Assembly (NCBI GenBank): GCA_965216565.1
Contig: OZ244170.1
Location: 4,608,001 to 4,672,000, forward strand
Length of the DNA: 64,000 bases
Source of the DNA: Bythopirellula sp.
GTDB taxonomy: Bacteria; Planctomycetota; Planctomycetia; Pirellulales; Lacipirellulaceae
Direction: 5' to 3'
The position numbers and the translations under genes were made by a program. Below, piece by piece: positions 1 to 64,000 of the stretch (its first letter is position 1; every line of letters begins with the position of its first letter). The notes beneath the pieces are model-generated. The model was given only the letters and a program-made list of their open reading frames with translations. It was not told the DNA's origin and did no database searches.

Positions 1-3000
1 ACGCACACACTTCTTCAAAACCTTGGCTATTGCCCAGACGGTCAAGTCCGTTCGATTATAAGTCGACCATTCTATAAGAACAAAATCTTGCTTGGTGCCC
101 TCTACCGAGCCTACGACGCAAACTTGCTATATCAAGAGTACGGTTTGGCATCAGAGCGAAAGGGAAATTCGTATGAGTTACGAGGCGTCCCTCTCGACCT
201 GCTCGATTTCCGTTCGACGCGACGCAAGCAGCTTCTCGCCCAAATGGCGAATCATGGAACATCAGGGGGCAAGGCCGCAGCTGTTGCTGTACTCGTAGAC
301 CGTTCTTCTAAGTCTGACTTGCCGCCTTTGAGTCAACTCCGAGAAAAGTGGCCCGAGGAACACGACCGACTTTATGGATTCAACGCGAAGTACATTGAAG
401 CTTTGCGTGTACCCGTCCGCGACACCAAGCAATTTATTCCTGCCTTGTTAGAGCAGGCTGCCAAAAACGTTGTCAAAGTGCAGCATCATTTTTCAGCTCA
501 CGACTTTTTGCGAGAAGCTCTCTTTGAAGCCCCAGAATACTCCGTGTCTCCTGACGACCTCATCCCTGCTGTGAAAGAGTATCTTGCCGAGTCGGGAAAT
601 ATTATCCCAATCCCCAATCTCTACGGTGGCCAACGCTACACGACTGACCAGGTCCTTCAATTGGAGCACGGCTTGCTAACGGTCCTGCAATCCGCTTACG
701 AAGATGAGGGAGCTGTGCTTTCTGATAAGAAAGTCGATTCCGCTATTGCAGCAGCACAGCAGGAAGCGAAGGAGAAGGGCTACTCACTAACTGACGAACA
801 AATTGCAGGCATTCGCCACTTAACTCAGGACAAACATTCCGTGCGTTTGCTGCAAGGCTACGCAGGGGTTGGTAAAACGACTGCAACGCTTCGCCCGACA
901 GTTAAGGCCTTTCAGTCGGCAGGTTTCAAGGTGGTAGGTGCCGCCTACACGGGGGTCGCCGCTCAGCAGCTCGCACGTGAGACGGGTATCGAGTGCGATA
1001 CAATCCATATGACACTAGCGGACTTTGAGACCGACTGGATGGAGAGTACTAAACGTTATGCCAAGCACACCGCACGACAACTCGCTCGTGCCGCTAGGAA
1101 TCGCAAGACTTGGAAGTACCAGGGTAAGCCCGAGCCCGTGAAGTTTGACTCTAAGACGGTAATCCTAATTGACGAAGCTGGAATGGTTGGTTGCCGCCAG
1201 ACACGAATTCTATTAGAGCGGGCTCAGCTTGCCGGAGCCACCGTGCTATTTGTTGGGGACTACGCCCAACTTGGTGCCATCGAAGGTACTTCAGCCTTCT
1301 ATTCAATGTGCCAGCGTTTCGGGCACGCAAAAATTACAGATATCGTTCGCCAGAAGGAGGCTTGGGCTCGTGAAGCAGCACAACATTTTGCTTCTGGCAA
1401 TGTCGCAGCTGCATTGAAGCCCTATCAAGAACGTGGACACCTGAAGTCGTATGAAGATGTCGATACGACAATGGCTCGATTGATTGAGGCTTGGGCGAAA
1501 GTCGCTGCGTACTCTCCCAAGACTGCACGTATTATCGCTGGAACCAATGACCAGATTCATACGCTCAATCAAATGGCTCAGCAGCGACGACTCGATGAAG
1601 CCCCTGCTTCTGGCTTGAAGCACATCAGCAGGTTTCTGGATATCGAACACTTTGACGAAAAAACGAGCCGAAGTTACGAAAACAAGTGCTACGTCGGAGA
1701 CCGGGTAGTCTTCACAAAGACATCACGGAAATATGGCATTTGGAACGGTGGAGTTGGAACCGTCACGGCTTTCGACGGTGGCAACATAGTCGTCGAACTT
1801 GATGACGGTGTGACCACAAAAGTTCCCGTAGTGGGGGAAAATGCGTTTCGCAATGTGAGACTCGGCTATGCTTCTACAACAGAGAAGGGTCAAGGCAGTA
1901 CCTTTCCGATAGTCTTCACTCTGCTAGCCGGTACCACGATGGATTTGCCGCACAGCTATGTACAGGGAACACGCAGTACTGACTCCACTTGGTTCTATAC
2001 AACCAAGGACCTGTACGACGAACTCCAGGACCTCGAAGAATCCCCTCTTGTATCACAAATGGAGCGGTCAGTTGACCTGTCCCTTGCCGCCGATTTATTC
2101 ACTGCACCGACCGGCTCCGCAAATTCTCATCACGAGCTTCATAATGTTATTCTTGAAGACTGGATAAAACTTCAGAAGCATGGCTCAGCCACGCCTCAGA
2201 TAATTACCCCGACCGTTGGAGAAGCGGCAGAACTGAACGAACGTTGTCATCAGATTAAACTCGCCATGGCTCAGAGTGATTGGGAGCGAAAGAAACGACA
2301 GGAGGAAGAACTTCTTGCAGAGGAAACAGCCGATTTGCCTGACAACCAGTTTCCAGGGGGAAATGACGAAATGGGCGAGGAAACTGAAATGGAACAAGAA
2401 CCTGTCGAGTCCAGCGAAACATCCGACTCCGCAACTGAACTGCAAACAGACAAGCCACTACACGAGGTTGATTGGGCTGCAGGTCTCCAAAAACCCAACG
2501 TGCTGGAAGTCAATGGAATCAAGCTTGTCGCAGGGACGCCGATTCAGTTTACATCCCTTACGCAAGGAGCAGCAATTTACAAAGGTGAAACCGGCACCGT
2601 CTCTCTAGTAGACCGTGCACGCGGGACTTTCTCCGTAATCATGGACCTTGGCAAAAGACTCAAAACGTTCGCTGCTGAAGCAGAAGATGAGTTTCGACTC
2701 AACTACGCAAACGACTATTCTTTCAAGACCTTTCAAACGAGGATGGATTTAGAGGTCACCAGACTCAAGATGATAGAACGAGGACTACCTGCTCCACCTG
2801 ATTCGCTGCTGGTAAACCCTCACCTTTTCCAAAAGTCCGCGAAACCCGCTTACGAGACCGAACATGATTTTCTTCGCTGGAAACCGAGCGACCCCAGACC
2901 GGCTACTATCTTCAGTACCCCAGCAACCGACCTCACTGATATGAACGGCCAGTCGATATTGCCTACTAGTGCTACCTATATCTATCAGCAAAACGAATCT

Positions 3001-3177
3001 CAGCAACACCAAGACGAGCAGCAACGGGAATACGCCCGTAAGGCGGCTGAATGGGCTCTCAAACTACAGGCCATCAACCAAACAATTAACACACATACTC
3101 AGCAGGCGACGTATTTGCAGCAAGTGGGGCATGGAGCTTCGCAAACACAAGTACAAAGCCAAACAATTGGATTCTAA
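1..3177 (+). CDS. MobF/TrwC-type relaxase fused to a RecD-like SF1 helicase (5' end outside the window)
   Basis: Frame is open from base 1 (THTLLQN...LGALYRA, the tail of the MobF HxH motif III region); Walker A GYAGVGKT, Walker B ILIDEAGM, VGDYAQL, RLGYAST.EKGQG. Confidence 0.9.
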   Translation, partial: THTLLQNLGYCPDGQVRSIISRPFYKNKILLGALYRAYDANLLYQEYGLASERKGNSYELRGVPLDLLDFRSTRRKQLLAQMANHGTSGGKAAAVAVLVDRSSKSDLPPLSQLREKWPEEHDRLYGFNAKYIEALRVPVRDTKQFIPALLEQAAKNVVKVQHHFSAHDFLREALFEAPEYSVSPDDLIPAVKEYLAESGNIIPIPNLYGGQRYTTDQVLQLEHGLLTVLQSAYEDEGAVLSDKKVDSAIAAAQQEAKEKGYSLTDEQIAGIRHLTQDKHSVRLLQGYAGVGKTTATLRPTVKAFQSAGFKVVGAAYTGVAAQQLARETGIECDTIHMTLADFETDWMESTKRYAKHTARQLARAARNRKTWKYQGKPEPVKFDSKTVILIDEAGMVGCRQTRILLERAQLAGATVLFVGDYAQLGAIEGTSAFYSMCQRFGHAKITDIVRQKEAWAREAAQHFASGNVAAALKPYQERGHLKSYEDVDTTMARLIEAWAKVAAYSPKTARIIAGTNDQIHTLNQMAQQRRLDEAPASGLKHISRFLDIEHFDEKTSRSYENKCYVGDRVVFTKTSRKYGIWNGGVGTVTAFDGGNIVVELDDGVTTKVPVVGENAFRNVRLGYASTTEKGQGSTFPIVFTLLAGTTMDLPHSYVQGTRSTDSTWFYTTKDLYDELQDLEESPLVSQMERSVDLSLAADLFTAPTGSANSHHELHNVILEDWIKLQKHGSATPQIITPTVGEAAELNERCHQIKLAMAQSDWERKKRQEEELLAEETADLPDNQFPGGNDEMGEETEMEQEPVESSETSDSATELQTDKPLHEVDWAAGLQKPNVLEVNGIKLVAGTPIQFTSLTQGAAIYKGETGTVSLVDRARGTFSVIMDLGKRLKTFAAEAEDEFRLNYANDYSFKTFQTRMDLEVTRLKMIERGLPAPPDSLLVNPHLFQKSAKPAYETEHDFLRWKPSDPRPATIFSTPATDLTDMNGQSILPTSATYIYQQNESQQHQDEQQREYARKAAEWALKLQAINQTINTHTQQATYLQQVGHGASQTQVQSQTIGF

Positions 3178-3179
3178 CT

Positions 3180-5468
3180 ATGGACTATACGCTACCCAAT
3201 GAAGATGGAAAACCGTATGACTTCGCCGACCCAGAGTTTTGGGAAAGCTATGGAGCCGAATCGGCAGCCGCCTTGTGTTTTGCACGCGGATTCCCCCGGT
3301 ATTGGCGAGATGTTGCGGGCTGGTATAGTATGCCAGGACGACACGAGCGGGCTGCTAGCAACTGGCGTCAAGACCACTATTGGAAGCTTGCATCACTGAT
3401 AGAAATACCATTATTCACGGAAGAAGCATTGGGTATCGAGCAATTGATATTCAACGAGAAGCATCTTCGCAAGTTTGTCTCCGATAAAGGTGCTGAGTCG
3501 AATAGAAAGTTAGCAAGACGACGAGGGTACAAGGTCGGTTCATTGGGGAATTCTCACGTTTCTTGCGGACCTCATGCCTACATCCTAGATGACTATTTTG
3601 ACCGCACTAAAGATTTCTCGCTTGACTTATGGGTTGCAATTGCTCGCACTTATGTCGACGCACTTATCAACGCCAACATCTCCCCTCGTTCCATACGTTC
3701 CGGTCTGAAATTACGCGAGCGATTGTTGGATGGAGCCGAGTATCTAGGCCGCACCCGGCTTGGACACCAAGAAATACTTGAGGTAAGTAGTAGCGGGTCC
3801 ATTCGGTGGGGGCCACTGCTTTATGACTGTAGGGACGCGACAAAGCTTCACTTCCTCGTCGTTGGCATGCCTCGTAGCGGCAAAACAACGTTGCTACGCC
3901 TGTTAATCCAAAGCCTCCATCGCGAGCGAAAGACGCGATGCATCGTCTACGATTTCAAGACCGACCTTATCCCTGCCCTCAAACCTCCTGGTATAGATTC
4001 GTTCACCAGTTACTACCATCTCTTGAACCCCTACGACTCTCGTAGCTCAGCTTGGGACGTTGCAAAAGATGTCGATGATAGCTCGGCGGAAACTCTGGCC
4101 TCAATTCTCATGGGTACTGAGCAACAAGGCGGCGACAAATACTTCAAGAGGATTCCACGCAACATACTCTCGGCTACAGTACGAGCCCTCATCTCGAAAG
4201 CAGGTAACAAATGGACGTTGCTAGACCTCATGCTGGCAATCCAATCTGAGAACATTCGCTCTGTCCTTGCCGCAACACCCGAGGGACGGAGGGTCTATAA
4301 CACCAACATCAAAGGTGGTGGAGAATCAGGGACTCAGCAAAATGTCATCAGCGAACTCCATGACTGTTCCCAACGATACCTCAGAATTGCATCCGCTTGG
4401 TCAAGATGTTCCAAGAAGTTAAGCCTTCGGGAATGGGCCTTGAATGACTCGAAAGGAATAGTACTCGGCAATAGCATTCGTAATTCTGCGAGTATCAAAC
4501 CTGTTATCCGAGCCATCATTCATTTCCTTTTTTATGAACTGCTGGATAATACAGCTAAGAAGCCACACCATACATTCATGGTACTGGACGAATTCTCCAG
4601 GCTAGGACTTCTTCCCCAAATCAGCGATGTTATGGAAGCCGCCCCCAGCCAAGGATTGTCGCTCGCATTGGGCATACACGACTTGGAAACGGTAAAAAGC
4701 GTCTATGGCCAGTCTGCTACAGCGATTCTGGGGGCTTGTGGGATGCGGGCGTACCTTCGAAATGAAAACCCGGAAACCGTCCGCTGGTTGTCTAGGCAAT
4801 TCGGAGACCAAGACGTCCTGATTGAGCGTGAGTCAAGTTCTCAATCTGAATCGGAATCTCTAGCAGAAACGGAGGGGGAAGAAGCACGTCGAAGCCAGGG
4901 GAGTACATTAGGCAGAAGTAAGCAGCAAATTACTCGTTCAGCGGTCAGCCCCGAGTGCTTCATGCAGCTTCCCCTTGCAGACGCATATGACGGAATCACA
5001 GGTTACTTTGCGGGGCCAGACCACCCTCCCTATAGAGGAGTGCTAAACGATGAGGTGTTTTCCACCGGTACTAAGAGCGATGAAGACGGAACAGCAGTAC
5101 GCAACTACTTCCTGTGGCATTGCGATGAGGACGAACGCGAATGCGAATTCCTGGCAACTCCGCCTGAGATGTTTTCCCCACCGGAAGATACCTTCTCCAC
5201 ATTGGAAGCTCTCGGTTTCGAATATGACCCAGACCCACATTCAAAACCGCTTCCTACTGAACGACCTAAAGCACAATCAAAGACAGACGCAAACAACGGC
5301 TCTCCTGCCAGCCCAGAAATTAGGCCGGAGGTCCCTGACTCTAATATTGAACATGCACCACACGCTTCCGTAGACATGACAAAGCAAGAAAGAAAGAATC
5401 CGCCACTCAGTGATTGCGTTTGGGATGACGAACTTCAGAATTGGCGACTGAAGACTGATAGCGACTGA
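3180..5468 (+). CDS. Type IV secretion coupling protein (TraD/TrwB-like ATPase)
   Basis: Walker A GMPRSGKT, YDFK, NPYDSRS..WD, Walker B VLDEFSRLG; starts 2 nt after the relaxase stop. Confidence 0.88.
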   Translation: MDYTLPNEDGKPYDFADPEFWESYGAESAAALCFARGFPRYWRDVAGWYSMPGRHERAASNWRQDHYWKLASLIEIPLFTEEALGIEQLIFNEKHLRKFVSDKGAESNRKLARRRGYKVGSLGNSHVSCGPHAYILDDYFDRTKDFSLDLWVAIARTYVDALINANISPRSIRSGLKLRERLLDGAEYLGRTRLGHQEILEVSSSGSIRWGPLLYDCRDATKLHFLVVGMPRSGKTTLLRLLIQSLHRERKTRCIVYDFKTDLIPALKPPGIDSFTSYYHLLNPYDSRSSAWDVAKDVDDSSAETLASILMGTEQQGGDKYFKRIPRNILSATVRALISKAGNKWTLLDLMLAIQSENIRSVLAATPEGRRVYNTNIKGGGESGTQQNVISELHDCSQRYLRIASAWSRCSKKLSLREWALNDSKGIVLGNSIRNSASIKPVIRAIIHFLFYELLDNTAKKPHHTFMVLDEFSRLGLLPQISDVMEAAPSQGLSLALGIHDLETVKSVYGQSATAILGACGMRAYLRNENPETVRWLSRQFGDQDVLIERESSSQSESESLAETEGEEARRSQGSTLGRSKQQITRSAVSPECFMQLPLADAYDGITGYFAGPDHPPYRGVLNDEVFSTGTKSDEDGTAVRNYFLWHCDEDERECEFLATPPEMFSPPEDTFSTLEALGFEYDPDPHSKPLPTERPKAQSKTDANNGSPASPEIRPEVPDSNIEHAPHASVDMTKQERKNPPLSDCVWDDELQNWRLKTDSD

Positions 5469-5496
5469 GTCATCGCGTACGAAGTCGATGACTCAG
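5465..5496. terminator. Hairpin between convergent genes
   Basis: Perfect 11-bp inverted repeat CTGAGTCATCG / CGATGACTCAG with a 10-nt loop; no clear U-tract. Confidence 0.5.
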
Positions 5497-5521
5497 CACA
5501 TATAACTTTGATAAGCACACA

Positions 5522-5977
5522 TCACATCGACGCAAACTCTTCCGCGTATCCAATTACAACATGCGGCTTGCCATTCTCTTCGCTCTCTTTCACGTAAAGC
5601 GGCTTGATGCATCCGGTTCCCCAATCATCTTCGGTCGGCAAGAAACATTGGAAGCGGGCCGTCTCGGCTCCAAAGCGTTTTGCTTTCTGCATCGCGTAGG
5701 CTGCTAGCCATAGCACGTCGTTTCCCCGACCAGTAACCGTCTGGAAAGATTTGGCCAGGGGAGCAATCGAGACGATGCTCTTCCAGAGTTCAGCGGTGAC
5801 TGCCACTTGGATACGATAGCGGGCTGGGCCAAAACCCATCTCACGTTGGACCCAACTGGTGACGTTTACCACGAGCCCGTTGTCCAGAGCATGCTGGAAT
5901 GAGTACTCACTCGGGACACTGCTAAAACTCTCGGCAGAAAGGTCGAAGGCTGCGTTGTCGAATTTCTTGATGGTCAT
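5522..5977 (-). CDS. DUF6573-like protein
   Basis: YSFQHALDNGLVVNV...VAVTAELW...GRGNDVLW fits the DUF6573 pattern (recognised by eye). Confidence 0.65.
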   Translation of the reverse strand: MTIKKFDNAAFDLSAESFSSVPSEYSFQHALDNGLVVNVTSWVQREMGFGPARYRIQVAVTAELWKSIVSIAPLAKSFQTVTGRGNDVLWLAAYAMQKAKRFGAETARFQCFLPTEDDWGTGCIKPLYVKESEENGKPHVVIGYAEEFASM

Positions 5978-6210
5978 ATCGGCTACTCCTTGATGCCCAA
6001 CCGTGCGAGAGATTGGGTCGTTTTGCCATGGGCAGTCCGACTCTTATCTGTCGTGACCTGACTGGATTGGTATGTGCCGACTGTTGCCACAGAGAAACTC
6101 GGCAAACAGTCTGCGGCCAACAGTTGCGTAAAGCAACTTTTCTCGTCGGTTGTGCATAACTCTCCAATTGACGAGTCGATCGAGGTTGGCTTGTCGCTCA
6201 AGGAGGTAAT

Positions 6211-7278
6211 ATGCGACGCAATAAAGGCGACCAGCTTGCTGAAGCGGCTCGACTCAAGGCTCTGACAAACGGCAGCTTAATCGACGTGAGCGATGTGGCC
6301 CATTCGACGGGCATTTCATTGCCAGTGTCCCTGTCACGAGGATTGTGGTCGAGTCTGGTGCGAACGTTTCCCTCTGCACGACCTGGTGATTATTGTTCGC
6401 TAGAGCAGATGCTCAGCCAATTGCGAGGCATTGTCGCAGAGGAATGTCTAATCAAAAATGAGTTTCGCTACTTCGTGCCAGATGAACGACCGACTTGGAT
6501 TGGCAGTGCCTTCCTAGTCCGCGTTCAATTCAACTATGTGAATGACCGAATCGCAGCGGTAATTATCTGCTCTGTCGAGGAGCTGTTTAGTCACAAACTT
6601 CCCCCTTCGCCTGCTGTCATACCGAGTGCGTTGATGGTTCGCTTGTTTCGCGTGCTGTTGCAGTTTCCACTCTGTGGAAGAGGTCCAGATATAGTTCTGC
6701 TAGAACGAATGCGGGAGACGGCAAACTTGCTCATGAGAGCATGTCCGCTGAAAGGTGAGATGTACGATTACTTCAGTCGCTGGCGACCGCACCGACCATC
6801 TGGGTTTTCCAATCTAGAGTTCAGGGCCGTATTGTCGCGGACGCTAGGAGAACTGTTGATTTGTATCGGGGCTTGTGAAACGGAGGCCAATGCTCCGTTA
6901 GTAAACGATTTGACGAAATACCATTTGGCACTCGCTTCGCCGCTGTCCGACTTAGCGGAAATTACCGAATCGCTCGTCAAATTGGCGGCAAGATTGCCTT
7001 ATCAAGAGGGGCCGATTGTGTTTAACTCGTTTCGCCCACTGCTTGAAGCTTGTCTGGAGATGCGATACTCGCTCGACAAAGGTTCGACGACTATTCCTGC
7101 CCAGGCTCTCACAACATTGCGAGTACAGTTTCCTCGCCTGGATGAACTGGTTGTTGGAGCAGACAGGGAGGAGTATTTGCGTCTTCGTCAGTGGTTTGAG
7201 AACATTGACGATGGTTCGCCGTTGGGGAACTATGTGAATCTGGGACGGTGGAAAGGACCAGAGCCTGTTTGGCAGTAG
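6211..7278 (+). CDS. Hypothetical protein with an N-terminal DUF6573-like segment
   Basis: RBS AGGAGGT before ATG; ALTNGSLIDVSDVAHSTGISLPVSLSRGLW resembles the DUF6573 N-terminus; helical C-terminus not recognised. Confidence 0.6.
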   Translation: MRRNKGDQLAEAARLKALTNGSLIDVSDVAHSTGISLPVSLSRGLWSSLVRTFPSARPGDYCSLEQMLSQLRGIVAEECLIKNEFRYFVPDERPTWIGSAFLVRVQFNYVNDRIAAVIICSVEELFSHKLPPSPAVIPSALMVRLFRVLLQFPLCGRGPDIVLLERMRETANLLMRACPLKGEMYDYFSRWRPHRPSGFSNLEFRAVLSRTLGELLICIGACETEANAPLVNDLTKYHLALASPLSDLAEITESLVKLAARLPYQEGPIVFNSFRPLLEACLEMRYSLDKGSTTIPAQALTTLRVQFPRLDELVVGADREEYLRLRQWFENIDDGSPLGNYVNLGRWKGPEPVWQ

Positions 7279-7536
7279 TGTTGATGGTTTTCTATGGGAT
7301 TCGTTTCGCTGACGAGGACCTGCGGGACTCCCGAACGACAAAAGCAGGCGGTTGCAGGTGACTTCGCCGCCTCAGTCGCCATTGGTCCCAGCCGTGGGTG
7401 AGGACCAACGGCGACCGGGCGGCGGAAGCAGTGAAACTGAATCACTGTAAAACTACCGATTTTCAACTTAGGAACTTGACTCGCAAGTTGGGAATAGCGT
7501 GGAATGTAATAAATATGTCAAAATGCCTGAAACGCA

Positions 7537-8328
7537 ATGGCGATTCCAATGATGCTTCCAATCGAGAAACTCCCTGATAACTTTCCGTACAAATATCTTC
7601 GCCAGCATGTTGAAGCCCACCCCTTCTCGCTTCTGTTCGTGACGATTTGCGGAGCCCATTCGTACGGTTTCGATTCGCTTGATTCCAGCTACGACCTGCG
7701 AGGCGTTCACATACTACCTCTAAAGAAGGTTGGTGTTCCCGACCCTGACCAAGGAGCTGTCGAATCATCTGCCGTACACGATGGTATCAAGATAACCCTT
7801 GCCACGGAGAATACTAAACGGTTCTTTGGCCAATTATTGGAAAACAATGGCTCCGTGTTGGAGCATCTTTTCTCGCCACTGGTAGTGCATACGACACCTG
7901 GGCATGAGGAACTCAAGGAGCTTGCAATTGACTGCATCACCCGTCAACACGCTCGCTACTACCATCAATTAGCAACGGCACAATGGAATCGGCTTCAGCA
8001 CGAAGAGAGAGCTACTATTGAGCCGCTGCTGCAAGTCTACCGCTTACTGCTAACCGGAATTCATCTAATGCGTACCGGAGCGGTCGTAACCGACCTGACA
8101 ACGCTCAATGAAACAGAAACACGGCCAGGAATTGATGAACTGATAGACCTAAGCCTTGCCGGGCCAACAATGTGTTGGCTGGAACCGTCAGACTTAGAGT
8201 TCCACGGGCAGGAATACAAGCGATTGGTTGCAGAGCTTGAGTCAGCAGCAGCGAAATCAGCATTGCCGGAGCTACCAAGTGGCAAGGATGCGTTGGACTA
8301 TCTCATGGTTCGACTTCGCATTGCCTGA
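7537..8328 (+). CDS. Pol-beta-superfamily nucleotidyltransferase (YcgL/RlaP-like)
   Basis: LLFVTICGAHSYGF.S.DSSYDLRGVH, NNGSVLEHLFSP, YRLLLTGIHLMRTG. Confidence 0.85.
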   Translation: MAIPMMLPIEKLPDNFPYKYLRQHVEAHPFSLLFVTICGAHSYGFDSLDSSYDLRGVHILPLKKVGVPDPDQGAVESSAVHDGIKITLATENTKRFFGQLLENNGSVLEHLFSPLVVHTTPGHEELKELAIDCITRQHARYYHQLATAQWNRLQHEERATIEPLLQVYRLLLTGIHLMRTGAVVTDLTTLNETETRPGIDELIDLSLAGPTMCWLEPSDLEFHGQEYKRLVAELESAAAKSALPELPSGKDALDYLMVRLRIA

Positions 8329-8398
8329 TGACTGCCTCAGGTAATTAGAATGACCCAAGATAGCATCATTTCTACGTTCTGAAAGCTAATGTCGATTG

Positions 8399-8911
8399 CT
8401 ATGCAGCTATTGGCAGCTTGGCAGTCTTGCTCGACTCACTGATGCTTTGTGATATCGTCAACACTTCCTGCACATCACGGTGGACGAGCTTCCAGTTGTA
8501 AACAGGCATTTCTTCTCCGCTACTGACAACCGAGAAGATGCCTAGCAAATAGGCCAGTCCACGTTCTAGCTTGAGAGCTTGGCTGGCAAACATGAGTTGC
8601 CGAGGCGTCCGTCCGCCAAACTCTTCGTCAATGTCTCGAATGGAGCGTATGTCTTCCACGACCAATTCGAGCAGACCGCTGTACTCAGTCAGTAGAGAAA
8701 TCGCTTGCTCCCGGTCGACGCGAAGCAATCCGTCGAGGCGGTCGAGCATTTCGGCAACCTCTTTGGCCCGCTCGACCAATCGCTCGCGTTGTGCTTGCGT
8801 GCGAAGCTCATTGGCTTGCTCGGTGAACTCCTCAGTGAATAAGTCGGTATTCTCACGTTGCTCTTGTCTATTTGGCATTGCTATCAGTAGTCCCATTGCT
8901 TCTTCCTCCAT
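8399..8911 (-). CDS. Hypothetical acidic helical/coiled-coil protein
   Basis: 170-aa ORF whose ATG overlaps the upstream stop (TAATG at 8911). Confidence 0.65.
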   Translation of the reverse strand: MEEEAMGLLIAMPNRQEQRENTDLFTEEFTEQANELRTQAQRERLVERAKEVAEMLDRLDGLLRVDREQAISLLTEYSGLLELVVEDIRSIRDIDEEFGGRTPRQLMFASQALKLERGLAYLLGIFSVVSSGEEMPVYNWKLVHRDVQEVLTISQSISESSKTAKLPIAA

Positions 8912-9678
8912 TAAGCAGCTAATTGATAAATCTTCGCTTCAAACGGTTTGACTGAGCAACGTTTCACGCGGACACAGTCGCTTGGAACCACTGGTAGTCC
9001 AGCCGTTTTTCTGGCTTTGTTTACGGCTCGCAGAATTGCAAACATTTGCCGCGTGACCCCGCCATAGGCCTCGAACGGCGAGCACTGAAACTCTCGCTCC
9101 AGTGCTATGGTCGAATGTTTGGACGTTGCCGCCACCATAAAATGATTCTTGAGATTCTGATACGCTCGTCGACTGATACGGACAGATGTTTTGCCGTTAT
9201 GGCCGATGGAGTATCCTCCAAACACGACAGGCGTTTCACGCACATCATAATATTGCCGCAGTCGGCTGATACCATCCTCGCCAACTCGTTCGTGTTCTTG
9301 AAAGAAGCTGTGAAATCCTGCCGTGGCTAACAGCACCCAAAAATCTCGATAGCGAAGATACTGCACATTGGCCAGGGGACGGCCATTGGGGCCATTGCGT
9401 TTAGTGCGTCGGTACCGCGACCACTTGCTTCGAGCGACATCGAATTTTCCGAGGATTCGTTGGTCGTGCTGCTGGGGAGTAAGCCGCTCAGGCACGCGAC
9501 CGCTTACGTAGAAAAAGTAGCGACGGGCAACATAGCCAACGGCCAGTTGCTGCACAAAGCCTTCCAGCGTGGCGGCTTCCCACTTGTAGTTCACTTGTTG
9601 TTTCACGACCCATATCCCACTTGCCGTCACGACGACGACATTTGGCTTGTTATGGGCGAAACGAGCGAGATGTTGCAC
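8911..9678 (-). CDS. Hypothetical basic (Arg/Lys/aromatic-rich) protein; true start may be a later GTG
   Basis: 255-aa ORF with globular-looking segments EGFVQQLAVGY..YFFYVSG.VP, SKWSRYRR, ANVQYLRY..FWVLLAT.G.H.FF; coupled to the downstream ORF. Confidence 0.75.
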   Translation of the reverse strand: MQHLARFAHNKPNVVVVTASGIWVVKQQVNYKWEAATLEGFVQQLAVGYVARRYFFYVSGRVPERLTPQQHDQRILGKFDVARSKWSRYRRTKRNGPNGRPLANVQYLRYRDFWVLLATAGFHSFFQEHERVGEDGISRLRQYYDVRETPVVFGGYSIGHNGKTSVRISRRAYQNLKNHFMVAATSKHSTIALEREFQCSPFEAYGGVTRQMFAILRAVNKARKTAGLPVVPSDCVRVKRCSVKPFEAKIYQLAA

Positions 9679-9969
9679 AAGAAGTGCCAGCCGCTAAGAA
9701 TCGCTTCGAGTTCGAGCTACGCAAACCTCGCAACGTGTATGTTCTTAGTTGGAAGTAGCGTAGTAAGAAGAAGTAGCGGCTGGAACAGCCGACGCTAATT
9801 GTACCTAATTGTTCAAATGAATTGAAAAGAATGGTTTGTTTGAGGCACAAACCATTCGAAAAGCCGTGAACCTTGGTGAGTAAAAACGTTGAGAGCAACC
9901 TTCATATTGAAGTCGCCCGAACATTACTTACCAAAGCAACGTCCACAGCACCTGCATCCCAGACTGAGC

Positions 9970-10755
9970 CGCCAAGCCGAGAAGTAGAATACACGCATTG
10001 CAGCTTCCGCCAGGAAGTAGCAACGGGGACCGCCGAAGCGGCCCCGTTACCGCGACCTGTCTTGGATAGGCACAAAGCCCGTCACCACTTTCGTCGTCGC
10101 TCGTGCCCTAAAGCACACAGATGGTTACCAGCCACCTTGAGCAAACGAGCCCGCACTGCCTTGCACGGAAAGTTGCCAATGGCAACCTTGAAGAGCCTTC
10201 GCCCTTCGCATCGCCGAGACTTTCGTCCCGCTACCTACTTGTGGCACACTCCCACTCTTGCGAATTCAAAACACTTGGCTGACTAAGCCAAGCACCGGGA
10301 GCTAATCTCCGGTCTCGCAAGAGCTTCCCTCTTTAGTCACAGACATCGACAATCGATTCACGTCGGTTAGCAGCGTTAGCTGCCGCTTCTCGTAGATACG
10401 TGCTCGCCGCCAGGCGAGTCGCAGTTTCTAGGCGTTCCGAAGGAACGACTAATTTCCCCTTGCGAACATACAAGCTCAGGGTATCCCACTACGAAAAGTT
10501 GTCCCAGTTCGGCACCGTCTCTCCATTGTCTAACGAGCAAGCCCTTACGGGCCTTTCATGGTTGAGCTATTCCCCGCCTGGTTTCCCAGGACGCCGAAGC
10601 TTGTCATCGCTCCGATACCGTGTGTCTCCACACGGCAAGTCCCCACGCTCGCAACGTTGCACCGTCCGCTCAAAGAGCGGATGCAGGCCCCGTCGACAGG
10701 ATTTGCACCTGCTTTGTCTGCGACGGCCTAATACGACTTGCGTCGCACTAGGTTT
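9970..10755 (-). ncRNA. Candidate large structured ncRNA (about 780 nt; GOLLD/ROOL size class or novel)
   Basis: About 15 stem-loops; on the minus strand the loops read GCAA, GAGA, GAAA (twice), GUAA and cUUCGg, several helices need G-U pairs, and there is a tRNA-like T-arm; no credible protein ORF. Confidence 0.75.
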
Positions 10756-11230
10756 TTCAGAGTCGCCCACGATTCAATTAACTATTGGCGAATTTTTTAT
10801 CGGATAGAACTGTGAGATTACTCTGAATGGAAATTGCTTCGAGACAAAGGAAGCAACAATACTCAGGATTAGTTCACAGAGCCTCCGTCGAACCGGACAA
10901 GCCACTCTCATGGCATCCGGCTCTACGGACAGGCAGCGTAAGAAAAAGCTAATTTCTCCCCTTAGCGTGGTTGGTAAGACCACATTTACCGGGAGCTACC
11001 TCCTATCCAAGAAGTCGCTCTACAAACGTTTGCAGCAGCGATACTTCTCTTATGGCCGCGACGAAGAATTGTTTGACTTATTCGCCTACGATATGTCACA
11101 CCTCAAAGTGAGTCACCAATAACAGGCCAAATATCAGTCATGGGTGATGCCGCACTCTGATATGTCGTCCTAGCTCACGGTGACGATGTATTGGTTGCGA
11201 GCATTGCCTGTGCGACTAGGAGGGATATCT

Positions 11231-11560
11231 ATGAAAACAGTACCGTGTCAGAGATTTTGGGAAGGGGCCGTCGGAATCACACTCACGCCACGCCAGCAAA
11301 AAAGCGGCGAATACTTTTGGACGTTTTCGTTTGTGCGTGCCTACAAACGTAAAGACAGCGAGAAATGGGAGTACGCCCAGCACTATGGGCAGAAACATGC
11401 CGAGGCGTTGGGCCAGGTGATGAGTCGAGCATTCCAATTCATGGAGCAGAATGCTCCAAGTCAGTTCGTTGATGAATGGGAGACAGCGAAGGCTGTCGAT
11501 CCAGCCGTAACGCTGGATGGCATGAGCTTCCCAGCAGCCAACGCGACTGCCTCGAATTGA
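11231..11560 (+). CDS. Small putative ssDNA-binding protein (PC4/Whirly-like family common in mobile elements)
   Basis: RBS GGAGGG then ATG at 11231; FWTFSFVRAYK...WEYAQHYG aligns with the ORF at 12875. Confidence 0.6.
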   Translation: MKTVPCQRFWEGAVGITLTPRQQKSGEYFWTFSFVRAYKRKDSEKWEYAQHYGQKHAEALGQVMSRAFQFMEQNAPSQFVDEWETAKAVDPAVTLDGMSFPAANATASN

Positions 11561-11796
11561 TAACTTGTTCTTTCACAATCGAAACCGAGTAGATGACCAC
11601 CCTCTACCGGCCATGTGGCAGGCAACACGATTCGCCTGCGACAGGACCGGTGGTGCATGAGCCTCAAGCAAAGGATTTTTTCTGTACGTTTCTATGCTGA
11701 CTAGCTGTGCCGACGGTTTCGACCGCTGGATACCGCTAACTCAGTGCTGAAGCGTTCACAGTCCACGCACTCTTTTTAGTAGAGAGGAGACTCAAG

Positions 11797-12828
11797 ATGG
11801 TGAATTTGACCAAAGCGAGTCGAGAGTTGTTTCGCAGAACTCCCGACGAGCGGTTTCATTCGTTCGACGCCCTGCTTGCTCATTGCCATGAGCGAAAAGA
11901 ACGTTCGGACGAGCATTGGCAGGTTTCGCAGAACCTTCGCATCGAGCAATCAGCTAACAGCTTGCAGATGCGATTGGAAGACGCGGAAGATGTCACAATG
12001 TCGCTTAGCGACTGGAGCTTTAGTCAGCTCTGCAAGTTGTGCGGCGTCCAAAAGGACACCGTCAACAAACTTACTTCCGAGACGGCATCACGCGTGTTTC
12101 GTGACACGATGCCCCACTCACGGAAGCCACTTCAGGTGTACTCGGCTGACGGTACCGCTTTGGCGGTACACAGCTCAACGTACTCGCGTCTGTTTGACGC
12201 CGAAGTTCTCGAAGCGGTCCGCGAGGCCGCCCCCGATTTTACGCCCCCGCCTACTGGTTTGGGTGGAGCAACGGGACTCTATGCCGGTGAACAAGACATG
12301 TTCGCCTTTGGCATCGACCCCACAGCTTGGGTAGAAATCGGCGGTGAGAATTTCGCACCCGGCTTCTTTGTGTGGAATTCGGAAGTGGGTAAGCGTTCGG
12401 TCGGCGTTCAGACGTTCTGGTATCAGGAAATCTGCCAGAACCATATCGTCTGGGACGCCATCGAAGTGGTCGAGCTAAAGCGACGCCATATCGGCAACGT
12501 CCAAGATGCCTTGGACGATGTCCGCGAGACGATTGCACAGCTAGTGAAGAAACGCGACGAACGTCGCGACTCTTTTGCTACTGGCATTAAGCTCGCAATG
12601 GAAACCCCCTTCGGCAACGATGCCGAAGAAGTTTGCAATGTGCTAGGCAAGCACGGCGTTAGCTCCCGACTAGCGGAGCAAGTCGTACAGCTCGCTGGGC
12701 AACAAGCATCGTTTTCGGTGTTTGGCATTGTGGACGCTTTGACGCGGATTGCCGGTCGTTATGAAAACGCCGGTGACCGTTTACTTGTGGACCAAAAGGC
12801 AGCCTCGCTTTTGAGCCTGGCTGTCTAG
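11797..12828 (+). CDS. DUF932 domain-containing protein
   Basis: RBS GAGGAG; LTKASRELFRRTPDERF, DWSFSQLC, GFFVWNSEVG, C.NHIVW..RRH.G. Confidence 0.8.
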   Translation: MVNLTKASRELFRRTPDERFHSFDALLAHCHERKERSDEHWQVSQNLRIEQSANSLQMRLEDAEDVTMSLSDWSFSQLCKLCGVQKDTVNKLTSETASRVFRDTMPHSRKPLQVYSADGTALAVHSSTYSRLFDAEVLEAVREAAPDFTPPPTGLGGATGLYAGEQDMFAFGIDPTAWVEIGGENFAPGFFVWNSEVGKRSVGVQTFWYQEICQNHIVWDAIEVVELKRRHIGNVQDALDDVRETIAQLVKKRDERRDSFATGIKLAMETPFGNDAEEVCNVLGKHGVSSRLAEQVVQLAGQQASFSVFGIVDALTRIAGRYENAGDRLLVDQKAASLLSLAV

Positions 12829-12874
12829 GTCCTTTTTCTCTGTCCTCCATTTAGGCAAGAAAGGAGATGATACG

Positions 12875-13108
12875 ATGTCGGAAAACAATCGACCCGTTCA
12901 TCAAGTCCGTATTGGTAAAATTAAGGCCGCTGTTTTTGAGAACGGCGACAACGCTCCTCGCAAGGTCCAGTTCACCGCCCTCTACAAAGAAGGAGATGAG
13001 TGGCGAGGTTCAGCTAGTTTTGCTCGTGAGGATTTGCCGTTGCTTATGAAAGTAGCGGACCAAGTCCACAGTTACCTGTACGAGCAGAACGGTTCTGCTG
13101 GCCAGTAA
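12875..13108 (+). CDS. Small putative ssDNA-binding protein (PC4/Whirly-like)
   Basis: RBS AAGGAG; PVHQVRIGKIKAAVFEN...LYKEGDEWRGSASFAREDLPLLMKVADQVH. Confidence 0.7.
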   Translation: MSENNRPVHQVRIGKIKAAVFENGDNAPRKVQFTALYKEGDEWRGSASFAREDLPLLMKVADQVHSYLYEQNGSAGQ

Positions 13109-13623
13109 GGTTTCTTGAGGCCAACCATGCACCACCGGCCTCTCAGTAAGGAAAGACCGAGCGTATCCTCAGTTGACACGAAAGAACTGGGATACACTGG
13201 AAAAACCATTAAGCGGCTTGTCAGCCGAACTCTCTAACGTCCGTTTCTGGCGTCGGATTTACACTCTCCGCATCTAAGCTAACCAGCTTGGCCGCTTCGG
13301 GTTATCCATCTTTAGTAGACTAAAAATTCACATCTGTGCGTGAAGTGAACGACACTTCTGCGAGTTGATCACAAGTCCGTTTCCGAGAGCGTGACATCTC
13401 TCGAAGGAATCGATTTGTTTGAGGTCGTGCTAGAATTCGATCGTAGATAAGTTCGACAACGTCGAGTGCCGCTCTTATCGAGTTCATCACCCGCGCTCAT
13501 TGAACGCAACTTTTCGTGCATCCTTAAAGCCTGCTGGTCGGCTTGACTGTTTTGGACCAGCCTTAGGATCATTCCGAAAAAAAGTGTCCGACACTTATTC
13601 TATGCTCGTCGCTTACGTGTCCA

Positions 13624-16600
13624 TCAGCTTGCTCGAACTACGTCTCGAGAATGGACAGCGATTGGCACGCGGGATTTTTCCTCACGCTGTTCTTCGATTT
13701 CCTTGGCTTCTTCCTCTACTTCATGAAAGGGCGGACCTGTGCCCTGCTGCTGGTCGGTTCCACCTAGCCACCGCCGTACCGTGCTACCGGCATCGTCCAG
13801 CAGGCTGTAAACAACTGGGATGACGACCAGCGTCAGCAACGTTGAAGTGAGCATTCCACCGATCACACAGGCACCCATTGGCTGGCGAGTTTCTGAGCCA
13901 GCGCCCAGGCCGATTGCGATAGGGATCATGCCGGCGATCGTCGAAAACGCAGTCATTAAAATGGGACGCAAACGAACCGGACCAGCCTTAAGTAGTGCCG
14001 CTTTCGTTTCCATGCCGGATTCGCGACGAAGTTGATTCGTATAATCGACCAACAAAATCGCATTTTTAGTCACCAGCCCCATCAACATCACCATGCCGAT
14101 CATGCTGTAAATGTTCAATGTCAGTCCAGTGAGCGCTAACGCGCCAAGTGCTCCCCCGATGGACAATGGCACCGAAAGCATGATGGTCACTGGATGAATG
14201 AAGCTTTCGAACTGAGAAGCCAGCACCATGTAGATTAATACCACAGCGAGCAACAAAGAGAAGATGATGCTTGCAAACGAGTCGGCCATCATGTCACCGG
14301 CACCGGTGAAGGCACTGACCACTCCTGGCGGGAGACCGACATCTTTCTCAATGGCTAATACATCGGTCATCGCCGCTCCCAGTGCCTTAGACTTTTCAAG
14401 GTTCGCCATGATGGTGACTTGACGCTGACGATTCTGACGGTCGATTTGAACGGGGCCGGTTCCTTCCACGACTTCGGCGAGACTGCGAAACTCAACTAAT
14501 TGTCCGTCGCCCGTGCGGACGGGCAATGCGGCAATCGCGTCGGAACGGTTCCGGTCTCCCTCGGCTAGACGCACGCGGACGTCATAACTCTTGCCGCCTT
14601 CTTCAAACGTGCTGACTGGGCGCCCACCGACAAGAGTTTGCACAGCTTTTCCCAACAGCTCGATGTTGACTCCCAGGTCTGCTGCCCGTTCGCGGTCCGG
14701 CAAAATAGCGACTTCCGGCTTGCTGGAATCATACGTCAGATTGACATCGACGATCCCTGGGATTTCGCGCATGCGTTGCGTGATTTCAATCGCCGTCTCT
14801 TCCAGCTTACTAATATCTGGTCCACGAACATTGTATTGCAGAGGGGCAGAACGGAAGCCTCCGCCGGAAACACGCGGGATGTACTCAATGCTGATTTTGG
14901 AGTGCGTTAAGTCTTCCACACACTCCCTTGCCAGTCCCATGATTTCGTGTTGACTCATAGGACGCTCCGACTTGTCCGGCAACTGCACCAGGATCATGCC
15001 GTAATTCACACGTCCTTCTTGACCGGCTCCTATGGTGGAGTAGAGATTTGTCACGTAAGGCAGGTTCCGCAGTCGTTGCTCAACTTCTTCGAGAATCCGA
15101 CTGGTTCGGTCGATAGAGGAACCGAGTGGCGTCTCCACCTGAACATTGAACTGGCCTTCATCTTGGGCGGGCGTAAACTCGGTTCCGACCAGAGGCAGCA
15201 ACATGAGGCTGCCAACAAAAACACCAACTGCGATAATTGAAACCAACCAGCGAAAGCGTAATGAGAACCACAGCGTCCCACCGTAAAGCCACTCGATACC
15301 CGTGAAGAATCGCTCGACGAGATTAAACATCAACCCACGCTTCGGAGCGACTTTTAGCACTCGTGAGCAGAGCATCGGGGAGAGCCAGACCGCGACGAAT
15401 GTCGAGACCACCACCGCAAATGTCACAGTGAGTCCAAATTCATAGAAGAAGCGCCCGACCAGCCCATCCATGAACGCCACCGGGATGAAAACGGCAACAA
15501 TTGCCAAAGAGGTCGCGATAACCGCAAAGCCAATCTCCGAGATGCCTGCCAATGCGGCTGCCATTCGAGACTTGCCCTCTTCCATATGGCGAAAGGAGTT
15601 TTCCAAAACCACAATTGAGTCGTCGACGACCATCCCGACTGATATGCTTAGTGCCAACAGCGACATCATGTTGAGAGAGAATCCGAAGGCGAGCATGAAG
15701 GCATACGTCGTGATGATCGTCACGGGAATTGTCACTGCGGCGACAAACGCCGCACGCCAATTCCGCAGAAATATGAGGATCACCAGCACCGCCAGGAAAC
15801 CACCTCGCAACAACTCTCCCTGAGCTTCATTGACGCTGTCGGCTACGAACAGCGACAAGTCCTGGGTCAGCGTCATGCTGTAATGCGAGGGTAGCTCTGC
15901 CTTGATCGAGGCTAATCGCTCGTTGACCCCTGAAGCGACCGCCAACATGTTTTCGCCTGATTGTCGACGGACTTGCAATGAAACTGCCCGCTGGCCGTTG
16001 AGCCGCGATAGGCTGCGGAAGTCTTCCATGCCGTCTTCAACGGTGGCGACGTCCTTTAAGCGAATCGGTGTGACACCGCGTGTTGTCACCACAATATCTT
16101 CAAAGTCCTTCGAGGTTGTAATTCGTCCTTTTGTCTTGACGACGAGTTCCCGCGTATCCGCCTCCACTCGGCCGCCGGGATACTCCACGTTTTGCTTTTC
16201 GATCGCTTCCACGACCTCGGTGGCCGTCACCTGATAACTCCGCAAGTCATCGACTCGCAGCCAGATACGCACCTCCCGTTCGCGACCACCGACAATCTGG
16301 ACAGCGCCTACGCCGTTGACCCCTTCAATCTGAGGTTTGATGACATCATCCGCATAGCGTGTCAGTTCTCGGATCGATTCTGGTCCCGCCAGTGTAATCG
16401 CCATGATCGGGGCTGAATCCGGGTCGAACTTCTCGATGACCGGCTCTTCGATTCCAAGGGGAAGTTCTGCGCGGATGGCTGCAACTTTGTCTCGAACATC
16501 TTGTGCCGCTACGTTAATGTCGCGGCCCAGTTCAAACTCGACAAACGTCATTGACAGGCCAGTGACGCTCTCACTGCGCAGCGATTTGATGCCACTGATG

Positions 16601-16818
16601 GTGTTGACAGCCTCTTCGATCGTGTCAGTGACATCCGTCTCGATGGTTTCCGGATCAGAACCTTCGTAGAACACAGACACCGTAACGATTGGAAAGTCGA
16701 CACTCGGGAACAGATCGATTCCAATGCGGAAGTAAGCCACCAAGCCAAAGACGACCATGGCCGCGATGACCATGACTGAAAAGACCGGGCGAGTGATAGA
16801 AAGTTCGGAGATCTTCAT
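13624..16818 (-). CDS. RND efflux permease (AcrB/AcrD/AcrF family)
   Basis: 1064 aa; RPVFS, GMVVDDSIVVLEN, KNAILLVD, RLRPILMT. Confidence 0.95.
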   Translation of the reverse strand: MKISELSITRPVFSVMVIAAMVVFGLVAYFRIGIDLFPSVDFPIVTVSVFYEGSDPETIETDVTDTIEEAVNTISGIKSLRSESVTGLSMTFVEFELGRDINVAAQDVRDKVAAIRAELPLGIEEPVIEKFDPDSAPIMAITLAGPESIRELTRYADDVIKPQIEGVNGVGAVQIVGGREREVRIWLRVDDLRSYQVTATEVVEAIEKQNVEYPGGRVEADTRELVVKTKGRITTSKDFEDIVVTTRGVTPIRLKDVATVEDGMEDFRSLSRLNGQRAVSLQVRRQSGENMLAVASGVNERLASIKAELPSHYSMTLTQDLSLFVADSVNEAQGELLRGGFLAVLVILIFLRNWRAAFVAAVTIPVTIITTYAFMLAFGFSLNMMSLLALSISVGMVVDDSIVVLENSFRHMEEGKSRMAAALAGISEIGFAVIATSLAIVAVFIPVAFMDGLVGRFFYEFGLTVTFAVVVSTFVAVWLSPMLCSRVLKVAPKRGLMFNLVERFFTGIEWLYGGTLWFSLRFRWLVSIIAVGVFVGSLMLLPLVGTEFTPAQDEGQFNVQVETPLGSSIDRTSRILEEVEQRLRNLPYVTNLYSTIGAGQEGRVNYGMILVQLPDKSERPMSQHEIMGLARECVEDLTHSKISIEYIPRVSGGGFRSAPLQYNVRGPDISKLEETAIEITQRMREIPGIVDVNLTYDSSKPEVAILPDRERAADLGVNIELLGKAVQTLVGGRPVSTFEEGGKSYDVRVRLAEGDRNRSDAIAALPVRTGDGQLVEFRSLAEVVEGTGPVQIDRQNRQRQVTIMANLEKSKALGAAMTDVLAIEKDVGLPPGVVSAFTGAGDMMADSFASIIFSLLLAVVLIYMVLASQFESFIHPVTIMLSVPLSIGGALGALALTGLTLNIYSMIGMVMLMGLVTKNAILLVDYTNQLRRESGMETKAALLKAGPVRLRPILMTAFSTIAGMIPIAIGLGAGSETRQPMGACVIGGMLTSTLLTLVVIPVVYSLLDDAGSTVRRWLGGTDQQQGTGPPFHEVEEEAKEIEEQREEKSRVPIAVHSRDVVRAS

Positions 16819-18242
16819 CGGTGACTGTCTCCCGCGCTCGCTGCGGTCAATGCGTGTTTCTGGTACTCAACCTCCACATTCCGCTGCCCTTCTGCGGGTT
16901 GAACCTGCATGCCGTCGGCAAGGATTGCAGGATCCTGGAGCACGATCCGCTCCCCTTCAGCCAATCCATCAATCACTTCTGTGACGCCGTTTCCCGCTAG
17001 TCCGATACGAACAGGCCGTTGTGTAACACGCTGTGAATCAGAGTTGTAGACAAACACTTGGGGCTGTCCTCCGAAGTACACTAAAGCTGGTGTCGGGACG
17101 ATCAGAGCCTGAGTTGCGGAATCGACTCCAAACGCCACTTTGGCAAACTGACCAGCCTTGAATGTTCGCTTATGGTTTTCAACCGCAACGCGGACTCGGA
17201 ATGTTCGTGTTGCGTGGTCTATTTTTTCATTGACGAGGACGACTACTCCGGGCACGGACTCAACGGTTCCAGCAGCTTCGACTTTCACAAACTGACCGAT
17301 TTCAACGCGTCCCAAGTAACGCTCCGGGATGGCAACCTGCGCGATTACCAGACTCAGGTCCATCAATTCCATCAATTCGACGCGCGGTTGCGACGTCACT
17401 CGCTCTCCCATTTCGACGAACCGGTCCACGATGACCGCATCATAAGGTGCCCGAATGACCGTCTTCTGGAGACGGTCTTCCTTGATCTGCACGTCCACTT
17501 CAGCCTGCGACACCAGAGCACGCAGCACGGCGATCTCTGCCTCAGTCGGACCAGCCTGTGCCTCTGCCAAGTCGGCGTCAGCACGTTCCACATCCGCCCG
17601 CGCTGAGCGAAGTTCGGATTGAATCCGCGAGTATTCTTGTTCGGAAGTGGCTCTTTGACCAATCAGCGTTTCCACACGTTTGAAATCGCCTTCTGCACGT
17701 TCCGCACGGGCGACAGCGTCTTGGCGGGCCGCCTTGAGGCGGCGGATCTCTTCGGGCCTCTTCCAAGCAAGCAGGTTTTCCAGGTCTTTTTGAGTCTTAT
17801 ACAGCTTTGATTTTGCGGAGGCCAATTCCAATTCGTATTCAGTAGGATCGAGTTGAATGAGAATATCTCCCTGAGCCACAGGCTGACCAAGGTCCAAACC
17901 AAGATTCTCGGAATACTTACGCCCTTCGATTTCGACATCGATTTTCCGAGGCGATCGAGGAATGGATTGAATGACGCCGTCCACTTCAGCAACCACAATT
18001 GTCCGCCGCCGTGGTAGTAAGTTTCCTGTCAATTCAAGTGTCGTGGAGACTTCTCCCCGCTCAACGGTCGTCAGTTCAACCGCCATAGCTGGAAACTCAC
18101 CACGCTGCGCGTCGCGAGTGGCAGTTTCGGAATCCGGCGAGCCTTCTCCAGCCCAGGGGCGAATCACGAATAGCAGGCCAATCAGCCCGATGGTCATCAA
18201 CAATCCTATCGCCGTGCCGAGCCACTTCCATTTACTTGCCAT
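16815..18242 (-). CDS. RND periplasmic adaptor (membrane fusion protein)
   Basis: N-terminal TM, long coiled coil, IRAPYDAVI, TRTFRVRV; overlaps the permease start. Confidence 0.92.
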   Translation of the reverse strand: MASKWKWLGTAIGLLMTIGLIGLLFVIRPWAGEGSPDSETATRDAQRGEFPAMAVELTTVERGEVSTTLELTGNLLPRRRTIVVAEVDGVIQSIPRSPRKIDVEIEGRKYSENLGLDLGQPVAQGDILIQLDPTEYELELASAKSKLYKTQKDLENLLAWKRPEEIRRLKAARQDAVARAERAEGDFKRVETLIGQRATSEQEYSRIQSELRSARADVERADADLAEAQAGPTEAEIAVLRALVSQAEVDVQIKEDRLQKTVIRAPYDAVIVDRFVEMGERVTSQPRVELMELMDLSLVIAQVAIPERYLGRVEIGQFVKVEAAGTVESVPGVVVLVNEKIDHATRTFRVRVAVENHKRTFKAGQFAKVAFGVDSATQALIVPTPALVYFGGQPQVFVYNSDSQRVTQRPVRIGLAGNGVTEVIDGLAEGERIVLQDPAILADGMQVQPAEGQRNVEVEYQKHALTAASAGDSHR

Positions 18243-18885
18243 GCTTCGCGTCCTCCTGTTGAATCAGAATCCCATGGAAGAAGACATTCAAAATGCTCTC
18301 GCACTGGCTGGCCAAGTTCGACTTGCGACCGGCGAAGTAGTTCGTGAACATCGTTCCGTAGAGCAGGTCGGTAATGACCTCGATGATTTGTTCGACGGGC
18401 TGGTCGCGCACGACTCCCTCATCAATCAATCCCCGAAACAATTCTCGCCACGGTCCCAGATTGGCCTCGCGATGAACGAAATAGGTCGGTTGCTTCCGGT
18501 CGCGGAAGTGGGCGCGTTCGTGGATCAGCAACTCGACGATTTCGGGATTCTTGTCGAAGAAAGTCAGGTAGCCACGAACTCCTTGGGCGATGCGCTCCAG
18601 TGGATGCTTAGCTTTCGTGGCCGCCGCGTCGACGGCTTGCTTGAGGTTTCGCATCCCGTGGTCCACCGCCGCGAGGAAGAGTTCTTCCTTGCTGGGGAAG
18701 TAGCGATAAACGGTTCCCTTGCCGACACCCGCTTTGTTGGCAATTTCCTGGACATCAGCCGCCGCGAACCCGTGTTCCGCGAAGACGGTCGTGGCAGCGT
18801 CGAGGATTTCCGCTCGCCGGCGTCCCTGAAGATCGGTATCGGGAGGGCGACCCACTGGGCGGGAATTTCTAAACACGACTGGCAT
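18232..18885 (-). CDS. TetR/AcrR family regulator
   Basis: ILDAATTVFAEHGF...IANKAGVGKGTVYRYFPSKEELF. Confidence 0.95.
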   Translation of the reverse strand: MPVVFRNSRPVGRPPDTDLQGRRRAEILDAATTVFAEHGFAAADVQEIANKAGVGKGTVYRYFPSKEELFLAAVDHGMRNLKQAVDAAATKAKHPLERIAQGVRGYLTFFDKNPEIVELLIHERAHFRDRKQPTYFVHREANLGPWRELFRGLIDEGVVRDQPVEQIIEVITDLLYGTMFTNYFAGRKSNLASQCESILNVFFHGILIQQEDAKHGK

Positions 18886-18915
18886 GGTCAGTAACCTCCT
18901 ATAACACTGGCTTAT

Positions 18916-18972
18916 TAACGGACCGGTGCGTCCACTAACGGATTATTGTACTGGCTTTCCATCTTGCGTCAA
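18916..18972 (-). promoter_or_regulatory. Sigma70-like promoter and TetR-operator-like site for the tetR-adaptor-RND operon
   Basis: Minus-strand TTGACG-N16-TACAAT (18972-18945); TAACGGACCGGTGCGTCC (18916-18933) matches the 24573 palindrome at 14/18. Confidence 0.6.
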
Positions 18973-19164
18973 TCTCAGCTTCTTTGCGGCGGACCGATTG
19001 GGGAATTTTCAGCGGTAGATCGACCTGGACGGAACGCTCGGAAGCCATGAATGCGGTTCACAATCTCACAGGAGTTCGTGGCCACGGACGGGAATCGAGG
19101 GCAATGTAAATGCCATTGAGTCAAAACGAGAACTCATTCGTTATTGCCAGCGTATGTCATCGTT

Positions 19165-19393
19165 CGCAGCCACTCGCAAGGTACCAGCGGCACGCACTTG
19201 TACCATGCATTAGAAAAGGGACGACAAAGCGAGGGCAGCGGCTTGGGGCAGTAGTCGTCTCGACAACAAGACTTTGCAGGGCGCGGCAGAACCAAGTATG
19301 GTTTCGGACAATACTTGTCGGGACAGCAGCACGTAACCGGAGAGACGCAGGGTGCGGGTTTGCGGATGTAGTCGTTGGGGCAACACAATAGGG
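19165..19393. repeat. Copy A of an approximately 230-bp direct repeat (3' part of the Cys-rich gene)
   Basis: Aligns by eye with 22338-22565, with scattered substitutions. Confidence 0.9.
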
Positions 19394-19710
19394 CACTCTT
19401 TGACATTTTCTGAGGTATGATGCCGGTACCGGCCGTCATCCACTGAGTCTCTCCAACCCCTATCGTCCCGTGGTTGCCGAGACTATCCACATGCTCTATT
19501 TCACCGGCAAGGACGGATGGTCGTCTCTATGCCTCGGTGTGGATGCCGCGGAAAGCCTTTGCTGTACTTTCTGGGGTCGTCGTTGTTCTTATCATCGAGC
19601 AACAAAAAAGGATCATACGGCGCAGTCTTTCCAAGTCCGAACCCGCGATGAAAATGAACTCCGATGCTCTCCACATGAAGCGCCACCTTGTTGATCGTTG
19701 AAACATTTGG
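19394..19710 (-). pseudogene. Pirin family pseudogene (frameshifted, 3'-truncated)
   Basis: DPFLLLDD..GFPRHPHRGIET, frameshift near 19516, then VLAGEIEHVDSLGN..G.TQWMTAGTGII; continues into the Cys-rich repeat. Confidence 0.85.
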
Positions 19711-19902
19711 CAGCTCTTTGGCTTTGGGCACTTCTGTCGCCTCTGAAGCTAGTTGGCTGGTGCTAAGCTCTGCAGCCAATGGAAATCCAGCGACCAATTG
19801 CGAGTGGAGCAAACTCCTTCGGTGTGAGGTGTGAGTTGACGCCGTCTGATTCCCGGAAGTCATCCATCACAGTTCCTTTCCGCCAGTAGTTCAATACTGA
19901 CC

Positions 19903-19931
19903 TTGACAAACAATCTGTTGCAACATACTTT
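19903..19931 (+). promoter_or_regulatory. Sigma70-like promoter of the yceI operon with a palindrome in the spacer (possible MarR site)
   Basis: TTGACA-N17-TACTTT; perfect palindrome TGTTGCAACA at 19916-19925. Confidence 0.6.
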
Positions 19932-20095
19932 ATGCCAAGGTGGTTGATTGGTCGGTCCGAGTTTACGGAACATGAAAGGAAGTACTATTAGCAGCAGCAT
20001 CCGCGAATCACAGATCTAGCCATTGTTGTTTCGGGGAGCCGCGTCCGACCCATTTACCTGTTCTAACATCCACATTCACGTTTCGAGGGATTTGA

Positions 20096-20674
20096 TTGAT
20101 GATCAACCGATCTATTCTTACAATTTTTCTGGCAATGCTTGCTTTTGGCAGTCAACCGGTGGTTGCACAATCAGCTGATTATGACCTGGATCCGTCACAC
20201 ACTTCACTGGTGTTCTCGACGAGCCATTTTGGCTACAGCTATACTTTTGGCCGTTTCAACAAATTGGCCGGTGCATTCCGCTTCGACAAAAACAACCCCT
20301 CTGCAAGCGCGTTTACCGTCGAAATCGACGCAGCTTCGCTTGATACCAATGACAAGAAACGCGATGAGCATTTACAGAGCCCAGATTTCTTCGATGTCCG
20401 CCAGTTTCCCAAGATCGCGTTTCAGACGACTAGCGTTACTGCGTCAGGGAAAGACTTAAAACTGACAGGCAATATGACACTACACGGTGTGACTAAGGAG
20501 GTCACTATTCCGCTGAAGTATCTTGGAGAAGGCAACGGTCCTTACGGGAAGTATCGATGTGGATTCTATTCAAACTTCAGAATCAAGCGTAGCGAGTTTG
20601 GCATGAAGGGGATGCTGGAGGCAATCGGAGATGACATCAATATTATATTTAGCTTTGAAGGTGTTCAACGGTAA
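20096..20674 (+). CDS. yceI: YceI family protein with signal peptide
   Basis: YDLDPSHTSLVF...HFG, SLDTNDKKRDEHLQSPDFFDV.QFP.I.F, GNMTLHGVTKEV. Confidence 0.92.
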   Translation: MMINRSILTIFLAMLAFGSQPVVAQSADYDLDPSHTSLVFSTSHFGYSYTFGRFNKLAGAFRFDKNNPSASAFTVEIDAASLDTNDKKRDEHLQSPDFFDVRQFPKIAFQTTSVTASGKDLKLTGNMTLHGVTKEVTIPLKYLGEGNGPYGKYRCGFYSNFRIKRSEFGMKGMLEAIGDDINIIFSFEGVQR

Positions 20675-21678
20675 TGGTATTTCCCGTCGAGTTGATTACC
20701 TTTGTTGGCCTGCCACTGATTGTTGGCTTGGCATTGGCGTTCAGCCTTCATAAGTTGCACATCCATATCGCCACTTCTGCAGCATGTTGGGTGGCTGTTG
20801 TACTAACTTACTGGCTACGATTCGCACTTGATGAAGCATCAGCGAATGGACAACCCTTGTTCGCGTCAGGCGGCGTAAGCGAGCCCGCGCTAGCAGCCGG
20901 GATGACGATACTCATTCCGACAACAGCGATTCAGTGGGTACCGTGGTGTGCAACGGCCCTCTTTATGCTCTATGGTCTCATGATGTTTTTCAGGGAGCGA
21001 ATCACAGCAGGGTTGCATAGAGAAGAAGGCAATTCTGCAAGGCACGATCTACGGTTCGTTCGTAAACAGGGGAATCTGCTCGGTTTCACCTTGGTGTTTT
21101 TAGTATTTGCTTTGGCAATCACCAGGATGCTTTGGACGAGCATCTATTTTACTGACAGTTACTCGCTGCCGCTCAAACTTGGGTTCGTTGCCATTCCGGC
21201 TTGTGTATTGGGAACTGGTTCGTATGGTTTCGCCGTGAGTTTGCCAATTCAGATGAGAGTCTCGAAGCAGGTCGTGATTCTTGCACTCGCGGTGTGCTCG
21301 TGCGGTATTCTTGCTACTTCTGGGACGCTGAAATATGCCATGCTGGGAGCAAGCGGCATCATCGCCGCATGCATTCCTCTTGCACTTGTTCGTCGAGCCT
21401 CAGCAAACTTGCCCGCCGAAGGGATGATTCTGTCGGCGGCAATTGGCTTGCCGCTAGTTCTTGGCTACTTTTTTGCGGAAGTGTCTAATGCAAGTATTGT
21501 GCTTTGCGGATTATCTTTTGTATGCACCGCGCTACTCAAGTATTGTCAATATCGAGGTTTGAAATCGGCAGCGTTTGCTCTTCTGTTATCAGTGCCTGCA
21601 CTCATTGCTCTATCTATTAGTGGGTACGGATTTTACATGGAAGTATTTGCTGAGCCGGTCAATCCTTACCGTAACTGA
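20674..21678 (+). CDS. Hypothetical polytopic membrane protein
   Basis: Many hydrophobic segments; start overlaps the yceI stop (TAATG). Confidence 0.75.
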   Translation: MVFPVELITFVGLPLIVGLALAFSLHKLHIHIATSAACWVAVVLTYWLRFALDEASANGQPLFASGGVSEPALAAGMTILIPTTAIQWVPWCATALFMLYGLMMFFRERITAGLHREEGNSARHDLRFVRKQGNLLGFTLVFLVFALAITRMLWTSIYFTDSYSLPLKLGFVAIPACVLGTGSYGFAVSLPIQMRVSKQVVILALAVCSCGILATSGTLKYAMLGASGIIAACIPLALVRRASANLPAEGMILSAAIGLPLVLGYFFAEVSNASIVLCGLSFVCTALLKYCQYRGLKSAAFALLLSVPALIALSISGYGFYMEVFAEPVNPYRN

Positions 21679-21737
21679 ACGCCAATCTGTCAGCGTAGTC
21701 GGTTACTCCTCTATTCCGAATCTGCTATGATCCGATT

Positions 21738-22229
21738 ATGTCCAAAAAGAGTGCAAGAAAGTCAGGGCTCGCAGCCGAAATCGGCAAGAAGGGCTCCTTT
21801 GATACCCCAGAACAAGAGGCCTTTTTGAATTTGGCGAAGTCCTACGGCATGTTGGCAACGCAATTCAACCAATTCTTCAGGGAGCAGAATTTAACGGCAC
21901 CGCAATACAACGTTTTGCGCATCCTTCGAGGCCATGGAAATCCCGTTTCGGTCTACCAAATCGGTGACGAGATGATTACACGTCAATCTGACATGCCACG
22001 TTTGATCGAGCGACTGGAGGCTACCGGTCTCGTGACAAAAACACGCTGCGAGAACGATCGTCGAGTTATGTGGGTTAACCTTACCAAGACCGGCAAATCA
22101 TTACTAAAGAAGATCGATCAACCGCTAGGCGAGCTTCACCGTCAGCAATTGGGGCACCTGAACCCAGAGCAGCTAACTCAGCTAAGCCACTTACTCTCGT
22201 TGGCTCGTCATCCGAAGGATCGCGAGTAG
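21738..22229 (+). CDS. MarR family regulator
   Basis: LTAPQYNVLRILRG...RLIERLE..GLV...DRRV..V.LT..G. Confidence 0.93.
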   Translation: MSKKSARKSGLAAEIGKKGSFDTPEQEAFLNLAKSYGMLATQFNQFFREQNLTAPQYNVLRILRGHGNPVSVYQIGDEMITRQSDMPRLIERLEATGLVTKTRCENDRRVMWVNLTKTGKSLLKKIDQPLGELHRQQLGHLNPEQLTQLSHLLSLARHPKDRE

Positions 22230-22306
22230 GACGGGAAGCACTCTCGACAATCCCAAGTAAGCTTAGGCCCTCGTCGTACCGCCCACGTGTAGCCAAGACT
22301 GAGTGA

Positions 22307-22741
22307 TCAGTCGGTCTTGCAGGTGCAATTCCCAGGCCGCAGCCAATGACACGGCACCAGCGGCACGCACTTGTACCATGCGTTAGAAAAGGGACGACAA
22401 AGCGAGGGCAGCGGCTTGGGGCAGTAATCGTCCCGACAACAAGACTTTGCAGGACACGGCAGTACCAAGTATCGCTTGGGACAATACTTGTCGGGACAGC
22501 AGCATGCAACCGGAGAGACGCAGGGTACGGGTTTGCAGATGTAATCGTTGGGGCAACATAATGGGAAATCGCCTACGCCGCCGTGAGTCTTACGCGGCCA
22601 AACCTCGCTTCCGCAAGAAATCTCCTCAGCCAAAACCCCAGCAGTCCCAGCTGCCAGGACAACTATGGCAAACAACCCTCCCAGGTACGCCGAAAGCTGT
22701 TGCACGCAAACTCTCATTCGTAAGTCGTATGCTAATCTCAC
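22307..22741 (-). CDS. Small exported Cys-rich protein with CCP[DN]xYxxKP-type repeats
   Basis: Hydrophobic N-terminal segment then three CC.D/N.Y..K repeats; start overlaps the upstream outer-membrane gene stop. Confidence 0.7.
   Translation of the reverse strand: MRLAYDLRMRVCVQQLSAYLGGLFAIVVLAAGTAGVLAEEISCGSEVWPRKTHGGVGDFPLCCPNDYICKPVPCVSPVACCCPDKYCPKRYLVLPCPAKSCCRDDYCPKPLPSLCRPFSNAWYKCVPLVPCHWLRPGNCTCKTD
22338..22565. repeat. Copy B of the approximately 230-bp direct repeat
   Basis: Homologous to 19165-19393. Confidence 0.9.
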
Positions 22742-24369
22742 GGTTGCTCCAATTCTGGTTCTGGTAGTGGTGCAATTATCCCTTCGTGGGTGGGTAGTGT
22801 TACTGGGTCGTCAGGGAAATGGAACAACGGTTGCGAGGCTACCGAAGGGTCGAGTCGGATTTCCCAACCGCCACCCAGAGCCCGATACAGGTCGACCAGG
22901 CTTTGAGCAGCATTGCCCCGAGCGACCGCGAGCAATTCTTGCTGGCCAAGGAGCAACTGCTGAACGGTGAACAGGCGGTTAAAGTCGATCTCGCCCTCCC
23001 GGTACTTGATCTGGGCTACCCGCTCAGCTTGACGCGCCTGGCGGGCGCTTTCTTCCCGCACTCTCACCTGGTCCGTGAAGTGCAGATACGCAACGATCGC
23101 GTTTTCCGCTTCTTCATTGGCTTGCAGTATCGTCTGTTGGTAGTTCGCGACCAGTTGCTGGAATCTGGCATCCTGGATGCGAATGTTGTTCAACAGCCGA
23201 CCGTAATTGAGGACGTTCCACCGCAGAGACGGCCCAATAGCCCCTCCAAAGGCACTGCTCTTGAAGACGTCACTGAATTGACCGGCCTCCCAAGCCATTG
23301 TTCCATTAATCGAGATATGCGGGTACAGTTCGGATTGAGCGATCCCTATCTCCGCGCTCTTGGCCGCGACCAGTCGTTCGGCGCGACGCACATCGGGCCG
23401 TCGCCAAATCAATTCGGCAGGTACGCCCACGGCCACTTGATCCGAAGCGTGGGGAATCGGAGCTGGGCCGTCCAGAATGTACGTCAGATCATGCGGGGGC
23501 ATGCCCAGCAGCACCGCCAGCCGATTTTGAGTCTGTCGTCGTTGAATCTCAATGGCTTCAACAGCCGCCAAGGTATTTCCCAGATTCGCCTTGGCTTGCG
23601 GGGCATCCAGTTCGCTGTCGGCCGCTTTCGCGTCCATCCGAGCCTGAGCTACGCGAACGCTTTCCTCTTGAAGGACGGCATTTTCGCGAGCAACTTCGAG
23701 ACGCTGCTCCACCGCCCGCAGTTCCACGTATGTCGTAGCCACTTCTCCAATAAGTACGACGATCGCGTCATCGAATTCTTCAACTGAACTGTCCAGCCGA
23801 GCGTCGGCGGCCTCAATGGCACGGCGATAACGGCCCCAGAAGTCCAACTCCCAGGCGAGACTACTGCCCACTCTCCAATTGCTAAATTGCGGTGCCGCCA
23901 GATTTGCAAACGGTGAACCGGCAGGAATTGATGGGAACAGGGCCGTCTCCTGACTGCGATTCGTGCGCGTGTAATCGGCAATGACCTCCTGGACCTGTGG
24001 AAAGAGATTGCCTGCCACGACCCCGCGCTGGGCCTGGGCTTCTGCGACACGGAAACCAGCTTCGCGCAGCGTGATATTTTGCGAGTACGCTGTCTGCACA
24101 AGGCGGTTGAGCACCGGATCGTTGAAGACCGTCCACCAATTGCGGTAATCCCCTGGCTCGCTGGAAATCTGCGAATTTTGCGAGTCAATCCAATCGTCGG
24201 CCACCGGTGCGGCAGGCCGCTTGTAGTTGGGGCCGACTTTGAATCCGTTGTGAACGTATTCGCGCACGCTGGTGCAGCCCGTCGCAAAGATGAGCGTCAG
24301 AAACCACACCGGCGCGAGGGCAGCGACTCGCCATAAACTAAAAGACATCTTCCGGTCCTCCGTGACCAA
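22738..24369 (-). CDS. Efflux outer-membrane lipoprotein (NodT/OprM/TolC family)
   Basis: Lipobox ATGC, VGPNYKRP, WW..FNDPVL..L, WELDFWGR.RR, RRPDVRRAE, LYRALGGGW. Confidence 0.93.
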   Translation of the reverse strand: MVTEDRKMSFSLWRVAALAPVWFLTLIFATGCTSVREYVHNGFKVGPNYKRPAAPVADDWIDSQNSQISSEPGDYRNWWTVFNDPVLNRLVQTAYSQNITLREAGFRVAEAQAQRGVVAGNLFPQVQEVIADYTRTNRSQETALFPSIPAGSPFANLAAPQFSNWRVGSSLAWELDFWGRYRRAIEAADARLDSSVEEFDDAIVVLIGEVATTYVELRAVEQRLEVARENAVLQEESVRVAQARMDAKAADSELDAPQAKANLGNTLAAVEAIEIQRRQTQNRLAVLLGMPPHDLTYILDGPAPIPHASDQVAVGVPAELIWRRPDVRRAERLVAAKSAEIGIAQSELYPHISINGTMAWEAGQFSDVFKSSAFGGAIGPSLRWNVLNYGRLLNNIRIQDARFQQLVANYQQTILQANEEAENAIVAYLHFTDQVRVREESARQARQAERVAQIKYREGEIDFNRLFTVQQLLLGQQELLAVARGNAAQSLVDLYRALGGGWEIRLDPSVASQPLFHFPDDPVTLPTHEGIIAPLPEPELEQP

Positions 24370-24542
24370 TCATTCTTCCCCCTGTCGCCCGCTTCGAAAT
24401 GGCTTGTGCGAGACGCGGGTAAATTTTCGGACCAGACAGTCCGCAAAATAGTTATCGACCAAATCCTCGCTCGCCTTGATGCATTCGGTGCGTTCGGCAC
24501 CACCCCAACGCCGCCAAGAGGGTTACAACGACTGTTTCGGTC

Positions 24543-24590
24543 TTGACGAGGCGACGATGCCAGGATATTATATGACGGACCAGTCCGTCA
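24543..24590 (+). promoter_or_regulatory. Sigma70-like promoter followed by a palindromic TetR-type operator
   Basis: TTGACG-N17-TATTAT (24543-24571), then TGACGGAC-CA-GTCCGTCA (24573-24590). Confidence 0.75.
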
Positions 24591-24633
24591 CTTATTATGA
24601 TTCTGTAGTGTGATCCGTGTGGAGTAGGGAAAA

Positions 24634-25710
24634 ATGGAATACAGGACGCAAGGGACAAACGTTCAAACCTTGATCAAGTTGTCAATTCTTCTAATGGTAC
24701 CGGGCATGACGTGGCGGGCAGCCGAGTCGTCCCCGCCGGAAGATGCGCAGCCCACTGATCGGTCCACGGTTACGTTTGCCGCTAGCAGTGCAAGCGTCTT
24801 TGCACCGACATCGCGCTATTCGCAGGAATCGCCGCTCAACGCACATACGCCATCCCCAGGGGGCATCGCTCTGGTAGACCCACACGGCACCCCACCCTCG
24901 GACGGCACACTTGATTCGCTATCCTGGTGTGCTGCCGACGGGGAGCCTTGGAGCCTTCAATTGCTGCCGGATGGGCTGATGTACCGCTCCTACCTGGCTG
25001 GTTCCCGCGAACCACGGTTCGGGTATGAATGGCTCTATGACACCAATCGCGAGAAATGGGTCAACGAGGTTGCCCTCGGCGGCCGGATGGGTGTCCTGCG
25101 GTTCGGAAACCGTGACCCGCAATCACTGCAAGGCTGGCAGCTTGACATCGAAGGAGCAGCATTCCCTCGTCTGGCTGCTGGGAGTCTGGACCTTGTTGCA
25201 GCCGACTTCCGCTTCGGCATCCCATTGACTTTGCGTCGGGGCCCCTACCAAGCCAAACTCGCCTTCTATCACCTGAGTTCACACGCTGGGGACGAGTTCC
25301 TCCTCAACGCTCCCCCCGACTTTAACCGGATCAACTTCAGCCGCAATGCGCTCGTTCTGGGCACTGGCTACTATCCCCATCCTGACTTTCGACTGTATAC
25401 AGAGGTCGGGTTCGGGCTTCTCAACGATGGGGGCAATCAGCCGTGGGAGTTCCAATTCGGGGCCGAGTATCGTCCGTCCCAGCCCACCGGCCTGTGGGGC
25501 GCGCCATTCTGGGCCGTCAATGCCCACCTGCGGGAGGAAGTAGATTTTGGTGGGAGCATCACTGCCGAAGCGGGGTGGGCCTGGCGAGGTCTGAACTCCG
25601 GCCACTTGTTTCGGGCCGGCTTCCAATACTTCAACGGCCATACGCGCCAATTTGAGTTTTTGGGGCGCACCGAGGAGTTGGTCGGGATGGGCATCTGGTC
25701 CGATTTTTGA
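24634..25710 (+). CDS. DUF1207-family putative outer-membrane beta-barrel protein
   Basis: LLPDGLMYRSYLAG.REPR, DFRFGIPLT, YHLSSH.GDEF, C-terminal Phe. Confidence 0.8.
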   Translation: MEYRTQGTNVQTLIKLSILLMVPGMTWRAAESSPPEDAQPTDRSTVTFAASSASVFAPTSRYSQESPLNAHTPSPGGIALVDPHGTPPSDGTLDSLSWCAADGEPWSLQLLPDGLMYRSYLAGSREPRFGYEWLYDTNREKWVNEVALGGRMGVLRFGNRDPQSLQGWQLDIEGAAFPRLAAGSLDLVAADFRFGIPLTLRRGPYQAKLAFYHLSSHAGDEFLLNAPPDFNRINFSRNALVLGTGYYPHPDFRLYTEVGFGLLNDGGNQPWEFQFGAEYRPSQPTGLWGAPFWAVNAHLREEVDFGGSITAEAGWAWRGLNSGHLFRAGFQYFNGHTRQFEFLGRTEELVGMGIWSDF

Positions 25711-25773
25711 CGGACCAGTCCGTCTTGAAATACCGCCCTACCCATGCTATTTTGTTGACGGACTAGTCAGTCA
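25708..25773 (+). promoter_or_regulatory. Promoter flanked by two TetR-type operators
   Basis: TGACGGACCAGTCCGTCT (25708-25725), TTGAAA-N17-TATTTT with TG extension, TGACGGACTAGTCAGTCA (25756-25773). Confidence 0.75.
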
Positions 25774-25782
25774 GGAGATTTC

Positions 25783-26433
25783 ATGAATGCCAGCCAGAAC
25801 AGCCGCAGACGCCCCGTTGACAAGGAACTATGGGACCGCCGGAGCGACAAAATCCTCGACGTGGCAGCCACGCTCTTTGCGGAGCGTGGCTACGCCGGAG
25901 CCGACACCCAAGAGTTGGCTGATCGCGTCGGCGTCGGAAAAGGGACGCTGTATCGGTACTTTCCCAGCAAGAGGGATCTGTTTCTGGCAGCGGCCGACCG
26001 TGCGATGCGGCGACTCCGCGAGTACCTCGACGCGGCAGTAGCCGCTCGCGACGATCCTCTGGGGCAGATTGCCGCAGCGATTGAGGCCTTCCTCGGGTTC
26101 TTCGACGAACACCCTGAATTCGCCGAACTCCTGATCCAGGAACGCGCTCTGTTCCGTGATCGCAAAAAACTCACCTATATCGAGCACCGCGAGAAAAACC
26201 TTGGGCGATGGCAGCAGCTGTACCAAGCTCTCATTGAAGCGGGGCGGGTGCGCGCCATGCCAGTTCATCGCATCACATCGGTCATCAGCGACCTTGTTTA
26301 CGGAACCATGTTCACAAACCATGTCGCCGGCCGACAGAAAGCCTTGCGCGAGCAGGCCAACGACATTGTCGATATCGTCTTCTGCGGGATTCTCTCTGAT
26401 TCCGAGCGAAGACGCCGAGAGGAGAACGAATGA
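25783..26433 (+). CDS. TetR/AcrR family regulator (paralog of 18232-18885)
   Basis: GVGKGTLYRYFPSK; shares ELLI.ERA.FRDRK..TY..HRE.NLG.W and YGTMFTN with the first TetR. Confidence 0.95.
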   Translation: MNASQNSRRRPVDKELWDRRSDKILDVAATLFAERGYAGADTQELADRVGVGKGTLYRYFPSKRDLFLAAADRAMRRLREYLDAAVAARDDPLGQIAAAIEAFLGFFDEHPEFAELLIQERALFRDRKKLTYIEHREKNLGRWQQLYQALIEAGRVRAMPVHRITSVISDLVYGTMFTNHVAGRQKALREQANDIVDIVFCGILSDSERRRREENE

Positions 26434-27716
26434 GCCGAAACTTTAGGACACTCTCGCCGATCATTCGCCGAACAGCCAACGACGTTAGGAGCGACCCCAT
26501 CAATATGGCTGGTCGGAGCTGGCCCGGCCGCCTTTGGTCGGCCGTGTTGTTGGCAGGCGCAGTATTTGGCTTCGCGGGATGCAAGGGCGAAGACCAAGCG
26601 GGTCCTGCGGCAATCGCGCCACCGCCGCCAAAGGTGCTCGTGAGCCATCCGGTCGAGCGTCCGTTGGCCGAGACACGCGAATACACAGGGCATCTCGAAG
26701 CTGTCGAGACGGTCTCTATTCGGGCGCGGGTGCGCGGTGTACTACAAGAAATCCACTTCGAGGAAGGAGCCGAAGTGAAACAGGGGGCACTGCTCTACGA
26801 ACTTGATCCCAGGGAGTATCAGGCGGCGGTCGACGAAAAGCTAGCAGAGATTGCACGCTTCGAACAGGAGTTACAACTCGCCCAGTCCGAAGCAAAACGC
26901 TCGTCGGAACTGTTTGCTCAGAACGCGACATCGAAAGAGACTTGGGAATCGAAACAGACCAAATTGGCGGTCACTAAGGCGGAGTTGCAAAAAGCCCGCG
27001 CCACATTCAAGCAGGCGGAACTCAGTTTGAGTTACACGAAAATCCATGCGCCCATTTCAGGTCGTGTCGGGCGTACGCTCATGACGATGGGCAACCTGGT
27101 CGGTTACAACGAACCGACACTGTTGACAACCATCGTTAGGATGGATCCGATTTATGTCCATTTCGAAATTCCGGAGCGCGATCTGCTCCAATTAGAGCAG
27201 ACGGATCAGGTACAGTCTCCGTCGTGGTCGCTGGTGCAGGCGCAGCTCTCCATCGGTCTGGAAACGGAATCGGGCTATCCTCACGCTGGAGTAATCAACT
27301 TCCGGGATAACCACGTCGAATCTGAAACGGGAACCGTTCTCGTTCGCGGGATGTTGCCCAATCCGGACAGAAAGTTGGTTCCAGGGTTATTCACCCGCAT
27401 CCAGATTCCAGTCGGTCCGCCCAAGCCACGGTTGCTCATCCCCGAAACTTCGCTCGCCGCCGACCAACGTGGTCGCTATGTGCTTGTCGTCAAGACCGAC
27501 AACACCGTTGAGCAGCGACCAGTCCACATCGAGGTAAATCTGGAACACAGGGGTTTCTTACCGATTCGCGAAGGGTTGACCGCCAAGGATCGGGTCATTG
27601 TGAGCGGCCTTCAAAAAGCCCGTCCTGGGGCCAAAGTCGCTCCCCAACTTGTCGAGCCGGATCAAGTCGTATCTGTGGCGGGCACACCGTTGCAGAAGCC
27701 ATCGGAGCGCAAGTAA
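26430..27716 (+). CDS. RND periplasmic adaptor (MexE/AcrA-like)
   Basis: Lipobox-like FAGC, IRARVRG.L, IHAPISGRVGR, ETGTV.VRG..PNPD..L.PG.F. Confidence 0.93.
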   Translation: MSRNFRTLSPIIRRTANDVRSDPINMAGRSWPGRLWSAVLLAGAVFGFAGCKGEDQAGPAAIAPPPPKVLVSHPVERPLAETREYTGHLEAVETVSIRARVRGVLQEIHFEEGAEVKQGALLYELDPREYQAAVDEKLAEIARFEQELQLAQSEAKRSSELFAQNATSKETWESKQTKLAVTKAELQKARATFKQAELSLSYTKIHAPISGRVGRTLMTMGNLVGYNEPTLLTTIVRMDPIYVHFEIPERDLLQLEQTDQVQSPSWSLVQAQLSIGLETESGYPHAGVINFRDNHVESETGTVLVRGMLPNPDRKLVPGLFTRIQIPVGPPKPRLLIPETSLAADQRGRYVLVVKTDNTVEQRPVHIEVNLEHRGFLPIREGLTAKDRVIVSGLQKARPGAKVAPQLVEPDQVVSVAGTPLQKPSERK

Positions 27717-27779
27717 CACCGTTGCGCATCGGCGCTGCATTGAACCACCCTAGTGCGGGCTAAAGAGGTTTAGCATTCC

Positions 27780-30700
27780 ATGCTTTCCAAATTTTTTATT
27801 GACCGTCCCGTTTTTGCCAATGTCATCGCCATCATCATGGTGATTCTCGGCGTGGTAGCTTTGTACAATCTTCCAGTCGAACAGTACCCCAAGATTACTC
27901 CGCCCACAGTCCAGGTGACCACTCTCTATCCTGGTGCCAATGCACGCGTCGTGGCGGACACCGTCGCCGCTCCCATCGAGCAGCAAGTGAACGGTGTCGA
28001 AGGGATGTTATACATGTCGTCGAATTGTTCGGCAGACGGCTCCTACACGCTGACCATTACATTCGATATTAGCATCGACTTAGACACAGCTCAGGTACTG
28101 GTTCAAAACCGCGTCGCGATTGCGGAACCGCTTCTTCCAGAGGAAGTGCGCCGACAGGGAATCTCCGTTAAGAAGCAATCGACCGACATCATCCTGGTCA
28201 TCTCGCTTGTTTCTCCCGATGAGACATTCGACAGCCTTTTCATGGCGAACTACGCGACCTTGCGGCTCCGTGACGAATTGAGCCGCGTTTCGGGCGTCGG
28301 TGATGTGGTTGCCCGCGGGGGAACAGACTATAGCATGCGGGTCTGGCTCGATCCCGAGCGACTGAGCGCTCGCAATCTGACAACACAGGACGTGATTGCC
28401 GCCCTCCGGGATCAAAACGTACAGGTAGCGGCCGGTCAAATTGGTCAGGCGCCTGCGCCGGAAAACCAATTGCTGCAACTACCCGTGACCGCACTTGGCC
28501 GACTTAGCGAGGCTGAACAATTCGAAGAGATTATCATCAAGAAACAGCGCGGGCGAGTAACGTATCTCCGCGACGTGGCCCGTGTTGAATTGGGGAGCCA
28601 ATCCTACGACTCGTTTAGTGTCCGATCGGGCACGCCGACCGTGAGCATTCTCATTTATCAATTACCCGGCGCGAACGCACTGGAAGTCGCGGACAATGTC
28701 CGCGAGTCGATCGAGCACCTCAAGCAGGATTTCCCAGCTGGTTTGGATTATGCGATTCCCTTTGATACGACGAAGTTTGTCGAGGCTGGCGTCGAAGGCG
28801 TGTACCATACCTTGATTGAAGCCGGAGTCCTCGTCCTACTGGTGATTCTCGCCTTCTTGCACGACTGGCGAGCGGTGCTGGTTCCCGCGACAACCGTTCC
28901 GGTCACAATCATCGGCGCATTCGCTGTCATGCCGCTTCTGGGATTCACCATTAATTTCCTCACCTTGTTCGGAGTCGTGCTGGCGATCGGAATTGTCGTG
29001 GACGACGCCATCGTGATTGTGGAGAACGCGGCGCACCACATCGAGCGAGGACTGACGCCACGCGATGCATCTATCAAGGCGATGGAGGAAATGACAGGAC
29101 CGGTCATTAGCATCACACTGGTGCTCACGGCCGTGTTTCTTCCCGCTGCCTTTCTCGGTGGCATCACCGGTCAACTCTACCGACAATTCGCGCTAACCAT
29201 TGCCGTGACCGCTGTCCTCAGCGCCATCAACGCTCTGACCCTGAAGCCCGTGCAGTGCGCGACCTATCTTCGCCCACTACCTGAAAAGCGGAACCTCTTC
29301 GTCCGCGGATTCAACCGTGTGTATGGATGGGTCGAAACGGTTTACGTGTGGATCCTTAATCAGTTCCTCCGCGTCGCCGTGGTCGCGATGCTGCTCTTTT
29401 TTGGACTGATCGGTGGCACCACCTGGTGGTATTTCTCCCTCCCCACAGGTTTCCTGCCGACAGAGGATCAAGGATATGTGTTGGTGAGCGTTCAATTGCC
29501 AGACGGCGCGTCTCAGGGGCGAACGAGGGCGGTCGTTGACAAGCTGGACAAGGTGTTTTCCAGCGAACCGGCCATCGACAACTGGTTGGTCCTCGGTGGG
29601 CTCTCGATTCTGGATGGAACGACTGCTCCCAATGCCGCCACGGCCTTCGCGGTCTTTAAGGACTGGGGCGAGCGTTCCGACCCGGAACTCAAACAGGAGG
29701 CGATCGTCGCTAGGCTACGGCGTGAGATGGGGCAATTTCACGAAGCCATTATTTTTCCCATTGTTCCTCCTGCAATCCGAGGATTGGGCCAGTCGGGCGG
29801 GTTCCAGTTCCAGATTGAAGACCGTTCAGGCGTGGGCAGAGAAGAACTGTTCCAGCGCCTTCAAGACGTTCTCCAGGCCGCAAAAAACCGTCCGGAACTT
29901 GGCCCCATGCAGACGACTTTTCGTGCGGGAGTACCCCAATTGTTCGCCGACGTGGATCGAATAAAAGCCCAAAAGCTGGACTTGGATCTTGACGACGTTT
30001 ACAGCACCTTGCAGGCCAACCTGGGATCATTTTATGCCAACGATTTCAATAAGTTTGGTCGTACCTATCAGGTCCGCCTTCAAGCTGAGCAACAATTTCG
30101 CGATTCGGCCGACGACGTGTACCGTCTGCGCGTCCGCAACGCCAACGGGCGAATGATCCCGATCGGATCAGTGCTCACCATTGACGAAGCCTTCGGACCG
30201 CAGGTGATCAACCGGTACAATCTTTATCCGACCGCATCAATCATCGGTTCGTCGGCTCCGGGACGAAGTTCCGGCGATGCCCTGGAGGCAATGGAAAAAG
30301 TAGCACGCGACGTTCTTCCGTCAACGATGGGCTCCGAATGGACCGGCATGGCCTATCAGGAAAAACTCGTGGGCGGACAAGCGCTCTTCGTGTTCGCCTT
30401 GGCGGTTTTGCTCGTGTACCTAGTCCTCGCCGCTCAATATGAGAGCTGGATCCTTCCACTGGCCGTGATTCTGGTGGTGCCCATTGGGATGCTGGGTGTG
30501 GTGGCGGGAGTCTGGTTCCGGGGAATGGACAACAATGTGTACACACAAATTGGAACGGTGCTGATTATCGCCCTTGCAAGTAAGAATGCAATTCTCATTG
30601 TCGAGTTCGCACGCGAGTTGCGCATGCACGGGCGTAGTATTCACGAAGCGGCGGTCGAGGCGTCACGCCTGCGTTTTCGCCCCATTTTGATGACATCTTT

Positions 30701-30896
30701 CGCCTTTATTCTGGGCGTGGTCCCGCTGGTCATGGCCAACGGTGCGGGGGCCGCTAGCCAGCAGTCTTTGGGAACGGCCGTCGTCGGTGGAATGATCACT
30801 TCGACGGTGCTCGCTGTCTTCTTCGTACCGCTTTTCTATGTCGTCATGCAGCATTTGAGCGAGTGGCGAACGCCGGCAACTACGCATGCCGAATGA
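27780..30896 (+). CDS. RND efflux permease (HAE1, MexF/BepE-like)
   Basis: MLSKFFIDRPVFA, IGIVVDDAIVIVEN, KNAILIVEFA, RFRPILMTSFAF. Confidence 0.95.
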   Translation: MLSKFFIDRPVFANVIAIIMVILGVVALYNLPVEQYPKITPPTVQVTTLYPGANARVVADTVAAPIEQQVNGVEGMLYMSSNCSADGSYTLTITFDISIDLDTAQVLVQNRVAIAEPLLPEEVRRQGISVKKQSTDIILVISLVSPDETFDSLFMANYATLRLRDELSRVSGVGDVVARGGTDYSMRVWLDPERLSARNLTTQDVIAALRDQNVQVAAGQIGQAPAPENQLLQLPVTALGRLSEAEQFEEIIIKKQRGRVTYLRDVARVELGSQSYDSFSVRSGTPTVSILIYQLPGANALEVADNVRESIEHLKQDFPAGLDYAIPFDTTKFVEAGVEGVYHTLIEAGVLVLLVILAFLHDWRAVLVPATTVPVTIIGAFAVMPLLGFTINFLTLFGVVLAIGIVVDDAIVIVENAAHHIERGLTPRDASIKAMEEMTGPVISITLVLTAVFLPAAFLGGITGQLYRQFALTIAVTAVLSAINALTLKPVQCATYLRPLPEKRNLFVRGFNRVYGWVETVYVWILNQFLRVAVVAMLLFFGLIGGTTWWYFSLPTGFLPTEDQGYVLVSVQLPDGASQGRTRAVVDKLDKVFSSEPAIDNWLVLGGLSILDGTTAPNAATAFAVFKDWGERSDPELKQEAIVARLRREMGQFHEAIIFPIVPPAIRGLGQSGGFQFQIEDRSGVGREELFQRLQDVLQAAKNRPELGPMQTTFRAGVPQLFADVDRIKAQKLDLDLDDVYSTLQANLGSFYANDFNKFGRTYQVRLQAEQQFRDSADDVYRLRVRNANGRMIPIGSVLTIDEAFGPQVINRYNLYPTASIIGSSAPGRSSGDALEAMEKVARDVLPSTMGSEWTGMAYQEKLVGGQALFVFALAVLLVYLVLAAQYESWILPLAVILVVPIGMLGVVAGVWFRGMDNNVYTQIGTVLIIALASKNAILIVEFARELRMHGRSIHEAAVEASRLRFRPILMTSFAFILGVVPLVMANGAGAASQQSLGTAVVGGMITSTVLAVFFVPLFYVVMQHLSEWRTPATTHAE

Positions 30897-30949
30897 ATGA
30901 ACGCGAAACTCATCCGACTGGTGCGTCCCAACAGAGGCCGCCGAACCTG

Positions 30950-31180
30950 ATGTGCGGCTGCGACACAGAGATGAACGGTAGATTGTATTCCGACTCCATC
31001 CATTCGAGTTCGACGTAATCGAAGAGGTTGCGGGCAGCGCGGTCCGCTTGTAGAAGAGCAGGCCATCGAGGAACGGAGCGTTCTTCTTGACGTTGGCGAT
31101 CAACTCGCGGAAGGTCGTGCGTTCCTCACCCTCGCTGGCCATCTCGGCGATCTCGAAGAGCTTGACGATTTCGCTGCTGG
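30950..31180 (-). pseudogene. Serine recombinase catalytic-domain relic
   Basis: IVKLFEIAEMAS..ERTTFRELI...LDGLLFYK, frameshift, then DRAARNLFDYVELE..ESEYNLPFISVSQP. Confidence 0.75.
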
Positions 31181-31643
31181 TCTGGATTGTGTGGACATTC
31201 AGTTCATGGTCGTGAGCACAGCAGCAAGCCAGACCCGGACGACCTTGTGCATTGACTGAGGCATGGATTTTCAACATCATTCCTCCACGAGATCGACTAA
31301 TGCAACGCCGCTGGTTGGGAGTTTCTTTCCTCAACCAGACGGCGAGTTCCGGCGGAAACCTGATGGTCCTTAACCATGGCAGAGTCCAATTGAGGCTCGT
31401 CCAGGCACGGCTTGCCATGGTTTTCCCTTCTTGGGTTCACATCCAGCCTCACAGGTATTCAAATGTTACCAGTTATGGTCTCCATCACAAGAATATCAAG
31501 TCTGCCGTTCACCCAGCTCTCAGTTTGACGCAGACTGCCTCTCGACCCTACACTAGAGTGCAGTAGGCTTGCATCCGGGCCTGGTGGTCGCGCTCGGCGT
31601 CAGATGCTTTAGCGTTGAAGCCACTCTTTGTTGTGGAGGGCTC

Positions 31644-31893
31644 ATGGCCGCCGCCGGGTGCCAAAAGCACCCGATTCGCTGGCTTACTGCTGAGGATATT
31701 CGGAATCTACAACGCATGCGTCGTCAGGTCGTAGTCAATGCTATGCTCTCGGGTGAACTCCCCTACGAGCAGTGTGGCCGTATCCGCTACGCCCGATTAT
31801 CCGACGTTGAGGCGTGGGAAGAATCACGGCTAAGTCGAGATGCCATTCCCGGAACCACCTTGGGTTCATCCGGACCTCGCCGAGTTCACCTAA
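31644..31893 (+). pseudogene. Excisionase-like winged-HTH gene, copy 1 (one extra G near the 3' end shifts it out of the homologous stop)
   Basis: Close homolog of 35337-35588; ttgggttcat here versus ttggttcat in copy 2. Confidence 0.7.
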
Positions 31894-33112
31894 GTCGGCC
31901 TTGGTGGACTTCAAGCACTTTCGGACCCACTCAATCAGTAGACGGTCTTCTGGAGCAACTGGCTTCATGTAAACGTCGGCAACCTGTGAGCTGGCTGAGT
32001 GTCCAAGCCAACGCTTCATTGCGCCAATAGAACAACCTGCACGTGCCCCATACTCAGTCGCCCCAAGATGGCGAAGAGAGTAAAAGCCTCCCATACTTTC
32101 ACAGTCGTCTCCTAGCTTGACTCGCAATTTCGTCCACCACAGACAAACCGAATCACAATTGCCATGGACAAGAGGCATGCCCTGTTCCGTGAGGAATAAC
32201 TACTTGCTTTCACTCCGATTTGATTCACGAAGATAATCTTGAATAGCCCGCCAGACCATCGGGCGAGTTTCGCCATATCGCTCAATACCAGTCTTGCCCC
32301 GTCTCAGGTCGTAGCTATTCTTATCGAATTGCTTGATACGTACTTGGGCGAGTTCACGTTGGCCAAAACCACTGCCGATTGCCATCCAGACTATTTACAG
32401 TACGTTGCGAATCGCAATGCTGAAGGACAATTTTAAGCTGAGTCAGTGTCGGGGAGCTTTCGCCGTTTGGCAGGCTTTCCATGGCTCACATCGCGTGACA
32501 TCCAGTTCCATGAAAGCAAATGGCTTCCATGTTCCGGACGTCCTGCCCGGTCGATAATTGCTTTCACGAGACGAAGACGCTTGTTGACTTGTGAAGAAGA
32601 ATAGTCTACTGTCACCAGCAATCGATTGAAGGCCTCAACATCTTGCATGGTAAAGTCTGCCAGCATCATCCTTGCAACAGCACCTTGTCCGTAGCGATAA
32701 TTCAAGAACTGAAGAAACTCCTGTGCGAACTGCTTTCTGGTTTCAAAGGTCTTGCGAGTAATGGTCCCTTTTCGGCGAACTCCGTCATTGGCCCCAACCC
32801 TTGTTTCTTCGTAGTTCAGAAAACCGGTTATGATATGTACAAGATTTCCTTCGATTCCTTCTGCCGTTACGTCGCTTGCTTCGGTTTTGCAAGTCGAGCT
32901 TTCTTCGAGATGACTTCGTCTTGCTGGACGGCGTTTCGCCATGCAAGTGAACTGCTATCCATTCGTGGTAGTCTGCATCAGCCGCTTCACGGCTAGTCAT
33001 CCCAAAACCGATGACGGCGTGGTGTGCCTGTATTTGGGGCACGATTGACACATGCCAGCCGATGTTGCGGGTCTCCGTGTATCTCAGTTGCAGCACTTGG
33101 TTCTTGCGGCAT
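31894..33112 (-). pseudogene. Tyrosine integrase pseudogene (several frameshifts)
   Basis: Fragments RNIGWHVS, KAIIDRAGRPEHG, GFGQREL, YDLRRGKTG.ERYGET, FYSLRHLGATE, WLGHSASS..ADVY are collinear with the intact integrase. Confidence 0.9.
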
Positions 33113-33255
33113 TTTGCGGGTATGAGTAAAATTTGTTGTCAGGTAGTTTTTGGAATGACTTGCGGTGGAATTGCTGGCTAGCAATGTAGTGTCCTGCGGG
33201 AATTGTGGTGCAGAATTCTCAAGAACTGTAGTGCAAGACATCAGAAAAACCCTTT

Positions 33256-33294
33256 GTCCACGTAGCTCAACTGGATAGAGTGTCGGCCTCCGAA
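33256..33294 (+). pseudogene. 5' half of a tRNA-Arg(CCG), cut at the end of the anticodon loop (att-like relic)
   Basis: GTCCACG-TA-GCTC-AACTGGATA-GAGT-G-TCGGC-CTCCGAA; no 3' anticodon strand or T-arm follows. Confidence 0.75.
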
Positions 33295-33358
33295 AGTGCT
33301 GTTCCGCTGATGCAGTCAGTGAAACTTCTCAACGCAATCTAACTACAAGGAATATCGA

Positions 33359-34288
33359 ATGCCTAAGTTTCTCTCACAATCGATTGTTACTAATTGTCTT
33401 GTCTTTGCCGCCTCATACGCCGTGTGTGCCGAAGAAACTTATACACAGCATAAAAATGTTGTCTATGGCGAAGTCCATGGAATTGGCCTCGTGATGGACA
33501 TTTTCACGCCTATAGGCAACAAAAACGGGTTGGGAGTTATCGACATAGCCAGCGGAGCTATGCACTCCGATCGAGGAAAGATTAACGACCACAAGAAGGG
33601 GGGATTCTTCGACGTTATGTGCGGACAGGGCTATACAGTCTACGCCCTACGTCCCGGATCGGCTACCAAATTCAGTGCTTCCGATATGCTCGACAATATC
33701 GGGAAAGGAATCGCTTGGATCATCAATCACTCGAAGGAGTACAATATCGACCCTGACCGATTGGGACTGATGGGAGCCTCGGCGGGTGGTTACTTGGCTT
33801 GCATGACGGCAGTCACCGCAAAAGAAGACAGCCCTGCCACTCACATCAAAGCGGTTGGAGTTTTTTTCCCGGCTACCGACCTGATGAGAATCGGGCCGAT
33901 CAAGATCGACGTCCGATCTGACGGCATGTTTGCAAAGACAGTTCGGCAGCTACTATTTCCAGAAGGTTTAGGTGATTTGGATGACGAAGCTATCGAAAGT
34001 AGGATCACACAATACTCACCCACCCAACTCGTCACGTCGAAATCACCACCATTTCTATTCATTCACGGTGATGCCGACATTATGGTGCCACTACAACAGT
34101 CGAAGGTTATGGTAGAGGCACTAAAGAATGCTGACGTTCACGCAGAATTGATCGTCAAAAAAGAGGGCGGGCACCCCTGGCCATCTATCTCCGAAGAAGT
34201 CCAGGTAATGGCAGATTGGTTCGACAAGACCTTGTCAACAGTGGCAGTTCAGGTCGATTCAGATTCTGCCTTGAAGAGTGGGAAATGA
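33359..34288 (+). CDS. Secreted alpha/beta-hydrolase (esterase/lipase-like)
   Basis: Signal peptide; nucleophile elbow GASAG, IHGDAD..VP..QS, GGH. Confidence 0.9.
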   Translation: MPKFLSQSIVTNCLVFAASYAVCAEETYTQHKNVVYGEVHGIGLVMDIFTPIGNKNGLGVIDIASGAMHSDRGKINDHKKGGFFDVMCGQGYTVYALRPGSATKFSASDMLDNIGKGIAWIINHSKEYNIDPDRLGLMGASAGGYLACMTAVTAKEDSPATHIKAVGVFFPATDLMRIGPIKIDVRSDGMFAKTVRQLLFPEGLGDLDDEAIESRITQYSPTQLVTSKSPPFLFIHGDADIMVPLQQSKVMVEALKNADVHAELIVKKEGGHPWPSISEEVQVMADWFDKTLSTVAVQVDSDSALKSGK

Positions 34289-34390
34289 GAAGCAGAGGTA
34301 TTACATTATTAACTAGAGATGGGGATTTACTACCTAACCGACCAAAGCAATGACAAGCAACGTGATAGTCCCCCTTCAATTGGCAAGGCA

Positions 34391-35158
34391 ATGTCAACTC
34401 AAGATCGCAAACAACGTCAGATTAAGAACCGAGAACGACTGATTCTCGATATTGCAAAGCGTCATCTTTTGGAGCATGGATACACTGCACTTAGCATGGA
34501 CCACATCGCTGAGGAAATGGAGTACTCTAAGGGCACGATTTACACCCATTTCAAGAGCAAAGAAGATATTCTGATGTCGCTTGCTGGAGAACTGGTTCGT
34601 AAACGACACCAACTGTTCCTTCGAGCGACAGGTTACAGTGAAAATTCACGCGAACGCATCTTTGCAGTAGGGATCGCATCCGTCCTGTTCGCACAGCTTC
34701 ACCCATGTTATTTTCGCATAGAAAGTCTACTTCGGGACGCATCACTGATTCGAAAAGTCACTCCCCAGCACCAAGCAGCCTACGAATGTGAAGAATTGCT
34801 ATGTGTCAAACTTACAGAGACAATCATTCGTAATGCCATCTCAACTGGAGATCTCACTTTACGCAAGAGTCACTCTGTACGTAGCATTGCATTTGGATTC
34901 TGGTCATTGACCGTCGGTGGCCTCAGTCATATCGTTACAGATGGACCTCAATTATTTGATGAAGTAGGTGACGCTTACACAGCAGTGATTCAAAACTGCC
35001 AGACCTATCTGGACGGCTTATTATGGCATCCCTTGTCAGATGAATGGGATTCCTCAGCTTTTGCTGCCCTCGTGTGTCAGGAAGTATTCCCTGATGAATA
35101 TCGCTGCTCTAACTGGCAGATCAATACAAGGCATCTGGCGTCACGTACGTCAACTTAG
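34391..35158 (+). CDS. TetR/AcrR family regulator
   Basis: HGYTALSMDHIAEEMEYSKGTIYTHFKSKEDIL. Confidence 0.9.
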   Translation: MSTQDRKQRQIKNRERLILDIAKRHLLEHGYTALSMDHIAEEMEYSKGTIYTHFKSKEDILMSLAGELVRKRHQLFLRATGYSENSRERIFAVGIASVLFAQLHPCYFRIESLLRDASLIRKVTPQHQAAYECEELLCVKLTETIIRNAISTGDLTLRKSHSVRSIAFGFWSLTVGGLSHIVTDGPQLFDEVGDAYTAVIQNCQTYLDGLLWHPLSDEWDSSAFAALVCQEVFPDEYRCSNWQINTRHLASRTST

Positions 35159-35336
35159 ATTACGTCGAACTGTTTCAGTAACTCGAATTAGCAGACTCGA
35201 CGTTTGAGAGTCGCAGTTTGACCAAATTCGACCTTAGAGCGTACACTAGCGTGTAGTAGGCTTGCATCCGGGCCTGGTGGTCGCCGTTCGGCGTCGGATG
35301 TTTAGCGTTGAAGGCACTCTTTGTTGTGGAGGGCTC

Positions 35337-35588
35337 ATGGCCGCCGCCGGGTGCCAAAAGCAACCGGTTCGCTGGCTTACGGTAGAGGACATTCGGAAAC
35401 AACAACGCATGCGTCGTCAGGTCGTAGTCAAAGCCATGCTCTCGGGAGAACTCCCCTATGAGCAGCGTGGTCGTATCCGCTACGCCCGAGTATCCGACGT
35501 TGAGGCGTGGGAGAAATCACGGCTACATAGCCGCGTTCAAACTCCTGGAACCTTCTTGGTTCATCCGGACCTCGCCGAGTTCACCTAA
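35337..35588 (+). CDS. Excisionase-like winged-HTH DNA-binding protein, copy 2
   Basis: RBS GGAGGG; WLTVEDI...SGELPY..RGRIRYARVSDVEAW; near an integrase. Confidence 0.7.
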   Translation: MAAAGCQKQPVRWLTVEDIRKQQRMRRQVVVKAMLSGELPYEQRGRIRYARVSDVEAWEKSRLHSRVQTPGTFLVHPDLAEFT

Positions 35589-35597
35589 GTCGGCCTC

Positions 35598-35635
35598 GCC
35601 GAGTCGGGCGGCCCAACCAGGCCGCTCGGCCCGGC
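35598..35635 (+). terminator. GC-rich hairpin after the excisionase-like gene
   Basis: GCCGAGTCGGGCGGCC-caacca-GGCCGCTCGGCCCGGC followed by ATTTC. Confidence 0.45.
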
Positions 35636-35710
35636 ATTTCATCTCTAATCGGGTGTTCAAATGCATCCGTTGTGATTATGCAGGACGACGATAAAATAGA
35701 ATCTGTCCAA

Positions 35711-35781
35711 GCGGGTGTAGCTCAATGGCAGAGCGTTTGGTTCCCAACCAAGATACGAGGGTTCGATTCCCTTCACCCGCT
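35711..35781 (+). tRNA. tRNA-Gly (CCC)
   Basis: Full cloverleaf: GCGGGTG/CACCCGC, D-arm GCTC/GAGC, anticodon arm TTTGG-TTCCCAA-CCAAG, T-arm GAGGG-TTCGATT-CCCTT; CCA not encoded. Confidence 0.92.
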
Positions 35782-35791
35782 CTCTATGCAA

Positions 35792-37054
35792 TTATGTTTT
35801 GTCTTTGTCTGGAAAGTCTGCATTGCCGGAACGGAGGGCATTACCAATCCATTCTATAACTTCGCGATTCTCGGGCGATATGGGTTTCATGTAGACATCC
35901 GCCATGTCTGAACTTGCAGAATGCCCTAACCAGCGTTTCACTTCGCTAATGGAGCATCCTGGCCTTGCCCCAAATTCAGTTGCCCCAAGATGACGAAGCG
36001 TATAGAAGCCACCCATACCCTTACAGGCCTTACCCTTCCGTTTGAGAAGCTTCGACCACCATTGAGTGACCGAGTCTGCGTGCTCATGCACAATTGCCAT
36101 TCCTTTCACCGTGCGAAACAGCAATTCGCCTTTAGCTCGCTTCGTCTGCTTTATGTAATCTTGCATTACCTTCCAAACCAAGGGCGGAGTCTCGCCATAT
36201 CGCTCAACACCCGTCTTACCCCTTCTTAGGTCGTAGCCCTTCTTATCGAACTGGCCAACTCGAATGGCGGCCAGGTCGCGTTGCCCAAATCCGCAGCCAA
36301 TCGCGGTCCAAACCATCGCTGTCTCGCGTGGACCACATTCTCCTAAAACGAGCTGTAGTTGTTTGAGAGTCGGAAGCTTTCGCTTCTTGGCTGGTTTGCC
36401 GTGAAGAACGTCTCGCGAACTCCAATTCCAACCTAGCACCTGCCCACCGTGCTCAGGCCGCCCCGCACGGTCGATAATCGCCTTCATGAATTGCAATCGC
36501 TTCGTGACCTGTGACGAGGAATAACCGGCCTCAAATATCGCTCGATTGTACGCCTCCACGTCATCCAATCCGAGATGGTCCAGCATCATCCGACCAATGG
36601 CTCCTTGCCCATGTCGAATGTTGAGGAATTCGAGTATTTCTTGAGCATAGACCTTTCGCTGGTCGTACACGGCTCGGGTAATACTTCCCTGACGACGGCC
36701 CTCTCCATTGCCCCGAACACGCGACTCCTCATAGCGGAGAAGCCCTGACGTAATGTGCAATAGGCTGCCTTCTAGAATCTCAGCCGTAACCCCTTCGGCA
36801 CTTGGTTTGGCCGCTATCGAATGAAGGTCAAGCTTCTTTCGCCGCTTTAGCTTGACGCTTGGCGTTTGACCGCAAAGATGGGCCGCGACCCACTCGTGGT
36901 ACGCCTTTTCCGCTTCTTGAAGACTGACCATTCCGAAGCGGTGTTTTCGCGGCGTACCCGTCACTGGGTCACGAAAGGAGACGTGCCAACCAATGTTGCG
37001 ACTCTTGGTGTACTTGAGGGTCGGAACGCGTGGTTTACGTTGGTTGCTTGGCAT
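35792..37054 (-). CDS. Tyrosine recombinase/integrase
   Basis: RGKTG, FYTLRHLGAT, WLGHS, MADVY catalytic segments; flanked by tRNA-Gly sequences; ATG at 37054. Confidence 0.88.
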   Translation of the reverse strand: MPSNQRKPRVPTLKYTKSRNIGWHVSFRDPVTGTPRKHRFGMVSLQEAEKAYHEWVAAHLCGQTPSVKLKRRKKLDLHSIAAKPSAEGVTAEILEGSLLHITSGLLRYEESRVRGNGEGRRQGSITRAVYDQRKVYAQEILEFLNIRHGQGAIGRMMLDHLGLDDVEAYNRAIFEAGYSSSQVTKRLQFMKAIIDRAGRPEHGGQVLGWNWSSRDVLHGKPAKKRKLPTLKQLQLVLGECGPRETAMVWTAIGCGFGQRDLAAIRVGQFDKKGYDLRRGKTGVERYGETPPLVWKVMQDYIKQTKRAKGELLFRTVKGMAIVHEHADSVTQWWSKLLKRKGKACKGMGGFYTLRHLGATEFGARPGCSISEVKRWLGHSASSDMADVYMKPISPENREVIEWIGNALRSGNADFPDKDKT

Positions 37055-37168
37055 GGCTGGGGCCTTACAATACGTGCATTGAAGTTGCCTTAGATACACG
37101 AATTGTAGTGCAAGACACCCCAGAAATGTAGTGCAGAGACCGCTAAACTACGGGAATTAGTGGTGTTC

Positions 37169-37220
37169 AGCATCGGCTTCCCAAGCTTTAGGCGAGGGTT
37201 CGATTCCCTTCACCCGCTCT
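37169..37220 (+). other. 3' remnant of tRNA-Gly(CCC), putative attR
   Basis: TCGGC-TTCCCAA-GCTTT-AGGC-GAGGGTTCGATTCCCTTCACCCGCTCT; last 28 bp identical to 35756-35783. Confidence 0.8.
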
Positions 37221-37313
37221 CACTTTCTCGCCGTAGGCCTAGCCGATTGTCGTGGAGAGTATGCGTTCGGTGTTTCACGCTTTGGGATGCAAGCTAAAAA
37301 GCGAAGCGCTATT

Positions 37314-37393
37314 TGCCCCCTCTCCCCGGTTACAGAGAAGTTGAACTCGACTGACTAAGATTACATCAACCACGCTTCGGGGGAGAGGGGGCA
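37314..37393. repeat. REP-like inverted repeat
   Basis: TGCCCCCTCTCCCC / GGGGAGAGGGGGCA (14 bp perfect) with a 52-nt spacer. Confidence 0.55.
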
Positions 37394-37606
37394 TATGACG
37401 CTGCGCGTCGGAGAAACCCCCATATGAAGTGAACCGTTCGTAGGGTGTGCCATAGCAACGCGGCGGCACACCGAAGGGGATGATGTCAAATTCTCACTCT
37501 AGGTGGGCCTAAAGGCACCACCCTGCGGCAGTCAATTCAAAGTTGCTTCAGATTCATAGTCCTAAGCAACGTTATCGAGCCAGCGCAAAGAATATTTTCA
37601 TCCGCA

Positions 37607-38008
37607 CTAGTTGCGTCGCGGACGTTCCGTCAGCATCTCGGAATTCGACCGGAAGGTAATTCCCTGCAAGAACTTTGAGGCGATAATGCCGTTGTTGGCA
37701 AAGGCTCCATCCACCACCACTTCTACCTGCTGGGTATTCTCATCTAGCACGGCTGGGTTGACGGTCACGTTGAAGGAACGGGCTCCCACAATTTGCATGA
37801 TGCGAGTCGCTTCGGCTACGGCTTCGTCGGCCGTTGAACCGGGCACGATGGCCACGCGGACCGCTTCGTAGGCAGCATTGTCGGCAGTATGCCGAATGAC
37901 CACTTGCCAGCCAAACTCGAAGACAGTCAGGAGTACCAGAATGAAGACGGGCGCCGCGAATGCAAATTCTACGGCGGCGACTCCACGACGTTTCTTTGAG
38001 AATATCAT
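37607..38008 (-). CDS. TadE/TadG family pilus assembly protein
   Basis: RRGVAAVEFA prepilin motif plus TM, AAYEAVR. Confidence 0.9.
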   Translation of the reverse strand: MIFSKKRRGVAAVEFAFAAPVFILVLLTVFEFGWQVVIRHTADNAAYEAVRVAIVPGSTADEAVAEATRIMQIVGARSFNVTVNPAVLDENTQQVEVVVDGAFANNGIIASKFLQGITFRSNSEMLTERPRRN

Positions 38009-38032
38009 TGTCTTATTTGATCCAAATGGAAT

Positions 38033-39250
38033 CTAGTTGGTGAGCATCACGGGTAGCGAACGCGCGATTTCTCGAAAGGCTTCGGCCAAGTCGTTTTCGT
38101 TGTCGGCATGACGATGGGTACCGCCAGTGATTCGAGCTACATCCTGCATCAACGATTGATTGGCACCGCGGCTAAAGGTAATGGTGTGTACCACAATTCC
38201 GTCCGTTGCCGCTTGCTGAGCGATGACGTCAGGGCTGGTGCCTCGGTTGTGGACGCCGTCGGTCATCAGCACAACAGTCGGAAATGCGAAGGGTCGTGCA
38301 CCGGGACCTTTGACAGCCTGCAAGCCAGCAGCAAGCCCCGAGCCGATGGCCGTACTTCCACCGATGCCTTGTTGCAGCATCGAGTCGATAGGACCGCGTA
38401 ACGCCGCGGCGTTGGCTGAGAGATTGCTGTGAATCGACGCCTGCGGGAAGGTGATAAAGTGACTTGTCGCTCCGCGACAGCGGGTCGAAGTTTGCGAACA
38501 GGGTTGAGGCCCGCCGGGACAACATCGACAGCGAATGTTGACGGGGCTGCTATACGAGGCCAGGCAAATCAGCTCGTCTTGCGGGGTGGCATTCAGCTCG
38601 TCGATAAAGGCGTCGACCGCACGCGAAAGAGCGGCAAACCGGGTGTCGTTGGCGAGCGGGCCACAGGGCTCTAGTGTTCCGTTGTTGGTGCTGTTTACTG
38701 GTTGGGTCATCGAACCGGAGCGGTCGATCACCACACAAATGTCGCGATCCAGGTTCGTGGCAGTGGCCGGGAGACGATAGTCTTGCACGGGTATGCCTGC
38801 TAGTCGCCCGAACAAACCGATCACAGGATCGTTCGCTGTAATATTGCCATCGACCTGCACAGAGTTGATCTGAGTGCCGCCGGGGCTGAATTGAAATCGG
38901 CTCAGTGGACCGCCTTGCTGACGCGATTCGCCAAGGGTGATGTTCGCGGCATCTAAGACTAGGCCATTGCCAGCAACATTATTCCGCGACGCGGCATCGA
39001 TCGCTGCGTTGATCGCAGAGGCTTGCGACTGATCGAGCGACAGCCGCTTGGCTCCTGCCCGAGCAGCAAAGTCTGTCGCGGTTCGTAGCTCGCTGCGGAG
39101 CAACTGAGCTTTGGCGATATACAGCCCAAAGCCAGCGATCAGCAGGATAATGGGAAGCAGTACGCAAAACAGCACCAGGATTGCTCCCTGACGATGCGTC
39201 GCAAATCTGAAATTCGAAAACAATTGATTTCGTTGTTTATTGGTGTTCAT
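38033..39250 (-). CDS. TadG-like protein with a vWA domain
   Basis: RQGAILVL N-terminal TM; MIDAS DRSGSM, T.IG.GL, LMTDG. Confidence 0.88.
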   Translation of the reverse strand: MNTNKQRNQLFSNFRFATHRQGAILVLFCVLLPIILLIAGFGLYIAKAQLLRSELRTATDFAARAGAKRLSLDQSQASAINAAIDAASRNNVAGNGLVLDAANITLGESRQQGGPLSRFQFSPGGTQINSVQVDGNITANDPVIGLFGRLAGIPVQDYRLPATATNLDRDICVVIDRSGSMTQPVNSTNNGTLEPCGPLANDTRFAALSRAVDAFIDELNATPQDELICLASYSSPVNIRCRCCPGGPQPCSQTSTRCRGATSHFITFPQASIHSNLSANAAALRGPIDSMLQQGIGGSTAIGSGLAAGLQAVKGPGARPFAFPTVVLMTDGVHNRGTSPDVIAQQAATDGIVVHTITFSRGANQSLMQDVARITGGTHRHADNENDLAEAFREIARSLPVMLTN

Positions 39251-39310
39251 TAGTTTTTGCTCAAGTTACTTTTGCTTGAATTGCGAAAGTGGATCGATGG
39301 GCTATCAGGA

Positions 39311-39730
39311 TTAACGGGACTCTGTTTCTTTCATGGCGACAGCTTGTGAATCGAGGGTGATCCCCGCGAATTGCTGAAAGATTCCGATCGTGTTGGGAGC
39401 TGCTGGTGCCGTGACCTGGACGGTGAAAAAATCTCCGATGTTGACGGCAGCCAGATTCGCAGGCGTCACGGTAATCTGCGCCCCGGTGATCCGTCGCTGG
39501 TCAAGAATTGCTTGGGCCGCAGCGGTTGCATCCGCGGCAGTTGCAGCAGGTTGAACAGCTCGGTGAGCACCTTCGTAGGCCGCAATGGTGAGCGCCTGCT
39601 TGGCGAATATCAGTGTGGCCAGTTCGATTACGCTGATGGAGATCAGCAGCAGAACGGGCAGGCAGACGGCCAGTTCCGTGATGGCAATGCCGCGTCGCCG
39701 CTGATTTTGTCGGGTTCTTTTAAATCTCAT
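39311..39730 (-). CDS. TadE family protein
   Basis: RRGIAITELAVCLP, AAYEGAH. Confidence 0.9.
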   Translation of the reverse strand: MRFKRTRQNQRRRGIAITELAVCLPVLLLISISVIELATLIFAKQALTIAAYEGAHRAVQPAATAADATAAAQAILDQRRITGAQITVTPANLAAVNIGDFFTVQVTAPAAPNTIGIFQQFAGITLDSQAVAMKETESR

Positions 39731-39796
39731 TATCGATATCTCTCAATTCGGTGGGGAGATTCAAGGGGTGAGCCAAGTTTGCTAATCGCAAGGATC

Positions 39797-40318
39797 TCAG
39801 TGGGCTGCTTGGGGTTCTTCCGTCGTTTCTGAAGCGACTTTGGAATCCGTTTCGGCTGCCGGCGATTTCGCTTTCGAGAAGATTTTTTCAGCTTCTCGAT
39901 ACTGATTCACCATGTGCACCAGCGAATTGAGATCTTCGACCAACGCGGCATGGGTATCGTCCTCGCGAACTTGAAGTGGCTCGAGTGGCTGATTCTCCTC
40001 TGCGTTCTGGAGCATGTCGCGAATTCGGTAGACGGGGCCGAAAATGCGATGAGACAGCTTGAGATAGTCGTAAACAAACACAGGCAGAAACGCCGCGAGT
40101 GTGAGCAGAATTGGCACAAACGAGCGGAATGCACTGCTTACGTTGGCGCTAAACCCTGCGAACGGGTCCATGCATACCTGCACAAGGAAGGAAACGAAGC
40201 CTGCTCCGGCAATAAAGATGAACCAGTGAGCGGTGCATCTCCAGATGATGGCCCCTTGGGCCTTCTTGTCGACGAGCAGCGATTTGCGAGCGGACTGAGT
40301 ATTCGTGTTCATGGCCAA
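39797..40318 (-). CDS. Hypothetical membrane protein with two TMs
   Basis: RKSLLVD...QGAI, two hydrophobic segments, SHRIFGPVYR. Confidence 0.75.
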   Translation of the reverse strand: MAMNTNTQSARKSLLVDKKAQGAIIWRCTAHWFIFIAGAGFVSFLVQVCMDPFAGFSANVSSAFRSFVPILLTLAAFLPVFVYDYLKLSHRIFGPVYRIRDMLQNAEENQPLEPLQVREDDTHAALVEDLNSLVHMVNQYREAEKIFSKAKSPAAETDSKVASETTEEPQAAH

Positions 40319-40697
40319 TTCCTCTGAACAAACAATAGAGATAGATTTCAGACTTTACTGGAACGTAGCTTACGTGCGTGCCCCGGGCTGGTCCGAATGC
40401 TTGAGGGCGGGGAGAGAATGAGCCAATTCCCATTCGTTCACCAAGCTTTCGTGGGATTGTGACGGCTGTAGGAGATGGCAGGGTACCCCGCGTGGCGACT
40501 GCGCAAATCGGAGGAACGACTTTGGAATTAGGCGATCTGAGGCTGAGACAGCGTTTTTTGTCGAAAATTCTGGACAAAACGCATCTCACCAATTTGATTC
40601 CCGGGCGACTTAAAATAGACTTAAGGACAAGAGGGCGCTGAAGTTGCTCCGTTAGGAGAGGCTTCAGCCATTTCGTTTAACTAGAGGGGAGAACCAT

Positions 40698-41021
40698 ATG
40701 TCTCGTTTTTCTGGGCTGGCTGCCATCGTGGTAGCCGTTGCCGTATGGACTAGTTCGGTGAGTTCGGCTGAGGCTTGCGGTGGCGCGGCGTGCTGCTGTC
40801 CACCTCCGCCAATTCACACCACATTGACCGTCGCACCGCCTTGCAGTTGCTGCTCGCAGGTCGTCTCTGTGTGCGTGCCTGGCTGCTGCACCGAAGCACC
40901 TTCGGTTTGCTGGCGAACAGGTTTGTTCGGTCGCCAAATTGGCACCTACACCTGGGCTGGCTGCGGCCATACCGTCAAGGTAGTGGTCACGCGTCGCGGC
41001 GATGTCCGCGTTCGTGGCTGA
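40698..41021 (+). CDS. Small secreted Cys-rich protein
   Basis: RBS GGGGAG, signal peptide ending AEA, CCCPPPP and CVPGCC; followed by a terminator. Confidence 0.8.
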   Translation: MSRFSGLAAIVVAVAVWTSSVSSAEACGGAACCCPPPPIHTTLTVAPPCSCCSQVVSVCVPGCCTEAPSVCWRTGLFGRQIGTYTWAGCGHTVKVVVTRRGDVRVRG

Positions 41022-41044
41022 GATAGTTGATGTCGTAAAATAAG

Positions 41045-41077
41045 AAAAAGGCGGGGTCTACGGGCCTCGCCTTTTTT
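41045..41077 (+). terminator. Intrinsic terminator, possibly bidirectional
   Basis: AAAAAGGCGGGG-tctacggg-CCTCGCCTTTTTT. Confidence 0.75.
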
Positions 41078-41334
41078 GCTGCGCTCCCTTTGCATGCTGA
41101 AATAGCACGCGCTTCAAAATTAGGGAGCCGAACGCGCTAGCGTCGAGTAGCATCAGGATAACGCCTAATTTTACGCTACCCGCGGCTTGCGCCGTCGGCT
41201 CAGTCATAGCTGCTCTTGGCCTTGCAAGCGGATTTTGGTCGATGCAAGCTGATCTGGCCTTAGCCGGTGGGAACCGCCATAATCCGCCGCCCAAGATCTT
41301 TCGCTTTGCCTCACCAATCCCCCGACGATCTGCC

Positions 41335-42078
41335 ATGCGCTTCCGAGTTCAACTCGACATGTTCTCAGGTCCACTAAACCTGCTGTGGTATCTGGTGCGC
41401 AAACACGAATTGGACGTCTTGAATATTCCAATCGCGCGGGTTGCCGAGCAGTACTTGGAAATGATCACGGTGATCGAAGCGATCGACGTCAACGCAGTCG
41501 GTGATTTTCTGGAGATGGCAACCCGATTGATGGAAGCCAAGTCGAAGCTGATGCTCCCCCGACAGGAAGAAGAGGAAGAGGAACTCGAAGATCCCCGGGA
41601 CGACATTGTGCAGCGACTGCTGGAATACAAGAAGTACAAAGACGCAGCTAGTTTGCTCGAAGAGCGCGGCCACCAATGGCAGCGGAGGTTTACCCGCCGA
41701 CCGAACGACTTGCCGACCGAGCGGGTCGAGGCAGCCGAGCAGCCGATCCAAGAAGTGGAGATGTGGGACCTTGTAAGTGCGTTTGCGCGAGTCATTCGAG
41801 ACAATGCGGCCGCGCAGCCCTCGAGTATTCTCTACGACGATACGCCAATCGAAGTCTACATGGAACTGATTCGCAAGCGGCTCAGTTCGGAGCAACGCAT
41901 TGCATTCACCAGTCTCTTTGAAGCCGACATGCATCGCTCGAAGCTAGTCGGGATATTTCTGGCGATTTTGGAGCTCATTCGTCATCACCACGTGCACGTC
42001 GAACAAGAAGATCTGTTCGGCGAAATCTGGGTTCTAGATAGACAAGAGTTGAACATTGAGGGACGAGAGGCGGGTTAG
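41335..42078 (+). CDS. scpA: Segregation and condensation protein A
   Basis: FSGPLNLLWYLVRKHELD, MATRLMEAKSKLMLP, FLAILELIR. Confidence 0.92.
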   Translation: MRFRVQLDMFSGPLNLLWYLVRKHELDVLNIPIARVAEQYLEMITVIEAIDVNAVGDFLEMATRLMEAKSKLMLPRQEEEEEELEDPRDDIVQRLLEYKKYKDAASLLEERGHQWQRRFTRRPNDLPTERVEAAEQPIQEVEMWDLVSAFARVIRDNAAAQPSSILYDDTPIEVYMELIRKRLSSEQRIAFTSLFEADMHRSKLVGIFLAILELIRHHHVHVEQEDLFGEIWVLDRQELNIEGREAG

Positions 42079-42305
42079 CCACCTGTCCTGTCAGGGTCCG
42101 CCGAGGAATCTGTAGCAGCGAGAATCGATCGCCTAGGGACCAGCTTGAATAGTTCACGATCCTAGCCGGATTTCTCTCGACACTGGACTCCCATCTCTTG
42201 TCTCTCCGCTAGCCAAGCCTTTCCGAAACGTGTTCTGCGATCTACGATGGGTGATTCGCAACCACGCTCCAGCCACCACTGATAGCCACACCCTTAGGAA
42301 CCAAG

Positions 42306-43145
42306 ATGGTCGAAAATGCCCCGGTCCAAACGCTTGAGCACAACGGTCTGACGATCGAGGGCTACTCGCGCGCTGCCGTCCAAACGTATTGGCGGATCCC
42401 GGAGCTGAAAATCGGCTTCGACCTGGGGGCCCAGCCTTGGTCGTTTATGGGCACCGAATCTTGGTTCGTCTCGCATGGCCATTTGGATCACATCGCCGCA
42501 CTGCCTATCTATGTTGCCCGTCGTCGGATGATGAAGATGGAACCACCGACCATCTATTTGCCAGAATGCCTGGTGGAACCTTGCCAGCGGATCATGCATT
42601 TGTTTAGCCGAATGGATCGAGGGCGGATGCCTTGCGAGTTGGTCCCTCTAGAACCTGATCAGGAGATCGAGCTTTCGCGGGAATTGGTGGTTACCACTTC
42701 CGCAACCAAGCATACAGTTCCTTCGCTCGGTTACGTTGTCTGGGAGCGTCGCAACAAACTGAAGCCTGAGTATCGCAACTTGCCGGGAGACAAGATTCGC
42801 GATCTTCGATTGAGCGGAGAAGAGGTCACTGACGAGATTCGACAGCCTCTCTTGGCTTACGCAGGCGACACCGCTCCCAAAGGTTTGGACGACTGCCCGG
42901 CCATGTACCAAGCCAAAGTGCTCATCTGTGAAATGACATTCGTCGCGCCCGAACATCGCAAAGACAAAATCCACAAATTCGGGCATATGCATCTGGATGA
43001 CTTTGTCGAGCGGAGCGACCGATTCCAGAACGAGTTGATTGTCGCTTCCCATCTCAGCACGCGTTACCACCCACGAGTGGTAGAGCGAACCGTGCATCGT
43101 GCGTTTCCAGATATGCTTGATGGACGACTCAAGCTCTGGCTCTAA
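42306..43145 (+). CDS. MBL-fold metallo-hydrolase (RNase Z-like)
   Basis: SHGHLDH, HTVPSLGY, GDT, HLSTRY. Confidence 0.85.
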   Translation: MVENAPVQTLEHNGLTIEGYSRAAVQTYWRIPELKIGFDLGAQPWSFMGTESWFVSHGHLDHIAALPIYVARRRMMKMEPPTIYLPECLVEPCQRIMHLFSRMDRGRMPCELVPLEPDQEIELSRELVVTTSATKHTVPSLGYVVWERRNKLKPEYRNLPGDKIRDLRLSGEEVTDEIRQPLLAYAGDTAPKGLDDCPAMYQAKVLICEMTFVAPEHRKDKIHKFGHMHLDDFVERSDRFQNELIVASHLSTRYHPRVVERTVHRAFPDMLDGRLKLWL

Positions 43146-43389
43146 GGGGAATACCCGCCTCTGCCTCCCATAAGGCTTCAGCGGAACTTCCAGAGTTTTT
43201 CGCGTGATTTCCAGATTACCGGCGACTAAGGTCTTCGGAACGAGGAGTTTGCTTCCTCCTGGGGAACCTTTTGCTGGCATGTTGTATCTCAAAGATCAAT
43301 CGCATAGTTTGAAATCTTGGAGGTTCTCAGTCCTAGGTCTTAGGGTCGTAACTTACCATTTGCGTCACTCACTCTCGGGAGCAGTGGTC

Positions 43390-45999
43390 ATGCCTATCAC
43401 TAGCAAGATTAGAGCCACATTCATCGCTTGCGGAACTGCGGCTCTGTGCACACTGGCTATGCTGATTTCGGCAGCTCAAGCCCAACAGGGTGATTCGGGC
43501 TTCAAGTACTTAGAGGTCAAGCTTGTGGATTCCGAGGGAAATGCACCCAGCGATGCGGGTGTAGAAGTGACGATGGACGGAATAAGTTTTCCCATGATGG
43601 CAAGTGACGAAGGCATTGTTTCCCTAAACGTGCCCTCCAGCGGTGGAAATGGACTGCAACTGAAAGTCGATTGCGAGGGATTCGCTTCGACAGTTGTCTC
43701 ATGGTCGAGAGACCAGACTATTCCCACCGAGTACACCATCAAAATGCAAAAAGCAGTTGAGATTGGTGGCATTGTTCACGACGAGCAGGGTCAGCCAGTC
43801 GAGGGTGCGACCGTCGTGGCCAGTAACCCGCTTGATCGAATGACCCGCGGAGTTTTGGCAGCGACAATCAGTGGTGAGCTTGGTTCGACCGATTCCGAAG
43901 GCCGCTGGAACTATGCCAAAGCTCCCGACAAGAAAATAAACGTCTTCCTGAAAGTTTCCCATCCCGATTATCTGGACGACAACATGCGTCATCCAGTGAC
44001 CTACGATCAGCTGCGAGCGAAAGATCATGTACTCGTCTTGAAGAAAGGCATTGAGCTACGAGGTACAGTGACCGACTCACTCGGGATGCCTGTCGAAGGG
44101 GCCAAGATCGCACTGGGGAGCAACCTGGGTTCCAAGGATCACGAACAATTTACCGATGACAAGGGCAATTATGTGTTCGGCAACCTGCTCCCTGGCAGTG
44201 TTGTGATGACTGTCTATTCTCCCGACTATGCACCCGAGTTGAAGGTATTGCCAACAGTATCTGGCATGGAACCGGTCGATATCCAACTCGATCGGGGCAA
44301 GCCGATGAGAATCCGGGTAACCGATCCCGATGGCCAGCCAATCGCGGGAGTTGGAGTTGTTGCCGATACCTGGCGTGGTCAGCGAACGCTTTATCAACTC
44401 GGCATGCCATCTCGTACCGATAGCGAAGGGCTTTGTGTTTGGAAGCATGCTCCCACGGACGAGATGCAATACGACTTTTGGCATGGCGATCACATGTCAC
44501 TGCGAAATCAGAAGCTGACCGCTGGGAGAGAGGTACACGAAATCGAGCTTCCCTGGCCTCTGGAACTAACTGGCACCGTGGTCGATGCTGATACCGATGC
44601 CCCCATTGAGAAGTTCGAGATCGTCCAGGGAATGCGATACAACGGCAGAAACAATCGAATCCATTGGGAGCGTTACAACATCAAGCAAGGTAGGCAAGGC
44701 AAGTTCAATGTGAAATATACCGAGCCACGTCCCGAACATTTAGTTCGAATTGAAGCAGTCGGGTATAGGCCTGTGGTCTCTAGAGGGATTAAGAGTGACG
44801 AGGGACTCGTCGAATTGGAGTTTAAGCTGGAAAAAGGTACCGGCCCCAGCGGCGTAGTGACCTTGCCAGATGGTTCTCCCGCAGCGGGTGTAGAAGTGGT
44901 GATGGCAAGCGGAAACAGTCCGACTTCCATTCAGAACGGTTCCGCTGTGCATAGTGAGGGCGTGAAAGTAGTCACCGACGAAGACGGACAATACCAGCTA
45001 CCGTATCCAGACGGTGAATATCTTGTCGTCTTCTTACACGAACAAGGGTGGAGGCAACTTAGCGGCGAGCAACTTGACCAATCAACAGACGTCCAATTGC
45101 AAGAATGGGCTCGAGTTCAAGGAGTGGCGAAAGCGGGGGCAGAGCCAGTGGCCAACGAGCAAGTCTCCTTGAATTTCGCAGCGACCAGATACGATCCCGA
45201 TCGACCGCAGGTCTATTGGAATTACTACGCGAATACCGATGCTCATGGAAACTTCGCGATTGAGAAAGTGAAGAGCGGATCGGCCACGGTTGCCCGAATG
45301 GTATCTATCGGAGGCAACGCAAATGGCGTTGGACGTATTTCGACCAATTCACATACGACGCCGGTCGATCTCAAGTCTGGCGAAACGGCCCAGGTGCAAA
45401 TTGGAGGTACGGGTCGGCGAGTGAAAGGCAAATTCACCGTCGACAAAGAACTTGAGTCGGTTGTCTCTTGGTCGATGGCGCAAGTGCAGTTCTACGAGCA
45501 GCCTCCACAGATGAATTCTGCGGGAGGGTTCTTCTATCAATGGGGCAAAGCAGTTGCTGAAGGCAGTGGTTGGGCACCGTCCACGACTATTGCCGCGCAG
45601 CAGCAACCAGATTTTCGGCGCAGCTATGCGACCGGAGTCAATGAACAGGGCGAGTTCGAGCTATTTGACGTCCACCCGGGAACTTATAACTTTGGCGTGA
45701 CGATCTACGAGAAGCCAGTTGGCAACAACTTCAATTGGAACTCCATCGGTAGATTTAACAAAAGGGTGGTAATCCCCAAGAGTCAAACCGAGGAGGACAA
45801 GGGAACTCCCGGCGACAACGAAAATGACGAACCCATAGAGTTGGGGGAATACAATGTGGAAATCGTCGTCAACAACCCTTCAAACAACGCAGCTTTTATT
45901 CAAGTCGCACCTCCGCAAACAAACGCTGTATTTGAGATAGAGGTGAAGGAGGAACCAGTAGAACTCGAAACCGCGACCGATGAGGCAATAGCCGAATAG
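43390..45999 (+). CDS. Secreted protein with repeated carboxypeptidase-regulatory-like beta-sandwich domains
   Basis: Signal peptide; repeated G.V.D..G.PV.GA.V...TD..G.[YF]. Confidence 0.8.
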   Translation: MPITSKIRATFIACGTAALCTLAMLISAAQAQQGDSGFKYLEVKLVDSEGNAPSDAGVEVTMDGISFPMMASDEGIVSLNVPSSGGNGLQLKVDCEGFASTVVSWSRDQTIPTEYTIKMQKAVEIGGIVHDEQGQPVEGATVVASNPLDRMTRGVLAATISGELGSTDSEGRWNYAKAPDKKINVFLKVSHPDYLDDNMRHPVTYDQLRAKDHVLVLKKGIELRGTVTDSLGMPVEGAKIALGSNLGSKDHEQFTDDKGNYVFGNLLPGSVVMTVYSPDYAPELKVLPTVSGMEPVDIQLDRGKPMRIRVTDPDGQPIAGVGVVADTWRGQRTLYQLGMPSRTDSEGLCVWKHAPTDEMQYDFWHGDHMSLRNQKLTAGREVHEIELPWPLELTGTVVDADTDAPIEKFEIVQGMRYNGRNNRIHWERYNIKQGRQGKFNVKYTEPRPEHLVRIEAVGYRPVVSRGIKSDEGLVELEFKLEKGTGPSGVVTLPDGSPAAGVEVVMASGNSPTSIQNGSAVHSEGVKVVTDEDGQYQLPYPDGEYLVVFLHEQGWRQLSGEQLDQSTDVQLQEWARVQGVAKAGAEPVANEQVSLNFAATRYDPDRPQVYWNYYANTDAHGNFAIEKVKSGSATVARMVSIGGNANGVGRISTNSHTTPVDLKSGETAQVQIGGTGRRVKGKFTVDKELESVVSWSMAQVQFYEQPPQMNSAGGFFYQWGKAVAEGSGWAPSTTIAAQQQPDFRRSYATGVNEQGEFELFDVHPGTYNFGVTIYEKPVGNNFNWNSIGRFNKRVVIPKSQTEEDKGTPGDNENDEPIELGEYNVEIVVNNPSNNAAFIQVAPPQTNAVFEIEVKEEPVELETATDEAIAE

Positions 46000-46012
46000 A
46001 GGAGTAATTCCT

Positions 46013-48088
46013 CTAATGTACTCGCTGCCCTGGCACGGCACCTTCGTCTGGCGAGAGTAGGAACACTTCCTCGCCACCGGGCCCGCTCGCGACGACCATG
46101 CCTTCGCTCATGCCAAATTTCATCTTGCGTGGCGCAAGATTAGCAACGCACACCACGAGTCGTCCGACGAGTTTCTCAGGCTCGTAGGCGGCTTTGATAC
46201 CCGCAAATACCTGCTTGTACTCGCCGCCGCCCAGGCTGAGTTTCAGCTTCAGCAGTTTGCGCGCGTCCGGTACCTGTTCAGCCTCGACCACTCGGGCGAC
46301 TCGCAGGTCTACCTTGGTGAACTCGTCGTAAGTACACTCCTCAGCCATGGGTTCCGCAGCGAGTGCGTCGCCTGAGTCTTTCCAGGAGTCGCTCGGGGCG
46401 AATTCCCGCGATGCTGAAGTATCGCTCGCCGGTGCCTGGTCTGTGGGCTGTTCTGCTTTGCTTTCATCAATCATCGCGTTCAGGTCCTTTTCTTCAACTC
46501 GTTGGAGCATGTGTTTAAATTTGGCAACCGGCTTGCCCGTCAGCGGGGTTCTCGCCTGGTCCCAACTGGTAATCGGATCTCCCAGCAAATCGCCGGTTTG
46601 CTGGGCAAGGCGCGGTAGTACAGGGGCTAAATAAATCGCCAATTGCCGGAATAAATTGAGAGCAATTGTGCAGACGTCCTGCAATCGCTGGGCCTGATCG
46701 GCATCTTTGCGCAACTCCCAGGGTTTGTTCTCCTCGACGAACGGATTGGCTCGATCGGCAAGAGCCATGATCAGTCGCATGGCTTTGTTAAAGTCGCAGG
46801 CTTCGTAAGCCGCGGCTATCTCATCCCCCTGTTCGGCGGCGTGCTCAAAGAGCCCGCCATCATCGGGGTAGCTTTCGGAAAGGCCGGTCTTGGCCAGGAA
46901 CTTTGCCGAACGACTGGCCAAATTGATCACCTTACCGACCAGATCCGTATTTACCTTGGCCGCAAACTCTTCGAGCGAGAGATCGAGATCGTCCACACGC
47001 GGCGAAAGTTTAGTGGCGTAGAAATATCGCAAGTAGCTTGGATCGAGATGATTCAAGTACGTCCGCGCCATGACGAAGGTACCCTTGCTCTTCGACATTT
47101 TTTCGCCATCAACGGTCAGAAACCCGTGAATGTGAACCTTCGTCGGTAGATTGTAGCCAGCAGTCTTGAGCATGCCTGGCCAGAACAAGGTATGGAAATA
47201 GGTAATGTCTTTGCCGATGAAGTGATGAATTTCTGTATCAGAAGATTTCCACCAGGAATCGAAGTCCGCGCCGGTTCGATCGCACCATTGCCGTGTCGAA
47301 GCCATGTAGCCAATGGGGGCATCGAACCAGACGTACCAGAAGTTGCCTGGGCTATCGGGAATCTCAAACCCAAAGTAGGGCGCAGGGCGGGAGATATCCC
47401 AATCACGGAGTGGATCGCCTAGAAAATGGCCCTTCAGATAGTTGGCAATCTCCGGCTGCAGAGAATCTCCAGACTGGGTCCACTCTTCGAGAAACCCGTG
47501 CAGCTGCTCCAGTTCGATGAATAAATGCTTCGCGGAACGCACCTCCGGTGTGGAACCGCTCAGAGTACTCTTGGGATCGATCAAATCGGCCGGACTGTAT
47601 TGATGCCCGCATACACTGCAGTTGTCGCCCGGCTGCTCGGTCGCATTGCACTTGGGACAGGTGCCCCGAACGAAGCGATCGGCTAGAAATGTTCCAGCCT
47701 CGACATCAAACAGTTGCTCGACATCATCTTCCTTAACGAGGCCCGCCTTACGAATCGATTGCCAAATCTCTGTGCACAGCGTGCGATTCTCCTCGCTATG
47801 CGTACTACCGTAGTTGTCGAATTCGATGCCAAACTTCGCGAAGTCCTCCTCGTGAGCCGTTTGCATTTCTGCAATCAGATCTTCTTCGCTCCGACCCTCT
47901 TGTTGGGCGCGAAGCATAATGGCTGTGCCGTGGGTGTCGTCGGCACACATGTAGCGGCAATCGTGCCCGCGCAGCTTTTGAAACCGTACCCAGAAGTCGG
48001 TCATCAGGTATTCGACCAGATGACCAATGTGGATGTGTCCATTGGCATACGGCAAGGCAGAGGTTACTAGGATGCGGCGTGGAGTCAT
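46013..48088 (-). CDS. metG: Methionine--tRNA ligase
   Basis: PYANG.IHIGH, KMSKS, zinc knuckle, C-terminal tRNA-binding domain. Confidence 0.98.
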
Positions 48089-48479
48089 GGATTGCGTTGC
48101 GTCGTGAAAAACGTTTGGGGCGAGAATCTATTTCAGGCGAGAAAATAATTCATGCTATCACTGCTGCTATTACGGTATGTGAGTAACTCAGATTCGTCAT
48201 TGTAGCGGCGCTCTGGCTAGCTCGGGAACCCACGTTTGGCATAGCAAATGCACTAGATAAACCATCGTTTTGATCATCCCGCATGAGGATGCTCGTCACA
48301 GCATTTGCAAGGTAATTCAGCATGTTCAACTTGGTGTCTGGCGTTCGCCCGGCGAGTTGATCTTGTAAGTTTTACTAAAGTTAGGGAAAGTGCCGCCTCG
48401 CTCCTCTGCCAGATCCCAGAAAAGGGTGGATGGCCAGAGGTAAGTAGGCAGCGAATTGATATCCCGCAGTAGACCGTTG

Positions 48480-48530
48480 CCAAGCAGTGCCAAAGGCCAA
48501 GCAGTGTCAAAGGCCAAGCAGTGTCAAAGG
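48480..48530. repeat. Three tandem copies of a 17-bp unit
   Basis: CCAAGCAGTG(C/T)CAAAGG at 48480, 48497 and 48514. Confidence 0.9.
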
Positions 48531-48662
48531 ATTGATGCTGTCGTTCGGTGTGTTTCACACGTTGGACGTTCCTCCGAACTTGTTCGGAACAAAATAACGA
48601 ATACACCAGCTAAGCATCGCTTAGCCCTATTACCTACGACCAGGTATCCATGGAGGGAACCG

Positions 48663-50261
48663 ATGGTCATGTCGAGAAAAGCGTATCTTCTCATTCTGCT
48701 CAGTGTATTGGCTTCGTCGCCCTGCGCCGCCAAAACTGTGTTGCTCGATTTCAGCTCAGCTTCGTGCCTGCCTTGCCGTCGGATGCGTCCCACCGTTGAT
48801 CGAATCAAACGCGCCGGCTACGAAGTGCAGGAAATCAGCATCGATCGCCAACCGCAAGTTGCTGCGCGCTATGGTGTGACCCGCGTGCCGACTTTCATTG
48901 TTGTCTCGGATCAAAAAGTTAAATCGCGACTCACGGGAACCACAAGTTTCGAGCAACTGAAGGAAATGCTCGACCGTGCCAATGCTCGAGTGATCCCCGC
49001 CCAGGCTCACGGAAATGCACCAGTAGTGCCTTTGAGCCCATCCGCAAGCGCGCTGTCACCCAATCAAGATCTAACTCAGCCTCAACCGGGGCGTGTGCTC
49101 GCTATTCAGGACCCGAACCCCCATCCTCAACAGCAGCTACAAGCCACAGGGAACCCGTTTCCTCAACCTGCCCCAAGACAAACGGTGGCTCAGCCAGGTT
49201 CGGGGGCGACACCTTCGGGAGTCGACGAGCGACGGTTAATTGAAGCGACGGTTAAGATCTCGGTGAAAGATCCGGACGGGACCTCCGCCGGTACAGGCAC
49301 TCTCGTAGATGCACGTGAGGGCGAAGCGCTAGTTCTCACCTGTGGTCACCTGTTCCGCACTTCTGAGGGCAAAGGACAAATCACCGTCACCCTCTATCAA
49401 ATGGGGCAAGCAGGTGCAGAAGTCAGGACCACGCTAACTGGGAGCCTAATTCACTATGATCTCCAACGCGACCTAGCACTAGTCAGCGTTCGCCCCGATG
49501 TTTCGATAAGCCCGATTGCCATAGGATCCCCGCAAGTTCAGTTCACTGCCGGCGAATCGGTAGTTTCAATTGGTTGCAACACGGGGCACAACCCTACAGC
49601 AGTCAGTTCGCAAATTACAACAGTTGATCGCTACCAAGGGTATTCAAACGTCGAAGTTGCCGGTGCTCCTATTGAAGGACGTAGTGGTGGCGGATTATTC
49701 AATGCTCAGGGGCATCTCATTGGCGTCTGCTATGCCGCCGACCCTCAGGGGAACGAAGGGCTGTATGCTTCGTTGCCATCAATTCACGAAAAGCTCAATG
49801 AGCTCAAGCTCTCGATGGTGTATCAGCGCCAAGCTCCGGTAGTCCCGACGGCACCTGCCCAAATGGCTTCCCCGGCTCCAACTGCGTCGCTCGCTTCTCA
49901 CGCAGAACCTCCACAGGATCCATTCCAAGTTCGCGGGCAAAACGTAGTTTCCCAGCCCCAATCTGCCATTCCTCAAGCGGCGGTTTCCGCTGCCCCTCAG
50001 CCTGTCCAGCCTGAGGCTACGCTTGCCAGTTCGAATTTGAGCCCCGCCGAGCAGGCAACACTCGAAGAAATCGCTTCACGGGGCGCAAGTTCCGAAGTGA
50101 TCTGCATCATCAGACCTCATTCACCGAACGGTAAAAGCGAGGTCATAACTCTACGGAGTGCGTCTCCTGAGTTTGTGCAGGCACTGGTCCAACAGAGACA
50201 ATCCACTACCGCGAGTTCTGCCGAGACGGCTACCGCGTCCGTAGGCGGTACGTACCGCTAG
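48663..50261 (+). CDS. Secreted thioredoxin-domain / trypsin-like serine protease fusion
   Basis: RBS GGAGG, signal peptide, CLPC motif, triad LTCGH / DLAL / GRSGG. Confidence 0.85.
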   Translation: MVMSRKAYLLILLSVLASSPCAAKTVLLDFSSASCLPCRRMRPTVDRIKRAGYEVQEISIDRQPQVAARYGVTRVPTFIVVSDQKVKSRLTGTTSFEQLKEMLDRANARVIPAQAHGNAPVVPLSPSASALSPNQDLTQPQPGRVLAIQDPNPHPQQQLQATGNPFPQPAPRQTVAQPGSGATPSGVDERRLIEATVKISVKDPDGTSAGTGTLVDAREGEALVLTCGHLFRTSEGKGQITVTLYQMGQAGAEVRTTLTGSLIHYDLQRDLALVSVRPDVSISPIAIGSPQVQFTAGESVVSIGCNTGHNPTAVSSQITTVDRYQGYSNVEVAGAPIEGRSGGGLFNAQGHLIGVCYAADPQGNEGLYASLPSIHEKLNELKLSMVYQRQAPVVPTAPAQMASPAPTASLASHAEPPQDPFQVRGQNVVSQPQSAIPQAAVSAAPQPVQPEATLASSNLSPAEQATLEEIASRGASSEVICIIRPHSPNGKSEVITLRSASPEFVQALVQQRQSTTASSAETATASVGGTYR

Positions 50262-50391
50262 GTGTTACAACTGGCGCAAGCCGCATATCTGGGGTGAGCC
50301 ACCGAAAATAGGACCGGAGGCTCTGTGTAACGTAAGCTTGAGGGAACCTTAGTTTGGTACACCCCTTGCGCACATTCTCTGGAGCATCCCC

Positions 50392-51159
50392 GTGACTCTG
50401 CTGGTTGTATTCCTTTCCGTCACCAATATTGCAATTGGCTATGGATTGGCAATCTACTTAGGCCAAGCCGCCCTACCGTGGCAAACAGTCTCGATTCCTG
50501 CTGGCAAGAAGGCGGCTTTACCTAAGCCTGCCACAGTGAAAGCGCCTGCTCCGCAAGTCGAAACACAACCTTTGCCCCCCTCTCCGCAGGAATCTGAGAA
50601 GCCAGAAGCGGAAGCTGCTGAACCAGTTGCCCAACAGAGTGAAGAGACCGTAGCACCGGAATCAGTCGAACCAGCCGCTCAGCAGGAATCTCAAAGTTCT
50701 GCAGCAACAAGCGACCCCGAGCCCCCTGCTTCGGAGCCTGCCCCAGCAGCAGAGCCGCCATCCGTTGAAGAACCACCAGCAGAGGACGTAGCACAGCAGC
50801 CGGCAGAACCAGCAGGCGATATGAGCGAAACTGTCGAGATGAACGTTGCCGATCGCTTAGACGAAAGAGCTCAGGACGAAGACGAAGCACCAGAAGCAGA
50901 AGCTCTGGTTCCTACCCAAGGCACTGAGACCGAAAGCAGCGAACTCGAGCCTAACCAAGAGCCCGAGACGGAGTCGTCCAGCGAACCTGAAACTGGCGAA
51001 GTTGCCGATATCGCCGAAGAACCCGAAGCCACCGAAGAGCCTCAAGCTGCTGAAGAAGCTGCCGAGGAAGAGTTCGACGAGGCCGCCCTGCTCCGTGGCA
51101 TCGGAGATTTCCAAAAACAACTCATGCAGCAGCAAGAGTTATCGAAAATCAAGAACTAG
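50392..51159 (+). CDS. Membrane-anchored acidic Pro/Glu-rich hypothetical protein
   Basis: N-terminal TM followed by a low-complexity E/P/A region. Confidence 0.7.
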   Translation: MTLLVVFLSVTNIAIGYGLAIYLGQAALPWQTVSIPAGKKAALPKPATVKAPAPQVETQPLPPSPQESEKPEAEAAEPVAQQSEETVAPESVEPAAQQESQSSAATSDPEPPASEPAPAAEPPSVEEPPAEDVAQQPAEPAGDMSETVEMNVADRLDERAQDEDEAPEAEALVPTQGTETESSELEPNQEPETESSSEPETGEVADIAEEPEATEEPQAAEEAAEEEFDEAALLRGIGDFQKQLMQQQELSKIKN

Positions 51160-51175
51160 CTCGGTTTGCACCCAC

Positions 51176-51640
51176 TTAATCGGCTAGTTCAAAGATTGCT
51201 TCGATCTCCACGGCTACCCCTGCCGGTAGCGAGACAGCGCCAATGGCACTCCGCGCGGCAATGCCCGCCTCTTCGCCGAAGACATCTCGCATCAGTTCAC
51301 TAAAACCGTTAATGACCGCTGGCTGCGCGATAAAGTCGGGCGTGCAATTGACAAGTCCAACGGTCTTTACCAGCCGCTTCACTCGATCGAGCGAACCACA
51401 GTGCGCTTGCAAAGTCGCTAGAACAGCCAAGCCGGTTTGACGAGCGGCCTGGTTGCCGGCATCAGTATCGAGGTCATCGCCCAAACGTCCTTTAATCATG
51501 CTGCCATCGGGAAGCAGAGGTAGATGCCCCGAGAGATGAAGCAAATTGCCCACCGTGACAATCGGTCGATAAAGACCAATTGCCTTGGGGGCCGGTGGTA
51601 GTTCCAAGTTCAGGATCTTAATCTGGGCATCGGCTGACAT
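51176..51640 (-). CDS. RidA/YjgF family protein
   Basis: SGHLP, VINGFSEL..VFG..G..ARSA.G..SLP....VEIE. Confidence 0.92.
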   Translation of the reverse strand: MSADAQIKILNLELPPAPKAIGLYRPIVTVGNLLHLSGHLPLLPDGSMIKGRLGDDLDTDAGNQAARQTGLAVLATLQAHCGSLDRVKRLVKTVGLVNCTPDFIAQPAVINGFSELMRDVFGEEAGIAARSAIGAVSLPAGVAVEIEAIFELAD

Positions 51641-51770
51641 AGATATTCCTCAATATGCAATATGGTAGTCCCATGAGTTTGCGACTGGATGGTAGTGCCA
51701 GGTTTCTCGCTGAATAGATTGAACAGGCGAGGCAATTTTCGGGAACATTCTCTACATTCGGGAATATTCT

Positions 51771-52163
51771 CTACGATTTCTTATCTTCGTACACCTGTCC
51801 GGGATCAAAAACCTGTGTGTCGACGACCTCAAATTGGTTCGTTCCGCTGAGCTTTCGAAAAAAACAACTCTCATAACCTTGATGGCAGGCCGCCCCCCCT
51901 GCTTGCTCCACCTTGAGCAAGATCGTATCCCCGTCGCAATCCACAAAGATCTCTTTGACGGTCTGCACGTGCCCGCTACTCTCGCCTTTTTTCCATAACT
52001 TGCCCCGACTACGGCTGAAATAGGTGGCTTCGCCGGTGCTCAGCGTTTGTTCCCAAGCGGCGAGATTCATATAGGCCAACATGAGTACCTTACCGGTGGC
52101 GTGATCCTGGGCCACGACGGGCAGTAGCTGTTGGGGGTCGGAAAAGTCGGGTAAGGCGGACAA
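51771..52163 (-). CDS. hisI: Phosphoribosyl-AMP cyclohydrolase
   Basis: [39 protein letters not shown]. Confidence 0.95.
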
Positions 52164-52449
52164 GGTCGTCGGTTCTCTCTGGGCGGGAGCAGTTGCACTT
52201 GATTACTACGCATTAAGGATAACCGCGTCGGGGTTGGCTGGCTACTAATGTAGTTTGGTTGAAGGTCGAGTTCAGCCGTTGGCACTCTCAAGCCGCAGAA
52301 CCGTTAGTAACAACAGTTCCGCTTTAAGCCGCGAACTTACCCGCGGACTCCAGTTGCCCGGACGAGCATCCCGATGAAACGGATAGGCGAAGAGCAACGG
52401 TTGGCGAGCTTTTCGCGGAGCCCCGTTTCTCTGTTCCCGAGGTGTCATC

Positions 52450-53040
52450 GTGATCAATCAGCCGATAACCATTGTCCTGCCGATGCACAATTCCGAGCAA
52501 TACCTGCAGCGCTCGGTCAGGGAAGTGCTCGACCTAGCACATTCTTTCGTGGGAGATTTCTCTGTCGTCATCGTCGATAATGGTTCAACCGACGAAACGT
52601 ATGAAACAGCCTGCGAGCTCGGACGAGTTTATCCGCAAGTAACGGTCCTCAGAGAACCATTCCAACAGGGCTTACGACGCGTGCTTGAGGTGGTAAGCAA
52701 CAATTGCAAATGCCAGACAGTTATTTGCCACGATGGCGTAACAGCGATCAACGTGGATCAATTGCGTTCTCTTCTCCACTCGGCTGCAAGTGCGCAACAA
52801 ACTTCTGTGCAAGATACGCGTATTGAATCTGGAAATGGTGCCTCATGCGGTTCGCGAAGGCTGGGATCGATGCGGTCCTTGCAAGAGAGCATGGAACGCG
52901 TGCACGGGTCGCTGACAGGTTTCAATTGGATGAAACTTGAAGAGCCCTTGGTCCCGCGAAGATGTTTCGAATCCACGCCAACTACCGTGATGTCTGCCAA
53001 GCCAAATCTTCCGATGAGTCACTTGTCTAGCTCAAAGTAA
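52450..53040 (+). CDS. Short glycosyltransferase family 2-like protein
   Basis: ITIVLPMHN, VIVDNGSTDET; DxD position reads HDG. Confidence 0.7.
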   Translation: MINQPITIVLPMHNSEQYLQRSVREVLDLAHSFVGDFSVVIVDNGSTDETYETACELGRVYPQVTVLREPFQQGLRRVLEVVSNNCKCQTVICHDGVTAINVDQLRSLLHSAASAQQTSVQDTRIESGNGASCGSRRLGSMRSLQESMERVHGSLTGFNWMKLEEPLVPRRCFESTPTTVMSAKPNLPMSHLSSSK

Positions 53041-53714
53041 ATGTAGTAAGCGAATGAAAAAATGTTACAGCGTGCATAGGCTGGCATTGCGTTGGGTAAA
53101 GGGCTTGAATTGTTGTGAGGCATAGTCTCGACTGTTGACGGACAGGTCCGTGAAAGCACTTTCAGCGATAAGATTGCGGAAAACACTTATCTATAATTTC
53201 TTAAAGAATCTTTTGTGTACAAACTCACTGCTAGTTAGCGGTGCTCAACTATTTGTTCGCTTCTTATGTTCCAACAATTCGAGGAACTAATTGCATTTCA
53301 AACGCGTCAAGGCGCTTGCCAATGTAGAAATGCATGACTATTATTCGTGCGGAAGTCGGGAACACAGATTTGGAAACTTGTAAAGGCTTTTGAATCGGAA
53401 CCCAACAAGATTTCGCAACGATGAGACAACTGAGGAGTGACTGAGAGAAATTCTGGCCTCTGCCGGGGGATAAACCCTTCTAGGCTGATTGGTTTGGTAG
53501 CTGGTCGACACATCGTAACCTTCACGCACGCATGCGACTCGTTACGTACTTTTCTTTAAACGTATAGCTACTATTTGAACTGTTACGGAACCACAGTTCA
53601 TCGGTGCCTTTAGTTTGGCTGCTTAGCACCGGACCAAGTACCCTTTTCTATTTTTCTCTTCAATTATCATCGTGGGCAGGCACAGAGGCCTACCTCGGCG
53701 GAGGAGTTTTAAGG

Positions 53715-54257
53715 ATGAGTACCGTTAATTACGATCACGGTTTTGATACTCCTGGAGTCAATGTTTCTCATGCCATTTCCGGCAGTCGAAGGCAAACTCC
53801 CAAGTCTTATCACCGAATATCTGATGTTCGTCAGCAACAAGGAGTCTCCCTACGCTCAGTGTCGCGACGTATGGATCTGACTGTTCAAGAAGTACGTCGA
53901 CAGGAGGAACCTGGAACCGACTTACGGCTTTCGGAGTTGCTCCGTTGGCAAGAGGTTTTAGAGGTGCCTCTTGCTGATTTACTAGTCGATTCCGATGGTC
54001 CCCTGTCCGACCCTGTTTTCCGCAGAGCAGCGATGCTGCGAGTGATGAAAACAGCCAAGGCGATCCAGGAATCGGCGCACGATCGCTCAGTCATTCGTTT
54101 AGCTACGATGTTGATCGATCAGTTGGTTAGTTTGATGCCAGAGCTTGGCGAGGTTTCCGCCTGGCATTCTGTTGGCCAAAGACGCACGCAGGAAGAAATG
54201 GGTCGCATCGTTGAACGAACGGTGTCGCAGGATTTCTTCAACGATTCATCGCATTAG
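53715..54257 (+). CDS. XRE-like HTH transcriptional regulator
   Basis: HRISDVRQQQGVSLRSVSRRM...DLRLSEL..WQ..LEVP..DLL. Confidence 0.8.
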   Translation: MSTVNYDHGFDTPGVNVSHAISGSRRQTPKSYHRISDVRQQQGVSLRSVSRRMDLTVQEVRRQEEPGTDLRLSELLRWQEVLEVPLADLLVDSDGPLSDPVFRRAAMLRVMKTAKAIQESAHDRSVIRLATMLIDQLVSLMPELGEVSAWHSVGQRRTQEEMGRIVERTVSQDFFNDSSH

Positions 54258-54357
54258 TCCTTGAGCCTATATATCACATCTGCAAAGCCCATGAGCAATC
54301 TGCTTGTGGGCTTTGTGCATTCTTGTGGTTAGGATCGTCTGCTTGATCTCAGGAAAA

Positions 54358-55146
54358 CTAGCTCTGAATTTTCTTGAGGACCTGCTCATGCAGTTCTGCT
54401 GTTGAGGCAACCATGTAGTTGCCCTGGCTGAGATCGTACGCTGCGCCCGACGCTGCGCTGATTGCACCGCCAGCTTCTTGCACGAGCAAAACTCCGGCCG
54501 CCGAATCCCAGGGAAAAATATGGAAGGCCCAATGCGCATCCAACCGGCCGCACGCGACGTACGCCAAGTTTAACGCCGCTGATCCTGTACGTCTGACCGC
54601 ACGGCAAATAGGGGCGACTTTGAGAAATGCTTGAATGTCTGGCATGTCGGGCGTCATCCGAGGAGGAAAACTTACCGCAACTAACCCATCTTCCAATTGG
54701 TTTGTTTTGCTAGCTCGAAAGGGTTTGCCATTAAGTGTGGCACCCTGGGCTGCACCGGCAAGAAACAGTTCCTCTCTGGTGGGATCAAATACGCCTCCGG
54801 CGACCACTTGCCCTGCTTTTGCGACCGCTACGGAAACGCCATAACAGGGAAATCCATGCACATAGTTAGTCGTTCCGTCTAACGGATCCACCACCCAGCA
54901 GTAGGGCTTTTCTAGCTGCGCGGGGTCCGGCGATTCCTCGCCCAGGAAGCCGTGCTCAGGAAACTCTTGTTGAATCACAGACCGAACAGCCTCTTGCGAG
55001 GCGATGTCGGCGTCTGTGACCAGATCTTGGGCAGATTTTTCCTGGGTGGAGAACTTACCTCGCCATGCAACCAACTGTTTCCCGCCCTCCAGGCAGGCAG
55101 ATTTGCAGGTGGCCAGGAGGTGTTCGATTTTGCACATGTTTATCAT
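54358..55146 (-). CDS. suhB: Inositol monophosphatase family protein
   Basis: DLVTDAD, GEE, WVVDPLDGTTNY, RRTGSAAL, WDSAAG. Confidence 0.9.
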   Translation of the reverse strand: MINMCKIEHLLATCKSACLEGGKQLVAWRGKFSTQEKSAQDLVTDADIASQEAVRSVIQQEFPEHGFLGEESPDPAQLEKPYCWVVDPLDGTTNYVHGFPCYGVSVAVAKAGQVVAGGVFDPTREELFLAGAAQGATLNGKPFRASKTNQLEDGLVAVSFPPRMTPDMPDIQAFLKVAPICRAVRRTGSAALNLAYVACGRLDAHWAFHIFPWDSAAGVLLVQEAGGAISAASGAAYDLSQGNYMVASTAELHEQVLKKIQS

Positions 55147-55437
55147 CCTTGCCTGATAGCCCCTAAACTCTCGCCCACCGTCCTAAAGCCATGCCAATTA
55201 AGCAATAACGTCGATTAGGTAAGATGCTGTCAGATTTCCTTGGATATTTTTGTTTTTGTGGGGGTCCGAAAAGCTGGACACGGCTCGTGAAATGAGTATC
55301 ATCATTAGTGAAGGGACAGACGATTGACCCAGGGAGTCTACTTGCATTTCCAACCACTTTCTAGCGTTCGTGGAAGGTAACTGCCTAATTCTCTTTATCC
55401 CCCCACAGTAGACACTTTGGCCTCTTCTCTGTTCCGG

Positions 55438-55477
55438 CCCCGTCGCTGCACCCTTGGGTGTACGGCGGGGTTTTTTT
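55438..55477 (+). terminator. Intrinsic terminator upstream of the 55547 gene
   Basis: CCCCGTCG-c-TGCACC-cttg-GGTGTA-CGGCGGGG followed by T7. Confidence 0.8.
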
Positions 55478-55546
55478 ATTGGATAACAGTTTTCTTACTT
55501 TACTGTTTCCTCTTAGTCTTTCTGACGCCATTCAATTACAAACCTC

Positions 55547-56287
55547 ATGACAAGACTTGAAAGTAGCGCGCGACTCGGAGAATGGAAGAAGTCGGAAACT
55601 TATTCCGAACTGACTCTACCAACTTTGAAAGGCGCCGTGCAGTTCGACGCGCTAAGCGCGGGTGTCGATCAACTCGTTATTGGCGAAGGCAAGGTTCAAG
55701 GGCAGACGCTTGGTGTTTCGACGGGCTCAGACGCCAAGGTAATTGAGACCCTAGTACGGGGTGGCGATCTGGTGGTAACGTGCGCTGCCACGACCCCTCA
55801 ACCGTTTCAGTGGCAAGCCTACTGGCGAGCTTCGTCTCCCGCGGAGGACTGTGCTCAAGTCGATCTAATGGTTTCCCTGCAGACTCCGACTTTGGAGAGC
55901 TACCCCAGCTTCCAGACTCAGTCTTCGTTCAAAGCCACAGAAGCGTACGGGTTGTCGCTCCATGACCGTGAGCCTCAGCTTCTCGGCTCACTACCCGACG
56001 AACCCGTTTGCAGGGAGCATTCGCACTGTGTAATCTTGCGAGACCCAAATTCCAAGTGGAGCTATTTAGAGATGTCCTTGCCCGAGGATCAGGCAATTAC
56101 GAATCTTACTTCTACAAACGATGGCTTACGTTCCATTGAGAGAAAGTTGGGCGGCGGATTCTTAGAGAGGGGCGTCATCCGTCGGATGTGTTTACGCAGC
56201 ATGTTCCTGCCTAGAGAAAACGACTTGGCGAGCGCAGCAGCAAATTTCCAAGAGTTCTGTGCAGAAGAACCGCCGCTAACTACGTAG
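55547..56287 (+). CDS. Hypothetical protein
   Basis: 246-aa ORF; C-terminal LERGVIRR...F..EEPPLTT. Confidence 0.75.
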   Translation: MTRLESSARLGEWKKSETYSELTLPTLKGAVQFDALSAGVDQLVIGEGKVQGQTLGVSTGSDAKVIETLVRGGDLVVTCAATTPQPFQWQAYWRASSPAEDCAQVDLMVSLQTPTLESYPSFQTQSSFKATEAYGLSLHDREPQLLGSLPDEPVCREHSHCVILRDPNSKWSYLEMSLPEDQAITNLTSTNDGLRSIERKLGGGFLERGVIRRMCLRSMFLPRENDLASAAANFQEFCAEEPPLTT

Positions 56288-56321
56288 GCGTAAGCATGAA
56301 CCTATGTAGGCTGCTTCGCGG

Positions 56322-56933
56322 CTAGGGAGCCTTGCGTAGTTTTGGCTTGCTGGTTTCCCGGTCGGAGTCTTTGCCGAGCGTTCCAATGATACCGGGCTGA
56401 ATATCGCGGTCTAAAACCGAGATCATCTCTGCCAAGCCGGCTTGCACCAGATCCGATCCGCTGACGTATTTCCCAGGATTGATCCATTGATCCATCAATT
56501 CGTGGGAAACGCCAAAGAGGTCGGCGAGCATGACGTCCATGTCTTTTTCGAGTTGCCCGAAATGGCGAGCCCACTCGGCGGCTTCGGCGAGGCCGACATT
56601 CTCTTCACTCTGCCATCGCATCGGATGGAAAAGCAGCACACTATATTTGGTGACATAGCGGCGTTCGCAGGCCGCGAAGGGCCAAAGAGCGGCCGACGAG
56701 CATTCGCCGGTTACGATACCGGTGGCACGTAACCCACGTAGGCGGATCAGTGTCATCAGCGACATCGCACAGTACGGGCTTCCGCCTGGCGAATCGAAGT
56801 AGAACGTGCATTCTCCCCCAGGGGGAATATCGAGAACGCGATCGGTGAGTTCCGACTCGTGTTCAGTAAGGTCCCCGACGATAGCGATTTCGGGCACTCG
56901 TTCCGTTTCTTCTTCGTGTGCGTCCTGGGTCAT
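56322..56933 (-). CDS. ClpP-family protease-like protein
   Basis: YFDSPGGS, GECSSAA (Ser), LLFHP (His), AGLAE. Confidence 0.75.
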   Translation of the reverse strand: MTQDAHEEETERVPEIAIVGDLTEHESELTDRVLDIPPGGECTFYFDSPGGSPYCAMSLMTLIRLRGLRATGIVTGECSSAALWPFAACERRYVTKYSVLLFHPMRWQSEENVGLAEAAEWARHFGQLEKDMDVMLADLFGVSHELMDQWINPGKYVSGSDLVQAGLAEMISVLDRDIQPGIIGTLGKDSDRETSKPKLRKAP

Positions 56934-57294
56934 CTCTTAAGATCTCATGTGGTGTCGCAATGTTACCAACCGATTAATTGCCATCTTCGGCATTTCACTC
57001 GACAAATTACCTCTGCCGAAGCCCCCATTCATTGTAAGATCAATCTGCCTAAACTGCCAGATTGCGGCACTTTGGAACGTGGACCAATTTCTGTCCAGTA
57101 ACACCCGCCTAGAACCACAAACTCTAGCAGTTTGCTGAGATAAGTAGGTCTGACGGAGTGATTAAGCCGTCGAACTCACGGTTCCGATGATAGCGGTTTT
57201 GGCAGTTGGAGGGCAGGGGAACAAGGGCTTCGGCATTATTCGGCCATGGAAACAGCAATGATTACATCTCGATGGAGACGTCCGCAGTAGAACG

Positions 57295-59178
57295 ATGGGA
57301 TATCGAAACCTTACAGAATGCGTCCAAGATTTGGAATCGCGCAACCAGCTGATACGCATCGAGCAACCCGTGTCAGCCAATCTCGAAGTCGCAGCCATTC
57401 ATCGACGCGTGGTAGCAGCCGAAGGCCCTGCGCTGTTGTTCACCAACGTCGAAGGCTGCCAATTTCCGATGGTCAGTAACTTGTTTGGCACGATGGACCG
57501 CATGCGGCTGATGTTCCGCGATGGTTTGGAAGCGGTGAGCAGGCTAATAGAGTTGCGCGAACAACCAGCCGCGGCACTACGCAAGCCGTGGCAGTATCTG
57601 GGGGCCGCTCGCAGCGCCTTGCATCTATTGCCTGCGTTCCGAACGAACGGACCAATCTTGACGGGCCAAACCACAATCAGCAATTTGCCGCAACAGATAA
57701 GCTGGCCCCACGATGGCGGCGGCTTTGTAACTTTGCCGCAGGTTTACACCGAAGACGTCCGGCAGCCAGGCTGGAAAAAGTCGAATCTGGGGATGTATCG
57801 CATCCAGCTTTCAGGAGGCGAATACGAGCCCGACAAAGAGATCGGCTTGCATTACCAAATCCATCGTTCGATTGGCGTTCATCATGCTGCCGCGATTGCT
57901 GCGGGAAAACCGTTCCGGGTAAATGTGTTTGTTGGCGGACCCCCGGCGATGTCATTGGCCGCAGTGATGCCTCTTCCCGAAGGAATGAGCGAGCTCACAT
58001 TTGCGGGCGTCTTGGGTGGGCGCCGGGTGCGGATGATCAAACAATCGGGCGGATTACCAATCCATGCGGATACTGATTTCTGCATCACCGGTACCGTAGA
58101 GCCAGATCGGCTATTGCCGGAAGGACCGTTTGGCGATCACTTGGGGTATTACAGTTTGCAGCATCCGTTCCCCGTATTGAAAGTCGAAAAAGTATTTCAT
58201 CGCAAGGATGCCATTTGGCCCTTCACAGTGGTCGGTCGACCACCTCAAGAAGATACAATGTTGGGCGCGATGATCCACGAGATCACAGGCCCCCTGATTC
58301 CTGAAGTGTTGCCAGGGGTCGAGGGGGTGCATGCTGTCGACGCCACGGGTGTTCATCCGCTACTGCTTGCCATTGGCAACGAACGCTACATGCCGTTTAT
58401 CGATGCCGGCCGACCGCAGGAACTGCTTACCCAAGCCAATGCAATCTTGGGTCAGGGGCAACTCTCGCTAGCGAAATTTCTATTCATCGTAGCTCGCCAA
58501 GACGATCCCCAACTCGATCTGCACAATATCGGTGCATTCTTGACACATCTCCTGCAACGGGCCGACTGGTCGCGCGATCTGCATTTTCATACCCAAACCA
58601 CAATCGATACGCTCGACTATACTGGCGGAGGACTCAATGCCGGGTCGAAGCTAGTCATCGCCGCGGTGGGTGCTCCACGGTTCGAGCTTGAAAACAGCGT
58701 TCCCGGCGAGTTGCATCTCCCCGCTGGATTTCGAAATCCACGCATTCCGCTTCCGGGCGTGCTTGCGATCGAAGGTCCGTCGTGCCCCAAGCCCTCGTTC
58801 GATTTTGATGTCTCACAGAGCTCACGTGGGCAGTCCCAGGAAAACATTGCTTCGGAGATGCAGGGCTTCTGTAAAGAAGCGTCCCACAACGAGGCGCTAA
58901 AACGTTTCCGTTGGGTAGTGATCGTCGACGACAGCCAATTTGTCAGCGAATCACTAAGTAACTTTCTTTGGGTGACATTTACGAGAACGAATCCTGCTAG
59001 CGATATCCACGGCATCGGTTCTTCAACCACAACGAAGCACTGGGGCTGTACCGGACCCTTGGTGATCGACGCCCGCATCAAGCCGCACCATGCGCCTGTG
59101 TTGGAAGAAGATCCGGAGATTGCCGCCAAGGTGAACGTTCTTGGTGCATCAGGCGGCCCTCTACACGGAATCATTTAG
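57295..59178 (+). CDS. UbiD family decarboxylase
   Basis: NLFGT..R, NLGMYRIQ, EGPFGDHLGYY, GRPPQED, IDAR.K. Confidence 0.93.
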   Translation: MGYRNLTECVQDLESRNQLIRIEQPVSANLEVAAIHRRVVAAEGPALLFTNVEGCQFPMVSNLFGTMDRMRLMFRDGLEAVSRLIELREQPAAALRKPWQYLGAARSALHLLPAFRTNGPILTGQTTISNLPQQISWPHDGGGFVTLPQVYTEDVRQPGWKKSNLGMYRIQLSGGEYEPDKEIGLHYQIHRSIGVHHAAAIAAGKPFRVNVFVGGPPAMSLAAVMPLPEGMSELTFAGVLGGRRVRMIKQSGGLPIHADTDFCITGTVEPDRLLPEGPFGDHLGYYSLQHPFPVLKVEKVFHRKDAIWPFTVVGRPPQEDTMLGAMIHEITGPLIPEVLPGVEGVHAVDATGVHPLLLAIGNERYMPFIDAGRPQELLTQANAILGQGQLSLAKFLFIVARQDDPQLDLHNIGAFLTHLLQRADWSRDLHFHTQTTIDTLDYTGGGLNAGSKLVIAAVGAPRFELENSVPGELHLPAGFRNPRIPLPGVLAIEGPSCPKPSFDFDVSQSSRGQSQENIASEMQGFCKEASHNEALKRFRWVVIVDDSQFVSESLSNFLWVTFTRTNPASDIHGIGSSTTTKHWGCTGPLVIDARIKPHHAPVLEEDPEIAAKVNVLGASGGPLHGII

Positions 59179-59285
59179 CCCGACGAAAACCCCTGTTTGG
59201 TCTGCGGGCGATTCCAGGTATCCTGTAGCACTCACCAATTACCTTCACGACCCAAATACCCGATCGGCAGCTGGGAAAGAGATAT

Positions 59286-60671
59286 ATGGCGAAGCTAACT
59301 TTTTATGGTGCGGCAAGAACAGTTACCGGCTCGAAGTATCTGCTGGAAGCTGGCGATGCCCGCGTGCTCATCGACTGTGGGATGTTTCAGGGCGTCAAGA
59401 AGCTGAGGGAGAAGAACTGGGAGCCCACGCCGTTCGACGCCAAGAACCTCGATGCAGTAGTGCTCACCCACGCCCACCTCGACCATACAGGTTTTCTACC
59501 ACGGGTGGTGAAGGAAGGTTTCAATCGCAAAGTCTATTGCAGTGAGGCCACCGGCGAACTTGCTGAGATCATCCTGTTCGATTCGGCGAAAATTCAAGAG
59601 TACGACGCTTACTACGCCAACAAGAAGGGCTTCAGCAAGCACAAGCCAGCTCTGCCTCTGTACGATGGACGAGATGTGGAGCAGACCATCAAGCTATTCC
59701 AAACCACAAAGCGAGGAAAATGGTTTTCTCCCGCTGAGCCAATCTGGATGCGTTTCCACGACGCGGGCCATTTGCTGGGTTCTAACCTGATTGAAGTGGA
59801 AATTCGCGACCAGGACCCGCCAATTCGTATTGTGTTTTCTGGAGACGTGGGGCGCTACGACGGACCGCTCTATCACGACCCAGCACCTCCACCGAATTGC
59901 GACTACCTAATTTGCGAAAGCACCTACGGTAATCGAGAGCATTCCGACGTGGATCTGATAAAGTCTCTGGCGGAAGTGGTCCAACGTTCTGTGTCCCGCG
60001 GTGGTGTGATGCTGATTGCATCCTTTGCGATTGGACGTGCTCAGCAACTCATCTATCTATTGCAGTTGCTCAAGAAGCAGGACAAGATTCCCGACCTGCC
60101 GATCTACCTCGATAGCCCCATGTCTTGTAATGCGACCAAGATCTACAAGGAGCATCGCGAGGATCATGATTTGAGCGAGGGCGAGCTGGATGACGACCGA
60201 CCGGTACTCGCAGGGCCGAGTGTACACTTAGTACGCAAGACGGATGAATCCAAAGCCCTCAATCATTTGAAAGGCCCTGCCATCATTATTTCCAGCAGTG
60301 GCATGATGACCGGTGGTAGAATTGTTCATCATCTCAAGCAGAGGCTGCCAGGCAAGGAAAACACAGTTGTGCTTGGCGGTTACATGGCTGTGGGAACAAG
60401 AGGTCGTCGCTTGCAGGAAGGGAACGATACGATCCGCATGCACGGCATGGAGATCCCCGTCATCGCAGCAATCGAAAGTATTCCGGGACTGAGTGGTCAC
60501 GCCGATCGCAGCGGTCTATTGCGCTGGTCTGGCGACTTGGACGCCCCTAAGAAGACGTTCCTGACTCATGGCGAGGTAGATAGCGCTGAAGCTCTTGCTG
60601 AAGAGCTGACTTCTGCTCGAGGATGGGAAACGGTCATTCCTGCTATTGGCGATTCGCACGAGCTAGTTTAG
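59286..60671 (+). CDS. MBL-fold beta-CASP ribonuclease-like protein
   Basis: GAARTVTGS, LTHAHLDHTG, AGHLLGS, ESTYG, SGHAD, HGE. Confidence 0.92.
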   Translation: MAKLTFYGAARTVTGSKYLLEAGDARVLIDCGMFQGVKKLREKNWEPTPFDAKNLDAVVLTHAHLDHTGFLPRVVKEGFNRKVYCSEATGELAEIILFDSAKIQEYDAYYANKKGFSKHKPALPLYDGRDVEQTIKLFQTTKRGKWFSPAEPIWMRFHDAGHLLGSNLIEVEIRDQDPPIRIVFSGDVGRYDGPLYHDPAPPPNCDYLICESTYGNREHSDVDLIKSLAEVVQRSVSRGGVMLIASFAIGRAQQLIYLLQLLKKQDKIPDLPIYLDSPMSCNATKIYKEHREDHDLSEGELDDDRPVLAGPSVHLVRKTDESKALNHLKGPAIIISSSGMMTGGRIVHHLKQRLPGKENTVVLGGYMAVGTRGRRLQEGNDTIRMHGMEIPVIAAIESIPGLSGHADRSGLLRWSGDLDAPKKTFLTHGEVDSAEALAEELTSARGWETVIPAIGDSHELV

Positions 60672-60742
60672 CAATATCCATTCGCCCACGAAACGAGAAC
60701 TAAACGACAATCTGAATTTCAAAAAATCAATTTGCAAGAACT

Positions 60743-61621
60743 ATGACAAAACCAATAAATAAAGAACTAATTATGGATCTCCCCCCGGACGTGGAAAAAA
60801 ACCGAAAAGCGATCCTCGAATCGGGTAGCTACCTGTTGGCCGAACTCGATATCGAATTTATCGGCCGTGGAGAGCAGCGCCCCGTTCGAATGCAACTCGA
60901 GCTCCAAAAAGTGGAAGCTTTGTTACGGGAGAACAATATCAACAGCACTGTGGTGGTGTTCGGCGGTACGCAGGTCGTGCCCGAAGCTGTCGCTGAAGCA
61001 CGGTTAGCCCAAGCCAATCGGCACTTAGAACAGGACCCCAAAAATCCTCGTTTCGAGCGAAATGTGGAGCGTGCCGCAAGTGTGTTAGCCAAGTCGCACT
61101 TCTACGAGGAGGCGCGTGAATTTGGGGCTCTAGTTTCCAAGACCTGCCAGACGGATGGCCAGTGTGATTTTGTAGTTGCCACCGGAGGCGGTCCTGGAAT
61201 TATGGAAGCTGCCAATCGTGGAGCCTACGAAGCAGGGGCAAAGAGTATCGGCTTCAACATTGAACTCCCGCACGAGCAGGAGCCAAATCCCTACATCACC
61301 CCCGAACTTTGCTTCCAGTTCAGCTATTTTGCATTAAGGAAGTTTCATTTCATTCTGCGTGCAGCAGCGCTGGTCGTATTTCCTGGCGGATTCGGGACCT
61401 TAGACGAACTGTTTAATACGCTTACACTTCGCCAAACGGGACGCATGCAAGATCTGCCGATCATCCTTTACGGACGTGAATATTGGGAAGGCATAATCAA
61501 CTTCAAGCAGATTGCCGACGAGGGTGTGATTGCGGACGAGCATCTCGATTTGATCTACTTTGCTGAATCGCCGACCGAGGCGTGGGGGATTATCTCAGAG
61601 TTTCACCATCAGGCTAAGTAA
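60743..61621 (+). CDS. LOG family (TIGR00730) protein
   Basis: TGGGPGIMEAANRGA, FPGGFGTLDELF. Confidence 0.92.
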   Translation: MTKPINKELIMDLPPDVEKNRKAILESGSYLLAELDIEFIGRGEQRPVRMQLELQKVEALLRENNINSTVVVFGGTQVVPEAVAEARLAQANRHLEQDPKNPRFERNVERAASVLAKSHFYEEAREFGALVSKTCQTDGQCDFVVATGGGPGIMEAANRGAYEAGAKSIGFNIELPHEQEPNPYITPELCFQFSYFALRKFHFILRAAALVVFPGGFGTLDELFNTLTLRQTGRMQDLPIILYGREYWEGIINFKQIADEGVIADEHLDLIYFAESPTEAWGIISEFHHQAK

Positions 61622-61963
61622 CCAACCGCATGCGCGGGCTGGCTTCACCCTGCCAGAGGTAAGCAATCCTCGAAATGTCGCCCTGGCAAAAAGTTTTTCG
61701 CCTCCTCCAGGCAGTCCTAAGGGGCTGCCTCAGGCGAGCTTTGGCGAACTGTATTGGACAGATTAGCCCTTGCTAGGAAGGGTTTAAGCATTCGCCTATT
61801 GTTGAGACTTGGCGCCGTTCGCGGAGCGACATGGGCACACAGTAGATTCCCTCGCTTGCGTACCGCTAGCTAACACCCATAATTTGGGCAGCCCGTAATA
61901 AATTGGTATGGGCCGCGTGCAATAGGCACCTTCTTACACCTTCCCTCCCTCGGTTATTCAATT

Positions 61964-63151
61964 ATGTCTTGCTTTCTGCGATTTGTACCTTTCCGTTCGT
62001 TAACACTGGCAGTCCTGGCGCTCGCCTGGATCTTGAGTCCAGCTTCCTCTGCAATTGCCCAAGAAGCGGCGGTTGAGTCCGATGTCGCCGAGGAGACCCA
62101 GTCGGCAGCCGAGGCTTTCCCCATTCCAGATGATCTGAAGACCGCCGATGAATACTTTGAGTTCATCGAGCAAGTCTCCGCAGACAGCGAAGTGGATGAC
62201 GATAGCCCGGAGGCTCGCAAAAAGCTGGAAAATAAAATGGCCGAAACCGTGCTCGACGTTGTGGACCGAGTGCTAAAACTAGAGCTCACCGAGGACGAAG
62301 CTGCCCAAGCTTTTTACTTCCGACTGCAAGCGGCTCGAGTACTGGAACAGAATAGAGCACCCGGCGGCAGTGATAAGATGCAACAAGCCATCGAAGCAGC
62401 CCGCAAATATCCAGATTCCAATGTGCAAGCCGTCGGAATCAAGTTTTTTATCGAAGGCAACTTTCAGCGTTGGCCAACACTTAAGAAGTCTGAAAAAGAA
62501 GCGATGTTGGAGGAAGTCAAAGAGTTCTTAGTCGATGGCGATCCCGATCCCTACCGCGTCAACACACTGCTCACCATCTTAAGCGTCTTGCAGCAAGTCC
62601 AAGACGAAGCTCTAGCCAAACCCCTGCTTGCCGCACTCGTGCCTCGTTTCGAGGAAAGCGACAACGAGCGTATTCGTCAAATGGCTGAAAAGCTCGGTGG
62701 AACACTGCGACGGTTGAAGCTTCCCGGCAGTGAAATGGAACTGTCTGGCAAATTGCTCAATGGCGAAGAACTCGACTGGGAATCGTACCGTGGCAAAGTT
62801 GTATTGGTGGACTTTTGGGCCACTTGGTGCGGTCCGTGTCGGCAGGAAGTCCCTAATGTACTGCGTCTGTACCAGCAGTACCACGACCAAGGTTTCGAGG
62901 TTGTGGGGGTAAGTCTCGATTCTGAAAAAGAGCAGGCCGAAAGTTACATCGAGCAGTACGACCTGCCTTGGCCTAATATCTTCAGCCCCAATGAAGACGA
63001 GCGTGCTTGGGACGCACCCATGGCTGTCCATTATGGCGTTATGGGCATTCCGCTTGCCATTCTGATCGATACCGACGGAAAAGTTGTCAGCCTTGAAGCT
63101 CGGGGTGAGAATCTCGCTAAGCTGCTGAAAGAGATGCTCGGCAAGCCTTAG
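61964..63151 (+). CDS. Exported TlpA-family thiol-disulfide oxidoreductase
   Basis: Signal peptide; GKVVLVDFWATWCGPC. Confidence 0.92.
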   Translation: MSCFLRFVPFRSLTLAVLALAWILSPASSAIAQEAAVESDVAEETQSAAEAFPIPDDLKTADEYFEFIEQVSADSEVDDDSPEARKKLENKMAETVLDVVDRVLKLELTEDEAAQAFYFRLQAARVLEQNRAPGGSDKMQQAIEAARKYPDSNVQAVGIKFFIEGNFQRWPTLKKSEKEAMLEEVKEFLVDGDPDPYRVNTLLTILSVLQQVQDEALAKPLLAALVPRFEESDNERIRQMAEKLGGTLRRLKLPGSEMELSGKLLNGEELDWESYRGKVVLVDFWATWCGPCRQEVPNVLRLYQQYHDQGFEVVGVSLDSEKEQAESYIEQYDLPWPNIFSPNEDERAWDAPMAVHYGVMGIPLAILIDTDGKVVSLEARGENLAKLLKEMLGKP

Positions 63152-63197
63152 CTTTGTCTTGACAGAGATAAGCGGGTGCCGTCACACTGCATCCGCT

Positions 63198-64000
63198 ATG
63201 GCCGACAACGCATCGCCTTCTCCATCCTCTAGTCCCGTCGAACCGGTTGAGCTTGCCGGTACGCTTGCCGAACCGTGGTCGGCGGGCAAGTTGCTGCGGA
63301 TGCTGACGCTCTTTGGCCCGGCCGCGATTGTGGCTTCGGTAGCGATCGGGGCGGGAGAAACTATTGTCGTCGTGCGGGCTGGCTCCTGGTGCGCCTACGA
63401 CTTGCTGTGGGTTGTGCTGCTTAGCGCGATCGTCAAAGGCGTATTCGTCACCTATTTGATGGGCCGATACACGGCGATCTGTGGCGAACCTCTCTGCCAA
63501 CGGCTCTGCCTGGTTCCTGGTCCCCGCGGTTGGTTGCTGCTGACTCTGATTATCTTGGAACTTGCGGCGGCGGGGCCGCTGTGGTCGGCGGTTGCTCGTC
63601 CCTGCGGGGATTTACTCACCCACCTCATACAGACTTCTGGCATCGTCACGCCGGGGCCTGGTACGGATAAATGGGTCACGACACTATTCATCGGTCTGGC
63701 TTTGTTTGTGAGCCTATTCCTGGACTACGACAAGCTGGAGAAACAGCAAGTTGTCATCTGCGGAGTGCTGATTCTCGGCACGATAATAGGGACGCTGATG
63801 GTCAAACCCGACTTGTGGTCGATCGTTGTAGGTAGTCTAAGTTTCGGAAAAGTCCCAGAATTTCCAGCGTGGACACCGCCCCAGTATCGCAGCGATCAAA
63901 CATTGGCACTGGCCACGCTGTTTGGCTATGTCGGTGGGAGCGTGCTCACTTATGTAGTGTACGCCGATTGGATTTCGCTGCATCGCTGGGGAATGACTGG
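63198..64000 (+). CDS. Nramp-like divalent metal transporter (3' end outside the window; absent from the ORF track)
   Basis: ATG at 63198 reads ...LFGPAAIVASVAIGAGETIVVVRAGSWCAYDLLWVVLLSAIVKG... Confidence 0.8.
   Translation, partial: MADNASPSPSSSPVEPVELAGTLAEPWSAGKLLRMLTLFGPAAIVASVAIGAGETIVVVRAGSWCAYDLLWVVLLSAIVKGVFVTYLMGRYTAICGEPLCQRLCLVPGPRGWLLLTLIILELAAAGPLWSAVARPCGDLLTHLIQTSGIVTPGPGTDKWVTTLFIGLALFVSLFLDYDKLEKQQVVICGVLILGTIIGTLMVKPDLWSIVVGSLSFGKVPEFPAWTPPQYRSDQTLALATLFGYVGGSVLTYVVYADWISLHRWGMT

Follow-up and report, generated by a model that had tools for sequence, protein, structure and literature searches.

A predicted circularly permuted group II ribozyme and a putative AcpG-like partner protein on an integrated conjugative element of Bythopirellula sp.

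Circularly permuted (CP) group II ribozymes, described by Roth, Weinberg, Vanderschuren, Murdock and Breaker (2021, iScience, PMC8637638), are among the few large bacterial ribozyme classes without a known biological role. Members of the class were shown to be active in vitro (PMC8637638, PMC13717195). One of them, Gdi-1 of Gluconacetobacter diazotrophicus, is a solved CP member, and the published CP introns are described as split within D4, which is the site of the ORF in canonical introns (PMC13717195). The sole recurrent partner given in PMC8637638 is the protein AcpG, for which that paper reports no homology to any known protein class. Roth et al. also cautioned that many CP RNAs have no AcpG gene nearby and that association need not mean physical interaction (PMC8637638).

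The window analysed here is a stretch of 64,000 nt of the Bythopirellula sp. genome. In it, a first-pass annotation had described a unit at 8399..10755 consisting of a structured RNA and two coupled ORFs, and had proposed an undescribed ribonucleoprotein system. The RNA-protein linkage and the location on a mobile element were borne out, but the novelty was not, since the 2021 paper already describes the RNA class and AcpG (PMC8637638). The structured region proved genuine and far above chance, being conserved with compensatory changes in dozens of loci, but its limits were drawn too narrowly: the RNA starts at approximately 11037 and not at 10755, and D5 and D6 (10923..10801) were missed because the limit of the region had been set at 10755. 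Both ORFs are present on the minus strand with the quoted peptides, and the TAATG overlap exists at the junction GCTGCTTAATGGAGGAAGAAGCAATG, where the TAA stop and the ATG share one base. The unit indeed converges on a nucleotidyltransferase gene (RlaP family, 7537..8328, plus strand) and diverges from the DUF932 block. The features of the locus are as follows.

9829..11037, minus strand: whole gene of the predicted CP group II ribozyme (nhmmer across loci; Rfam RF00029)
10926..11037, minus strand: 5' segment ahead of D5, conserved in the alignments
10890..10923, minus strand: domain 5 (D5) catalytic hairpin with AGC triad and 2-nt bulge (Rfam alignments)
10801..10887, minus strand: domain 6 (D6) with the bulged branch-point A at 10805 (covariation)
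10769..10798, minus strand: 30-nt exon (linker), predicted circular RNA product, bounded by the invariant motifs ...CCGAU on its 5' side and GGGCGA on its 3' side
9994..10768, minus strand: 5' splice site (G10768, GGGCGAC), then D1-D2-D3 and the D4-arm region as one block
9829..9857, minus strand: conserved 11-bp hairpin, then a U-rich tract (terminator-like in a pattern scan)
9679..9791, minus strand: leader of the protein gene, comprising a small hairpin, a block rich in C and U (CUACUUCUUCU...GCUACUUCCAACUAAGAACAUACA) and a start codon in conserved context
8911..9678, minus strand: gene of the AcpG-like basic protein, 255 aa, GTG start, predicted degenerate reverse-transcriptase/maturase fold
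8399..8911, minus strand: gene of an acidic, helical partner protein of 170 aa or, with the probable start at ATG 8896, 165 aa

Judged by its sequence, this RNA is a member of the CP group II ribozymes and does not represent an undescribed class. Its domains follow each other in the order (D4 half)-D5-D6-exon-D1-D2-D3-(D4 half), which can be read from the sequence, the D4 halves being placed by position and D1-D2-D3 being taken as one conserved region. By analogy with published CP introns, and by position only, the segment 10926..11037 would contain the stems P1 and P2 and one of the two parts of D4. As in the described CP ribozymes, the order D5-D6-linker-D1..D4 goes along with splice sites that are reversed around a short linker, D5 has the AGC triad and a bulge, D6 has a bulged branch A, the 3' splice site is AU and the 5' splice site G(G/U)GCGA. 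Like them, the RNA also lacks an internal ORF; the frames within 9829..11037 are short and overlapping (53-137 aa, on either strand) and were taken for chance frames. The Rfam model RF00029 matches with 48.1 bits (cut-off 40) and places D5-D6 at 10925..10799, upstream of the D1-like body. The junctions are nearly identical to those of Gdi-1 and of the RNA of Thermus pTT8, the coordinates of which were taken from Data S1 part 1 (PMC8637638): all three RNAs have ...CUAUC..AU before the linker and GGGCGACC.GGACAG after it. If Gdi-1 is numbered from the RNA start in Data S1, its position 209 is the first G of the GGGCGA-type motif, and this position is named at the branch in PMC13717195.

The catalytic parts of the RNA are strongly conserved. 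All 14 pairs of D5 are standard in 46-50 of 50 distinct sequences, three of them being invariant and the others occurring with up to six pair types, and the triad at 10922-10920 reads A-G-C in 46-50 of the 50. All 12 tested pairs of D6 are standard in 50-53 of 53 distinct sequences, again with up to six pair types. The branch A10805 and the AU at 10800-10799, which is followed by the 3' splice site, are invariant (53/53), GGGCGA at the 5' splice site is found unchanged in 52-53 of the 53, and approximately 780 nt of conserved structured RNA follow this motif at 10768. These data bear on the possibility that an ordinary group II intron has left the RNA behind as a decayed or rearranged fragment, inactive by itself, which would fit with D5-D6 being the only part that reaches an Rfam family and with the lack of any match to the group-II-D1D4 families of Rfam. 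A decaying fragment, however, is hard to reconcile with catalytic and splice-site nucleotides kept invariant among 53 distinct sequences, with compensatory changes in D5 and D6, with the conservation of approximately 1 kb across phyla, and with junction motifs which are the same as in the members active in vitro (PMC8637638, PMC13717195). Further, neither RVT_1 nor the GIIM maturase domain was found anywhere in the genome from which the window originates, so that no intron protein was seen which could seed such fragments. We find this explanation scarcely credible.

Within its class, the RNA belongs to a clade with features of its own. The sequence-only profile of this clade misses the Thermus and Gdi RNAs, and RF00029, which matches the RNA in the window, misses the Thermus RNA. 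D6 is larger than in the known CP ribozymes and has a variable inserted hairpin. The exon of 30 nt, which is as short as 15 nt in relatives (range 15-235 nt, median 24), compares with 74 nt in Gdi-1 according to our own reading. The hosts, Planctomycetota and other phyla, are absent from the taxon list in Data S1 part 1 (PMC8637638). Finally, the partner gene in this clade is almost always collinear with and downstream of the RNA, while its orientation varies in known CP systems.

Going by the chemistry published for CP ribozymes, the bulged A10805 would attack the 5' splice site ahead of G10768, and the freed 3'-OH of the exon would then attack the 3' splice site after U10799. This would close the 30-nt exon into a circle and leave a branched, T-shaped RNA. 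GUGCGAC at 10748 was also considered as the 5' splice site and was rejected, because the alignment puts 10748 in a variable hairpin and shows GGGCGAC at 10768 to be the conserved site. A search by complementarity and alignment columns revealed no consistent partner or column for an EBS1-IBS1 pairing. A pseudoknot joining the P1 loop to the 3' end, which is supported in some relatives, was dropped since it is contradicted by locus L008.

The RNA core that is kept in distant relatives spans approximately 11037..9994, and the 3' limit lies somewhere between approximately 9994 and 9829. The hairpin at 9857..9829 probably belongs to the 3' end of the RNA, and could be either its 3'-terminal stem or a terminator/attenuator. 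It is kept, with one compensatory pair, in eight close RNA-bearing sequences (the window and seven loci), among which the neighbouring U tract is not conserved, and it is absent from the two RNA-less loci that were aligned. The leader of the protein gene (9679..9791) is kept even in relatives in which the RNA is kilobases distant. Such a leader, together with a terminator-like hairpin between RNA and ORF, calls for caution regarding co-transcription of the two.

The protein encoded next to the RNA has 255 aa and a calculated pI of 10.4. We found no Pfam, PHROGs, NCBIfam or PADLOC family for this protein or for the 170-aa protein, and the 255-aa protein had no Pfam match, RVT_1 included, at E up to 0.1. 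Its family comprises 391 clusters and 1608 representatives. Profile-profile comparison with hhalign linked this family to AcpG of Gluconacetobacter (Gdi; 83.8%, E 7.9e-6) and to the Thermus AcpG family (TTHC007; 75.7%, E 2.4e-5, collinear over 151 columns), Gdi AcpG itself being linked to the Thermus family at 94.8%. A BLASTP search with the 255-aa protein against Thermus AcpG gave no match. We conclude with moderate support, the hhalign probabilities of 76-84% being below 95%, that the protein is distantly homologous to AcpG, the partner of CP ribozymes. The two have much in common: a length of approximately 255-265 aa, a gene beside a CP group II RNA, the same predicted fold with 6me0_C as the best structural match, and a further gene close behind, which overlaps acpG in pTT8 and Gdi and overlaps or is at most 13 nt away in the window. 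They differ in that the 255-aa gene is on the same strand as the RNA and directly downstream of it, whereas acpG is divergent from the RNA in Thermus and Gdi. In addition, the proteins of the window clade have a conserved N-terminal MQH..HNK.N, a C-terminal LAA and an acidic partner of their own.

Foldseek on the predicted structure, as proposed in the first-pass annotation, yielded reverse transcriptases (RTs), with those of group II introns as the best matches. The AF2 model of the 255-aa protein (pLDDT 85.4, pTM 0.78) gave only RTs among all matches with E below 0.04 (ranks 1-20), headed by the group II intron RT 6ar3 (E 7.9e-4, prob 1.0). VIA-align gave Z 8.9 for 6me0_C (rmsd 7.2 A, 189 residues), 8.1 for the G2L4 RT and 8.0 for a DGR RT; values of 8-9 are middling on the scale of this tool, and the rmsd is high in the alignments of this model. 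An independent model of Thermus AcpG (pLDDT 91.3) also had 6me0_C as its best match (Z 8.5, rmsd 4.2 A over 188 residues), followed by the RT rows 7uim_D (7.7), G2L4 (7.5) and DRT9 (7.4); with Foldseek it reached E 0.064 only. On the RT side, the fold alignments begin at about residue 100, the N-terminal fingers (approximately 100 residues) being missing. Thus, the 255-aa protein and Thermus AcpG are both predicted to have a palm and thumb (X) fold resembling an inactive RT.

Sequence comparisons revealed no link to RTs. A profile search of the PDB sequences with the 255-aa family returned nothing at E up to 10, and hhalign of either family against seven planctomycete group II intron proteins gave a probability of 0.1%. 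In a single non-significant hhalign alignment, Y-L-R-Y..F-W-V-L-L falls on V-R-Y-A-D-D and F-G-G-Y on F-L-G-F. The 255-aa family has no conserved catalytic Asp (neither the Asp of motif A nor YxDD): the turn of the hairpin Y-L-R-Y-x-x-F-W-V-L-L, which is in register with YADD, was checked at 111-112 and is variable in A3, and the sole conserved aspartates, D72 and D145, are away from it. Nor is any Asp invariant in the Thermus AcpG family. The protein is similar to group II intron-encoded proteins (6me0_C and the GsI-IIC RT 6ar3) in being basic, in its predicted palm-plus-thumb structure and in its gene position beside the D4 arm. In contrast to them, it has no fingers, YADD, DNA-binding or endonuclease domain and no significant sequence similarity, and its gene is not enclosed in D4. 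Inactive, maturase-only derivatives of intron-encoded proteins provide a further group for comparison.

The fold matches also include retron, DRT2, DRT9 and DGR reverse transcriptases, which work with dedicated non-coding RNAs. The 255-aa protein could be an active but highly diverged polymerase which, in a retron- or DRT-like manner, uses the circle or the branched RNA as its template, as part of a defence or anti-defence module; a small circle would suit rolling-circle copying, and the context of a mobile element would fit as well. Given the missing Asp pair at the hairpin in register with YADD, the Thermus AcpG family without an invariant Asp, the missing N-terminal fingers and the lack of a PADLOC defence family match for either protein, we regard an active polymerase as very improbable. 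Remote homology and the predicted structure rather suggest a shrunken relic of a group II intron RT, which would have kept palm and thumb and lost the polymerase aspartates. Such a protein may act like a maturase, binding its own RNA and stabilising the active fold or the branched product.

A functional tie between RNA and basic protein on a mobile element, as proposed in the first-pass annotation, has strong genetic linkage in its favour. Of 81 loci with homologs of the 255-aa protein, 58 had the RNA upstream of the protein gene in an nhmmer search with the window RNA, and a profile search added three. Among the 72 loci with enough upstream DNA to be testable, the RNA was thus directly upstream and on the same strand in 61. 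The same order holds for protein identities between 32% and 93%, for plasmids as well as chromosomes and in several phyla; plasmid pK2D_1, with a protein identity of 32%, is one of the RNA-bearing loci. In the genome of the window, all four protein copies, which are diverged paralogs, have a full-length RNA upstream. Among 81 genomes of the taxonomic class of the host, 12 contain both RNA and protein, 67 neither, one the protein only and one the RNA only. The protein in the former of these two is a fragment with three stops, and the sequence of the latter genome is not fully readable. Cases of protein without RNA or RNA without protein, which had been named in advance as speaking against a tie, amount to one genome each as compared to 12 with both, and to 11 of the 72 testable loci, in which no RNA was found within the locus.

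The 14 loci that lacked an nhmmer match gave none with RF00029 either, which says little, since this model also misses the genuine Thermus RNA. Five genomes with an RNA-less locus (not those of L043, L044, L046, L053, L055 and L072) were followed up, and in four of them the RNA was found elsewhere; in G003 it is located 14.4 kb upstream of the protein gene on the same strand.

With these numbers, it can be asked whether the 255-aa and 170-aa proteins are mere cargo or maintenance genes of the element beside a CP group II ribozyme, the RT-like fold being a generic resemblance of a palm plus helical bundle. The caution expressed by Roth et al. (PMC8637638) points in this direction, as do the 11 loci without adjacent RNA, the fold Z of 8-9 only and the non-significant hhalign alignments to intron proteins. 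Against it stand the RNA-then-ORF order that persists over such a range of identity, replicons and phyla and in four diverged paralogous copies of one genome, the RNA elsewhere in most of the followed genomes with an RNA-less locus, the co-occurrence in genomes, and the fact that two families unrelated by BLAST share their top structural match. We therefore consider mere cargo, and likewise a generic fold resemblance as part of it, to be unlikely. The explanation that we favour, and judge to be probable, is a module, complete in itself, on an integrated conjugative element in which a CP group II ribozyme, an AcpG-like relic-maturase protein and an acidic subunit are cognate partners. The locus resembles Gdi-1 in this context, which is that of plasmids and conjugative elements: the element is mobile (integrated conjugative), and a coupling-protein gene adjoins the locus.

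The gene of the 255-aa protein is placed exactly where the intron ORF would fall after a permutation inside D4. There is also a wider proposal, which we put forward tentatively and hold to be slightly short of evenly balanced: AcpG proteins would be degenerate, polymerase-dead descendants of intron RTs, the planctomycete-type layout would preserve the original product of the permutation, and CP ribozymes would be ribonucleoproteins. AcpG would then stem from the RT encoded by the very intron that gave rise to CP ribozymes, and the layout (D4 half)-D5-D6-exon-D1-D2-D3-(D4 half)-ORF would be a relic of the tandem duplication and truncation of an ORF-bearing intron. In cells, CP ribozymes would work with a dedicated maturase-like cofactor and, in the window clade, with an acidic second subunit. 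On this proposal, a missing maturase-like cofactor could be the reason why processing is hard to see in vivo.

The predicted RT-like fold of AcpG, the ORF at the permutation position and the clade-specific acidic partner go beyond the literature that we searched. A relic maturase at the permutation breakpoint would outline how a mobile intron could have evolved into a domesticated generator of RNA circles, and would make the effect of the protein on back-splicing, branching and RNA stability directly testable. The large planctomycete clade is well suited for this, because the order of RNA and ORF is nearly fixed and one genome contains four diverged cognate pairs; that genome is also without matches to RVT_1 or GIIM, the markers of canonical reverse transcriptases and maturases.

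The acidic 170-aa protein has a calculated pI of 4.6 and 71 homolog clusters. A homolog is encoded downstream in 14 of the 81 loci, all in the near clade, outside of which no conserved gene follows that of the AcpG-like protein. A search of the protein atlas gave no usable match, and a complex prediction for the 255-aa and 170-aa proteins was uninformative (score 0.00, no controls). Approximately ten long forms (403-419 aa) are listed, and in the four that we read (403-415 aa) the 170-aa and AcpG-like proteins are fused. These natural fusions support the coupling of the two ORFs and suggest that the 170-aa protein joins the AcpG-like protein in one complex, as a subunit specific to the clade.

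Two details concern the start codons. The second ATG of the 170-aa gene (8896) is preceded at 8 nt by GGAGG and is the likelier start because of this spacing and because most homologs have 165 aa; the gap to the 255-aa gene is at most 13 nt whichever start is used. For the AcpG-like gene, the homologous start codon is GTG in the window and ATG in locus L010.

The ribozyme and the two proteins encoded downstream of it form a real, well-supported RNA-protein module, which belongs to a class published in 2021 (PMC8637638); the first-pass annotation had suggested an undescribed ribonucleoprotein system, and in this point it did not hold. What the locus adds is a reverse transcriptase (RT)-like predicted fold seen in two AcpG families, an AcpG-like ORF collinear at the point where D4 is split, a genome that carries four cognate pairs and no RVT_1 or GIIM match, and an acidic, clade-specific subunit which is fused or coupled. 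The module lies in an integrated conjugative element with the following features:

1..3177, TrwC-type relaxase/helicase
3180..5468, TraG/TrwB coupling protein
5522..5977 (minus strand) and 6211..7278 (plus strand), two divergent DUF6573-like ORFs, weak matches below cut-off
7537..8328, plus strand, RlaP nucleotidyltransferase, convergent with the operon
8399..8911, minus strand, 170-aa ORF
8911..9678, minus strand, 255-aa ORF, GTG start
11797..12828, DUF932 protein, divergent from the operon
11180..11560 and 12875..13108, plus strand, two small ORFs on either side of the DUF932 gene

The DUF6573-like pair sits between the coupling-protein and RlaP genes. The small ORFs, for which "SSB-like" was the label of the first-pass annotation, had no match above noise in Pfam or NCBIfam.

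By its signature, D5-D6 ahead of a D1-like body, the RNA is a circularly permuted (CP) group II ribozyme. On the minus strand, Rfam detected group II intron D5-D6 at 10925..10799 with 48.1 bits (cut-off 40). The structured RNA annotated 5' of the 255-aa ORF is real, and it is conserved, but D5-D6 lay upstream of the region originally delimited. CP group II RNAs of approximately 900 nt have the order D5-D6-D1-D2-D3-D4 and yield a branched RNA along with a small circle (PMC8637638). The window RNA was used as query on 80 loci encoding relatives of the 255-aa protein, the best of 327 confirmed loci, and the alignment statistics rest on 53 distinct sequences. Standard pairing holds for all 14 pairs of D5 in no fewer than 46 of 50 sequences and for all 12 tested pairs of D6 in no fewer than 50 of 53, and as many as six pair types are seen at a position in both domains. 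None of the 53 sequences varies at the branch A (10805) or in the AU of the 3' splice site (10800-10799), and GGGCGA at 10768-10763 is invariant in 52-53 of them.

According to the alignment, the predicted splice sites lie after 10799 (3') and before 10768 (5'). The same junction is found in the two founding members of the class, the CP ribozyme Gdi-1 of Gluconacetobacter diazotrophicus (...UUCGACCCAAU/74 nt/GGGCGACGUGGACAC) and the RNA of the Thermus plasmid pTT8 (...GGUCUAUCGCAAU/linker/GGGCGACCCGGACAG). The Gdi-1 cryo-EM paper names G209 and G210 at the branch (PMC13717195); if numbered from the RNA start in Data S1, the supplement of the 2021 paper, they are the first two G of the GGGCGA-type motif. 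A sequence-only profile of the window RNA clade did not detect the Thermus and Gdi RNAs. As 5' splice site we had also considered GUGCGAC at 10748, which was dropped, the conserved site being the GGGCGA motif. The predicted exon between the sites is 30 nt long (10798..10769), and in relatives it measures 15-235 nt (median 24). At four loci (L003, L004, L008, L038) some predicted exons have only 15 nt, a length that looks very short for an RNA circle, and such members may not complete back-splicing. A search for EBS-IBS pairing in the window RNA and its relatives gave no consistent partner. The conserved core extends from about 11037 to about 9994; further downstream, a hairpin at 9857..9829 is kept in all eight close RNA-bearing sequences aligned and may represent a 3' stem of the RNA or a terminator.

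The family of the 255-aa protein comprises 391 clusters when grouped at 90% identity, 1608 representatives when grouped at 50% (E up to 0.001) and 327 loci on one-genome-per-species contigs; by record titles most members are from Planctomycetota, and the rest include some from Acidobacteriota and Verrucomicrobiota. For linkage we used 81 protein-bearing loci, the best 80 of the 327 and plasmid pK2D_1. The RNA core lies directly upstream on the same strand in 58 of the 81 (single-sequence nhmmer) and in three more by profile search, while nine have too little upstream DNA. Homologs without the RNA, and the reverse, had been named as speaking against a module: the RNA is carried by 61 of the 72 testable loci and absent within the locus in 11. 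Five of these 11 are one clade (60-65% protein identity), and four of its five genomes contain a full-length RNA elsewhere (73-76% identity). In genome G003, of this sister clade, the RNA lies 14.4 kb upstream of the AcpG-like operon on the same strand, separated by three large inserted reverse-strand genes of 1756, 1118 and 1489 aa (locus L103, G003:C15:656500-675500). The last of them encodes a Strawberry-notch-like helicase (AAA_34 and Helicase_C_4); neither of the other two belongs to a Pfam family.

The window's own 5.2-Mb genome (G000) harbours four AcpG-like genes that have diverged (32-40% identity to one another's family), and a full-length RNA precedes each of them on its strand. The three further RNA-then-ORF modules, whose proteins are 32-40% identical to the 255-aa protein, are on contig C1, one strand each:

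G000:C1 approximately 550577-553134
G000:C1 approximately 1445207-1447347
G000:C1 approximately 1401488-1403611

Across 81 genomes sampled evenly from the class, both RNA and protein were present in 12, protein only in one (a fragment with three stops), RNA only in one (a genome of which 8000 bases were excluded from the search) and neither in 67. Since relatives are non-independent and both genes are on one mobile element, what the linkage shows is that RNA and protein are inherited together, not that they bind.

AcpG (TTHC007, about 260 aa) often adjoins CP RNAs and is described as without detectable homology to any known protein class (PMC8637638). BLASTP of the 255-aa protein against the pTT8 member gave no match. 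Profile comparison linked the 255-aa family to the Thermus AcpG family (75.7%, E 2.4e-5, collinear over 151 columns) and to Gdi-1 AcpG (83.8%, E 7.9e-6), and Gdi AcpG to the Thermus family (94.8%). Based on these comparisons with the Thermus and Gdi families, we consider the 255-aa protein, with moderate confidence, a remote AcpG.

The predicted structure points to RTs. The AlphaFold2 model of the 255-aa protein (pLDDT 85.4, pTM 0.78) retrieved only RTs at Foldseek ranks 1-20 (E < 0.04), led by the group II intron RT 6ar3 (E 7.9e-4, prob 1.0). Next came G2L4, retron, DRT9 and further group II intron RTs, with telomerase and viral RNA polymerases lower down. In the VIA-align all-against-all comparison the group II intron RT 6me0_C came first (Z 8.9), then G2L4 RT (8.1), DGR RT (8.0) and 7uim_D (7.8), with Prp8-containing spliceosome entries at rows 7, 9 and 42. 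An independent model of Thermus AcpG (pLDDT 91.3, pTM 0.88) also matched 6me0_C best (Z 8.5, rmsd 4.2 A over 188 residues); 7uim_D (7.7), G2L4 (7.5), DRT9 (7.4) and DGR (7.2) followed, interleaved with short helical-bundle matches, and the Z values of both models are middling on the tool's own scale. For the Thermus model, Foldseek likewise ranked a group II intron RT first, though at no better than E 0.064. The aligned part of the RTs extends from about residue 100 through the thumb, and AcpG-type proteins would therefore lack the N-terminal fingers.

The 255-aa family has a hairpin Y107-L-R109-Y-x-x-F-W-V-L-L with a variable turn and no conserved catalytic aspartate; the Thermus family is without any invariant Asp. 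Like the middling Z values, the sequence searches speak against an RT relationship. Comparison with seven planctomycete group II intron proteins was not significant (probability 0.1%), and the one alignment returned in it placed YLRY..FWVLL on VRYADD and FGGY on FLGF. PDB sequence search and Pfam gave no match. Judging from the models, we rather favour the view that the 255-aa protein is a polymerase-dead palm-plus-thumb relic. In the open-access literature pairing AcpG with group II, only the 2021 paper is relevant, and the two papers that treat CP group II together with maturase assign no protein cofactor; a fold assignment in subscription papers is possible. A term search in the accessible text of two 2026 structural papers on CP introns (including PMC13717195) found no mention of AcpG.

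In canonical group II introns the protein ORF is located in D4, and CP introns are split within D4 (PMC13717195). The 255-aa ORF follows the RNA 3' end on the same strand, and we infer that this layout matches an ORF-bearing intron permuted by tandem duplication and truncation. Genome G000 (94% complete) contains no Pfam RVT_1 or GIIM match despite four CP group II RNAs, and therefore no canonical intron RT in trans. Elsewhere in the phylum sample, a 4.0-Mb planctomycete genome (G037) has 47 GIIM matches, many with the same score and 433-aa open frames, a pattern resembling a burst of a single canonical group II intron.

The gene arrangement was correctly described before: stop and ATG of the two ORFs share one base (...GCTGCTTAATGGAGGAAGAAGCAATG...), and the unit converges on the RlaP gene and diverges from the DUF932 block. 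Likewise, neither protein could be assigned to a named family (no match in Pfam, PHROGs, NCBIfam or PADLOC). The second ATG of the 170-aa ORF (8896) is probably the real start, since GGAGG precedes it and homologs are mostly 165 aa long; whichever start is used, the gap between the genes does not exceed 13 nt. The calculated pI is 10.4 for the 255-aa protein and 4.6 for its partner. The latter has 71 homolog clusters, all with at least 44% identity, and its homologs are encoded downstream in 14 of 81 loci, in the near clade only; the downstream genes of other clades are unrelated. About ten listed clusters of 403-419 aa resemble fusions, and in the four long forms read (403-415 aa) an AcpG-like part is joined to a clear 170-aa homolog. 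These natural fusions argue for a physical complex of the two proteins.

Both proteins end in -AA (YQLAA, 8911..8925, and LPIAA, 8399..8413); among aligned homologs, LAA closes most near-clade AcpG-like proteins, and xAA closes nearly every acidic partner. The ssrA degradation tag has a similar end, and the -AA ends could mean proteolytic control. Finally, the AcpG-like start codon is preceded by a CU-rich leader (9735..9791) in which CUACUUC recurs. This leader is strongly conserved, even in relatives with the ribozyme kilobases away, and may serve as a promoter, as a translational operator or as a site for protein binding.
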